A DNA stretch of 64,000 bases from the human T2T-CHM13v2.0 reference genome, Homo sapiens. This document shows, in pieces, positions 1-64,000 of the stretch. Both the position numbers and the translations under genes were made by a program. The stretch lies in assembly GCF_009914755.1 (NCBI RefSeq), contig NC_060947.1; one strand, given 5' to 3'. Within the stretch, counting starts at the first letter, position 1; every line of letters starts with the position of its first letter. Below the pieces are notes generated by a model. That model worked only from the letters and a program-made list of their open reading frames with translations, was not told the origin of the DNA and searched no databases.

Positions 1-1597
1 CCAGAAGTGACATCTGGGACTCAGGACCTAGAGTCAAAAACCTTAGAAGTCTACCTGGTGTTCTATTGTATTATGGCTGAGCTGGCACTCATACCACAAG
101 ATGCAGTCCTTCCCACTCTTCCCTTCCCTTTCCAAAGGCAGAGGAGCCTCACCCCATAGCCAGTCATCCTAGGCCAGGTAGAGTACTGTTGGACTACCAT
201 AGATGTTCCCTTGAGGCTCAGGGGCTCTTAAGTCAGCTTGGGATGAATGCTGCCTGGTCTGAGACTCACCCTTCAGAGCAGTGAGCTCCCCTCTGGCCTA
301 GGGCAGTTCCAGAAGTGTTATCCAAGAGTCAAGTCCTGGAATCACGGATTCCAAGAGCCCACTTGGTGTTCTACCCTTCTGTAGCTGTGCTGGTACCTGA
401 AGCCAGCAAGTCTCGGAGTCTCATCCAAGGCTCTCAACATAGTACCTGGGTATTGCTGCTAGTTATTCAGAGCCCAAGAGCTTTTCAGTTAACAGTTGAT
501 GAATTCTGCCAGGGCTGGGTCCTTTCCTTCAAGGCAGTCGGTTCCCTTCTGGCCTACGGTGTGTCTAGAAATGTGGACCAGGAGCTAGAGCCTGAAACAG
601 GAACCTCATAACTCTAACTGGTGCCCTATCCTGCTGTGGCTGAGCTGGTATCTAAGATGTAAGACAAAGTCCTCCCCACTCTTCCCTCTCTTCTCAAGTG
701 GAAGGGTGGGTCTCTTTTGGAGCTGTGGGCTGTCCAGCCTGGGGTTAGGGGAGGGGCGATGCCACCACTCCCTTGGCTGCCCCAGCTGGTGTCTCAGTAT
801 GTCATGTGGCCCCCCCAGTCCACACTCTGTTGGCCCAGTTCAGCACTAAGTCTTGCCTAAGAGTTGCAGTCCTTATGGCCTAGACCAGGTGTTTCCAATC
901 TTTTGGCTTCCCTGGACCACACTGAAAGAATAATTGTCTTGAGCCACACATAAAATACACTAACATTAACAATAGCTGATGAGCTAAAAAAAATTGCAGA
1001 AAAAATCTCATAATGTTTTAAGAAAGTTTACGAATTTGTGTTGGGCTGCATTCAAAACCGTCCTGGGCTGTGTATGGCCTGCAGGCCACAGGTTAGAAAA
1101 GCTTGGCCTAGACTACCTTTCAGGTTTACTTGGAGATCCAGAGCACTGTAGCTCTTGATGGAGAGGTTTGTGGGAACTCATGTTCGGGCTGCCGGGATGG
1201 GTGATTCCTCTCTGACTGGGGCTGGTTTAAATCTTCCCTCCATGGGCAGGTGTCAGGTGAGTTTGGTCCACTTTTCCTTTCTGCTCTAACAGGACAGCAC
1301 TAAATTCAATGCCTCATGATTGCTGTGTTCTTCCTTCCCCAGTGCCCAGAGATGCTCTTGGCACCACCATGTCATTGCTGCCGGGAGTGGGGGAAGGGTG
1401 ACATTGGCGATTCAGGACTGTTTTTTCTATCCCTTCAGTGCCTCTTTCAGTGATAAGAAGTTAAAACCAGTTACTATGAGTGCTCACATGATTTTTGGTT
1501 TTTATGAAGGTGTTTTTTTCTGTGTAGATAGTTGTTAAATTCGCGTCCTTGCTGGGGGGACGATCGGTGGAGGCTTCTATTCTGCCATCTTGCTTCC
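1..1597 (-). mobile_element. 5' UTR/promoter end of an old primate L1 (L1PB/L1MA-type) in LUZP4 intron 1, running off the window start
   Basis: Minus strand starts GGAAGCAAGATGGCAGAATAGAAGCCTCCACCGATCG, a typical old-L1 5' terminus with YY1 core AAGATGGC (plus gccatctt 1584-1591). GC-richer UTR-like sequence follows. Confidence 0.75.
886..1105. mobile_element. MER30 (hAT-Charlie non-autonomous DNA transposon) inserted in the L1
   Basis: 220 bp CAGGTGTTTCCAATCTTTTGGCTTCCCTGG...AAAAGCTTG flanked by a perfect 8-bp TSD GCCTAGAC (878-885, 1106-1113), the hAT signature. Confidence 0.85.
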
Positions 1598-2583
1598 TAT
1601 CCCAGAATCAGATATTTAGAGACCTGAGGCAGCACTAGTACTAAGCAAAATAATAAAGGAGTGGTTAATCTGTGTCACCCAACTGCCTCTTTTGTACCCT
1701 TTTCAGCTCTTCTTTTCTTTTAGAATCTCCAGTTTTTTCCAAATACCTAGCTTGTCCTTCTTTTTTTCTTTTTCTCTTCTTCCTGAGTGTAGCTTCCAGA
1801 AGGTGTGGGGGGCTTTTGCTTATTTCTAAAGATGCCTTAACATGAGTAAAGTTTTATCCACTGATAGAGCATCCCACCTGTAGACTCTTCCATTCTAAAT
1901 GTTAGGAGAGATATTTTAGAGCAAGTTGTACCTGTCTGCCATTCTTTAAATTATGCCATGTAAGTGCTTTCTGCCTGAGTACGTAAATATGTGCCTGACT
2001 ACAGAGTCAAGTCTGATTGCTTCCTGCTACTACAATAATCTAGGTTCCTCACTTCTGTGGTGTCTTCTATGAACTTCCATCACCACTTTCTTACTTTTGT
2101 CACTTCTTTTTTCTCTGTTAGTTTTTGATAATATACATGTAACTAATTGTCTATCACATTTAATCAGATAGACATTTAATGGTCTATCACTTTACATTTA
2201 ATTGCTGATTTACATTTATTTAGTCAGCAACTTAATGACTCTCTTGCTCTATATTTCTATGACACTGAAATAACATTTAGTAAAATCATTTATTTAGATG
2301 ATATCCCCCCTGAGCTATTGCAGTGTGAAAGTATTTTGCTTTTGCATAAATAAAGTTACCATATATCTAACAGGAATTGTTCTTTCTTGTTCCAGCAAAC
2401 CTAAGATGTCGGTACTGTTTGACCTTTGTTAGAGTTTAACAAATTTATTATTATTATTATCATTTTTAGGGCTACCAGTTTTTAGGTATTCTGAAATATG
2501 ATGAGATAAGATATAGATTATTCACTCGAGACATTATTTGGCTTTTGCCATTTTATTCATTTTTTATGTATTTTCTAATACAG

Positions 2584-2715
2584 ACGACATTATAATCTAT
2601 AAAGAGTTAGAAGGGACAAATGCTGAAGAAGAAAAGAATAAAAGACAGAACCATAGTAAAAAGGAATCGCCTTCAAGACAGCAATCAAAAGCTCATAGAC
2701 ATCGCCATCGGAGAG
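2584..2715 (+). CDS. LUZP4: LUZP4 coding exon 2: (D)DIIIYKELEGTNAEEEKNKRQNHSKKESPSRQQSKAHRHRHRR(G); includes the end of the UAP56-binding motif (..SLDDII)
   Basis: Acceptor ttttctaatacAG|ACGAC and donor GAG|GTAAAG; 132 nt, phase 1-1. Peptide matches recalled LUZP4. Confidence 0.93.
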
Positions 2716-3891
2716 GTAAAGTATGCTGAAAATAGTCACACGTGGTAAAAAGAGTCTGAAATATTTGTGAATAACTAGATAAGTAAATCAAGAATTCACA
2801 ATATTGTTCTAAAGTTGCATTATGTTGCTTGTTTTATTTTTTCTGGGCATGGGCTCATACAGGGTTGGTAAGAATTTATGCCATGTCATATGAATAAAAA
2901 TTTATTTTAATTTATAAGAATTACTTCCCTAATGGAGAGTGGGATAAAAAAAGTAACCATATGAGCTGAGAGTTATTTTGTACTTGTTTACAAGCCTGGG
3001 TTGGTTGGTCCAGTTCCACTTTTAGGAGGCAATACAGGAGGGTTAAGAGCATAGTCAATAATCTGAACACTATGGCATCCACATTTTGAAAATACAGATG
3101 TTGTAAGACAAAAAGAGAAGGGTAGAACATGACAAATGTCCTCTATATACTTAACCTCATTGGTAATTGCAGTATGCATTTTTTAATATGAATGTGCTAC
3201 AGATTGCCACGATACAGAAGTCTTTTCAACAATTAAAGGTCTTCATAATCTAGTCAACAGATTGGAACCATTTTGACATTGTGATTACTATAAGCCCCGA
3301 CAGTTGCCTATGCAGCTTCATTTAAGTTCTTGTGTGAATCTTCAGTGGCTCAGCATGTTCTGAGAAGAGAAGCGATGATAGTTATTACAGGGGCAGAGCA
3401 GCCAAAAAGGGTAACGTGGCCCATTCTTATGTGCCTAACCAGTCATCACAAAATTGATCTTTGTGAGCCTTTTGGAGATATTCTTTGATGGGTTTTTAAA
3501 CTGTCTTTATACCCAAACAAAGCAGACAATTGAGACAAATATTCACATGATTAATACAAAGCAGACAATTTCTCTCCATCTCTCCTTTTTCTACTGGAGT
3601 ATTCTTTCATTTAATTTCAGATAGTATGTCCCAACTTTGGTGGCATATGAAACCAAAATTGACGTATTATATACTGAGAAGACTACCCTATTAAGGTATG
3701 CAAATTGAAATAGTATGGCAAAGACTGTTCTAGAATTCAGTGAGACTCCCAGATGATACCAGAGTAATGAAATATCAAAAGTTTTGCAAAACCCAGTGCA
3801 TAGCCTTAAAAAAATGAGATCAGAGATAATACTTCTGAAAGATACATTGAATTTACTACTTGAAAATACAGAAAATATTTATTTTTCAAAG

Positions 3892-4010
3892 GCTACTCAA
3901 GATGCAGAAGCAACTCTGAGGAAGGAAATCATGATAAAAAACCATCCCAAAAACCTTCTGGATTCAAGTCTGGACAACACCCTTTAAATGGGCAGCCTTT
4001 AATTGAGCAG
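3892..4010 (+). CDS. LUZP4: LUZP4 coding exon 3: (G)YSRCRSNSEEGNHDKKPSQKPSGFKSGQHPLNGQPLIEQ
   Basis: Acceptor tttttcaaAG|GCTAC and donor CAG|GTAGAT; 119 nt, phase 1-0. Joins exon 2 and exon 4 in frame. Confidence 0.93.
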
Positions 4011-5029
4011 GTAGATAAGTACCAAGAATTAACCAATATTAAAAATCCTACATTTACTATATTTCCTAATATTAATGATTTACTTTAAATTCTATTGAAA
4101 GCAGGGATTGTTTCTTGGTATTCCTCCATGGTGCCTTGAACATATTTTAAATTCAATGTTTATTAGTTAATTTTTCCCCTGTAACTATTTTAATAAACAT
4201 TTGATTTTTGCTATTTTCAGTCATTACTAAAACTTTTGAATTTATAAAACGCCAAAATAGATTATTAATTATTGTCATTAATCCTATATAAGAATTTTTA
4301 TTTGTCCTCATACAGAGGCTTTGAGCTTAAGTTATAATATAAGAGTTTTAGTATCTTTGTGAATGAACTGTAAAAGCCAGAAGTCAGATGATATCAGATA
4401 TGAAATATACTCTGGAAGCAACAGGTGGCACAGACTATCCCTGTACAAATCCATTTCCTCTAAACACGTATAGGTGAGCCAGTCAATAGACAGAAATTTG
4501 AGAGGTGCTCAGATCCAGAATCATTAGCTAACATTGGTGTTAATGTTTCATCCTAGCTTATAAACTGATTCTTCTTAAGGTGTTAAGTGGTCATTTATCA
4601 AAAATGGCAGTTCTGGGAGCTTAAATCATTTTTGCCAAATCATGTAAATGCAAATGTTTATTTATTTGCTTGTTCATTTATTTGTTTTGGAGAAAAACAT
4701 GTTGCATTTTCAAATATTTAAAGGATTACTTTAAATTGTTCAAATTATGATTCAATGCCTACTCTATGCAGGCACTATGATACCAGAACAGCCTGCTTCA
4801 AATAGTCTGTGTGGTGGTGGAAGAGAAAGCTAAGAAAGAAATGTAATGCCAGGCAGTATGCAGTATGTGCTTAATAGGACATAAGTTATACATTGTGGGG
4901 ATGTAGAAATTCATTCTGATTGGGATTCTTGAGAAACTTTGATGGAAGAGATGGCATATGATCTGTGCCTTATAGGATGAGGGGATTTTTTTATACAGTT
5001 TGGGAAGAAGAACATGAGCTTCCTTCTGA

Positions 5030-5371
<342 letters not shown>

Positions 5372-6796
5372 TAGCTGAACTCACTAGAAAAAAAAAATAC
5401 CCTGCAATAAAGAAATGTATTAAAATTTAAGCATAATTATTTCACCAATAAATTGAATAATTACAGTTTTCAATAATACTTTACAATTCTATTAAGCTAG
5501 TTTCGTACTTAACAAGATTTTGTCTTATTATCAGTGGAACACAGTTGTATTTGTTCACCCCATGTATTTATTCAACACAACCTTTTGATAGAAGGCTTCA
5601 CTTGTTTGTAAGGAAAGAAAACTAATGTGCATTTTGTTTTCCAAAGGTAGGAAATACATAGTACATTTCTTATATACTTATTTCTTATATAAACATTCAT
5701 AAAAGGGACTGCAAGCTCCTTTGGAAAGGTACTTGGATACATACGGGTCTTTAGAAGATGGAACTCAGTCCTATCTTTCCTACTGACCCACTGTGCTCCC
5801 AACACCAATCACTTAGAAAAGAGAAAAGGTACATGTGCATTTCACCCAATCTCCTTATTTAGGTTTTTCAGTACAAAAGCTGGAGAGTGGCTATAGCTTT
5901 ATGTTTTAGCAAAACAACTAATTTTTTACGTTTTTATTTTAAAATAAGTTTTCTGTGCATAATACATTTTGTGCTGGTACCTCCCCTGCTGTTTAGCAGT
6001 TGCTTCCAGCTTCTGGTAGTGTTAAACTAGAAAGTCATAATGCCAAATTGAGGGGATGTTGTGTTTGTCAGGCAGCATATACTAGTAGAAAGCTTGATTT
6101 CTCAGCATGGTCTATATGACTTTATCCACTTACATTTATGTAGCATCATAGAGATTTGTCAAAGGTTTCGTTATTTCCATTTGGCTGATTCACTCCACTG
6201 TCTTTTTGGCTTAAAAATTGAAAAGGTAGAAAGGCTGTGTTGTTGCCAGGCTAATTTACTTGAATAGTATTAAGCCAACCTTCTGCTTTTTTTACAACTT
6301 CCTTTCCCCTTCCTTACTTCGTCTTTCTCTCTAGAATTAAGTATCACTTTATAATGAAAAGATAGTTTCTTTTTAATCATTGAGTAGGCAAAGAGTAAAC
6401 AATATGATTTTGAACACTTTCCTTTTGATCCTAAGGACTTACACTACAAAATATTCTATCAAAGTCACAGAATCTGTTGTTTCTTTAGTAAAACATAGAT
6501 CAAGAAATTGGTAGGTAGAACATGACCTTAGAGTACAGTCAAACTCATAAAACAACTAATTTTCCATATTTTTATTTTATTAAAGTTTTAGTTGCATAGC
6601 ATTTTTGTGCCAGTGACACGATACAATGGAGCTATTCTGTAAGTTAGTTCTAAAAACTGGTTGATAAATAAAAGTAAGCACAGTGGAATTCTAAAAGAAA
6701 TAGTTGCCCATAAAAATGGTCTTGAGAATATATCATTATGACTTAAATCATGAAGTATATGTTTCATTTGTTTTGAATAATTGGGATCCTTTTCAG

Positions 6797-7396
6797 GAGA
6801 AGTGCAGTGACAATTATGAGGCCCAAGCAGAGAAGAATCAAGGCCAGTCAGAGGGGAACCAGCATCAATCAGAAGGAAATCCGGACAAATCAGAAGAATC
6901 CCAGGGCCAACCAGAAGAAAATCATCATTCTGAGCGATCCCGAAACCACTTAGAGAGATCTCTTTCTCAGTCAGACAGATCTCAAGGGCAGCTAAAGAGA
7001 CATCATCCCCAATATGAGAGATCTCATGGCCAATACAAGAGATCTCATGGTCAATCTGAGAGATCTCATGGCCACTCAGAGAGATCTCATGGTCACTCAG
7101 AGAGATCTCATGGTCACTCAGAGAGATCTCATGGTCACTCAAAGAGATCTCGTAGCCAGGGAGATCTTGTGGACACTCAGAGTGATCTCATAGCCACTCA
7201 GAGAGATCTCATAGCCACTCAGAAAGATCTCATAGCCACTCAGAGAGATCTCATAGCCACTCAGAGAGATCTCATAGTCACTCAGAGAGATCTCGTGGCC
7301 ACTGAGAGAGATCTCATAAATCAGTCAGGGAGATCTCATGGCCAATCAGAAAGACATCAGAGATACTCAACAGGTAAAAATACAATAACTACTTAA
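6797..7396 (+). CDS. LUZP4: LUZP4 last coding exon: EKCSDNY...(SERSHGH)n...(DLIATQR)n leucine zipper...KNTITT*
   Basis: Acceptor ccttttcAG|GAG; 600 nt to TAA. With exons 2-3 and a 91-nt upstream exon this gives the recalled 313-aa protein. Confidence 0.95.
   Translation, partial: EKCSDNYEAQAEKNQGQSEGNQHQSEGNPDKSEESQGQPEENHHSERSRNHLERSLSQSDRSQGQLKRHHPQYERSHGQYKRSHGQSERSHGHSERSHGHSERSHGHSERSHGHSKRSRSQGDLVDTQSDLIATQRDLIATQKDLIATQRDLIATQRDLIVTQRDLVATERDLINQSGRSHGQSERHQRYSTGKNTITT
6815..7365 (+). repeat. Coding 21-bp minisatellite (consensus GAGAGATCTCATRGYCACTCA), about 26 units, degenerate at the 5' end
   Basis: AGATCT or a variant recurs at 6935, 6956, 6977, 6998, 7019, 7040, 7061, 7082, 7103, 7124, 7145, then 7162-7309 every 21 nt, then 7331. 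Confidence 0.95.
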
Positions 7397-7681
7397 TCAT
7401 CAGAACAATGTGTTGAATTCTGTGGAAATAGAAAAGCATATATCTATATTCTAATGGCTAAATATGTATTTGTTGAAACATGTATATTGGGACAAAGACA
7501 TAAATATTAGAATGGAGGTAATACATACATAGTATCAATATTGTTTCAACTTGATGTCCTCTAAGCTATCATCCAGTTACCCAAGATGTCCCATTAAGTT
7601 GTTCCCGGTAGGTCTGCTTTCCCTGGAAGAGCCGTATGTACTCAGCCTTTCCTATTGGGCCTTCCCCACAATTAGAATATT

Positions 7682-7753
7682 TTGACTTAGTGTCCTGTCC
7701 CCCTTGGACGTTCCAACTTGACTTAGTGTCCAGTGCCCCTTGGACATTCCAAC
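7682..7753 (+). repeat. 36-bp tandem duplication in LUZP4 3' UTR
   Basis: TTGACTTAGTGTCCTGTCCCCCTTGGACGTTCCAAC followed by TTGACTTAGTGTCCAGTGCCCCTTGGACATTCCAAC (3 mismatches). Confidence 0.9.
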
Positions 7754-8128
7754 CTGGTAGGTAAGCTAATCTAACAACTAACTGCCAAATTGATAATATA
7801 TAATCTATGATAATGAATATCTCTTTTGTGTCTCCTTCCTAAGCCATCCTCAGAGAGTCCTTAGCAGACAAATGGTAGATGTATCTTTGGGCAGCTGAAC
7901 TTTTCTGCTTTCCTCAAATCAGACCATATGAGAGGATATATTCTATGCATAGATGTAATGCTAACCTTCTGAATATATTTTGAATACATTTATATATTCA
8001 CTGTTGCCTTATAAAACTGTTAGGGTAGGTCTGTCTACCCTAGCAAAAGAAACACAGAAATTTAAATGTACTGGGAGTTATGTTGTTAAAAACACAAGAT
8101 ATGTTAACTGCAGTTTGTTTGGTTATTC

Positions 8129-8134
8129 AATAAA
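8129..8134 (+). terminator. Polyadenylation signal AATAAA of LUZP4
   Basis: Canonical hexamer followed by a U/GU-rich downstream element (gattgccttgtttgtattg, about 8158-8176). Confidence 0.75.
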
Positions 8135-8240
8135 AGTTTTAGTTTTAATTTCTCAGTGATTGCCTTGTTTGTATTGACTGTAAATGTCTAGTCAAATATT
8201 TTAGGTTCATATTAACTGCTGCACAGAATTACTTACTTCA

Positions 8241-8639
<399 letters not shown>

Positions 8640-11600
8640 CTACTTATATTAGCAGTATACACATAATCTGCTATAAAAATGAAAATGTTTAATACTGATG
8701 ACAAGCAATCCATATTTCTGCATTTATTAGGGATTTGTACACATTTTACTTAATTTTACATATCAATTTTTGTTTGTCATGTGGCATAATACTTCCATTA
8801 AGGCACTAAAAATTCTATTTAAATTATTGTCCATTGGCATATTCCTATCATTTTGCAAATACATTTTAAAATATAATGAATAAGTCCACTCAGTTTTTTT
8901 CCTTTATGTTCCATTATAATTTTTTCATATTCTCAGCACAAATAGATACCACCTGAATGGTTAAGGTTAAATTAATCAATGTAGAGCTATTACTAAAGAA
9001 TACATAAATTACAGAAAATTAACATGTATTAATTGATATTTTGGAGATTAATTATTCTACTCCATAACTTTCTACTCTAATATGTATTAGAATAACAATA
9101 AATTGACCAGATGGGTTTAATAGCACCCTTCAGAACTAAAATTTGCTTCTATACCAAGTATAAAATAAAGATTTCAGTGATTTCATGATCCCACTCAAAA
9201 TCTTCCCCTCAGGCCAGGTTCACCAGAAGGTAAAGATATGCCAGAGAGGCTACATTTCTGCTTTAAACAAACAAGTTAAATCCAGAAGGCCATTGTGGCC
9301 TTAATAAATAGCTGGGCCAACACTTCAAATAAAATATGATAGCATATTCAGAATATTATTTATTTATGAAGTTTGGAATAACTTATTTTCATTTTTGAAA
9401 AACTAATATGCCTCCCAATAAAAACTCTAAACAGGATGTATGCAAACAAGGTGTAAATTTGAATTTTTAACTCCCTTAAAATACCTGATAATTGCAGCTT
9501 TTTGTCTTCTTTCCTGATATGGTAATAATACTCATAGTCAAATGCCTTCCTTGGCTGGACTGATAGGTAGAGAGGGATAGCAGAACAAAAACTGTCTTTT
9601 GTACCCCCACTAGGTGTGGCAAAATGAAATGTGTGGCAAAATATGCATATCTTTACATTAGTTGGGCTGTCCACCTGATTAAAGCTTTTCTAAACATAGA
9701 TAATAGCTTCGGAGGAAATTACGTATTTAATTTAGTAGTGCTTGCTATTTGAACTCCAATTATAGAGTGACAACTAATATCTCATCATTTAGCATCTCTC
9801 TGGATTTTAATACTAGACAGCATTCCAAGTAATTCTTAAAATAGATTCAGGCTTGATTATAATTGACAATCAGATCTTTGGGTCTCAAATCCCTAATATA
9901 TTGTATGTCATTCTGAAGACAGACGTTTTTTCTGATACTTGATTTTATTATTTGATTTTCCTATTTTTATTCCCAAATTCTTCACTTTTCCCTAGCCCCA
10001 TTTGTTGCCTAGTTGTTCGTATTTTTCTTATTTCTTGAAAGAAGATGCCAGTGAGAATCTGGTTTGCATTTTTCTAAGGAATTGGCCTCTAATGCGGCAT
10101 AAGTAGCATGAGTAAGTGGAAGTGACATAAGAATAAGAAGACATGTCTCCATGTCCCAAATCTGTCAAAGTATATGACATTGGACAAATTAGTTAATAAC
10201 TATGCATCTCAATTTCCTAATATGTGAAAGGAGGAGTTTGGACTACATGACTTTAAAAACCTCTACCAACTAAAAACATCATATGAGTCATGAAAAATGA
10301 ATGATTTATTCATTTTTTCATTAAAAAAATTGTGGTTAAAAAGATACAAAATTTACCATCTTATCCATTTTTAAATGTACAGTTCAGTAGTAAATACATT
10401 CAAATTATTATGCAATACATCTCTAGAACTTTTTCATCTTGTAGATCTTAATTCTATACCCATTAAACAACAACTCCCCTTTTCCCACTTCCCTCAGCAT
10501 TCCCTACCATTTATTTTTTTCCTACAATTTTGACTACTTCATATACCTCATATAAGTAGAGTCATACAAGATTTGTCTTCTTGTGACTTTTATTTCACTT
10601 AGCATCTTGTCATCAACATTCATCTATACTGTAGCATGTGACAAGATTTCCTTCATCTATTAGGCTGGATGATATTTGTTGGAATGTATATACCACATTT
10701 TCTTTATCTACTCATCTATTGATAAACATTTGGCTTGCTTCCACAACTTGACTGTTATAAACAGTACTGCTAAGAACATGGATTTGTAAATCTCTTTGAG
10801 ACTACCTTTTCATTTCTTTTGGGAATATACCCAGAAGTGGGAATACTGCATCATATGGTAGTTCTATTTTGAATTTTCTGAAGAACCCTCATACTGTTTC
10901 TATACCAGTGGAACCATTTTACAGTCTCAACAGCGCACAACTGTTCCAATTTCTCCACATGCGCAGCAATACTTGTTATTTTCCATTTTTCTGGTAATAG
11001 ACAACCTAATGGATATGAAATGATATCTCACTGTGGCTTTCATTTTCGTTTCTCTAATGATTAGTGATGTTGAGCATCTTTTCACATGCTTGTTGTGCAT
11101 TTGTATATCATCTTTGGAGAAATGGCTGTTCAAGTCCTTTACCTGCTTTTTAATTGGGTTATTTGAGTTTTTGATGTTGTAGGAGTTCCTTATATATTCT
11201 GGATATTAACCTTTTATTGATACATGATTTGCAAATATTTTCTCCCATTGCATAGGTTGTCATTTCACCCTGTTGATTGTGTCTTTTGATGCACAAAAGT
11301 TCTTAACTTTAATATAGTCTCATTTGCATATTTTTTGTTCTTATTGCTTGTACTTTTGATGTCCGTTCCAAGAAATTATTACTAATTCCAGTATCATGAA
11401 GCTTTCCCCTATGTTTTCTTTAGGAGTTTTATTGTTTTAGATCTTTAATCCATTTTCAATTAATTTTTGTATATGGTATATGATAAGGGTCAAACTCCAT
11501 TCTTTCGCATGTGGATATTCAGTTTTCCTAATACCATTTGTTGAAAAGATTGTCTTTTCCCCGGTGAGTGGTCTTGGCACCCTGGTTGAAGATCATTTAA

Positions 11601-11674
11601 TCATATAACCAAAGGTTTATTTCTGGGCTTTTTATTCTATTCCTGTAGTCTGTCTTTATGCCAGTATGATGCCA

Positions 11675-12723
11675 TTTTTTTTTTTTTTTGGTAGGAAAAA
11701 CAAAATTCCCAGTCCTCTTGACATGACAGTGGGATCTAGCAATCTACTTAGGTAGGTGTACAGAGAGAAGCTAGGATGTGCCAAGAAATGGAGGTATCCT
11801 AGACTGCCCCTACACAATTGGCACCAAGTCCTCACTTTTTTTTTTCTTTCTCTCATGCCTTTTGCAATGTTATCTCTTATTCCACCAGCATCTGTCCCCA
11901 GGCAGTTGGTTGATGCTGGAGCTAATTCCCATTGGTATGCAGATTTTCTAAGCACACAGCAGGCATCTCTCTTCTGGTGCCCCAGACATTACAGAATATC
12001 AAACTTCACATTGGAAGGTGCAGAAAAGGAAGGTGACCATGTCCTCGACAAGGCATGTACTTGATAAGTAGGTCATACTTTCTTTTTCTATATATATAGA
12101 GCTGTATGTAAACAGCATTGGGGTGTCTGTTTCTGCAGCTGGATTTCCAAAGGGTTTCCCCAGTCCTGTGCTCCAGGCCCTGTCTTTACTCTCTACTTCC
12201 TTCTCAAAGTGCCAACCGCAGCCTTTCAAGCCCTGGGTTTCCCCTCTGGAAAAAGGGAACCAGCATTCTCCAAGGACACAGGGTTTTTACCAACCTGTTT
12301 ATCACTCTGGCCTGCTGTCTGCGTAGGCCCCACAAAGAAGTCCCATGTTCCTGCAAGCTCTGGCTGCCAAGCAACCAGGCCGCCAGCGCCACCAGCTGTG
12401 GGGCCGCGTACAGCCAAGGCCAGTAGGTACGGTGCTCGCTGGGCGTGGGGCTGCCACGTGATGCACTGGTGCAGCTCCTTTCGGGGCTGTGGTGAGCTGC
12501 GCTGTGGCCGAGCGCAGCCCCAGGCGACCCGCGAGGCAGGCATACAAGGCCAGGGAGCTGTGGCCGCGGTGCAGGGGGCACGGGAGCATGACAGCTGGCC
12601 TCGCTCCCTCCCTGTGCTCCGGCAGCCCCTCGCCTCCTCTCTGGCCTCTGCGCCCACTGCGGCTTGCCGCCGGGGGCCTCCCCTGGACACCAAGTTTCTT
12701 CTTTTGTTGTGTGTTTGTTGTGC
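11675..12723 (-). pseudogene. Processed pseudogene of HRK (harakiri, BH3-only BCL2-family); former CDS 12589 to 12351, frameshifted, BH3 core deleted
   Basis: Minus strand reads [35 protein letters not shown] / ELHQCITW / [25 protein letters not shown] across three frames. Recalled HRK is [50 protein letters not shown]...[28 protein letters not shown]-like 5' and 3' UTRs are contiguous. Poly(A) appears as T15 at 11675-11689. Candidate TSD TGATG(C/G)CA at 11667-11674 and 12724-12731. Confidence 0.9.
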
Positions 12724-12999
12724 TGATGGCACTCACTATTTTGATTACTATAGTTTGTACTATGTTTTGAAGTCAAAAAGTGTGAGTCCTCCAACTTGGT
12801 TCTTTTTTTTCCTCAAAATTATTTTGTCTATTTGGGGTCCTTTGAGATTGCATATGAAATTTAGAATGAATTTTCTTATTTCCGCAAAAAACGTCATTGG
12901 ATTTTGATAGGGATTTCATTGAATCTATATATTTCTTAGGGTATTATGGATGTCTTAACCATATTAAGTCGTATAATCCATGAACATGAGATATCTGTT

Positions 13000-13398
13000 T
13001 GTTACCGGTGGAGGGTGTCCAGGTTCTTGGTGTCTTGAACAAAGAATTGGACAAAATGCACAAAGCAAGGAAAGAATGAAATAACAAAAGCAGAGATTTA
13101 TTGAAAATGAAAGTACACTCTACAGCGTGGGAGCAGCTGAAGCATAGGGGCTCAAGAGCCCCATAACAGATTTTTGGGGAAATACCCTCCAGAGGTTTCC
13201 ATTGGTTGCTTGGCATGTGCCCTATGTAAATGAAGAGGATGAAGTAAAGTTACAAAGTAATTTACTTGGTATACTCCCTGTATAAATGGGGAGGATATTT
13301 CCTGTCGTAGCTGAAGTGTTTCCATTTGATTTAGCTCTAGGAAGTCAGCGTGAATTAGCCTTATGTTCCCTGCCTCCAGACCCTATTCTCCTGCTTCA
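13000..13398 (-). mobile_element. 3' LTR (MER51-family)
   Basis: Minus strand TGAAGCAGGAGAATAGGGTCTGGAGGCAGGGAAC...CCACCGGTAACA; paralogous to 19298-19716. Confidence 0.88.
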
Positions 13399-14648
13399 TT
13401 TCCCACCTGAGAGATGTGATCCCATAAATCTTTATGGGTGGCGGAGGGACCAATGGTCCTTGTTCTGTAACTGCTTCATACTGGCTTGGGGCATAGTCCC
13501 TACCTATTGGGGATAATAGAACTCTCGCACTGCTCTGTCTAGTGGAGGCAGGGTAGTTCCTTGATGGCCAGGGGTAGTGTCTTCACCTGGAACTGGCTGG
13601 AACCCTCGTTGCATGATCATCTGAAGCTTGATGGTCTCTAGGCAACAGGAAATGAATTTGGTTAAAAGATTTAATGGGAACTTCAGGAAGTGGATACCTC
13701 TGCTGTCAGGAATGTTTATTATAGAGATTTGCAGGAGAAAAAACAAAACCTGGTCTGTTCTAGGATCTATGTGTTTGCTTAAAGTCTTACACAAGCAACT
13801 CCATTTTGGTTTGGTTTGTTCTGTTGGGGCCTAGTGCATGAGCTCAGTCCAAAACAATGGCCTTCCTTAATTTTGTTTAAAAATATTTCCCCTTTTTGCT
13901 TAGGTTCTCACTTAGGTGAGAGTGTGACCAAAACTTAGGGCCTTAGTGCCACCCTCAGTTACCATCATTTTGCGTTTCCACTCTCAGCACATTACGCATA
14001 GGTTATGGTGTCCTCATAGTAGCACATTTTTTTCAGCTCTTGTCATTCCAGTTGAAGAGAGACCATTTGACATTGCAGAGATGTCTCCATGCAAGCATTT
14101 AAAACCTTTGAGAGAATACAGTGCACCAGGGAGACTATTATTATGACTATTGGGAGAATCATACCAAGAGTTTGGAGTATGCTTCTTACCCGGGGTCCCC
14201 ATAAACCAAACCTCCTAAAATCAAATAGATCAAAGAATGAGCTAAAGAGTCTCCTCACTTAACTAAGCAGTCTCTTCATTAATCCGCTGCAACTGAATCT
14301 CTATAATACCCAATGTTTTCTCCATAGGCCATGAGTATCAGCAGCTGCACAGCTACTTCTTTGTTCAACCAATTCTATCATAACTTTCACAAGAGAATTT
14401 AAAGTTTATTGTGTAACTGTAGCCTGTACAGTAGAATTTGCTATAAGCCTATCATAAGGGATACATTTTTAATCATTGCTTCTTTTACTCCAAACCATGG
14501 AAAAAGTACCTAACGAATGATGCCCTTCTAGAAGGGTGAAGACCTCCTAGCAATGTTCTTTTTAACCTGTGATGTGGGTTAACAGGAGTGAACCAATGTT
14601 CTGTTTCTGACTGATTATGAGGCAGTGTTTGTACCATTAAAACTTCTT

Positions 14649-14957
<309 letters not shown>

Positions 14958-17817
14958 TTACCTACATTGGGAACATAATAAACATAATTATGATTGATAG
15001 CATATACTCAGACATATTAGAATTTTATAAATCCCATATAATTTTGGAACATATGTTAATATTATTCACTAAAATATAACCTGAAGATGATTAAACATTA
15101 TTTTTTTAATTTTGACAATGCTTCCCATGTAACTAAACATGTCAAAGAATAAAAGACAATTGTAAAGCTTAAATTTGATTTTGGGAAGCCTATTAAATAT
15201 TGTAAAGGTTTAAAAAATTTACACTCCCATGTCTTCTTATAATTTTCTACCAAAAACACATTTCACTTTTCTACACACCTTGCATGTAAAACTGTTTCTT
15301 CAGTAGTTTCAATTACATGTTATAATGTTAACTCTTAGTGGCTTTTACTTTTGGTGAAAACCTTGGTAAGTTCAGGATTTTAATTGTGTATTAGATGTGG
15401 AGCCTAGGACCCAGATAGGGTGCAGATAAGGTCTGACTCTGCAGCATCTAACTTCAAGTGTCTCAGGCATTACCTAGCTGTAAAGCAGGCAAGTTATACA
15501 GTTAAGAGTCATAGTGGCATTTTATGAAGCATTTAGGAGGCCTAATCACCTTTAAATTGTATAACACTTCTTGCATAAATTCTCCTTCATAAATTCTTTC
15601 ACAACTTAACACAGTCCATCTATGACATGATTGGACTTCTGACTTGTCCTAAACATCCCTCTTTTAAACAACCAGTTATTTTACTTTAGGACAAGAATTT
15701 ACCATACAAGTTCCTTTCTTATATATAATCTCTTTTCTTTATAACCTTCTTTGCATAGCTATGGGGCGTGGCTAATTTCACATGTCCCTAGGCCTTATCT
15801 AGAATCTAATGCTCCAAAATAAATTGAACAATTTTTAAACGTCAAAGAAGCAGTTTATGACCTTAAAGCATTTAGCATACCTAATATTCGACCTGCATAA
15901 TTTAGACCAAATGTTTACATTTTTGAAGATATTTTTATTTTACCAATAATCTTTAAAACTGTCTTTATTTCCCAAAGATTACTTAAGTCACATAAATTAA
16001 AAGGCATTGCACTTTTTACTTTTCTGACAAAATATTGGATTTAAGCTCTTATTATTATTAAACCAGTTAAAGTTCTTTTATATTATACACACAACGCATA
16101 TAAATACACAGAAGATAAAGGACTCATTCTCTAATCCAGGAATCGGACCCTAAACCCAGGCAGCCATTTTGAAAAGAGAAAGCATGGCCACATGGTTACA
16201 AAGTCAAGCTCCCAAGAACATGACTGACCAGCTTGCTGGGCCATGTTGAACAACAGCCCTATGGGGGGTCCTAGGCACACATTTTATCTTAAGGTACCCC
16301 TCTTTATGACAGAACAATACAGAAAGACACACAAAGCACACCAGATTCACAACAGCATAAGACCAACATCAGAGTTCTTTTTTATATTAATTAAAACTTT
16401 ACAGAGGAAATAAACAGTGACTTTTACCTTTCATTTAACCGGTTTGCAGAGAGGCCAGAGTCTGACTGCTAACAAATTCTTACCCTTTTGCTGGCATGTC
16501 AGATTTCTGTGTTCTCTCTCCCTGAGCAATCCTAGCAACTCTGCTTGACTTTATGCAAACAAACACATTGCCATGAATTAAGAATATTCACAAATAGTTT
16601 ACAAATTTTGGACAAATTAGGCAGAAAGCAAGAAATATGACTCAAATTCTATTTACAAAAGTATACTCAACACACTTAAAGTATCAGGAAGCGTAAACTC
16701 CAAAAAGTTAGTTTAAGGTGAAAAAGCTGATGTGCTCCATTAATTCCTGTAGCCAAACAAAGGTAGCCTAGGAATTCCCGGGAAATGTAACAAATGATGA
16801 CTTGCTAGAAACACATAGGAAACAAAGTAACTGTTCACAGAACCAAATAAAAGCCTTCCACTAGAAACTAAAAAAAAAAAAAAAAAAAAAAAGTGGTTTT
16901 ACGTATGCATACACAAGCAAAGCCAGAGAAGAATAAACAGCAAATGAATGAAAACTAGAAGCAAAAACAAACAGGAAATCAACCCTAAACCTTTTCTATT
17001 CAGTCTTCCCTGGAGTCTACAGTGTTACCCAGGGCCCCCTAAAAACCACATAATGAATATTTTATCCCTGATACACATTTTAATATCCTTAAATTCACCA
17101 CTGTCACCATACATCCTATGCAATAAAGAAATTCACTCTAGGCACATGACCAATAATTACTCCAGTGCCAGTACTATAAGCACAAAACAGTAAACATAGT
17201 GTGAAGCAATGCAACCATGTATGTGAAATTTGGCTCCATGCTACATTCAGGCTTAACTATATTAAAAAAAAAAAAAAAAGAATTGCCTAACTGCTGATGC
17301 ATTTCTTTACAATACTTCTTATTTTACTTTAATCAGGCCTAAGAGCTTTAACTATGAAAATGTTAATTAGCCAAATGTCTCCAGTTCTCTATCAGGTTTT
17401 AAAGAATATTTTATTATCTAAACTTTGTCCACAATCTTCTCTCCTACTTACTGGTTCCTTAATACATTGTTTAACCAACTTTCGGATAATTAGACAAAAT
17501 TATTCTTTTTCTCACTAATAACATAACCCTTTCTGGCACATTTTGTGTACAGAATTATGTGTTAATTAGAATTCTTATCCTTAGTAACCTAAAACTTTAG
17601 TGAAACCCTAAAAAGCAAGAAATCCTGAACCATAAGATATGGGCATTTATAGATAAGAACAATTCCACAATTTTGGAAACATATTTCCCCATATCACAAC
17701 CCTTTCTTAATTGGAAATGACCCAGATAGTAATTGAGCATCAAAAATAATTTACACAAAAAGTTACCTAAAACATTTACTCCATTAACTGTACTCAGTTC
17801 TTTCACTTTTAACAAAG

Positions 17818-18110
17818 CAGACATGAGACATCAATCAACATATGTAAAATGAACATTGGTTCAGTCTGGAAAGGCGGGACAAAGTGAGCAGGGGTCTTCC
17901 AGGTCACAGGTAGGTGAGAAACAAACGGTTGCATTCTTTTTCAGATTCTGATGAGCCTTTCGGAAGAAGGCAAACAGATATGCATTTATCTCAGTGAGCA
18001 GAAGGATAACTTTGAATAGAATGGAAGATAGGTTTGCCCTAAGCAGGTATCAGCTTGAATTTTCCCTTCAGCTTAGTGATTTTTGTGGCCCAAGATATTT
18101 TCCTTTCACA
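17818..18110 (-). mobile_element. MER4A-like LTR fragment inside the provirus internal region
   Basis: Minus strand begins TGTGAAAGGAAAATATCTTGGGCC, the MER4-type LTR start; 3' truncated. Confidence 0.7.
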
Positions 18111-19276
18111 AATTACTCTCATTAAAAAAAAAAAGGCACGCAAACCAAGATCATTTTGTTTTGGCTAGGTTTATAGTTTTATAACCTTCTATGCCAAACA
18201 CTTGATATATCCAATAGTTTGGAACCTTAGCCATGAGATAGCAATACAAGCTTGCCAATTTTACTTTGTTTGCCCCAATAGATAATCCGATGAAGGCTGT
18301 GAACCAGTTTCAGGTAAAGCAGTTTCCATGGCAGTGTGATTTTTAAAGGCCAAACCTCCCGACTCCAAAGAACACTAGGGCCAAACAGCACCAAAGGAGA
18401 GCATCACACATTAACCAGGCCCCCTGCTTAGAACAGCAGCACAAAAGCCTGGATACATGCAATACCATCCCACTTTCCCATTCAACAGTAAAATCCAGGT
18501 TCCAAACAATATTGGGGCCAAACAGTATTGCAACTGCAAGAGAAAATTCTAAGGATGGTTTAATACTAGACCTCAGAACCTCTGCTAAGGGTATCCCATT
18601 TGGAGTTGTTGAGGTCTGGAGGATCCCCCAGGGTATCCCCCTTTGAGGTCCAATCTTAGATTGTCAGACGTCTCTGACCTTAGGTGGGCACCAGTGCCAC
18701 TTGCATGTTTTCTTTCCAGAGGTGATGGCCTACTATGAGCTTTCCTTTTGTCCCTGGATGAAGGCCTCAACTTCTAGCAGCCTTTTAATTTATAAGGCCA
18801 CCTTTTCCCATGCTTCCTGTTCTTCGTTAGAGTGATAGCTATGAACTTTAATGATAGGAAACTAAAGGCTAGGTGGATTTCTTTTGTCCTTAGCCAGTCA
18901 AGTAGAAGGGAAGAATTTAGCATAAGAAAAGAAGGTTTCAGTCACCTGAAAAGCGTGTGAGTTTGCTCCAAGCTGCGCCACATGTAGAGATCAGGGACCA
19001 CAACCAGAAAAGATAGAGAAGAGTAAAGAAAGAGAGGGGGAAAAAAAGGAAAAAGACCCAGATCCTTTACCCAAACTGGGTGGTGGTGGTGGTTAGGCGC
19101 CTCCACATGGACGCCCCTTAGTTTCACCTGCCATGGCCGGAAACCTCCAGTTGCCTCCATGTTTAGCTGCTGCTCACCAAGGCTCCCACATTGGAAAGAA
19201 AAAGAGAAAGAGAGAGATTCCCCTGTATGAAGCAGAAAGGAAACGGAGAAAATTAAATTCCAAACTTCGGGCTTAC

Positions 19277-19294
19277 CTCCTGGCTGGCTTACCA
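19277..19294 (-). promoter_or_regulatory. Retroviral primer-binding site, tRNA-Arg type
   Basis: Plus strand CTCCTGGCTGGCTTACCA matches 16/18 with the recalled tRNA-Arg(ACG) 3' end CTCCTGGCTGGCTCGCCA; mismatches are at a CpG. Lies 3 nt from the LTR and is followed by splice donor AG|GTAAGC. Confidence 0.75.
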
Positions 19295-19297
19295 GTA

Positions 19298-19716
19298 TGT
19301 TACCGGTGGAGGGTGTCCAGGTTCTTGGCGTCTTGAACAAAGAACTGGACAAAATGCACAAACAAAGCAAGGAAAGAATGAAACAAAAAAAGCAGCAATT
19401 TATTGAAAATGAAAATGCACTCCACAGTATGGGAGTGGTCCCGAGCATAGGGACTGAAGAACCCTGTTTCAGAATTTTCTGGGTTTAATTACCCTCTAGA
19501 GGTTTCCATTGATTGCTTGGTATAAGCCCTATATGAATGAAGAGGATGAAGTAAAGTTAGAAAATAATTTACTTAGTGTACACCCTATGTAAATGGAGAG
19601 GATATTTCCTGTCATTTGATTTAGTTCCATTTGATATTTCCATTTGATTTAGTTCTCGGAAGTAAGGGTGAATTAGCCTTATATTCCCTGCCTCCAGACC
19701 TTATTCTCCTGCCTCA
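19298..19716 (-). mobile_element. 5' LTR (MER51-family)
   Basis: Minus strand TGAGGCAGGAGAATAAGGTCTGGAGGCAGGGAAT...CCACCGGTAACA, followed by the PBS. Confidence 0.88.
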
Positions 19717-20137
19717 TATCCATTTATTTGTGCCTTCTTTAATTTCTTTCAGTGATGTTTTCAGTGTAAAAGTCTTTAGCCTCCTTGGTTAGGTTTATTC
19801 CCAAATATTTTGTTCTTTCTGATACTATTGTAAAAGGAATTTTTTTCTTAATTTCCTTTTTGGATTGTTAATTGTTAGTTTGTAGAAATCAAACGCTTTT
19901 TGTGTGTTGATTTTGTGTTCTGCAACTTTGCTGACTTTGTTTATTAGTTCTAATAGTTTTTTAGTGGAATCTTTAAGGTTCTCTACATATAAGGTCATGT
20001 GATCTGCAAACAGATAATTTTACTTCTTCCTTTCCAATTTGGATGCATTTTATTTCTTGCTCTTACCTAATTGCTCTGGCTAGCATGTCCAACACTATGT
20101 TGAATAGAAGTAGTAAAAGCAGGCATTCATGTCTTGT

Positions 20138-21432
20138 CTAGAGCAATCAGTCAAGAGAAAAATATAAAGGACATCCAAATTGGAAAAGAAGAAGTAAAAT
20201 TATCCTTGCTTGCAGATTATATGATCTTACATTTGGAAAAAACTCAAAGACTCCACAAGAAAACTATTAGAACTGACTTTAAAAATTTAGTATGGTCACA
20301 GGATACAAAATCAACATACAAAAATTAGTAGCATTTCTATAAGTCAATAGTGAACAATGTGGAGAAAGTAATTTAAAAAAGTAATCCCATTTATAATAGA
20401 CACATAAAATGAAATGCCTAGGAATTAACTTAACCAATGAAGTAAAAGATATCTACAATGCAAACTATAAAACACTGATAAAGGAAATTGAAGAGGACAC
20501 CAGAAAATGGAAAAATATTCCATGTTCATGCATTGACTCAGCTATTGTTACAGGCACATATTCCTAAGTTAAGGTTTCAATCTTGTCTACTTATTTAGGT
20601 TCATCCGCAAGAACCTAAATACAGAAGTATGGAGTCCGTCTCAGGCCATATTTACTTTGCTTTAACAGTGGGAATGTAAATAAGTACAACCACTGTGGAG
20701 AACAGCTTGGAGGTTCCTCAAAAAAGTCAAAATAGAACTGCCGTATGATTCAGCAATCCTACTACTGGTTATGTATCCAAAGGAAATTAAATCAATATGT
20801 CGGAGAGATACCTGCTTTCCCATGTTTGTTGCAGCTGTGTTTACAATTGGCAAGATTTGGAAGCAACCTAAGTGTCCATCAACAGATAAATGGATTAAAA
20901 TATGGTACTTGTACACAATGGACCACTGTTCAGCCATAAAAAAGAATAAGATCCAGTCATTTGCAACAATATGGATGGAACTGGAGGACATTATGTTAGG
21001 TGAAATAAGCCAGGCATAGAAAGACAAGCATTGCGTGTTCTCACTTATTTGTGGGATCTAAAAATCAAAACTATTGAACTCATGGACAAAGAGAGTAGAA
21101 GGATGGTTACCAGAGGCTGTGAAGGGTAGTGGGGTGCTTGGGGAGAAGTGGGGATGGCTAATGGGTACAAAAAAAATGGAATAAATAAGACCTACTATTT
21201 CATAGCACAATAGGATGACTATAGTCAAGAATAACTTAATTGTACACTTTAAAATAACTTAAAAAGTGTAATTGGATTGTTTGCAACTCAAAGGATGAAT
21301 GCATGAGGGAATCAATACCCCATTCTCCATGATGTGCTTATTTCACACTGAATGCCTGTATCAAAACATCTCGTGTACCCCATAAATATGTACAGATACT
21401 ATTTACCCCCCAAATTTGAAAAGAAATTGTTT
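20138..21432 (+). mobile_element. L1MA-type element (ORF2 RT fragment 20138-20535; ORF2 end and 3' UTR 20667-21432) with an internal deletion
   Basis: ORFs [33 protein letters not shown] and [37 protein letters not shown] are L1 ORF2. Confidence 0.88.
20536..20666 (-). mobile_element. MER57-like LTR 5' fragment at the L1 deletion junction
   Basis: Minus strand TGTTAAAGCAAAGTAAATATGGCCTGAGACGGACTCC... Confidence 0.65.
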
Positions 21433-22124
21433 AAAATAACAATAAAGAGTATATTAAGTTATTGGGATAATACAGTTTTCTATCTCACTTAGCTATTATG
21501 AATACAGTCAAAGTCACAGGCCTAGTATATATAAAGATTTTCAGGGCACTATTCGTAGATTTTATCTCCAACTATGATATCTTTTCTAGATTCTGATAAG
21601 CAGTGTTTTGATCCAGGCCCCATCGAGATCTTAAGAGAGTTTGCCTCTGGGTCACCACTAGCTATCAGTCCTTCAGGAAGTCTTTTGACTCTTCTGAATC
21701 CCAGTTTCCTTATCTCTTAAGTGAAGAGGTTGGCCAGCTTGATCTCTAGGGGTTCACTGGCTTTGACATTCTTGCATCTGGTAATAGTGGCAAAAAATCT
21801 GAAATTGAATGTCAGACTGAGGATCAAGCAAAGAGAATATTGTCACTGAAAATGTTGAGTCAATTTTAAATATAGACAATAAACACCTTGTGCTGAGTAA
21901 GGATGGCTTTTGGATGATTTGTTTCAACTTTTCCCATTTGGATAACACCAGGAAATGAGTGTAATTCCTACAAAAATCATAGAAAGGTAATTGCAGGCAG
22001 ACATCTGTATAACTATATTTAATTATTCTAAATGGACAATATGAAACAAAAAAATGTATTTTTCAGCAGGGAGCCTCTAGAATCTGACTGAACAATCCAT
22101 AACAACGTCTGTAAATAATCCTAA

Positions 22125-22477
<353 letters not shown>

Positions 22478-22863
22478 ATCTGGCTTGGTTTTATTTTTAT
22501 TTGAGATTTCCATGCATCAATTTTCTCTGGTGATTATAAATGTCTTGATGTTGTACCCTTTCTGCTTAAAGCATGCAGGCAATGTCATGTTGAAGACTTC
22601 AATGCTGTGAAGATTTTTCCTCATTTTCAATCTTAAAATTTAAAACTCTTCTGCTCTTTAGAAATACAATCATACTAGACATGCTAAATAAATTTCAGTA
22701 TTCCAAATGCTGTTGGCTCCAATAGTGGAGGACTTTGCCTAGTGATGATGTAAGGGAAGAAAGAATACTTTTTCCTCTACCTTTTCTGAGTTAGTTGAGA
22801 CAGACCCCTGTAACAAAAGACAGATTAACAAGAGAAAAATAATTAGAAGTTTATTTGCATATA

Positions 22864-23650
22864 CAGGCATACCACAGGGATGTTGCAGGCTTAGTTCCAG
22901 ACTACCACAATAAAGTGAATATCCCAATAAAGTGAATATAGCAATAAAGCTGTCACACAAATTTTTTGGTTTTCCAGTGCATGTACAAGTGAAAGAGGAG
23001 AAAAGAAAAAACCAGGTCAGGCAGGCAGTTAGGGTGGGTCCTGAGTTTAATCCTTTTGACCAAAAGAACAGCTGGCACACACTGATAAGGGAACTTGCAC
23101 AAGGGGGCTTTCCTAAGATAGGCCCACAGCTGCACAGATAAGAAAGGCTACACAGGTGACTTGCCCAGACACAGCTGCAATAGAAAATTCTGTTCCCTGT
23201 CATGTGTGCAGTAAGGGAAAGAAAACAATATGAAGTAACTCAAGCTAAGGGCCAGCATGTACATTAGGAGGACAGGGCAGAGCTACAAGAAATTCATGGT
23301 TTATGCAAATGAGATGCCCAGCCCTCATTGGTTTCCTATAAAAACCTTTGTGTTCAACTGTAAAAATGGCAACCCACTTCCGGGCCCCCTCTCTGCAGCA
23401 GAGAGCTTTCTTTTTTTGCTTATTAAACTTTCACTCCAACCTCACCCTTTGCGTCCATGCTCCTTAATTCTCTTGGTTGTGAGACAAAGAACTTTGGGTA
23501 ATACCTCACAATAAGAGACTGCTACATTGTGGTGCATTGGCAAGATTGTAACACAAGTTTTATGTATACTATACTATAGTCTATTAAATGTGCAATAGCA
23601 TTATATGTACAAAGACAATGTGTATATCTTATCTTAAAAATACTTTATTG
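22864..23650 (-). mobile_element. Tigger1 end fragment, split by an LTR
   Basis: TA|CAGGCATACC...GTTCCAGACTACCACAATAAAGTGAATATC terminal sequence; resumes after 23557. Confidence 0.7.
22990..23553 (+). mobile_element. ERV1 solo LTR (MER61-like)
   Basis: TG...CA, 564 bp, 4-bp TSD CAAG. Internal CCTATAAAA and ATTAAA. Family name tentative. Confidence 0.75.
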
Positions 23651-23651
23651 T

Positions 23652-23928
23652 GAGAGAATGGAATCATGTCCTTTGCAGCAATATGGATGCAGCTGGAGGT
23701 CATTATCCTAAGCAAATTAACACAGGAACAGAAAACCAATTACCACATGATCTCATTTATTTAAGTGGAAGCTAAATTGAGTACAAATGGACACAAAGAA
23801 GGGAACAACAGACACTGGGGCCTACTTTAGTGTGCAGGGTGGGAGGAGGGTGAGGGTTGAATAATTACCTATCAGGTAATATGCTCACTATCTGGGTGAT
23901 GAAATAATTTATACACCAAACCCCACAA
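23652..23928 (+). mobile_element. L1 3' end fragment
   Basis: ATCATGTCCTTTGCAGCAATATGGATGCAGCTGGAGG... L1 ORF2 end and 3' UTR. Confidence 0.8.
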
Positions 23929-23998
23929 GTAAAAGTAAAGAAGTTAGATTATTTAAAAGCCTAGTGTATTAGTTTTCTATTGCTGCCAGATTACCACA

Positions 23999-24303
23999 GG
24001 CCAGGTGGGGTGGCTCACGCCTGTAATCCCAGCACTTTGGGAGGATGAGGTGGGTGGATCACTTGAGGTCAGGAATTCAAGACCAGCCGGGCCAACATGG
24101 TGAAACCCCGTGTCTACCAAAAAATACACAAATTAGCTAGGTGTGGTGGTGTGCACCCATAGACCCAGCTACTCAGGAGTCTGAGGTGGGAGAATCACTT
24201 GAACCTTAGAGGCGGAGGTTGCAGTGAGCTGAGATCATGCCACTGCACTCCAGCCTGGGCAACAGAGACCCTGTCTCAAAAACAAAACAAAGCAAAACAA
24301 AAA
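23999..24303 (+). mobile_element. AluS
   Basis: Dimer; TSD ATTACCACA. Confidence 0.9.
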
Positions 24304-24416
24304 TTACCACAAAAAGCAGCTTAAAATAGCACCCATTCATTATCTCACAGTTCTATAGGTCAGATGTCCAGGCATGCTTGGCTAGTTCTCTCCCTAGGGT
24401 TCCATAGAGCTGAAAT

Positions 24417-24951
24417 TGTCACCTGAAAGGGGTCCCGATCCAGATCCCAAGACAGGGTTCTTGGATCTCATGCAAGAAAGAATTCAAGGCAAATTCATAA
24501 AGTGAAAGCAAGTTTATTAAGAAAGTAAAGGAATAAAGAATGGCTACTCCATAGGCAGGGCAGACCTGAGGGCTGCTGGTTGCCCATTATTATGGTTATT
24601 TTTTGATTATATGCCAAAGAATGGGTGGATTATTCATCCCTCCCCTTTTAAGACCATATAGGGTATTTCTTGATGTTGCCATGGCATTTGTAAACTGTCA
24701 TGGATCTGGTGGGAGTGTAGAAGTAAGGATGACTACAGGTCACTCTTGTCACCATCTTGGTTTTGGTGGGTTTTGGCCAGCTGCTTTACTGTAAACTGTT
24801 TTATCAGCAAGGTCTTTTTGATCTGTATCTTGTGCCAACCTCCTATCTCACCCTGTGACTTAGAATGCCTAACCATCTGGGAATGCAGCCAGGTAGGTCT
24901 CAGCCTTATTTTACCCAGCCCCTATTCAAGATGATTCAAACGCCTCTGACA
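24417..24951 (-). mobile_element. MER41 solo LTR (MER41A-like)
   Basis: Minus strand TGTCAGAGGCGTTTGAATC..., ends ...GGTGACA; 4-bp TSD AAAT. Confidence 0.85.
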
Positions 24952-25587
24952 AAATCAAGATGCTAGCCAGGCTGCCCTCTAACTTGGAAGTTCTGGGGAA
25001 AAATCTGCTTCCAAGCTCCTTCTAGTTGTTGGCAGATTTCAGTTGCTTGGGATTGTGAGAATGAGGTTCCCGTTTCCTTGCTGGCTGTCAGCCAGCGGCA
25101 CTCTGCTTCTAGAGGCAGCTTGAATTCCCTCCATCTTTAAACCAGCAAAAGAAGGTTATGTCCTTCTCACTCTTTGAATCATTCTGACTTATTCTTTTGC
25201 TCCCTTTTGCTTTTATCATATGATTAGATTAGGTCAACCCAGATGTATGTTGTTAAAGAAAATAAAGAAAAAGCGAAATTACAACTGAAAAACAATTAGG
25301 AAACTAATTACTCAGAGCATTCTCTCCCTTTTCCCCAAAATAAACAGTTTTTGGTCCAGTTGGGTCATGGTAGGAAAAACATTTATAACCAGACTAAAAA
25401 AAAAAAATAAACTGAGAAAAAAATACCTGATTTATTTGGACTACTAAGTACAGCAACTCAACTGACAATGTCAGAATCACCACACAGCATTTGGGCTTTT
25501 GTTGTATTTTACCTCTAACAGAATGTGACTACATGTGATAAACATATTCCCTTGAAATATCTAACTACGCATTAAAAAAAAGTCTTC

Positions 25588-25877
25588 AGCCAGGTCCTAT
25601 GGCTCATGCCTGTAATCCCAACACTTTGGGATCCCAAGGTGGGCTGATTGCTCGTGCCCAGGAGTTTGAGACCAGCTGAGTAACATGGTCAAATCCCGTC
25701 TCTACTAAAAATACAAAACATTAGCGGGCTGTGGTGACGTGTGCCTGTAGTCCCAGCTACTTGGGAGGCTGAGGTGGGAGAATCAACTGAGCCAGGGAAG
25801 GTGAGAATGCAATGAGCTATGATACTGGGGGACTGGAATGAGACCTTGTCTTAATGTCTCAAAAAAAAAAAAAAAAG
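25588..25877 (+). mobile_element. Alu (diverged, internal deletion)
   Basis: Alu boxes and A-tail. Confidence 0.85.
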
Positions 25878-26409
25878 AATGAAAAGAAAATAAAACTCTT
25901 CTGTACTGTTTATTTATGTGAAGAGCTGTTTTAGTAAGACAAAGTAAGAACCAGGCCCCACTAGCAGCCTTTCAGGAGTCCTCGTGTAGAACATGCCTCT
26001 ACAATGTGGCAGAAGGAAATTTTGGATAACTGAGCTGCTTTTCATATTAACTGCTATGTAGCCATGTGCTCCAGCTACTTTTTTGGTAACAAGTTTATTG
26101 AGATATAATTCTTATACTATAAGGTTCGCCACGTTAAAGTATACGGTTCAGTTAGTATATTAACAGAGTGTGCAACCAATACTATAGTCTAATTTTAGAA
26201 CATTTTTAATGTCCCCCAAAGAAACTCTGTACCCATTAATAGTCACTCCCCCTTTCCCTCCTTTCCCCCCCTTCTCACAGCCCAAGGCAACCATGAATCC
26301 ATTTTTTTTCTCTATATGAAGGCTGTAGCTACTTTTGTTCCAAAATGCATATAGGGATAACTATACTTTAAAAATAGTGAGATTGATTTGGCATTTAAAC
26401 AGTAGAATC

Positions 26410-26630
26410 TGGGCAGGGTGGCTCACACCTATTATCCCAGCACTGTGGGAGGCCAAGATAGGCTGATCACTTGAGCCCAGGAGTTCGAGTCCAGCCTGGG
26501 CAACAGAGTGAGACCCCCGTCTCTACAAACAAAGATACAAAAAATTAGCTGGGTGTGGTGGCAGGTACTGTAGTACCAGCTACTTGGGAGGCTGAGGTGG
26601 GAGGATCACCTGAGCCCAGGAAGAAGAAGA
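26410..26630 (+). mobile_element. AluJ-like, 3' part deleted
   Basis: Left arm plus part of the right arm; TAAACAGTAGAA on both flanks. Confidence 0.8.
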
Positions 26631-26796
26631 AATTTTTTAAAATAAACAGTAGAAAAACTCATCTAGGGATTTTGAAGTAACAATATAAAAAAGACTAGAT
26701 TAATGCATGCATGCAATTTTTAAAAAAGATAAACGGTAGAAAAACTCACCTAGATATTTTGATGTAATGATTAAAAAAAGACTAGATTAATGCATG
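26631..26796 (+). repeat. Diverged ~87-bp tandem duplication
   Basis: ATAAACRGTAGAAAAACTCAYCTAG...AAAAAAGACTAGATTAATGCATG at 26642 and 26729. Confidence 0.85.
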
Positions 26797-27404
26797 TTTA
26801 CAATCCTTCTGAATGCTGCACTAATACTCCCTGATTCAGAACTTGGAACCTAACTACTAAAAAGGGAGCTTGAAGATTCTTGGATATACCTTCTTCATTT
26901 TACAGCTGGTGTTAATGAGACTTACATGAAGTTGAATGGCCCAAAGTTGCTCATCTAATTAGTGGCTGACAAATATATCTTTACTAATTATTATGCTTAA
27001 GTGACACAAATGTGAGATATAGGGTTAAAACTTTACTCCTAAGGACAAAATATACTACAACCAAGAGTTTTCTGCACCAGCCCAGAGGAATATACTTGAA
27101 ATTCAACTTTCAAGCAATGGATAATCACGTGAGTGTAATAGAATTGCACAATAAGCTTGTTCACGTGATATTAAAGAATTCATGTCTGTTTTAGGACTAC
27201 TTGATGTATAAAAAGGTATCTTTTATGTATCAGAAAAAAATGCAGTTAACTAGATTCTACCTGGAGCCCTTAATTCACAAAGAGTCTCTTCCTGTACTGC
27301 ACCTTCATGAAGGATACAAAGGTCAAAGAAATAAGCCAACTTCAATTATTTATTTTTAAAACGAACTTCAAGTTGAACGTGGATTTAGTCCAATATACTA
27401 TATT

Positions 27405-27530
27405 TGTCCCTCGGTATCTGTGGGGGATTAACTCCAGGACCCCAGTGGATACCAAAACCATGGGTCCTCAGGTCCCTGATATGAAATAACATAGTAATTG
27501 CATATAAGCTATACACATCTTCTTGTATAC
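27405..27530. mobile_element. MER2 (Tigger) fragment
   Basis: GTCCCTCGGTATCTGTGGGGGATT..CCAGGACCCC..GGATACCAAAA. Confidence 0.65.
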
Positions 27531-27693
27531 TTTTTTTTTTTTGAGACGTGGTCTCACTCTGTTGCCCAATGTGCATGAAGCTTCCTAATGTAATTTGTGG
27601 CAAATGATTTGGAGAGAGAATGTTTCTTCATATCACAAAAATAATACAGGTTAATTGCAGAAATTTTTCGAAATACAAAATACCAAAAATTAT

Positions 27694-27706
27694 CACACAC
27701 ACACAC

Positions 27707-27741
<35 letters not shown>
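27694..27741 (+). repeat. (CA)n microsatellite, about 24 units with one CG interruption
   Basis: Read directly from the sequence. Confidence 0.97.
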
Positions 27742-27743
<2 letters not shown>

Positions 27744-28159
27744 CAAACTTGTAATATCTACGTCCGTATTTATTTTACTGCCACTAAGCCTTCTTCCACA
27801 GTAAAGCTTTCTACACTATTTATCCAGTTCCCCATTGCTGGATAGTTAGGCCGTTTTCAGTTTAAGTTTTTGTAAATTATGCTTGTGGTGAGTTTTCGTG
27901 TACTTATATATTTGCAGTACCTCTTCAATTCATTACATATGATAATTTTCCAGAAGTAAAATTGCTGGATCAAATAGTACATATTTGGAATGCTACAAAG
28001 AAGTTGCTGTACAGAAAGGTTGTACCATTTGACATCCCCACTACCAGAATACTAAAAGGCTTGTTTTCTCATAATCTCATTTACAAAGAATATGGGATGG
28101 ATACATTGCTTTCAATGTCTTGCTTGCTAATGGGTAATTAGGGTAAGGAGCAACAGTAT

Positions 28160-28544
<385 letters not shown>

Positions 28545-28732
28545 TCACAAACCTCTCCCTCTCTGCCTTGAATAACATCAGAAGTACAACATTGTCATAA
28601 CAATCAGTTGGACAATGCCGAGAGATGTGCAGTCTAGCTGTTTGGCAGTATGTGAACAGAACAAAGAAACAGGCTGACTGAACTTTCCATTTTTGCCTCA
28701 TTTGGCACCAATCATAGCATGAATTTTCTGTG

Positions 28733-28891
28733 TGTGGTCTTCAAACCAGCATTCTCAGCCTCACCTGGGAACCTGCAAATTCTCAGGCTTCACCTCAGAC
28801 CTATTGAATCAAAACCTCTGGGTGTGGGTCCCAGAAATCTGTGTTTTAACAAACCCTCCAGAAAATTTTGATGTATACTAAAATTTGAGAT
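28733..28891. mobile_element. MER5A
   Basis: GCAAATTCTCAGGC..CTCAGACCTATTGAATCAAAACCTCTGGG..TTTTAACAAACCCTCCAG. Confidence 0.7.
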
Positions 28892-29626
28892 TATGCGGGA
28901 TCTTACTTCTTAGTGGTAGTTAAAACTCCTGCCCAAGATCAGGTGAAATTATAGTGCTTACCCCTTGTCTCCATCTCTCCATCCATCAGTCTTTCTGCTT
29001 CTTACTTTTTAATGTGCCAAACTCCCTCCCTCTCTCCTGTCTACTATATCCCCACTCTAATACTCTATCCAATAATAATAGTGGATGTTGGGCGACCCTC
29101 TGCTTGGCTGGATCATTACCACTCTATCAGTGTAGCCATCTTCGTCTGATCTTAGGGTTCCTAGAGATAGGGCCTATGATGTACTAACAGATTACACTGT
29201 ATTTATTGGTTCGGGAAAAGGGAATCATGGTACAACCAGAAGTGGCAGAGTTGGGAGATCTCTCTCAAGTCCCAGAGCTCATACTCTTAACCTTAAAAGC
29301 ACTCACGCCTTTGCTTCATCATTGGTCTCTTTCTGGGATGTTCTTTCCCGCCTTTGCTGACTGTGGATCCTGCCCATCCTTCAAGATGGAGCTCTGTTAT
29401 GTTAAATGGATTTAAGTGGGGGAAAATAAAGTTTGTACATGGTTTGGCCCTGTTGTGGTTTGATCTCTGGCTGTGCTCTCCTATTTTATTTCCTTCCTGT
29501 TTTTATCTCCCACACACCTTCCCAGCCACACCAGCTTCCTTACTATGCCGCTAATACAGTAAGCATGCTCCTGCCTCAGAGCATTTGCACTTCCCTTTCC
29601 TCTTAGAACACTTTTCACACCTAGGG

Positions 29627-30166
29627 CAGAGGTCCCCAACCTTTTTGGCACTAAAGATAGGTTTTGTGGAAGACAATTTTATCATGGATTGGGTGTGGGC
29701 AGGGGGGATGGTTTCGGGATGATTCAAGTGCATTACATTTATTGTGCATGTTATTTATATTATTATTACATTGTAATATATAATGAATATACTGAATGAA
29801 TATAATGAATGTAATATATAATGAAATATACAATTTAATGTAGAATCAGTGGGAGCCCTGAACTTGTTTTCCTGCAACGAGACGGTCCCATCTGGATGGA
29901 GGTGATGGGAGACAATGACAGATCATCAAGCATTAGATTCTCACAAGGATTTTGCAACCTAGATCCCTTGCATGCACAGTTCACAATAGGGTTCACGCTC
30001 CTATGAGAATCTAATGCTGCCACTGATCTGACAGGAGGTGGAGCTCAGGCGGTAATGCCAGTGATGGGGAGCAGCTGTAAATACAGATGAAGCTCAGCCT
30101 CCTCTCACCTCCTGCTGTGCGACCTGGACAGATACCGGTCTGTGGCCTGGGGGTTGGGGACCCCTG
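29627..30166. mobile_element. MER1A (hAT-Charlie) inside an L2 remnant (about 29400-30520)
   Basis: TIRs CAGAGGTCCCCAACC / GGTTGGGGACCCCTG; degenerate 8-bp TSD ACCTAGGG/CCCTATGG. Confidence 0.85.
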
Positions 30167-30541
30167 CCCTATGGGACTCTTCCCCTACACATTTACATGG
30201 CTTTCTCCTTCTGGTCATTCAGAATGCTGCTCAAATGTTACTTATTACACTACCTCAGAGGGGCCTTTCATGACCACCCTATCTGAAGTAGCTCTGTAAT
30301 CATTTTATTTCCTTTTGTTATGCCTTATTTTTCTTCATAGCATTTCTCATGATTTAACCTTTAATTATGTCTTTATTTGTTTATTGTTGCTCTTGACCCC
30401 GAATGCAAGCTCTGTGAGGACAGGGACTTTCTAGATTTTTTCCTTTGTTATTTTATCTCTAGTGCCTAACGAAGTACTTGGTATATATAAGGTGCTCAAG
30501 AAATATTTTTGGATGAAAGTCAGAGTTATGAAAAAAATTGA

Positions 30542-30834
<293 letters not shown>

Positions 30835-31078
30835 AAAAAATTGAATTTTTAATGACACTCGGGATATTGCAAAGAATGCAATAAGCAAAGATTGGAAAAA
30901 ATGCACCAAAATGCGTTAGAATTTAAGAACTGTAGGAAATTTGTATTTCCCCACATGTACTTTAACATATTTTATAAATTCCTGAAATAATCATATTTTA
31001 CTTATATTAGAAAAAATAAACACATTTGTGGGTAAAATAAAAAGCATTTAAGTTGCTTTTTGATTTGTACATCTCATG

Positions 31079-31233
31079 CTTTTTTTTTTCTTTAAGAGAT
31101 GGCGGGGGGAGGGGGAGGTGGGCGGGGGGGTCTCACTGTGTTGCCCAGCTGGTCCGGAACTCTTGCCTCAGGTAATCCTCCCACATAGGCCTCCCAAAGT
31201 GTTGGGATTACAGGCGTGGCCACCGTGTCCGGC
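31079..31233 (-). mobile_element. Alu monomer (FLAM-like) with expanded G-runs
   Basis: GGTCTCACTGTGTTGCCCAG...CCTCCCAAAGTGTTGGGATTACAGGCGTG. Confidence 0.75.
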
Positions 31234-31337
31234 CCTACATCTTACGCCTTTAGTCCTGCGGGTTTTTTTGTTAGTTTGTTTTCTGCCACGGGTCTGGCGG
31301 AAAGATTTCCCTACTCCAGCTCACTGCTGCCTGTCAA

Positions 31338-31353
31338 CCACCAGATGGCAGCA
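31338..31353 (+). promoter_or_regulatory. Candidate CTCF site
   Basis: CCACCAGATGGCAGCA matches the CCASYAGRKGGCRS core in apparently non-repeat, CpG-retaining DNA. Confidence 0.6.
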
Positions 31354-31735
31354 TTCAACTTCCAAAAACTGGCCTTTCGTTAACTTCTCACAAACCGCAG
31401 TAAAATAAAGGAAAAAAGAAAACTCTTATGGTTAAACAAATTGTGGAGTTTTGGGCTACTTCAGAAAATAGATATTCGTTTGAAGGTGGAAAATATTTTA
31501 TCCTTAAACCAGTTTCTCAATTTAATTCGGACAGTTGATCTTCAGGGTATTCAAACAACTAATCCTGAAAGTCTACTAGTAAAGAGGAGTTATGGCATAA
31601 TTTTGCATTTCTCAGAACCACACCTGGCAGCTGTGGTAGTCAAGACCAGCCTTCTTTGGAAACGTTTTGGCATCTGCGCGAAAAGCGTAACTTTAAGACC
31701 TCTGAACAATTCTTCTCCCATCGCCACAGCTATAA

Positions 31736-32152
<417 letters not shown>

Positions 32153-32489
32153 TGAGTTGTCATAGAATTTTAGTGTCGTAAATCGTAATAAAATATAGTT
32201 TTATTTTGATTTTAAGGAAATAAATCTGGGACTAAGGGCTTAAACAACTTTCCCATGATTAGATAGCTACTTAGTGGCAGAGCTAAATGAAACAAGGCCT
32301 AGGTCTCCTACCTTCAGCCCACTGTAGGCTTTATGTTTATTTAGGTTCTGCTATTATATATATCATACTGCTTTTTTTTATGAATATATACCTTGCAATA
32401 GTACGCTGTCTGGGGCTCGCTTTAAAATATTTTAGAAATCAATCACCCATTCAGCAAAATATATAAATTATGTATAATTTATAAATAAA

Positions 32490-32773
<284 letters not shown>

Positions 32774-33659
32774 TTAAAAAAGATGGAATGGAAAATGGAG
32801 AGGTTGAGGATGAGGACAAATTTCTTCCAGTTACTTCTTCATCTACTGGTGATGCTTGACTGAATCAGCTGTGTGATCTTAGGGAAGTCATTTCCCCTCT
32901 ATAAGCTTGTTTCTTCATCTGGTAAGTGAGGTCTTTAGAAACGATGGCCCTAAAGGTACCTGGAAGCAATATGCATCTCAGCTCCCTACGAAAACCCCCA
33001 AATATTTAAATTCCTCTTTGGATTTTCTGAAAGGGATGGCAAAAGAAGCCTCAGATCAGGTAGAGCCCCATGGTTCTGACTAAATCATTTCTGACAGCTA
33101 GGCAGTTCCACGGCCCCACAGTTCCTCAGAATGCTCCAAAGCCACCAGTTCTGAACTGGGACTGAAGTCTTTAGGAAGCAGCCATACTTAGTGTTGCAGT
33201 TTCCCCATAGCTTAAGGGTACCCAAGGAACATGGCTATGTACCACTCCCATGGCTCCCCGAGGCTTCCATTTAAATGTAAGAACACAGACTGAGGTGGAC
33301 CAAAGTTTAAATCCCACCTCTGCCACTTCCTAGACGTGTATGATCTTAGTTATTTCTAGTTCTCAATCTCCCCATAAATAAAACTGTTGGGAAAATTCAG
33401 TATTCAATAAAGGTGAGTAAGAAGGTAGATAGAGAGGTAGACAGAGAGGTGATAGGATAATATATTTGAGATATTGAATTTTTGCCCTCCAGGAGTTCGC
33501 CCCCTTCCCATTCAAAGTGCTAGTCATTTCAGTACTCATTTTCTCAGTGGTGGCATGTGACTATCATAAGGCATAAACAGTAAGATCTTTCTGACTTAAG
33601 AGGGCAAAATCTTCAGGCAGTGGTGTGCTGGAGCCGGTTCCAACTGGCTCCTTGAGCTA

Positions 33660-34430
33660 AAATTAACCATTTTAAAGTAAACAACTCAGTGGCGCACATC
33701 TTGTTCCAAAACATTTCCATCAATCACTACAAAATAAAACCCCACACCAATTAAGAAGTTACTCCCCATTCATCCTCCTTTCAGGCTCTGGTAACAACCA
33801 TTCTACTTTTCATTTCTCTGGATCTTCCTATTCTGGATATTTCATATAAGTGGAATCGTGTGCCCTTTTGTTCCTGACTTCTTTCACCTAGTGTGACGTT
33901 TCTAAAGTTCATCCACTTTGTAGCATGTATCAGTACTTCATTCCTTTTTACGGCTGAATAATGTTCCATTGTATGAATATACCACTTTTGTTTGTCCATT
34001 CATTAATTGATGGACATTTGGACTGTTTCCTCTTTTTAGTTGTTATGAATAATACTACTGTGAACATTCCTGTATAATTTTTTTTGTGTAAACATATGTT
34101 TTAAATTTTCTTGGGTATATATATGGGAGTCGAATTTCTGGGTCATATGGTGACTGTGTTACCAGAGTTGTGAATAAATGCCTACAATCAGCCATCAAGA
34201 GCTATTTGGAAATCAGTACGTGGAAAGATATTCAACATCATTAGCCCTGGGAAGGGGGAAATGTAAACCAAACCACAATGAGATAACACGTCACATCCAC
34301 TAGGCAGATAATAACAAGTGTCAGGGAGGATGCAGAGAAACTGAAACCCTCATACATTGCTAGTGAGATTGTAAAATGGTGCCGCTGCTTTGGAAAACAG
34401 TCTGGTAGTTCCTCAAACGGTTAAACTTCG
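33660..34430. mobile_element. Old L1 fragments (minus about 33660-34160, plus about 34180-34430)
   Basis: Minus ORF DKQKWYIHTMEHYSAVKRNEVLIHATKWMN is L1 ORF2 end. Plus strand CATTGCTAGTGAGATTGTAAAATGGT..TTTGGAAAACAG is also L1. Confidence 0.75.
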
Positions 34431-35095
34431 AGCCTTCATTTGTGAATGCCTCCTGGGCATGGGAGGGGGTGGTCAGGCCCTGAACAGAATAGCTAGAGAA
34501 GCTTCTTCCCTCCTCCCCCTGGGATGAGATAATCATTAAACACATGCCCATTCAGATAGACAGATGGATATGTGGATCTGATATTCACCTCTTTGGTGTC
34601 ACCTCACATCTTATTCCCACCCCCATCCCCAATTCTCACCTTCCTGAGTGGTAGATATCCTACTGCAATGCAAATTCTCTCCAAAACAACTAATGCAGAA
34701 AAGGTAATCCATGGTTTCCCCTCTTTGTTATAACTGATTTTCTGGGGGGTTTTTGGAAGTGCGAGCAGAGACTTACCATGTAACTTACATATGCAGTTCA
34801 CATTACGTATTGTCCTGCCACTGGATCTGATTGCCACCATTCCACTCCTGGAAATGCCCACTTCATTCCTTTCATCCTGTCTAGCTCCTTCCCATCCTGT
34901 GAGATCCAGGTCAAATCTCGTGCCCTCTGTAAAATTTTTCCTCAGTTAAATCCAGGATAAAAGTGCCCAGTGACTGGGTAGCATAGCTCCCGGATATCCT
35001 AGTACTCGTAACTAAACACCGTAAAATGCTGCTTTTAAAAACTTAATATAGTGAAGCACATGATTTTTTTTGGATTTATGTTCCACTTTATGCTA

Positions 35096-35464
<369 letters not shown>

Positions 35465-35834
35465 TTAAGGGAGATAAGTTTAAAATGAAGTAAATGTGAA
35501 CTAAATTTTGTGTGGAATGCGTTGGTTAAAGACTTTCATTGTTTGGTTTTACTTGGAATACTAATGCTTTGTAGCTGTATTGTTTACCTTCTCTTGGGTG
35601 GTAAATAGGTGGGATGAGGAATTGATAGGTTTGGGTTCTGGTCCTAGCTTAGTTGTTAACTAGGTATATACTCTTTCAGCTCCTTTAACCCTCTCTATGA
35701 ATCAATAGGAAAATGGGAATGGTACTACCTATTGATAAACAATTCCTACAGATTCTATCTTCTTTTCTTTGTAAACCCTTTATTACTCCCAATATTCGTT
35801 CCCTGGTTCAGACTTTCATCATTCTTAGCCTAGG

Positions 35835-35985
35835 CTCTTGCTACCCAAAATGTGGTCTTCGGCCAAGTAGCAGCTTGTTGGGAACACAGAATCTTGGGCT
35901 TCACTCCAGACCCTAACAAATCAGAATCCACATTTTGAGATCTTTAGGTGATTCATATGCACATTAAAATCTGAGAAGTACTGGC
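35835..35985. mobile_element. MER5A
   Basis: CAGAATCTTGGGC..CCAGACCCTAACAAATCAGAATC..GGTGATTCATATGCACATTAAAATCTGAGAAG. Confidence 0.7.
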
Positions 35986-36119
35986 CTAGACTAATTACAG
36001 CCTTTTAGCTGGTTTCTCTGTCCCCACCCTGGGCCCTTCCAATCTACCTTCACGTTGTAACTAAGAAGAACTTTTCTAAGCCAAGATTATATCACTTCTC
36101 TATTTAAAATCACTCAGGA

Positions 36120-36290
36120 AGCCAGGCACGGTGGCATGTGTCTATAGTCCCAGCTACTCAAGAGGCCAAGGCAGGAGGATTGCTTGAGGCCAGGAGTTCA
36201 AGGCCGCAGTGTCCTATGATCTTGGCTGTGAATAGCCACTGCACTCAAGTCTGGGCAACACAGTGATAACCTGGCTCTTAAGATAAATAC
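36120..36290 (+). mobile_element. FAM (fossil Alu monomer)
   Basis: Monomer containing the FAM-diagnostic ..TGTGAATAGCCACTGCACTC. Confidence 0.75.
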
Positions 36291-36404
36291 ACGAAATAAA
36301 ATCCCTCAGTGGCTCACCATTATAAAATAGCAATATGAAAAGAGCATAGGCAGTAGAATCAAACATATTAGGGAATCATATGTTTGAACCAGTAAGTTTT
36401 GCGG

Positions 36405-36590
36405 CTTTTTTCTTTCTTTTTTTTTTTTTTTAACCGGTTCTCGCTCTGTTGCCCAGCCTGGAGTGCAGTGGTGCAATCAAGGTTAACTGCAGCCTCGACC
36501 TCCTGGGCTCAAGCCTCAGCCTCTGCCTCCAGAGTAGCTGGGACCATAGGTGTATGCCACCACACCTGGCTAATTTTTTTAATTTTGTAA
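36405..36590 (-). mobile_element. Partial Alu (right arm)
   Basis: T-tract followed by CTCGCTCTGTTGCCCAG..GTAGCTGGGAC. Confidence 0.8.
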
Positions 36591-36792
36591 AGGCTAGTTT
36601 GTGACTTTTGACAAGTGATACAAGCTTCTCTTGGTTGTAGTTTCTTCATTTGTAAATGGCAAAAAAAAAAAAGCCCACTAACAAGTCTATATATGCAGAA
36701 ATGTTTGCAGATGAAAATGGGATGTCTGAGATTTGGTTTCACATAGTCCATGGAAGTGGAGGATGTGTAGGGGTATAGATAAAACAGGAATG

Positions 36793-37370
36793 GTGTGGAA
36801 GATTGTGTTTTCAAATATGGCAGCAACAATATCTCCCATTCTATGTGCTCTTCTACAAGGTGACATTGACACTCACCCCATTTAAGAGGTTGAATCTAAT
36901 TCTGCTCTCTTTGCATCCTAGCAAACCTTGTAAATCACTTAGAACCAATATAGCAGAAGTGATGCTGTGTGACATCTGAGACAAAGTCAGAAAACTTCAT
37001 GAAGCTTCCGCCTAGTTGTCTCTGGACACTTACCCTGAGACCGTCATGCCAGAGACGCTACATTTCGATATTCCAGTCAACAGTTCCAGCTCATCTCAGC
37101 CTTCCAGCCATTTCCATCAAGCCACCAGACATAGGTGTGAAGCTTTGTTTGGACCCTCCAGACCAGCTCATCTATTAGCCACTACTATCAGCCATCCATC
37201 AGTAGGCCACTCCTGAGTGGCCTCAATTGGTGCTAAAACCAACAGAATTGCCCAGGTAAGCCCTGCCCACATTCCTGGTGCCCCAAGTCACAGAATCTAA
37301 TAAAATTCTTGTTTTATCCCATGAAGTTTGGAGGGTGGTTTTTCAATGCAGCAACAGATTACCAGAACAA
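36793..37370 (+). mobile_element. MLT1 (MaLR) LTR
   Basis: TGTGGAAGATTGTGTTTTCAAATATGGC...GCAGCAACAGATTACCAGAACA. Confidence 0.7.
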
Positions 37371-38939
37371 TTGGCATGAGTTGATAATTGTTGAAGCTGG
37401 GTAATTGGGTACACGGGGGTTCATTCTATTGTTCTTTCTACTTATACATATGTGTGGAATTTTCTATAAGAAAGAGTTTTTTAAAAAAGAAATATCTCAG
37501 CTTAAAGTTAATAGTCAATAAATAGCAGCTATTGTTATTGTGAATGGAAGTAGTCAATAAATAGTAGCCATTATTATTGCCATTGGAATGAAGTTCAATC
37601 TGAGCAGCACAGCATTCACAGTCCTCTTGCTAATTTGGTTCTTGCTTCTTCAAGTTCATCTTTCACCAACTCACACCCTTCACTTCGCTCTTACGTGCTC
37701 CAGAAATTACCAAAATACTTACAGTTCCTAGAATATGGCTCTGTGCTTATGCTTCCATGCTATTGCCTATGTTGCTTTCTCTTTTGGGAAGTATTTTCCC
37801 ACCTTTGTTTCTATATAATGTTTCAAGATTCAGCTCATATGTAACTCCATCAGGGAAGCTTTTTCTAACACATAGAAATAGAATTTGTTCCTCTTGTTAC
37901 TAGGACCCTACTCTAAACAGACTTCTTCCAAGGCATCAAGAGTAGTTTCTTATGCTTCTGTGTGTGCTTGTCTGTTTCTCTACCAGACTATGAAACCTTC
38001 CCCACAGTGCTATGTGTGGGGAACCACGTCTTAACCCTCTTGAAGCTCACAGTGCAAGTAGAGAAGCCAGACAATAAACAAATAAATCTATAATTAAATT
38101 TTGATAAGTCCGATGAAGGATATAAGCAGGAAATTAGGAGAAAGCAGGGGGCCGGAAAGGGAAATCCTCTCAGAAAAGGATGACATTTGTGTTGAGCTGA
38201 GAGGATGAGTAGGAGTTAGCCTTATTCATATGTTTAAGCCAAGGCCTAGCTCAAGGCTTGGCAGGTAGTAGGATGCATTAAATACTTATTGAATGAACTT
38301 GCTCTGCCTCGCTCAGAAGTTTCTTGTGAGCATCACATGTGATAACATCTGCAAAAGTTCTTTGGAGAGTATAAAGTGCAACACAAATGCAACTTTATTA
38401 CAGACGATATCCTGAGAGGATAGGAAGCAGAATTCCCTCTTTCATCAGAGTGAACTTCTGCAGACAGGCAAGTTCTGCCCTGGCCAAGTGTATCCAGGCT
38501 TACAATCTTCTCTCCAAACATAGTTTTCTCATTTTTTTTTTTTTTTGAATCATCAACATGGCCTTTAATGAGATACAGGAGGGAGGAGACACATGGCTTG
38601 TGTGGGTGTAGGTTTGGATGAAGTCCTATAGCGGGAAAGCAGCCAGCTCTAGTGCAATGACTTGAAGATCAAACTGGATGATTTTCAAGGGTGGAGGGGA
38701 GGATGCTAAGGAAAGTGGGAAGTAGGGAAAGTGATTAAGAATAGTAATATTAACTCCATGTTTGCCCATCCATATGATCTGATTCTATCAAGTGCTTAAG
38801 TTCCTCCTCTCCCTTTTCTTTACCTCCCCAACTTACGGTTGTCCAAATATCGCCTGTTTTCAGTAAGACCAGAAGAGAATTAACGTATATTTAGCATCTA
38901 CTATGTGAAAGGCACTATGGCATGTTCTTTTAAAACATA

Positions 38940-39145
38940 AAGGTGTGATGGCTCATGCATGTAGTCCCAACTACGAGGGTTGCTGAGGCTTTAGGATCGC
39001 TTGAGCTCGGGAAGCAGAGGTTGCAGTGAGCCACGATTGCACCACTGCCCGCCAGCCTGGGTGACAGAGTGAGACCTTGTCTCAAACAAACAAACAAAAA
39101 TAAACAAAAACAAAAAAAAACAAAACAAAATACAAAAACCAACAT
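38940..39145 (+). mobile_element. Alu right arm/FRAM with (CAAA)n tail
   Basis: Alu right monomer; AAACATAAA flanks. Confidence 0.8.
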
Positions 39146-39837
39146 AAAGAGCACAGGTTCTGGAGTGAAACTGTCTAGAATTGTACCCCTCACACCAGAA
39201 TACCTGCTACTTAATGTGTATTTACCCTAATTCAGATACTTCATGTCGAAAAAAGTATCCTTGCCTATCTCTTGATCAAAATTACCATTATGCAAGAAAA
39301 GTATATTGCCATATTATGGGTGAGCTATGTGCTTTCTAATTCCAGCTCTCCCTCTATGAGGTGGATGGCACTAGGCAAGTCCATTTCCTTCTCTGGATAT
39401 CAGGCCCATCTGTACATGAGGGTTTGGATTATGTAAGTGATTTTCAAACTGTGTTTCTTTGGAAACTTAAGGTTTCGAACAGGAGACTCAGGGAACTCTA
39501 TAATGGTAAAAAGCAGAATTGGCAGGGAACTCAGTACACCCACTTTTGCTTCAACCAGAGCAGCTAAATTCTGCTTCTACCTTTTTATTTATTGCTCTTT
39601 CTAATAAGGTTTCTATTGAAATAAGGGTTTTATTTATAAATTTGTTTAACCACTGAAGTAGATCCTAACACCTTTTCCATGCCAAAATTCCATGGCTGTA
39701 AAGGAATTCTGTAACTAGTTAAATGTTGAATGCAGCAATGTATTTCCAAAAGAAAGTATAGCTTAAAAAGCACATTGACACCATTATCTCATTTGATACC
39801 CAGAACAATCCCATGAGAGTTAAAGAATGAGAGATCA

Positions 39838-40130
39838 GGCCAGGCATGGTGGCTCAGGCCTGTAATCCTAACACTTTGGGAGGCTGAGGCGGGAGAATTG
39901 CTTGAGCTCAGGAGTTCAAGATCAGCCTGGGCAACATAGTGAGACTCCACCTGTACAAAAAGTTTTTAAAAATTAGCTAGGCGTGGTGGTGTGCACCTGT
40001 AGGCCCAACTACTCACGAGGCTGAAATGGGAGGATTGCTCAAGCTCAGGAGGTCAAGGCTGCAGTAAGTTGTGATCATGCCACTACATTCCAGCCTGGGT
40101 GACAGAGCAAGATCTTGTCTCAAAAAAAAA
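39838..40130 (+). mobile_element. AluJ
   Basis: Dimer; TSD AAAGAATGAGA. Confidence 0.9.
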
Positions 40131-40754
40131 ATTGTTTTAAAAAAGAATGAGACATTAAGAGATGGGGAACTCCTTGCCTGAACTTCTGTAGCCAGGTATG
40201 GAAGAACATGACTGGAACCTAGGTCTATTTTTGCTGATTGCTTATCTAGCCTCCACTGCACTATATTACAACACTTCTCAAAATTTGATTGTGGTGGGAA
40301 ACAATAAGCAGAAATTTTCCTCAGAAGTGATGTTGGGCAACATAGACACGAAAGTTGGAAAGTTCTTTGGCATCCTGAGAATTTCAGTTACAGAAGCAGA
40401 ATCAACTAACTCTACCTTCAAAATGTTCAGTTCCCACAGGCCACACTTGGAAAGTACCCAGCCAGAGTGTTAAGTTGTTCTTCCTCTCTTTATCCCAGAG
40501 AGAACGTATGAAGGAAAATGATGCAACTGATTGTCTAATGAAAGCACTCCCCATATGGGAATGACTAGAGTATACACAAATGCCTTGTTGACTCCTTGAA
40601 CAAAGACCTTAACTTACACCTTGACGTGATGGTTATGGCTGGAAAAGGCCTAGAGATCACTGAAACCAACAATACAAAGCTAGGATCCCAGAAAATTCTA
40701 CTTACGACATAGAGTTGGCTTAGTGGCAAATATAGCACAAAGACATTTGCAGGC

Positions 40755-40960
40755 AAAGTGGTATAATGAAATGAATGGACCTCTGAGTCAGATAGAACTG
40801 GGCTTGAATTTGAACTCTTGCTTTTCTACTTGTGCATCATGGGGCAATTTATTTAATCTCTCTGAGCCTCAGTTTCCTAATCTGTAAAATTAGGACAATA
40901 TCTCCTAAGGGGTATTCAAAAAGGGGTAAATAAGATAATTCTCATAAAACTCCATTGCTA
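40755..40960 (+). mobile_element. MIR
   Basis: Core GGGCAATTTATTTAATCTCTCTGAGCCTCAGTTTCCTAATCTGTAAAAT. Confidence 0.75.
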
Positions 40961-42425
40961 GCTGTAGATTCACTTAACTTCACTAAGCCTTTCTTTGAAA
41001 TGTAGACAAAAATAACTACTTTGTAGGATTAATACCTATTATGTAGGCTCGGTGTGGTTTTAAATGATATTTCAAGTATTTAACTACTGATAGAGCCTGG
41101 GCACTGACCAATCAGAGTGGCACCTGCTGAAAACAATTGGTTTGACCATTCTAGTGCCTAATTGCTGCACAGCCAAATATCAGCCTTCGTGTGGAAATTA
41201 AATTAAATGACATGAAACATAATAGTTACATAATGAATTATATTTATGTCTCTTTCCCTTCCTGCTCTTTTAGCTTTCCATCATATCAAACTACTTAACT
41301 AGAGGAATCTAGCTCCTCCCCTATGTGATTTAAGGTGAATTATGTTTGCCTTTCTGATTTCATAATTATATTTGGGTTCCCTATTCTATCCTGTTTTAAA
41401 GTCTTGGCATTCCAATGTAAAAACTTCACATTTTCATGATAATATCAAGGTATCCATAATATCTATTCTAAGGAACTTGGGGAGAGTAAGTTACACATCT
41501 TAGGAAGCTGCAATAGAGTGAGCTCACTGGAATCATTTTTGAGGAAAAGGTCTCTTTGTGATGTGAAAAGGTAGATGTGTCTTGGAAAAACAAAACAAAA
41601 CAAAAAAACGAAAGAGCCCACTTCAGATCTAGAGTGTGCACTGGTTTAAAAAGCTATAAACAGGGCTGGAAACAGTAAGAAAAAAAGATGCTACAGATCT
41701 CTGGAGTCACAGATTAGTAACTAAAATAGTGCCTAATACTATTGTCAACAAATACCTTAAGAAGGATGGGAGGGTGAGAAGAAGGGAGTGGTGAATAATG
41801 TGTGATTAGGGTAGAAATGGCTTAGAAAAGGAATTAGTAATGTGGCCCAGTCCAGCAAAAGTCAAAGAACTATTGCATATCCAGCACCGAGACACTTCCA
41901 ACTCCCCCTTATAAAGCTGTCGCTTTCTCACAAGACCCAACTAGTCCTTTGATCTTTGTGTACTTCTCAAGTTGAGGCAGGAATCGAGTTAAAAAATAAA
42001 AAAGGATCCCTTTTTGCTTAGAGGGAATAGGACTTTGTAGGCATTATAGAGACATTAGTGGCACTTGGGAGCTCTTCCCAAAGGGACTAGGGTCAGCCCC
42101 ATCCTGACTAGGGCACCTGAAGAAAACAAGGGAAACTTTAACTTTTAAAAGAGAATTTGCAGAGTCAAAAGATTTTTGATGCATCATTGTGGAAAATTTC
42201 AGGGCTTTGTTCAGTGTTTTGTTGACTTTTTTCCTAAAATCAACATTGTCGTCAGAGAAAGTAGCAAATATGGTTACTATATGTCTGTTTACATTATCTT
42301 CTGCATTCCCAGAGAGAGGATGTTCTGACTTCTGATAACTGGGCAGAAGTCTGACAAAAAATATTTAGGTGGTAGAGGTTGTTCCATTAGGAAGATGAAA
42401 AGACCTCTTAGTTCCATTATTCTGA

Positions 42426-42773
<348 letters not shown>

Positions 42774-43150
42774 TAGACAGTATGTTGTTTCTCTAAATGG
42801 ACTTCCTGACCAAGGAGATGGGGCCTGTGCAGAAAACAGGGTGTTCAGGCTTAGATTTTGGTGCAGTTCAGATTAGGAATAGTATAAGCCATTCTGAGGC
42901 TCAATCATCCATGGGTAAGTGGACTCTCAAGGTTTTGGGCCTACAGAGCTGAGAGAGAGAACACTTTACCTTCGAGAACCAATTTCTTTGTCTTCTCTCG
43001 CCCTACGTGGACAAAGTGTGACCATCCATGAAGACTCTGTCCAGATATGCCTTGCTCTATTTTACACCATTGCCAACAGGTTTCCACCACAGCCCAGCAA
43101 GCTTTGCTTTTTTACTTTGCACCCCAGATTGGTTTTTAAAATTGACTCTT

Positions 43151-43305
43151 GGCCTTTTGCAGTGGCTCATGCCTGTAATCCCAGCACTTTGGGAGGTCGA
43201 AGTGGGAGGATCGCTTGAGCTCAGGAGTTCAAGACCAGCCTGGGCAACATGGCGAAACTCCATCTCTACTGAAATTTAAAAATAAATTTAAAAAATAAAA
43301 TAAAA
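43151..43305 (+). mobile_element. FLAM/Alu left monomer
   Basis: Monomer plus A-rich tail; TSD ..GACTCTT. Confidence 0.8.
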
Positions 43306-44729
43306 TAGACTCTTGGAGAACACTTCCTGGCACAATAGTCTGTTCCATATTCTGTTGCACCCAATAATTAACTCTTAATAATTGTAGTACAATGGGCTGC
43401 TATTTATAGTGACTATTAAAATATCCTTCACTGCCTTTTGCTGTTAAAATGCCTAGAACCCACTTTATAATATTTTAACATGCTTAAACAGTAATATAAA
43501 ATGGCATCTGCGTATGTTTTTCCTTCTTGAAAATTAATAAAAGAGTGGTTCGCTAATGACTGTGTCTGTACAGAGCAAGACAAGGCTTCCAAAAGGGGCT
43601 AACCATCTGTGTATCTACCTTCTCAGTTCTGGTGAAGAATTCTGAGATGACGGGATGAGGACAAGAGAGTTGAGAAGAGCCTGAGAAGGGTGAAATTAAT
43701 TAGATATCAGGAAATCTCTGGAAGCTCCTTTGAAACCATGCTAGAAATCAATGATATTTGCTATGGGCCAGCCACTGCATCAAAGAGAAAAGAGAGAGTT
43801 AGTGTGGACTTTGCAGAAGCACAGCCACATGAAGGGTATTCCACGCAGGGATTTACATGTGCAATTCTGTAAATTTGGGCAAAAAGTCAAGTGACGATGC
43901 TATGGAGATAAGTGCTCCAGTGACACATTAAATCACTCTCTGAGAATCTGTTGATTCGGATCTAGTTTCTTTTCGTATTCCAGAATAAAGCTAGAGCAAT
44001 GCTGTCCTCTTCAATCTCAATATATGTATTGCTTGAAAAACAAGGGAGAATATGAGACCTTTTGCATGTTCACACAGCAAGTACAAGAGAAAGGGGGCAA
44101 CGTGGATTTTTTCTAAATCATGTTTCCCAGCTGAGGAACAGGCTGGAGCATGAGAGGAGTACAGAGCCATTACAACCGTTTAGATGGGCTTCTCGTTTCA
44201 ACAGGGTCACACTATCTTCTCCGGAAAGCCCACTTTCCATGCCAAGCAACAGGAGAGGTTTTGAAGGCCAGGGATTTGTTTCTCTTCCTTGTTACCCTTC
44301 CCACCCAGGTTGTCACACCATACAAGAGGAATAAAGAATACACTGAGAAATACTGAATAGACCAAAAGTCTGACAAATAACCAAGCATTTTCATAAAAAG
44401 AAAGAGTTTGGTAATTGTCAATTTACTCTGGTTTTGCTTCCAGTTGGTTCCCTTTTCAGCTGATTAGCGCAAGTGACTATTGAGAGCATGGAAGCATCTC
44501 AGGGTTGAAGAGACAGGAGTCCCATTTTCCACTTCCTGCCCTCTTGGGTAACTCTGCTTCCTCCTGAGCAAAGAGTTAATGAAGACATTGTTGCTTTTTT
44601 TTTTTTTTTTTTTGCAAATAAGGAAAGGCAGACACTGAATGTTTATTATTCAGTATGAACATAGAGGCAAAACTAGGAGAAAAAACAGATATGAGGTTTC
44701 CAGAACTATGGAATTTTAGGCATATTATA

Positions 44730-45475
44730 TTATCAGTTATCATTTATTGAGTACTTACTATGGACCAGCCACTGCATTAAGCATTTTACATAGTCTATTA
44801 CATAGTTTAATTTTAAATTTTTATTTATTTACTTATTAGAGTCCCACTCTCACCCAGGCTGGAGTGCAGTGGCATGAAATAATAGCTCACTGCAACCTCA
44901 AACTCCTGGGCTCAGGTAATCCCCCTGCCTCAGTCTCCCAAGCAGCTGGGAATATAGGTGTGTGCCACCACACCTGGCTAAAGTTTATTACATAGTTTAT
45001 TAGTCTTGACAACAGCCCTATGACATAGGTACAATTATTATCCCCATTTTACAGATGAAGAAACTGAGGCTTACAGAGGTTAGGTAACTTTAACCAAGCC
45101 TAAACAGCTAGTAAGTGGTGGAAGTGATTCAAATCTAAGACTGTGTTACTAAAAGAGCTGTGTTCTCAATCACTCTGCCACACGGTACAAGAGAGGTGTT
45201 AGCTAGAATGCCTTCAGGGGCATAATAATAATTATAGTTAATGCTGTTGTGGAAGGCTTATTATATGGTAGACCCTGTTCTAAACACTCACCTATGTCAA
45301 CTTTAGGCTCTGCATCTCACACTCTATAAAGAAGGTGCTATTATTGGGCGCATTTTACAGTAAGGAAAGTGAGGCACAGAGAGGTCTTAAGTTCACGGAA
45401 CTAATGAATGGTGGAGCAGGGCTACAAATTCAGGCACTCTGACTCCAAAGATCATCCTCTTAGCTGCTAAGCTAT
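44730..45475 (-). mobile_element. Two MIRs, the first interrupted by an Alu right arm (about 44815-44980)
   Basis: CCCCATTTTACAGATGAAGAAACTGAGGC (about 45042) and CATTTTACAGTAAGGAAAGTGAGGCACAGAGAGG (about 45351). TATTACATAGTTTA flanks the Alu. Confidence 0.75.
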
Positions 45476-46667
45476 GTTAAGGTAAAATGTTCGTTTCTGT
45501 GTGAGGAAGCCCAGTCCACTTCGAGAGTCAGCTTTCTTTGTTAGAAAGTTGTGCCTGCAGCTCTAATAGACTTCTCAGAAGCAAACAGAAGGGTTCAAGA
45601 GTCCAGCTGACAGCAGAGGCTCTTGCTCAATCCTTTCCCAGAATGCTTGTCTCCATTACCCTTTAACCTGCATCTTTGAACAAATTGATATATGGGGAGT
45701 TCAGCAATGGCAGATCTCAGCTGTGCCTTTAATGTTTGATATGTCTGCTAGCACACCATGTTTTTCATTGGATCTAAAGGAGATCTAATGAGAGATCATT
45801 TCCTGGTAACACATTGTCTGCTTTCAACATCACTAGGAAAGCACTTTGCTGCAAACAATCCCTATGTTGGTTTAATTGCCTTTGAAAAGGGGCACAAGAG
45901 GGAGCATCAACTCTTCAGAGTTTGGGTCTGATTTCCTGAGGTGTTCCATTTCAGAAGAGGCCCCTGACAACAGGCAGAGAATAAAAACAAGTGTGGTCTA
46001 GGGCAGACAGTGTTTTTCAAACAGTTGGCCAAATCTCTCCTGGCAGCCGGGAAGCAGCTGAATCATCAAACACTAGGCCTCTAACGAGATGGAGGCTGGG
46101 CTGTATTGAAGTGCATTCCAGACTGACTGTGAAACCCAGAGCTGCTGCTGCTTTCCCAATGCTGGCTCCCTTCCAAGGGGCTGGCCCAGCTGAGCTGCTT
46201 GTCAAAGCTTCATTTTGTCTCTTCTCTCTCTTTTTTTCCTCCTCTTTGTGATTTCCCATGTAGCATTTGCCTGCTCTTGGATAGAATATTTGGATGAATT
46301 TTGGGGTCACCTCAGGTACAGCCTCTGCTCTGCAAGCTAAAGTTCATGAACTGTGTTTACCTGTTGGAAAGTCAGAATGGCAGAGGGGAAAGGCACTAAG
46401 CTAGAGCACTCGGGGAATGGACAAGTGGACAGACATTCTTTTCTGAGAGGCAGGAATGACCTAGACATTCTGAAATTGAAAGCCAGATGTTGGGATAAAA
46501 CTCTAGACTCAATTTGAATCGTAGGAGTGTTGACAACCTTGATGAAATCCTATGACTAAAACTTTCTAGAGTAGAGGGGAATTAATGGGGCCTAAGTAGG
46601 GTAACCCACCTTGAAAATAACCAGATCCCTCTATTTATATCAGAAACAAATGTTTGGACTCTTTAAG

Positions 46668-47020
46668 TGCCATGGTCTGAATGTTTGTGTCTCCCCCAAA
46701 ATTCATATATTGAAACCTAATCCCCAACGTGGTGGTAATTGAAGGCAGAGCCTTTAGGTGGTAATTAGGTCATGAGGGCAGAGCCCTCATGAATGGGATT
46801 AGTGCCCTTATAAAAGAGGGCAGAGGGAGCTTGTTTGGCCCTTCAGCCATGTGAAGACGCAGCAAGAAAGTGCCATCCATGAAGCAGAGAGTGAGACCCC
46901 ATCAGACACTGAGTCTGCTGATGCCTTGATCTGGGACTTCCCAGCCTTCAGAACTGTAAGCAATAATCTTCTCTTGTTTATAAATTACCCAGGGTAATGT
47001 ATTTTGTTATAGCAGTCTAT
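46668..47020 (+). mobile_element. MLT1A/MST-type MaLR LTR
   Basis: TGCCATGGTCTGAATGTTTGTGTCTCCCCCAAAATTCATAT...TTTTGTTATAGCAG. Confidence 0.8.
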
Positions 47021-47100
47021 TAAACATGAAGAATAAACAATATTTTCTGTGCCTTTTATGATGACTACCTGTGGCATGTACCATCCGCATGCCTAACTTT

Positions 47101-48991
47101 TTTTTTTTTTTTTAAATTTATTTTTTTATTGATAATTCTTGGGTGTTTCTCACAGAGGGGGATTTGGCAGGGTCATGGGACAATAGTGGAGGGAAGGTCA
47201 GCAGATAAACAAGTGAACAAAGGTCTCTGGTTTTCCTAGGCAGAGGACCCTGCGGCCTTCCGCAGTGTTTGTGTCCCTGATTACTTGAGATTAGGGATTG
47301 GTGATGACTCTTAACGAGCATGCTGCCTTCAAGCATCTGTTTAACAAAGCACATCTTGCACCGCCCTTAATCCATTTAACCCTGAGTGGACACAGCACAT
47401 GTTTCAGAGAGCACAGGGTTGGGGGTAAGGTCACAGATCAACAGGATCCCAAGGCAGAGGAATTTTTCTTAGTGCAGAACAAAATGAAAAGTCTCCCATG
47501 TCTTCTACTTTCTACACAGACACGGCAACCATCCGATTGCTCAATCTTTTCCCCACCTTTCCCGCCTTTCTAATCCACAAAGCCGCCATTGTCATCCTGG
47601 CCCGTTCTCAATGAGCTGTTGGGTACACCTCCCAGACGGGGTGGTGGCCGGGCAGAGGGGCTCCTCACTTCCCAGTAGGGGTGGCCGGGCAGAGGCGCCC
47701 CTCACCTCCCGGACGGGGCGGCTGGCCAGGCAGGGGGGCTGACCCCCCCCCCACCTCCCTCCCGGACGGGGCGGCTGGCCGGGCGGGGGGCCGAACCCCC
47801 CACCTCCCTCCCGGACGGAGCGGCTGGCCGGGCGGGGGGCCAACACCCCCACCTCCCTCCCGGACGGGGCGGCTGGCCGGGCGGGGGGCCGACCCCCCCC
47901 ACCTCCCTCCCGGACGGGGCGGCTGGCCGGGTGGGGGGCCGACCCCCCCCACCTCCCTCCCGGACGGGGCGGCTGGCCGGGCGGGGGGCCGACCCCCCCA
48001 CCTCCCTCCCGGACGGGGCGGCTGGCCGGGCAGAGGGGCTCCTCACTTCCCAGTAGGGGCGGCCGGGCAGAGGCGCCCCTCACCTCCCAGACGGGGCGGC
48101 TGGCCGGACGGAGGGCTGACCCCCCCACCTCCCTCCCGGACAGGGCAGCTGGCCGGGTGGGGGGCTGACCCCCCCACCTCCCTCCCGGACGGCACGGCTG
48201 GCCAGGCGGGGGGCTGACCCCCCCCACCTCCCTCCCGGACGGCACGGCTGGCCAGGCGGGGGGCTGACCACCCCACCTCCCTCCCGGACGGGGCGGCTGG
48301 CCGGGCGGGGGGCTGACCCCCCCACCTCCCTCCCGGACGGCAGGGCTGGCCAGGCAGGGGGCTGACCCCCCCACCTCCCTCCCGGACGGGGTGGCTGCCG
48401 GGCGGAGACGCTCCTCACTTCCCAGATGGGGTGGCTGCTGGGCAGAGAGGCTCCTCACTTCTCAGACGGGGCAGCTGCCGGGCGGAGGGGCTCCTCACTT
48501 CTCAGACGGGGTGGTTGCCAGGCAGAGGGTCTCCTCACTTCTCAGACGGGGCGGCCGGGCAGAGACGCTCCTCACCTCCCAGACGGGGTCTCGGCCGGGC
48601 AGAGGCGCTCCTTACATCCCAGATGGGGCGGCGGGGCAGAGGCGCTCCCCACATCTCAGACGATGGGCGGCCGGGCAGAGACGCTCCTCACTTCCTAGAT
48701 GTGATGGCGGCTGGGAAGAGGCGCTCCTCACTTCCTAGATGGGATGGCGGCCGGGCGGAGACGCTCCTCACTTTCCAGACTGGGCAGCCAGGCAGAGGGG
48801 CTCCTCACATCCCAGACGATGGGCGGCCAGGCAGAGACACTCCTCACTTCCCAGACGGGGTGGCGGCCGGGCAGAGGCTGCAATCTCGGCACTTTGGGAG
48901 GCCAAGGCAGGCGGCTGCTCCTTGCCCTCGGGCCCCGCGGGGCCCGTCCGCTCCTCCAGCCGCTGCCTCCCGGGCGGCGCTCGCCGGCGCC
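47101..48991 (-). mobile_element. SVA_F1 retrotransposon (human-specific; MAST2 exon-1 5' fusion)
   Basis: Poly(A) and AATAAA at about 47098-47130, SINE-R about 47130-47620, GC-rich VNTR about 47625-48870, truncated Alu-like part to 48914. MAST2-derived 48915-48990 reads RRRAPPGRQRLEERTGPAGPEGKEQ. No CCCTCT hexamer. TSD GCCTAACTTT (47091-47100, 48992-49001) at a CTTT/AA endonuclease site. Confidence 0.95.
47625..48870. repeat. SVA VNTR (about 35-50-bp GC-rich units, G-quadruplex-prone)
   Basis: Repeated CCCCCCACCTCCCTCCCGGACGGGGCGGCTGGCCGGGCGGGGGG units. Confidence 0.95.
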
Positions 48992-49479
48992 GCCTAACTT
49001 TAAATGAGCACAAAAATATCTATTGTTTTCCATCTCTGCTGATATGTAGATGACTATTGTTTAATTACATTTGCCCCTAATAAGGAAGGGGAAAGATCCA
49101 ATGTCTTCCTGACTGACAGTGCCATGTTGGCCATTGATCTCAACTTGGAGCTGACCTCAACCTGCTCAGATAGGTTTTTCACCTAAATAAATATTGTGGA
49201 AGAGAGAAGCCTCCTTCTTCACTGTTAATAGTAAACTGCAAAAGCATGGAGGTAGGGGGAGGGAGGCTGTGTCTTGGAAAGAACCTTGAAGTTCCACAGT
49301 ACTATAATCCATTGTCTGGACTCTGATGGGAAAAAGAAAAAAACTGGATTCCCTTCCCGTCAGTCTTTGCCAACAGCATTCCTTTTTCAGTTTGTTTTCC
49401 CTGACCCCACCCATACTACTACTAATAATAATAACGTGTGTTTTTACAATCTCTAAAGAAGTTTCGCATACATTTATAT

Positions 49480-49840
49480 TTGATCTATACAACTTTGGGA
49501 GGATGAAAAGAAGAGACTTGTCCCTTTTTGCAGATGAGAAAACTGAGGTCCAGAGAAATTAATTGATTTGCCCAAAGTCACACAGGAAATTAGTTGTGGA
49601 GCCAGATCTATTAGGTCATCAGTTTCCAGGGTCGTTACTTCTTTTACACACCAAACTGTGGAGTGCTGGTTCTCAAATATTCAGTTGCATCATAATCACC
49701 TGGGAAGCATTTCACAAATGCATACTTATGGACTCTACCCTCAGAGATACCACGGGTCTAGAATAGGTATCTAGAGTCTGCATTTTTAACAACGTTCCCA
49801 AATGCTTCTAATAAACGTGGTCTCTGGGCCATACCTCGAT
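49480..49840. mobile_element. MIR (about 49480-49650) followed by MER5-type element (about 49663-49840)
   Basis: GCAGATGAGAAAACTGAGG..TTGCCCAAAGTCACACAG; GGTTCTCAAA..CATAATCACCTGGGAAGC..TCTGCATTTTTAACAA. Confidence 0.7.
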
Positions 49841-50239
49841 TGGAAGTGAATCTATAGCCTTGAACTGTTCAGGAATCTCTTTTAAATCTCTATAGATAAT
49901 CTGTTTATTTTAAGGTTCACATAGGAATGGAAGAAAACAACAGGGTTATCCTTAAGAGGACTGTGAGATGAGGGGGTACAGGAGAGTGGATGTTCTTTGG
50001 GAAAGGACACTTGCTACCTCAACTCTCTCTCCAAAATCCCTTTTCCACATGAAATTTGATTCAAATGAACATAAAAGGAAACCTTAAAGATAATGATATG
50101 GTGAAAACTGGCCCCTAAGACAGCTGGCCAATAGCCAAAGAAAGGGGCTTTGCAAAGATGCCATGGGAATGGCTCTAGGTCAATAGAATATATATACTTG
50201 AACTTCAGGTCTTTTTTTAACAGACAGCTGGTCGGGACT

Positions 50240-50490
50240 TTTTACTGTGGAGCCCAACTGCCTGGGTTTGAATCCTCTCACTGCCAATTATTATGTGTGT
50301 AACCTTGGGCAAGTTATTTAACTTTTCCATGCCTTAGTTTCTTTAACTGTGCAATGGGGATAATATTACTACATATTTCATAGGCTTGTTGTAAACATTA
50401 AATAAAATAATGCATGTACAGCATTACATGTTCTAGGCACAGCACCTAGAACAGTGGCTGGCATCTACTGAGTAGTGTTAGTGTTATTGT
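50240..50490 (+). mobile_element. MIR
   Basis: CTGCCTGGGTTTGAATCC..ACCTTGGGCAAGTTATTTAAC..CCTTAGTTTC. Confidence 0.75.
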
Positions 50491-52669
50491 TAACTACAAT
50501 TTTCCTGAATCATTGCTCTGCTGCAATCAATAAAGGATGGCTTGGGCCTAGAATTGGTCATTTCAATGGTTTTCATGTCTGTGCCTCAGTAACCTGTGAA
50601 ACAGGTGCTCTGAAGAGCCACAGGTGGCACTATTGTGACAGTACACTAAGTCCATTTCCCAGACTAATAGATAAATCCTGATGAGCTACGGGACTTCAAA
50701 TGTTTTCTGTGGCAACATCACAGAACAGAGACATTTGACCCCCAAAGACAATACTCTTCCTGTCCTCTTAAAAATTATTCAGTAGAATTTACTAAAAATC
50801 TGGTCAGTATTGGTAGAAAGCAAAGTATACATTCAAAGCACGGTGGTGCAAAGCTGTTGTTCCTCTTTCAACCTTTCCATCTCAAGACTGTTCCATAAAT
50901 GACAAAAGACGATGATAAGGGGGACACCAAGGCACCGAGTCTCCTCCAAGTGTATTAGAAAGGCCCATGGGGACACAGGCCTCAGTCAACTGCACGGTAT
51001 GGCATGGTAGCTGGGTATAGAAGTTATGCCCAGGAACTGTCTTCCTAGAATTTGCTGATAGGTAATATTTTGGGATTTTGACAGAGTTTCAAAGTTGATA
51101 GATTTATGGGATTCAGATCAACTGTCTGGAGACCCTAGTGTATACGGTCAGGGAATGTATGAGAAAGAGAGAGGAGGAAGGAGGGAGGGAAGACAGAGTG
51201 AGAGAAAGAAAGAGAAAGTAACAGAGACAGAGGGCCATGATGTAAACGTATATTGGGCAGAAGTCGGGATTGGGGATGGAAAGCAAGAGAAGAGAAGTTT
51301 TGAGAGGTGATGGTGAGAAGCAGGGAGGGGTCTAGACTTGAGTCTAGAATCTCCTTGAAGCTTCTGGAGCACATCATGTCTCACAAGGAAAGCGGAGTTT
51401 CATTCCAGCCTGAGTCAGCCTGCCTACCAGCGGCCTTGTTCCCTGCTGTCTTACTGTCACTCATGCTCACAGGCACATCTGCTTCAGTGCCCCAGGCCAA
51501 TTCACGGTATATTCATCTGAATATTCCCGGCTCATGTGACCGCCAGCCAGCCAGCAAGGCGTCAGAGCACCAGCAAGCAGCCTAGGTTGAAGCGCAAAGG
51601 AAACACTGACAAATATAAAATACTTATAAATGTCTGGTGCCAATTACAGCCAGTTAGCCCTTAAAAAATTCAAGAGGCTGGAAGCAGTGGTATCACCATT
51701 GGAATCCAAAAGCTTGTGTCTTTGATTATGTGCATATGTGCATCTAAAGAACACACTTGCACATAGAAGTCTTTCAGTAACTGGCAATCTTCATGAAAAT
51801 GATGTAAGAAGGATAAGTCCATTCCTGGTTTTCTCTTCCAGTAGGTTCAGTTACATAGTGCAAACTGTTCACAGATCAGACCATTTATCCCCTGACGAGT
51901 GTCTGTTTGGCCAGGACCCAAGTCCTGCTAGGTTGGAAGGTGATGGCGGCTGCAGAAGCTTTGGCTACTGTGCTTTTTATGCATATGCAGCTCCCACATT
52001 TTACCATTGGAATTGGAAAGTCTCTTGCAGAGTACGTTGAACTTGGAGAGATTTTTCCATGTACTTTGCAGCCTCCAAAACATCCAAGGCTTTTCTTATA
52101 ATCCCAGTTCAGTTGAACTTTGACTAGCTTTTATATAGACATAGTCCAGTTTAATCACTTAAACAGAAGAACATCATGAAACATGTTTTCATTCTGACGA
52201 TTTTGCACCTAACTAGGAGACAACCACCAAATAAAAAGTCTGTCAGGACTTTTTTTTTTTTACAAGACTATGAAAACTGTTTAATTCTTAGACGAATGTA
52301 GAGTTTGAATGAACTAAAGTCAGAGTTTATAGAAGGTCAGAATAGAAGGCTAGAATTAGTGGAAATAAATGCTTTTGCCTTTTGGAGACAAACAGAATAG
52401 GACAGAACTATTTATCTAGAGCCAGGTTATTCAGAATATCCAAAGAACCAAAGGATAAAGGCATATCCTTTCAGACTTCTTTGTAAGAACAATTGAGGTA
52501 ACTGGCTTTGGTGATATACACCACTGTTAGCAAAATCCTCAGCAAGTTGCATGTACCAGTATGGTTTGAAAAAGTGAATAATCTATGCCTAATGTCCAGG
52601 ACTTACATTTCAGATATAATGATTGCATACATTAGGCCAGTTATGATCATATGCACCAGCCCTTGTCTA

Positions 52670-52981
<312 letters not shown>

Positions 52982-53651
52982 TTTTTTTTTTTTTTGTTGA
53001 GGTTTGATCTCAGGAAAGTCTTTCCTGAATTCCCCACATTCAGGAAAGAATGTGGGTGAAACGTCCAGTGATATATTTCTAAGTAATTATCTATTTAGAT
53101 TTCTGTCCTTCACAATACACTGTAAGGTCTTTGAAGGCAGATACCATATTCTACTTATATTTAAAATACCACTACTAACTTGCTGTATAATACAGATTAA
53201 GTACTAAATAAATATTTGTTTAACTGTTGGTAGAAGACAGGCAGTGGGACAAATGAAAATTGAGCAGGGGTGATCTAAAGTGAACATTCAAAATATGGTC
53301 CACTTTTTAGTCTTTTTTCCATGATGTGGATGAAAATCTGCATTCCTGAATCTGAGCCCATCTCTATGACAGGACCAGGATTATATAATATGAGTAAAAA
53401 GCCTGTTTTACTAAGTATCTTTCTCCTGAACTTCGTGAGTTTATTCTGTCGTTTTGCCTGAAATCTCACGATAATGAGATCCCTTTTGTAAAGTCTGAGA
53501 ATCCTTGAGGATCTTTCATGTGATTTGTCTTTCATATCATAGTATGCAATTGCTGGATCAGGTTGTTCTACTTTTAACACCTAGCTGATATTGGCACAAA
53601 ACAAAAACAAAAACAACAACAAACAAAAACCAAAAAAAAAAAAAGAGTTTT

Positions 53652-53953
<302 letters not shown>

Positions 53954-56574
53954 ATTTTTGACTAAAGAGGTGGGAGGATGAAAGATGATGCCAAAGTAAG
54001 AGAAGAGGAGTATTTTGGAGAATGGGAAAATACCTGAGAAATTCAGTCTGGGTAGCTGACTGCAGATTCAGGTCCTGGGTTGGGTAGTGGGTGGAAGTGA
54101 AGCATGGGTACAGAAAAGGATTTGGTGAAGGTCAAAGTCAAATTGAGAGTGATCAAGTTGTGGACTAGGAGAGTTAGAAGGATTATTACAGGACCTTAAT
54201 GCCAAGAGAATATGGAAGTATGGAAAGGTTAAGTGACATTTCCAAGGTCATACGGTATTTCTTGGTGGAGCTAGAAATAAAACCAACAGAACTTTGATCC
54301 TTTTACCACAAAATTAAATTCCATTTCCGTGCTTGTTAAATAGCTACATGTTCAGCACTGTGCTACATACTACTGGGAGTGAAAGTTCCATTTATGATAT
54401 TTTGCCATCATGAAGTCCTCCATTTTCCTTCCTTGTAATAAAGATTTCCTGTTGTGAAGGCCAAAATATATGAGCAATACTGCCTAATTTATGCTGGGAT
54501 ATTGGAATTTAAAGATAGCAAGTGAAAGTCTCTGCTTTATAGCAGATTCAAATCAATAGGCGTAACAAACATAATAAAGTCAATCATAAAGAACTAATTT
54601 CTCTCTTTAGAATCAACTTTAATATCCCCTTTCTTGATTCATTTAGGCATCAAGTCATGTAGATTCTAACTTCATAATCTCTCCCAGGCCTGGCCCTGTA
54701 CTCACATCACCTTCATTCTTACCTTAGACTGCATCCTTACCACCTCTCATAGGGATTGTTGCAGCCATCTCTAAAGTGGTATTCCTATATTGATTTTTTA
54801 TCATCCTTCAATCAATGCACACCTATGTCAGATTAATATTCCTAAAGCACCGCTTTGCATTCCTCCATCATAACTCTGTTCAAAATTAATTTAATGTTTA
54901 TTTAATATTTAATGCATTTAATGTTCCCCATTGACCAAGGATAAAGGCCAAATTCTTATGCTGACTTCATGGTCATCTCCTTTGTCATCCTTTGTAGTCA
55001 TCTGTTTATGAACATATCTTATTTCTGACACTGGATTGTACATTTGTAGGGACAGGAACTCTAGCTTCTTGTCTTTCAGTTTCCATACACTAGCACCAAT
55101 TAGACACTTGGTAAATGTTTCTTACTGATGATTGCTTCCTATAATATAATATCAAAATATTTTCATTTAATATTCCATTATCAAATTCACAGAAGACATT
55201 CCTGTATTTGCTAAAGGCTTGTTAGCTATTTGATTTAATCTTTGTAACCACTAATCTTCAGAAAAAATATTTCGTATTATCTATATTTTTACACATATGC
55301 ACACATTCACATGGAGTTAAGTCAAGCTTTGGCAGAGACTGACCTAATTCCTTAATATGTATCCCAAACACCTACACTGTTATGATTTGACTTGCCTCTA
55401 AGTGCTTAAGCTTAAATCTGTCTTATCGCTACTAAATATACAACCCATTCTAGCCAAGTGTACTAATAGAGAAAAAATAACTCTTCCTTCTCTTTGTGCT
55501 TTGTGTTTGTTCTTTGTACTGGTTCCCACAATGGGTATATTCCCAATGGGTCCATAGGCAGTCAACAGGAGTTTTAGCTGAAGGCAAATGATGGATTACA
55601 CACACTAAGAGAAATTCCATACTTATTTTTAATGGGCTGGGAAACAAGATGTTCTGGAAAAATCATTGACTTAACAATCAGAATAACGGGGTTCTAGACT
55701 TGGTTTTACCAGGAATTAGCAGTACGATCTTAGAGTCATGTAAATACTTGTTGTCAATCTATTTCCACATCTGTTGAACATAGGACAATGGTGGTGGATT
55801 TGATTCATTCATTTCACAAATCTTCAGTGGTTGCTGAATACATGATAGGCATGGTGCAGGACACTTTATGGAATAGAAAGGTGACTTGAGTAGAACCCAG
55901 GCATGAGCTTCTGTCCTTGAGGAGCTTATAAGTCTAGAAGGTAGACAATACATACCCAAAGGACTGAAATACAAAGCAGACAGACATGAGAACCATGAAA
56001 GAGGTCCAGAAAAAGTATGTAATGATCTCTCCGATTCCTTCAGCTTAAATATTCTATGGTTTGTCATTAATTTTTCATGAAAAAACTCTTTCCTTCCCAA
56101 AATAGAAGTGCTGTAATAATTTATTAAAGTGCTTTCTTTACTAGCATCACTTCCCGCATCAATGAGAAAGTTAGGGAGATTAAATTGAATGATTTCGACC
56201 ATAATCACAAGGAGATGGAAAAAAGAGCATTTTGCAGAAAGATGTAATACCCATTAACAAGTCAGCAAAAGACAACAACAGGAACTTTTTAAATTACTTT
56301 TTTTAAAAGTACCTGTTTTGTAAAAGAATTTTGAAGACAAAAACCAATCACACGTTACTGAGTCTCTATACTTCTAGCCCTCTTCAAGAGACTGCAGGAG
56401 TTGGAAACAAAGCTTAACATATGGTGCCTCTCCTCTTTCTGATTAGCATGTAGGTAGGAAGATCAGACTAAATATAGAGAGGATGATTTTAAACCAGTTT
56501 GGTATAAAATTGCATAGTGCAAATTATGGTATCATAAGAGATAAGAGAAGAGAAACATTGCAATGGAGGAACGA

Positions 56575-56795
56575 TGTCTTTAGAATCAGTCAGATCTGGA
56601 TTTAAAACTTTCTCTGCCACTTCTTGGCTATGTGACCTTGGGTTTATTGCATAAATTCACTGTAATTCAATTTTCTCAACTGTAAAATGAGGATAACTGT
56701 GTAACTTGCTATGCAGGATTGTTATGAAGATTAAATGGGCAAGTGCATGTAAAGTGACAAGCATTGCCTGGCCCATAGAGGTGTTTAATGGTCAT
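56575..56795 (+). mobile_element. MIR
   Basis: CTCTGCCACTTCTTGGCTATGTGACCTTGGG..CTGTAAAATGAGGATAA..GGATTGTTATGAAGATTAAATG. Confidence 0.75.
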
Positions 56796-59700
56796 TTGTT
56801 GATTTTGATAATTAGAGTGAGTTGGAAAACCCAAGGAAGAAGTTCAGACCCAAGGTGGGCATTTACAGATGGCAGAGAGGAGAGAGTAGAAAAATATATA
56901 AATGAAATCTACTTGTAAATTTGACTTGTAAGAAAAAAATTAAGAGAGGAATAAGCGTTATCTCATGCACTTCCACAATGTATCTGGCAATAAACTAATA
57001 TTAGTAACCACCAGCTAATAGCTAGTGATAATTCACAATCTAGTACTCGTCTGGTTAGCATGTCTCTTCTCAACGTAGTCATTAAACTCATTCGTCAGGG
57101 AATCTGTAAATATCATAAAGCTATTAAAATTTGCTCCATGGATCTTAAGAGTAAAACACAAGCACAATTCATTATTTGCTAAACTCAATGAATTTGCTCT
57201 TGATCCTCTAGCAGCCCAGAATGAGTAAAAGGTTGAGAAATATTTACAAGTGGCATAATACCTCTTTCTTACGTCAACCTTTCTGAAGCTGTTGAAACTG
57301 GATAAAGTATTTAACCAGCCTTATACCTTTTTCTTTTTACATAGTTATTATGATGATGACTGGCAGACCAAAAATATTTTGGTGCTTTGGGGTGAAATGT
57401 ACTAGACACAGAAGATACAAATCATCAAAAATAAAACTGGAAAGAAAGAAGCTTATCCACTGAATTCAGTTTTCAAGGAAGAAAACCAAACATCTTATTG
57501 AGACTAAGTTGTCTACTGTGTTGATCTGAACTATAGGCATGCTATTTTCTCTGAAGCGGGAGTAAACAACACTCTTGTGGTCTTTAACACACTAGAGTTG
57601 TTGTGGAAACATCACATCCCACTTTGATTCATGTACTCTGGGCTAGGAAAATGAATTTGGAAAAAACCAAAGCACTCTCTATTTAACTTTCCAATGAAAC
57701 TACACTCTCTTTGTGTGTCCCCATTACTTGACTTTGAATGGAGGTAACCAAACTCTCTTCCTAAGGCTCCACAGGATTAGAAAAACTCACAGCTTCCAGG
57801 TTGTCTTAGCTTGACCCAGGCAATCACCCCTGGGATCTCAGTAAGGCATATTTCCAGAGCTTAGAAGAAAGCTTTTTTTTTTTCCTTGAGGAATTGATGG
57901 CATTTTGTAAAGGAGGAAATGAAAACTCATAAAGCATTTGCAAAGACTGAACACTTTAGAACTGAGTTCTTCTCAGAGTTTATCTTTCTGTACATAGCCA
58001 GTGCTTCTAAGAAGTGAATCTCACCTCACCACCCCTCCAACCCTGAAACTGAAAGACCTCTCTATTAGTAGTAGGGATTAGCCTCAGAGGGGTGTGTTTG
58101 TTATTAGAAGATGAAGTATAAGTCTAGCTATTTAAATCCATTATTTAAAACCTTCACAGTTGATCAGGAGTCATGCAGCAATTTTAGGGTTTAGTAATGC
58201 AGGCATCCTTAAATAGACTTGAGGCCTGAGCCATAGCCAAGAGGTATGTCATGATCCTGTGGAAGACAAATCCATTATTTCCTCCAAAAGACTTTTAAGG
58301 AAACTAAAAATAGTCAAATACATCTTACGATAAAAATAATAAGACACATTTTGAATCAACAGGTAATAAGATACAGGCACGCAAAAGATGTAATAAAATT
58401 GTTATGTCCTTCTGGTTTCTAATGTTAATAGAGGTTTTTCACAATTAAAGATACTAAGATTTTGTCTTTCTATCTGGAGATGGTTTTAACATGAAAATAT
58501 GGTATATGAAATGGATAATTCATGTTGCAAGCCTGTGAATTTTATATTCCTTTCCAACTGCATGTTGTTTCTCTCCCAAGATACTGTCTCAGAGGTTTGC
58601 CAATTACAACAGTGACTCTTTTGAAAGAATGTTCATTTGAGTTCCCAGCAAAAATAATTTCAAGGAGACGTTGCCATTCAAAACATTCACAAATGAACTC
58701 CATACTTCATTACCTCAATTGCAGACAAAAATATAAAAATAATCTGACCTTTTCATTCAAAATATGTTTTTGACTGAAACAAACAAAAAATCATATTCTT
58801 CCTTAGAAAAAAGTGTCCAAGGAGGGGTAAAGGTAGACTACCTCGACTGCTAATGTGAACTTGATAGTCCTGTTTGGTTACTGACAATGACATAATACAT
58901 TTTGTTCTCCATGGAACCCATTTTACTACCTCTGACCATTTGACGGTTGCTTAGGTTTGGAAGCTGTCTAATATCTGTGCCCAGGGCAAACCACTGGAGT
59001 TAAAATGTACAGAGGAAAGAGAATGTGGTTTATTGAATGCTAAACTAAAGTGAAAGTCAGCAAGCCTCAGTTCTATTTCTGGCTTCTCTTTGGACAAATC
59101 GTACCTTCCTTGACCTTGAGCAAGTCATTTACTATCACTGTATCCCAGATGGTACAATAAGATCTCATTATAAGAAAACACCAATACCACATTTTTCCAT
59201 AGCGTAATTTATAAGGTAAGGAATAAATGTGAAATGGATTAATTGAAGAATTGCTTATTGGAAATGTCTCAAGCCCCACTGTCTAATGGTACTATCAAAA
59301 GTACAGCTAAAAACAAACTTCAGAACAGCAGTGGGATACATGGCTCTTTATGTCCTCAGGTGAGATCTGAGGTACAGTTATGGGGGGAAAAGAAAAGAAA
59401 GACCCAGGACAAAGATTTAGTTACTCTCCCCACTTCCCTTCCTTTTTCCTATTTCTTCCTTTCCTGATTTTATGAGAACTGCTGAATGTCTTTTGCACTG
59501 CAGACACTCATGGTAATAACACTATTGACCAGAGGAAAGTTCTACCTGAACAAAGCAAGAGAACAATAATTGAGGGTTTTATAGGTAAGAGGAAAGAAAA
59601 TGGTTCATTGTCTGTACCCTTGAGTGTTATCAAAGCTTCAGAAATGGAAAATGGTATGATCTTCAGAATGTCTGTGATGTCCAAGTCTGGAATGTAACTC

Positions 59701-60250
59701 TTAAAAAACGTCATGTCTCAGAAATACCTCTTTAGTTATAGGATGTAAGGGAGTTGTAACGCAGAATTCCTTTTATTCAAGGATGCTCTAATAAAGAAAC
59801 AAACAAAAAATCTAGGGATGCAGTTATTTTATATATTGAAGGATAGTTAGGCCAGGCGATTATTATTTCTATTCCATTTTATGGTCTTTAGTGAATTTAG
59901 TATAATAATAAAATAGAATCAGAGAATTATAGAGCTGGAAGGAGCATTAGAAATAACAGAGTCATTTTGCAGGCAAATCAGCTGAGGCACAGATATGAGT
60001 TGCCCAAGATCAACACTGGTAAATATGAAGGCTAGAAATTGAATCTTCTGAATCTTATTATAATAATAAATATTTCATTACTTAAATTTGACATCATATG
60101 ACCTGACAAGTTCCTATAAATAGTAACACTTGAATTTTCCTTCTTTCTATAAGATGTCCAACTATTAAATATGAAACCAGTTACTGAGACCATAATTGAC
60201 TTTAGTTGCATATTCCTTCATTTTTATTTTGGCTTTCGTTTCTCCACCAG

Positions 60251-60626
60251 TTATATGGTTTGGCTGTGTCCCAACCCAAATCTCATCTTGAATTGTAGTT
60301 CCCATAATCCCCACGTCGTGGGAGGGACCTGGTGGGAGGTAATTGAATCATGGGGGTGGTTACCCCCATGCTGCTATTCTTGTGATAGTGAGTGCGTTCT
60401 CACGAGATCTCATGATTTTATAAGGGGCTTTTTCACCTTCTGCTTGGCACTTCTCCTTGCTGCCGCTGTGTAAGAAGGATGTATTTGCTTCCCCTTCCAC
60501 CGTAATTGTAAGTTTCCTGAGGCCTCCCCAGCCATGCTGAACTGTGAGTCAATTAAACCTCTTTCCTTTATTAATTACCCCGTCTTGGATATGTCTTTAT
60601 TAGCAGCATGAGAATAGACTAATACA
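60251..60626 (+). mobile_element. THE1 (MaLR) solo LTR
   Basis: TTATATGGTTTGGCTGTGTCCC...AGACTAATACA, 376 bp, perfect 5-bp TSD ACCAG. Confidence 0.9.
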
Positions 60627-61873
60627 ACCAGTAAGACATACGTTTAGTTATTATTGTTTTCATTATTATCCCCAACAGAATGAAAAGAGGAGAAAAATAA
60701 GAAGCTAAAATGTATTGTCCAACAAAGCCACATAATCGTCTACAAAAAAGTTTTAATAGGGAAGAAAATTGCTGATGATTTTTCCGCCTAAAGATAGCAG
60801 GCAAGATGAATCTCTTCCAAAGCCATATTCTACAAGAATATATCAGTGCCAGGGCCACTACTGGCACATACAGTGCCTTCTGGCAAATTATAAAATGGCA
60901 TTTCCTGCAGGCAGATGAATTGGGGGGAAAAAAAGGTCCCCTGTAATCGGATCAATTACAGAGAGACACAGCTTCTGGAAATGCCTGTGCCAGTAGTATT
61001 TCCCCACCTCTACCCATGCACTCAGAGCCTCTGTGCAGGATGCAGCCTGCATAACCTTAAGCTGAGACCCTGAGCATTATTCTCTTTATCACAAATGCTG
61101 TCACTTCTGTCTGCATAGACTTCATTAGTAATAAGTTAAAATTCGGCTGTGGAAAACACATGTCTTCAGTTTCTTTGGCTTGCCTTCAATACCAACAAAG
61201 ATAGGAGTCCCAAGTCTCTAGTATCCTAGCAATAAGTATGGATTTTGACATTACCAAACACATTGACCCATTCTTGTAGATCTGCAGACTGCCCTGCCCA
61301 ACTTCTCTGTCCAGCCAAATCCTATTGACGCTTTAAAACCTCATCTTCTCTTCCAAGCAGCCTTTGCTGACTCATTCCAATCCTCACTGATATTTCTTCC
61401 CTACATCCCTTAAGATTCATTATCTGTTGAGGATTTGGCATTTATTAATATGGCATTGAATGATATTTCACCAGAGGACCCAGTAATGCTTAAATCACCA
61501 GACTGCCCTGGAGATGACATGGCATTCCTGCCAGAGTGGTTTCAGGGCAAGGGGGAAGACAACCTGAAGACTCTAGCAGCTCTATATTGTGAACTAAGAT
61601 AGACCAACAAGTAATAAAACAAGTGCTCGGCTGCCCAATGCACCTCGTACTGGCATGTGCTGCCCAGACTTCCCACTTTCTTGGTGTATAGATAGCCACC
61701 CAGCCAGTGTTTCCAAAAACAGTGGATTGATCCTTCCAACTGGCTATTGTGAATGGTGATTGAAAGTATCTGCCTCTTAAGTAATGGAGGCAGCGCTTTA
61801 TTTTTTTATATATATCAACTACATTACTTTCGACATGAGAAACTTCTGCAGCCTGTTTAAAAATGTGAGAAAA

Positions 61874-62220
<347 letters not shown>

Positions 62221-62742
62221 TTAACTGTCTTACTAATGAAGACATTTAATAATTTAGCCGATCCCCTAAAATAATTGCCACCAGATGCCCCCTTTCCTGA
62301 AATTGGTGCATGTTTGAGTAAAAAGCATAAGCATCTTCAAGTCTATCTTTTCAGCTTCAAACAGGAAAGGATGTTGAGCAAGGAGTGGCAGGAATAACAG
62401 GAATTGATGTGACTTCCTCTGATATATTATCAAATATGTATGTAGAGGTGTTTATTATTTTCTACCAGTTTGTAGATATGGTGCTAATGACTGCTCCGTT
62501 TTGAGATTGCTGTGACATAAAGCTTACCTTTTCCTGAAAAAAAAAAAAAAAAGGCAACGATACAATAAAAAGGAGGGCAAAAGGCCATCTTACTTCTCTT
62601 TCTATCCCAAAACCCAATCCCAAATCTTAACACTCCAATCGAGAATCGGCCAAACAAGTCAAGAAATAATAGAAGAAAAATGCACACTCATAAGCTCCAA
62701 TGCCCATATAGGTGTGTGTATGTGTGTGTTTGTATGTGGGGT

Positions 62743-63428
62743 TGAGAGGTGAAGCCAGCTGGACTTTCTGAGTCGGGTGGGAGAACTTGGAGAACTTTTC
62801 TGTCTAGCTAAATGATTGTAAACGCACCAATCAGCACTCTGTAAAAACGCAGCAATCAGCACTCTGTGTCTAGCTAAAGGTTTGTAAATGCACCAATCAG
62901 CACTCTGTAAAAACGGACCAATCAGCACTCTGTAAAATGGGCCAATCAGCAGGATGTGGGCGGGGCCAAATAAGGGAATAAAAGCTGGCAACCCGAGCCA
63001 GCAGCTGGCAACCCTCTTGGGTCGCCTTCCACGCTGTGGAAGCTTCGTTCTTTCTCTCTTCACAGTAAATCTTGCTGCTGCTCACTGTTTGGGTCTGCAC
63101 TACCTTTAGGAGCTGTAACACTCACTGTGAAGGTCTGTGGCTTCACCCCTGAAGTCAGCGAGACCACGAACCCACTGGGAGGAATGAACAACTCCGGACG
63201 TGTCACCTTTAAGAGCTGTAACACTCACTGCGAAGGTCTGCGGCTTCACTCCTGAAGTCCAGCGAGACCACGAACCCACTGGAAGGAAGAAACTGTGGAC
63301 ACATCTGAAGGAACAAACTCCGGACACACTATCTTTAAGAACTGTAACACTCACCACGAGGGTCCGCGGCTTCATTCTTGAAGTCAGCGAGACCAAGAAC
63401 CCACCCAAAGGAACCAATTCCGGACACA
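62743..63428 (+). mobile_element. LTR12 (ERV9) solo LTR
   Basis: TGAGAGGTGAAGCCAGCTGGAC...CCAATTCCGGACACA, 686 bp, 4-bp TSD GGGT. Tandem CCAATCAGCACTCTG U3 repeats and repeated CTGTAACACTCAC..GAAGTCAGCGAGACCA U5 units. Confidence 0.93.
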
Positions 63429-64000
63429 GGGTGGAGGAGGGGGTGAAGGTTAATGTGCAATTTCTAGATGAGAATGCCTGTGGCTTCTCTTAACCACATA
63501 AATGAACAAGCACTGGCAGAGAGACAGATGGCTTAGCTTGCCCAGAGCAGCCCCAGTGCTCTTAGGGAAGGAAAAGAGCCCCCTTCACTTCACTTCAGTT
63601 CCTCCTTTCCCCAGCAGGGTGAGCAACCCCTAAAGACCATCGTTATTTTGAGGGCTTTTGTTTAAGTATAGCACATATATTAGAATGTACTATGGTGATG
63701 GCCTATGGTGCTCTTGAATTGTTTCATAAATATTTATCCTGAATCCCCAGAAAGATTAGAAACTCATTGAGAGCCAGATCCAGTATCCATGCTGCTTCTA
63801 TGTCTCAAAAGGCTTAACTGAGGCACAGAGTAAATGGTCAGTCATTATGGGTATGATTGAATGAAAAAATAAATCCTTAATTTTGAAACTCAATACAACC
63901 TGGTTTTACAGATGTGAGGATAATGATATGGCATATTCAAAGGACGTAGAAAGGAGTTAGGAACTGGCAAAAGAGTTTAAACCATCAAGAGTAGCTCCGT

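What the first reader, a model, noticed from the sequence alone, without database searches (positions are those of the whole stretch)
6935..7365. LUZP4's RS/His domain and leucine zipper are the same 21-bp repeat read in two frames
Seen: the unit GAGAGATCTCATRGYCACTCA reads GAG AGA TCT CAT GGT CAC TCA = ERSHGHS in the first block and AGA GAT CTC ATA GCC ACT CAG = RDLIATQ in the second. AGATCT spacing is exactly 21 nt except 17 nt at 7145 to 7162 (-4, enters the zipper frame) and 22 nt at 7309 to 7331 (+1, net -3, returns to GRSHGQSER). Eight units (7162-7309) give eight leucines exactly 7 residues apart. In the RS frame this block now has two TGA stops (7183, 7303). Inference: the zipper arose de novo by compensated frameshift of an RS-His minisatellite, whose 7-codon period supplies coiled-coil heptad spacing for free. 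LUZP4's domains are known, but I am not aware that this shared origin has been described.
Basis: partly seen in the sequence, partly recalled or inferred. Interest (0 to 1): 0.8.

Follow-up and report, generated by a model that had tools for sequence, protein, structure and literature searches.

The report
LUZP4 repeat read in two frames
The helical "leucine zipper" of the human mRNA-export protein LUZP4 is encoded by the same 21-base repeat as its disordered arginine-serine-histidine region, read one base out of step, so a frameshift inside a repeat created a new protein segment.

Summary
LUZP4 exon 4 carries a roughly 20-unit, 21-bp coding minisatellite. Six units read E-R-S-H-G-H-S. A 4-nt deletion at about 7159 moves translation to the +1 frame. 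There seven units read R-D-L-I-A-T-Q, with Leu in 8 of 8 heptads. A 1-nt insertion in the unit at 7307-7328 restores the first frame. The two consensus units share 19 of 21 bases in register.

Of 26 orthologue proteins, 14 keep the RS/His frame throughout, including an anteater and a tenrec, so that frame is ancestral. Ten of those 14 match the stop-interrupted RS frame of the human zipper block. Dolphins and a badger also use the +1 frame. Whether that reflects one old shift or several is open without orthologous DNA.

AlphaFold2 predicts disorder for the RS/His block and a confident helix for the zipper block. It predicts the same helix for the unused +1 frame of the RS block. Dimerisation is not shown.

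Nine full-text searches found no description of this origin; Tureci 2002 was not readable. I file it as a new member of a known kind: a compensated frameshift in a repetitive coding sequence.

The parts
6954..7016 (+). Three degenerate 5' units of the 21-bp array, read in the RS frame (ERSLSQS, DRSQGQL, KRHHPQY)
   Evidence: the period-63 TRF row starts at 6946
7017..7142 (+). RS/His block: six 21-bp units read as [EK]RSHG[HQ][SY]. The +1 frame of the same DNA is open and reads RDLM[AV][TN]Q
   Evidence: AlphaFold2 gives no secondary structure and pLDDT about 50 in the used frame. The +1 frame folds as a helix at pLDDT 96.9
7143..7159 (+). Entry: a 17-nt unit lacking 4 nt, which moves translation to the +1 frame. 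It is still read as RSRSQ but already has the zipper-type bases (TAGCC)
   Evidence: 17-nt spacing; unit table; single 4-nt gap
7160..7306 (+). Zipper block: seven full 21-bp units read in the +1 frame as x-D-L-[IV]-[AVD]-T-[QE]
   Evidence: helix at pLDDT 89-99. It matches RS-only orthologues in the other frame
7183..7185 (+). TGA stop in the abandoned RS frame
7303..7305 (+). Second TGA stop in the abandoned RS frame
7307..7328 (+). Exit: a 22-nt unit (RDLINQS) with 1 extra nt that returns translation to the RS frame. It holds the eighth Leu
   Evidence: 22-nt spacing; single 1-nt insertion
7329..7370 (+). Last two units, back in the RS frame (GRSHGQS, ERHQRYS)
   Evidence: This end is shared with RS-only orthologues, which have ...GQS.RY.RYS
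7371..7396 (+). Human-specific tail and stop. Translation runs past a donor-like AG|GTAAAA (GT at 7374-7375) into what is intron in other mammals, giving TGKNTITT and a stop
   Evidence: Orthologues continue as RYSP-V... into further exons

Best explanation
LUZP4 exon 4 is a coding minisatellite of 21-bp (seven-codon) units.

In the ancestral frame each unit encodes E-R-S-H-G-[HQ]-S. This is a disordered, basic, RS- and His-rich segment that holds the nuclear localisation activity.

In the human lineage a 4-nt deletion inside one unit (about 7156-7160) shifted everything downstream to the +1 frame. There the same unit encodes R-D-L-[MI]-[VA]-T-Q. A 1-nt insertion eight units later (7317-7325) restored the original frame for the last two units.

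The consensus unit has no stop codon in any sense frame, so the shift produced an open frame whatever the copy number. Because the period is seven codons, the new peptide has Leu every seventh residue and is predicted to form one long helix.

The shifted block then diverged slightly as a block: ATGGTC became ATAGCC, which changes Met-Val to Ile-Ala. The abandoned frame picked up two TGA stops.

What is shown and what is inferred:
- Shown here: the repeat, the two indels, the two frames, that the RS frame is ancestral, and the predicted disorder-to-helix change.
- From print: residues 241-313, which hold the shifted block, bind Nxf1 and RNA.
- Inferred: the order of the two indels, selection on the new frame, and self-association of the helix.
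For: establish the array, the 17-nt and 22-nt units, the frames and the two TGA stops.

consensus units share 19 of 21 bases in register. Mean between-block identity is 0.83 (42 pairs), against 0.88 and 0.86 within the blocks.

14 of 26 orthologue proteins have 0 zipper-type residues. They include Tamandua, Echinops, three hystricognath rodents, three ruminants, a horse and a bat.

- 10 of those 14 give tblastn matches to human frame 3 over 7162-7317. Fukomys is the best, at 67% over 52 residues, E 1.5e-21.
- In the other direction, the +1-frame blocks of P0021, Eulemur, P0003 and Meles match human frame 2 over the RS block (E 1.4e-15 to 3e-6).

the RS consensus is stop-free in all three sense frames.

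residues 1-120 of the exon-4 peptide have no secondary structure, at pLDDT 47-55. Residues 121-180 form a helix at pLDDT 89-99; the unused +1 frame of the RS block folds as a helix at pLDDT 96.9.

PMC4344508 (section 15 and passages):
- Deleting residues 156-236 sends the protein to the cytoplasm.
- Nxf1 binds the C-terminal domain strongly.
- Losing residues 241-313 prevents association with the mRNP.
- The zipper region is the second RNA-binding region.

PMC13216328 (passage): the peptide 264-313 is listed among the LUZP4 peptides in the paper's seminoma panel table. This indicates that the shifted frame is made in vivo.
Against: No orthologous DNA could be read. The ancestral state and the indels in other species are inferred from predicted proteins.

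Four of the 14 RS-only orthologues gave no frame-3 match: Galemys, Rousettus, Heterocephalus and Chinchilla.

Differences among the human units gave no clear sign of purifying selection in either frame. In the zipper block they were 1 synonymous and 10 non-synonymous in the zipper frame, against 2 synonymous, 7 non-synonymous and 2 stops in the RS frame.

The heptad is not a classical a/d pattern, since Thr and Gln lie 3 and 4 positions after Leu. Pfam finds no bZIP or any other family in the exon-4 peptide. So 'zipper' may be a name only, and the block may work as an RNA- or Nxf1-binding helix.
Confidence: 0.9

Rival explanations
1. History A, recurrent shifts: the array moved into the +1 frame independently in at least three lineages (the human line, dolphins, arctoid carnivores). 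Each time this was possible because the +1 frame is open and helix-forming.
For: On the mammal tree as I recall it, three gains explain the models not flagged low quality, against one gain plus about six losses.

By eye, the zipper units of each lineage are the +1 reading of that lineage's own RS variants:
- dolphin ERSRGQA and RDLVAKQ
- carnivore ESS.. and RVLVAS.
- P0027 GRSPVPS and GDLLSRQ
- human ..GHS and ..[AV]TQ

Entry junctions also differ. Six RS residues precede x-D-L in human and dolphins, seven in P0021 and the lemurs, and the junction is mid-unit in Meles, Phoca and Condylura.
Against: Human and the two dolphins share the entry type, and Lipotes also has eight units like human. 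Human, the two dolphins and the low-quality Microcebus model share an exit of the form R-D-[LF]-I-x-Q-S-x-R-S-H, placed two units before the RY.RYS end. That is unlikely for independent events.

Entry types that differ by exactly 3 nt could be one event plus a codon indel.

Lineage-specific units could also come from DNA-level homogenisation between the two blocks.
Confidence: 0.45
2. History B, one old shift: the -4/+1 pair arose once before the primate-laurasiatherian split. The shifted block was then lost several times. A single unequal crossover between RS units on either side would remove both indels together.
For: Human and dolphins share entry type and exit position, and human and Lipotes share the unit count. 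Minisatellites are prone to unequal exchange (established knowledge). Copy numbers vary widely among species, from about 7 to about 27 RS units.
Against: It needs about six independent losses: hystricognath rodents, the Microcebus X2 model, Galemys, Rousettus, Equus and ruminants. The zipper units in each species also resemble that species' own RS units, which then requires ongoing exchange across a frame boundary.
Confidence: 0.4
3. The +1-frame blocks outside human are annotation artefacts. Predictions guided by the human protein, or projected from the human gene, would impose the human frame pattern on RS-only genomes. The shift would then be confined to the human or anthropoid line.
For: Of the 12 +1-frame orthologues, 4 are flagged 'LOW QUALITY PROTEIN', 4 are unnamed and 1 is a partial submitter model.

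Microcebus has both an RS-only model and a low-quality +1-frame model. The two are identical outside the repeat block. The pairs P0003/Equus and P0006/P0013 are near-identical up to the shift point.
Against: Sagmatias, Lipotes and Meles are not flagged low quality. As I recall NCBI practice, such models translate the assembly unchanged. Their +1-frame units are lineage-specific, not human-like.
Confidence: 0.1
4. Reversed direction: the leucine heptad frame is ancestral and the RS/His frame is derived.
For: The consensus unit is open in both frames, so openness alone does not give a direction.
Against: In 25 of the 26 orthologues the array begins in the RS frame; the partial fin-whale model is the exception. 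14 of 26 never leave that frame, including both non-boreoeutherian species. The human RS frame flanks the zipper block on both sides.
Confidence: 0.03

Closest known systems
Pairs of compensatory frameshifting mutations (Biba et al. 2022, PMC8935012; abstract and passages read)
   Same: Two indels whose lengths are not multiples of 3 but sum to a multiple of 3 leave a stretch of protein read in a new frame inside an otherwise conserved gene.
   Different: That screen kept only indels of 1-2 nt and found spans under 100 nt. Its high-confidence human genes are RAB36, ARHGAP6 and NCR3LG1. LUZP4 has a 4-nt deletion and a span of about 160-170 nt. It lies in a repeat, and the new segment is a named, experimentally mapped domain. 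The paper's supplementary gene lists could not be opened, so LUZP4 may be in its low-confidence set.
In-silico frameshifted tandem repeats (Osmanli et al. 2025, PMC12871928; abstract and passages read)
   Same: They report that shifting the frame of tandem-repeat regions can turn predicted disorder into confident alpha-helical coiled-coil or collagen models.
   Different: Their shifted sequences are hypothetical translations of reference proteins. LUZP4 is not in the main text (0 occurrences). Here both frames are used within one natural protein, and the shifted part has mapped functions.
Ohno's 1984 proposal that internally repetitious, stop-free coding sequences yield new proteins from an alternative frame (recalled; only papers citing it appeared in the listing)
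   Same: A periodic coding sequence without stops in the other frames gives a long open frame after a frameshift.
   Different: In LUZP4 only an internal block is shifted and the frame is restored, so the old and new peptides coexist in one chain.
MUC1 repeat read in an alternate frame (MUC1-ARF, PMC5074479; search listing and start of abstract only)
   Same: In the MUC1-ARF case, MUC1 mRNA yields a different protein when translated in another reading frame.
   Different: MUC1-ARF comes from alternative initiation on the same mRNA, not from fixed genomic indels within the repeat.
Classical leucine zippers of bZIP proteins
   Same: Leu every seventh residue over eight heptads, in a predicted continuous helix.
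   Different: There is no Pfam bZIP match and no adjoining basic DNA-binding region. The positions 3 and 4 residues after Leu are Thr and Gln, not hydrophobic. The main text of PMC4344508 contains none of the words dimer, oligomer or coiled.
RS domains of SR-type proteins and export adaptors (Alyref, Uif)
   Same: A disordered, repeated Arg-Ser segment in a nuclear-speckle mRNA-export adaptor that has a Uap56-binding motif (PMC4344508).
   Different: The RS dipeptides sit in a strict seven-residue His-rich unit encoded by a minisatellite. No RRM or other Pfam domain is found in the exon-4 peptide.

Membership tests
Compensated frameshift pair within a coding sequence | Two indels, each not a multiple of 3, whose sum is a multiple of 3 | tested here: met
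   -4 at the entry and +1 at the exit, net -3
Compensated frameshift pair within a coding sequence | The stretch between the indels is homologous to sequence read in the other frame in relatives | tested here: met
   10 of 14 RS-only orthologues match human frame 3 over 7162-7317, E 1e-12 to 1e-21; 4 of 14 gave no such match
Compensated frameshift pair within a coding sequence | Both indels can be placed on a branch of the species tree | not testable with these tools
   No mammalian DNA other than the human assembly was available
Coding minisatellite | Head-to-tail array of 10-100-bp units inside an exon | tested here: met
   Period 21, 16.2 copies, 82% matches; 13 unit matches against 0.01 expected
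Coding minisatellite | Copy number varies between individuals | not tested
   Only one human assembly was held. Copy number does differ between species
Leucine zipper / bZIP | Leu at every seventh position over at least four heptads in a helix | tested here: met
   Leu in 8 of 8 heptads; helix at pLDDT 89-99
Leucine zipper / bZIP | Match to a bZIP profile with an adjoining basic region | tested here: not met
   0 Pfam families at E <= 0.01 for the exon-4 peptide
Leucine zipper / bZIP | A second hydrophobic core position 3 or 4 residues from Leu | tested here: not met
   Thr in 7 of 8 heptads at +3 and Gln in 6 of 8 at +4. The hydrophobic Ile/Val lies directly next to Leu
Leucine zipper / bZIP | Parallel dimer formation | not testable with these tools
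   It needs biophysics. The words dimer, oligomer and coiled do not occur in the main text of PMC4344508
RS domain | Repeated Arg-Ser dipeptides in a disordered region needed for nuclear localisation | tested here: met
   RS in every unit; no structure at pLDDT about 50; deleting 156-236 gives a cytoplasmic protein (PMC4344508)
FYTT / UIF family (PF07078) | C-terminal FYTT motif | tested here: not met
   The human exon-4 peptide has no match, and none of the 19 genome matches lies on the X chromosome. The full-length Microcebus orthologue does match, at 23.6 bits against a cut-off of 21

The most novel reading that the evidence does not exclude
The LUZP4 minisatellite acts as a frame-toggling module. 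Because its seven-codon unit is open in every sense frame, mammalian lineages have repeatedly and independently moved blocks of it from a disordered RS/His reading into a helical Leu-heptad reading, and sometimes back. The two blocks keep exchanging sequence at the DNA level, so one repeat evolves under two codes at once. In humans the shifted block became the Nxf1- and RNA-binding end of the protein after the ancestral C-terminal exons were dropped.
Probability: 0.4. Interest if true: 0.8.

Novelty: new member of a known kind. Interest (0 to 1): 0.6.

Why it matters
Clear natural cases in which a frameshift creates a working protein segment are few. A systematic vertebrate screen kept five genes, all with spans under 100 nt (PMC8935012).

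LUZP4 offers a larger and cleaner case:
- The old and new readings sit side by side in one protein.
- The DNA relationship is obvious, at 19 of 21 bases.
- The change is from predicted disorder to a predicted helix.
- The new part has mapped activities: Nxf1 binding, RNA binding and association with the mRNP.

The case makes two ideas directly testable. One is that stop-free repetitive coding DNA is a reservoir of ready-made alternative peptides. The other is that a seven-codon period gives helical periodicity at no cost.

It also affects practice:
- Protein alignments of LUZP4 orthologues are misleading across this block.
- Homology-guided gene models may import the wrong frame.
- The LUZP4 peptide table in the seminoma serology study includes fragments covering both the RS/His region and the shifted block.

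Tried and rejected
It returned 'no answer', so nothing is concluded about self-association.

2. Synonymous and non-synonymous counts among the human units in each frame. The numbers are small and each base was treated on its own, so the result is uninformative.

3. A codon-compatibility computation was not run. It would have asked whether the RS peptide of one species and the +1 peptide of a close relative can be encoded by one DNA, for four species pairs. That claim therefore rests on tblastn against the human DNA, on BLASTP of three pairs and on reading codons by hand.

4. Paralogues: the 431-bp region hits only itself in the human assembly.

5. Search of 1.84 billion representative proteins: 463 hits at E <= 1e-3. 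Most match only residues 118-180, that is, unrelated heptad-repeat proteins. The library has no names, so it gave no help with the phylogeny.

6. Solved structures: the best match is a designed antiparallel coiled coil at E 0.0019. I treat this as low-complexity resemblance.

7. The Pfam FYTT search of the human genome found no relic on the X chromosome.

8. Literature:
- Searches run: LUZP4 (144 papers, 30 listed), LUZP4 + frameshift (13), HOM-TES-85 (18), LUZP4 + tandem repeat (6), 'leucine zipper protein 4' + evolution (18), and four general searches. None describes the shared origin.
- Tureci et al. 2002 is not held.

9. No anthropoid primate orthologue appeared in any protein search. The shift therefore could not be dated within primates.

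10. Rejected readings:
- Chance similarity.
- Artefact in the human sequence. The frame is the curated RefSeq coding sequence, was studied as a protein (PMC4344508), and its peptide 264-313 is listed in the seminoma panel table of PMC13216328.

Full report
**What is in the sequence**

Window 6946-7370 is a head-to-tail array of 21-bp units inside LUZP4 exon 4. Tandem Repeats Finder gives period 21 with 16.2 copies and 82% matches, and also periods 42 and 63 over the same stretch. Shuffles give 0.01 expected.

AGATCT anchors lie 21 nt apart, with two exceptions: 17 nt (7145 to 7162) and 22 nt (7309 to 7331). Two further units have a degenerate anchor, which produces two 42-nt gaps. Alignment to consensus units needs one 4-nt gap at the entry and one 1-nt insertion at the exit. 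The region hits only itself in the human assembly.

**The two readings**

The annotated frame reads six units of E-R-S-H-G-[HQ]-S. After the 17-nt unit it reads GDLVDTQ, SDLIATQ, RDLIATQ, KDLIATQ, RDLIATQ, RDLIVTQ, RDLVATE and RDLINQS. It then returns to GRSHGQS and ERHQRYS.
- Leu is present in 8 of 8 heptads and Asp in 8 of 8.
- Continued into the zipper block, the RS frame reads ERSHSHS units broken by TGA at 7183 and 7303.
- The +1 frame of the RS block is open and reads RDLM[AV]TQ.

The two consensus units share 19 of 21 bases in register. No other register exceeds 0.48 identity, random 21-mers of the window reach at most 0.67, and only 0.043% of the possible codings of RDLIATQ are as close.

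**Direction of the change**

Three protein searches returned 26 LUZP4 orthologues and one spurious MotB hit (sequences). A motif count finds no +1-frame heptads in 14 of the 26. These 14 are:
- Tamandua and Echinops
- Fukomys, Heterocephalus and Chinchilla
- Moschus, Odocoileus and Bos mutus
- Equus przewalskii, Rousettus and Galemys
- Microcebus isoform X2
- two unnamed proteins

Ten of these 14 match the human zipper block in its RS frame (frame 3, 7162-7317). The best is Fukomys, at 67% over 52 residues, E 1.5e-21. Four gave no such match. In the other direction, the +1-frame blocks of four other orthologues match the +1 frame of the human RS block. Because both non-boreoeutherian species are RS-only, and 25 of the 26 arrays start in the RS frame, the RS/His reading is ancestral and the zipper is derived.

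**Other mammals with the shifted frame**

Twelve of the 26 orthologues carry runs of 14-49 residues in the +1 frame.
- Three are named models not flagged low quality: the dolphins Lipotes and Sagmatias, and the badger Meles.
- Four are flagged LOW QUALITY: a second Microcebus model, Eulemur, Phoca and Condylura.
- Four are unnamed.
- One is a partial fin-whale model that reads almost the whole exon in the +1 frame.

As I recall NCBI practice, low-quality models carry frame corrections guided by homologues, and some unnamed entries may be projections of the human gene. These could import the human frame pattern. The two Microcebus models are identical outside the repeat block. P0003 and P0006 are near-identical to RS-only relatives up to the shift point. 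I therefore rest only on the dolphins and the badger.

**One origin or several**

By eye, human and both dolphins share an entry of six RS residues followed by x-D-L. They also share an exit of the form R-D-[LF]-I-x-Q-S-x-R-S-H, placed two units before the RY.RYS end. Human and Lipotes both have eight units. This argues for one old event.

Two things argue the other way. On the tree as I recall it, parsimony favours three gains over one gain plus about six losses. And each lineage's shifted units are the +1 reading of its own RS variants, which suggests either recent independent shifts or continuing exchange between the blocks. Loss would be easy, because one unequal crossover between flanking RS units removes both indels. 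I cannot decide without orthologous DNA: about 0.45 for recurrent shifts, 0.40 for a single origin, and 0.10 for artefact outside human.

**Consequence for the protein**

AlphaFold2 was run on the single sequence of the exon-4 peptide.
- It gives no secondary structure and pLDDT 47-55 for residues 1-120, which include the RS/His block.
- It gives one helix over residues 121-191, with pLDDT 89-99 across the zipper block.
- The unused +1 translation of the RS block (42 residues) is also a helix, at pLDDT 96.9.
- The RS consensus unit has no stop in any sense frame.

So the helix was latent in the repeat before any shift. Single-sequence predictions of amphipathic heptads are easy wins for the method, so this is supporting evidence, not proof.

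The heptad is atypical. Ile or Val sits directly next to Leu, and Thr and Gln lie 3 and 4 residues after it. No bZIP or other Pfam family matches. The nearest solved sequence is a designed coiled coil at E 0.0019.

**What print says about function**

In Viphakone et al. 2015 (PMC4344508; section 15 and passages):
- The RS-H region (residues 156-236) is needed for nuclear localisation.
- Nxf1 binds the C-terminal domain strongly.
- Loss of residues 241-313 prevents association with the mRNP.
- The zipper region is the second RNA-binding region.
- The authors mention 'repetitive DNA motifs' that limited primer design. They say nothing about reading frames, and the words dimer, oligomer and coiled do not occur.

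A 2026 serology paper lists peptide 264-313 among the LUZP4 peptides in its seminoma panel table (PMC13216328, passage).

**Comparison with what is known**

The kind of event is known:
- Pairs of compensatory frameshifts (PMC8935012). That screen considered only 1-2-nt indels and spans under 100 nt, and named RAB36, ARHGAP6 and NCR3LG1 in humans.
- In-silico frameshifted tandem repeats that become coiled coils (PMC12871928; LUZP4 is absent from the main text).
- Ohno's alternative-frame idea for repetitious coding DNA (recalled).

I found no description of the LUZP4 case in nine full-text searches.

**Verdict**

- The shared origin and the RS-to-zipper direction are supported, at confidence 0.9.
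- The date and number of origins are open, and a true zipper function is unproven.
- It is a new, unusually clear member of a known kind. Interest 0.6.

Noticed in passing
window 27000-27131 (+): An unannotated relic of an ancestral LUZP4 downstream exon. It is an open stretch matched by 15 or more orthologues (Phoca 58% identity, E 1.2e-10). An AG precedes it and a GTGAGT donor follows at 27129. The human protein stops in exon 4 and lacks this part.
   Followed up: partly
window 7367-7396 (+): The human coding sequence runs past a donor-like AG|GTAAAA (GT at 7374-7375) and ends eight codons later. Orthologues splice here and continue for about 100-150 more residues. Human LUZP4 is therefore truncated at the C-terminus compared with lemur, rodent, horse, deer and anteater.
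   Followed up: partly
P0011 residues 403-438 (Microcebus orthologue); human genome: The C-terminus of full-length LUZP4 orthologues matches Pfam FYTT (forty-two-three / UIF) at E 3.9e-5, above the cut-off. This ties LUZP4 to the UIF export-adaptor family. The human genome shows FYTT matches on contigs 1, 3, 9 and 17 only, none on the X.
   Followed up: partly
window 7143-7159 (+): The truncated entry unit is still read in the RS frame but already carries the zipper-type bases (..GTAGCC..), not the RS-type ATGGTC. The boundary between unit types therefore lies one unit upstream of the frame boundary.
   Followed up: no
They may be ORF calls over a 21-bp satellite. Their origin is unknown.
   Followed up: no
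window 33043-33159, 37031-37180, 56137-56235 (+): The odd C-terminal extensions of three orthologue models (P0007, Eulemur, Sagmatias) match these intergenic or lncRNA stretches at 55-72% identity. They are probably gene-model run-ons into conserved or repeat sequence.
   Followed up: no
window 7017-7142 (+): The third sense frame of the RS consensus (EISWSLR) is also stop-free. In the zipper-type unit the G-to-A change creates a TAG in that frame.
   Followed up: no
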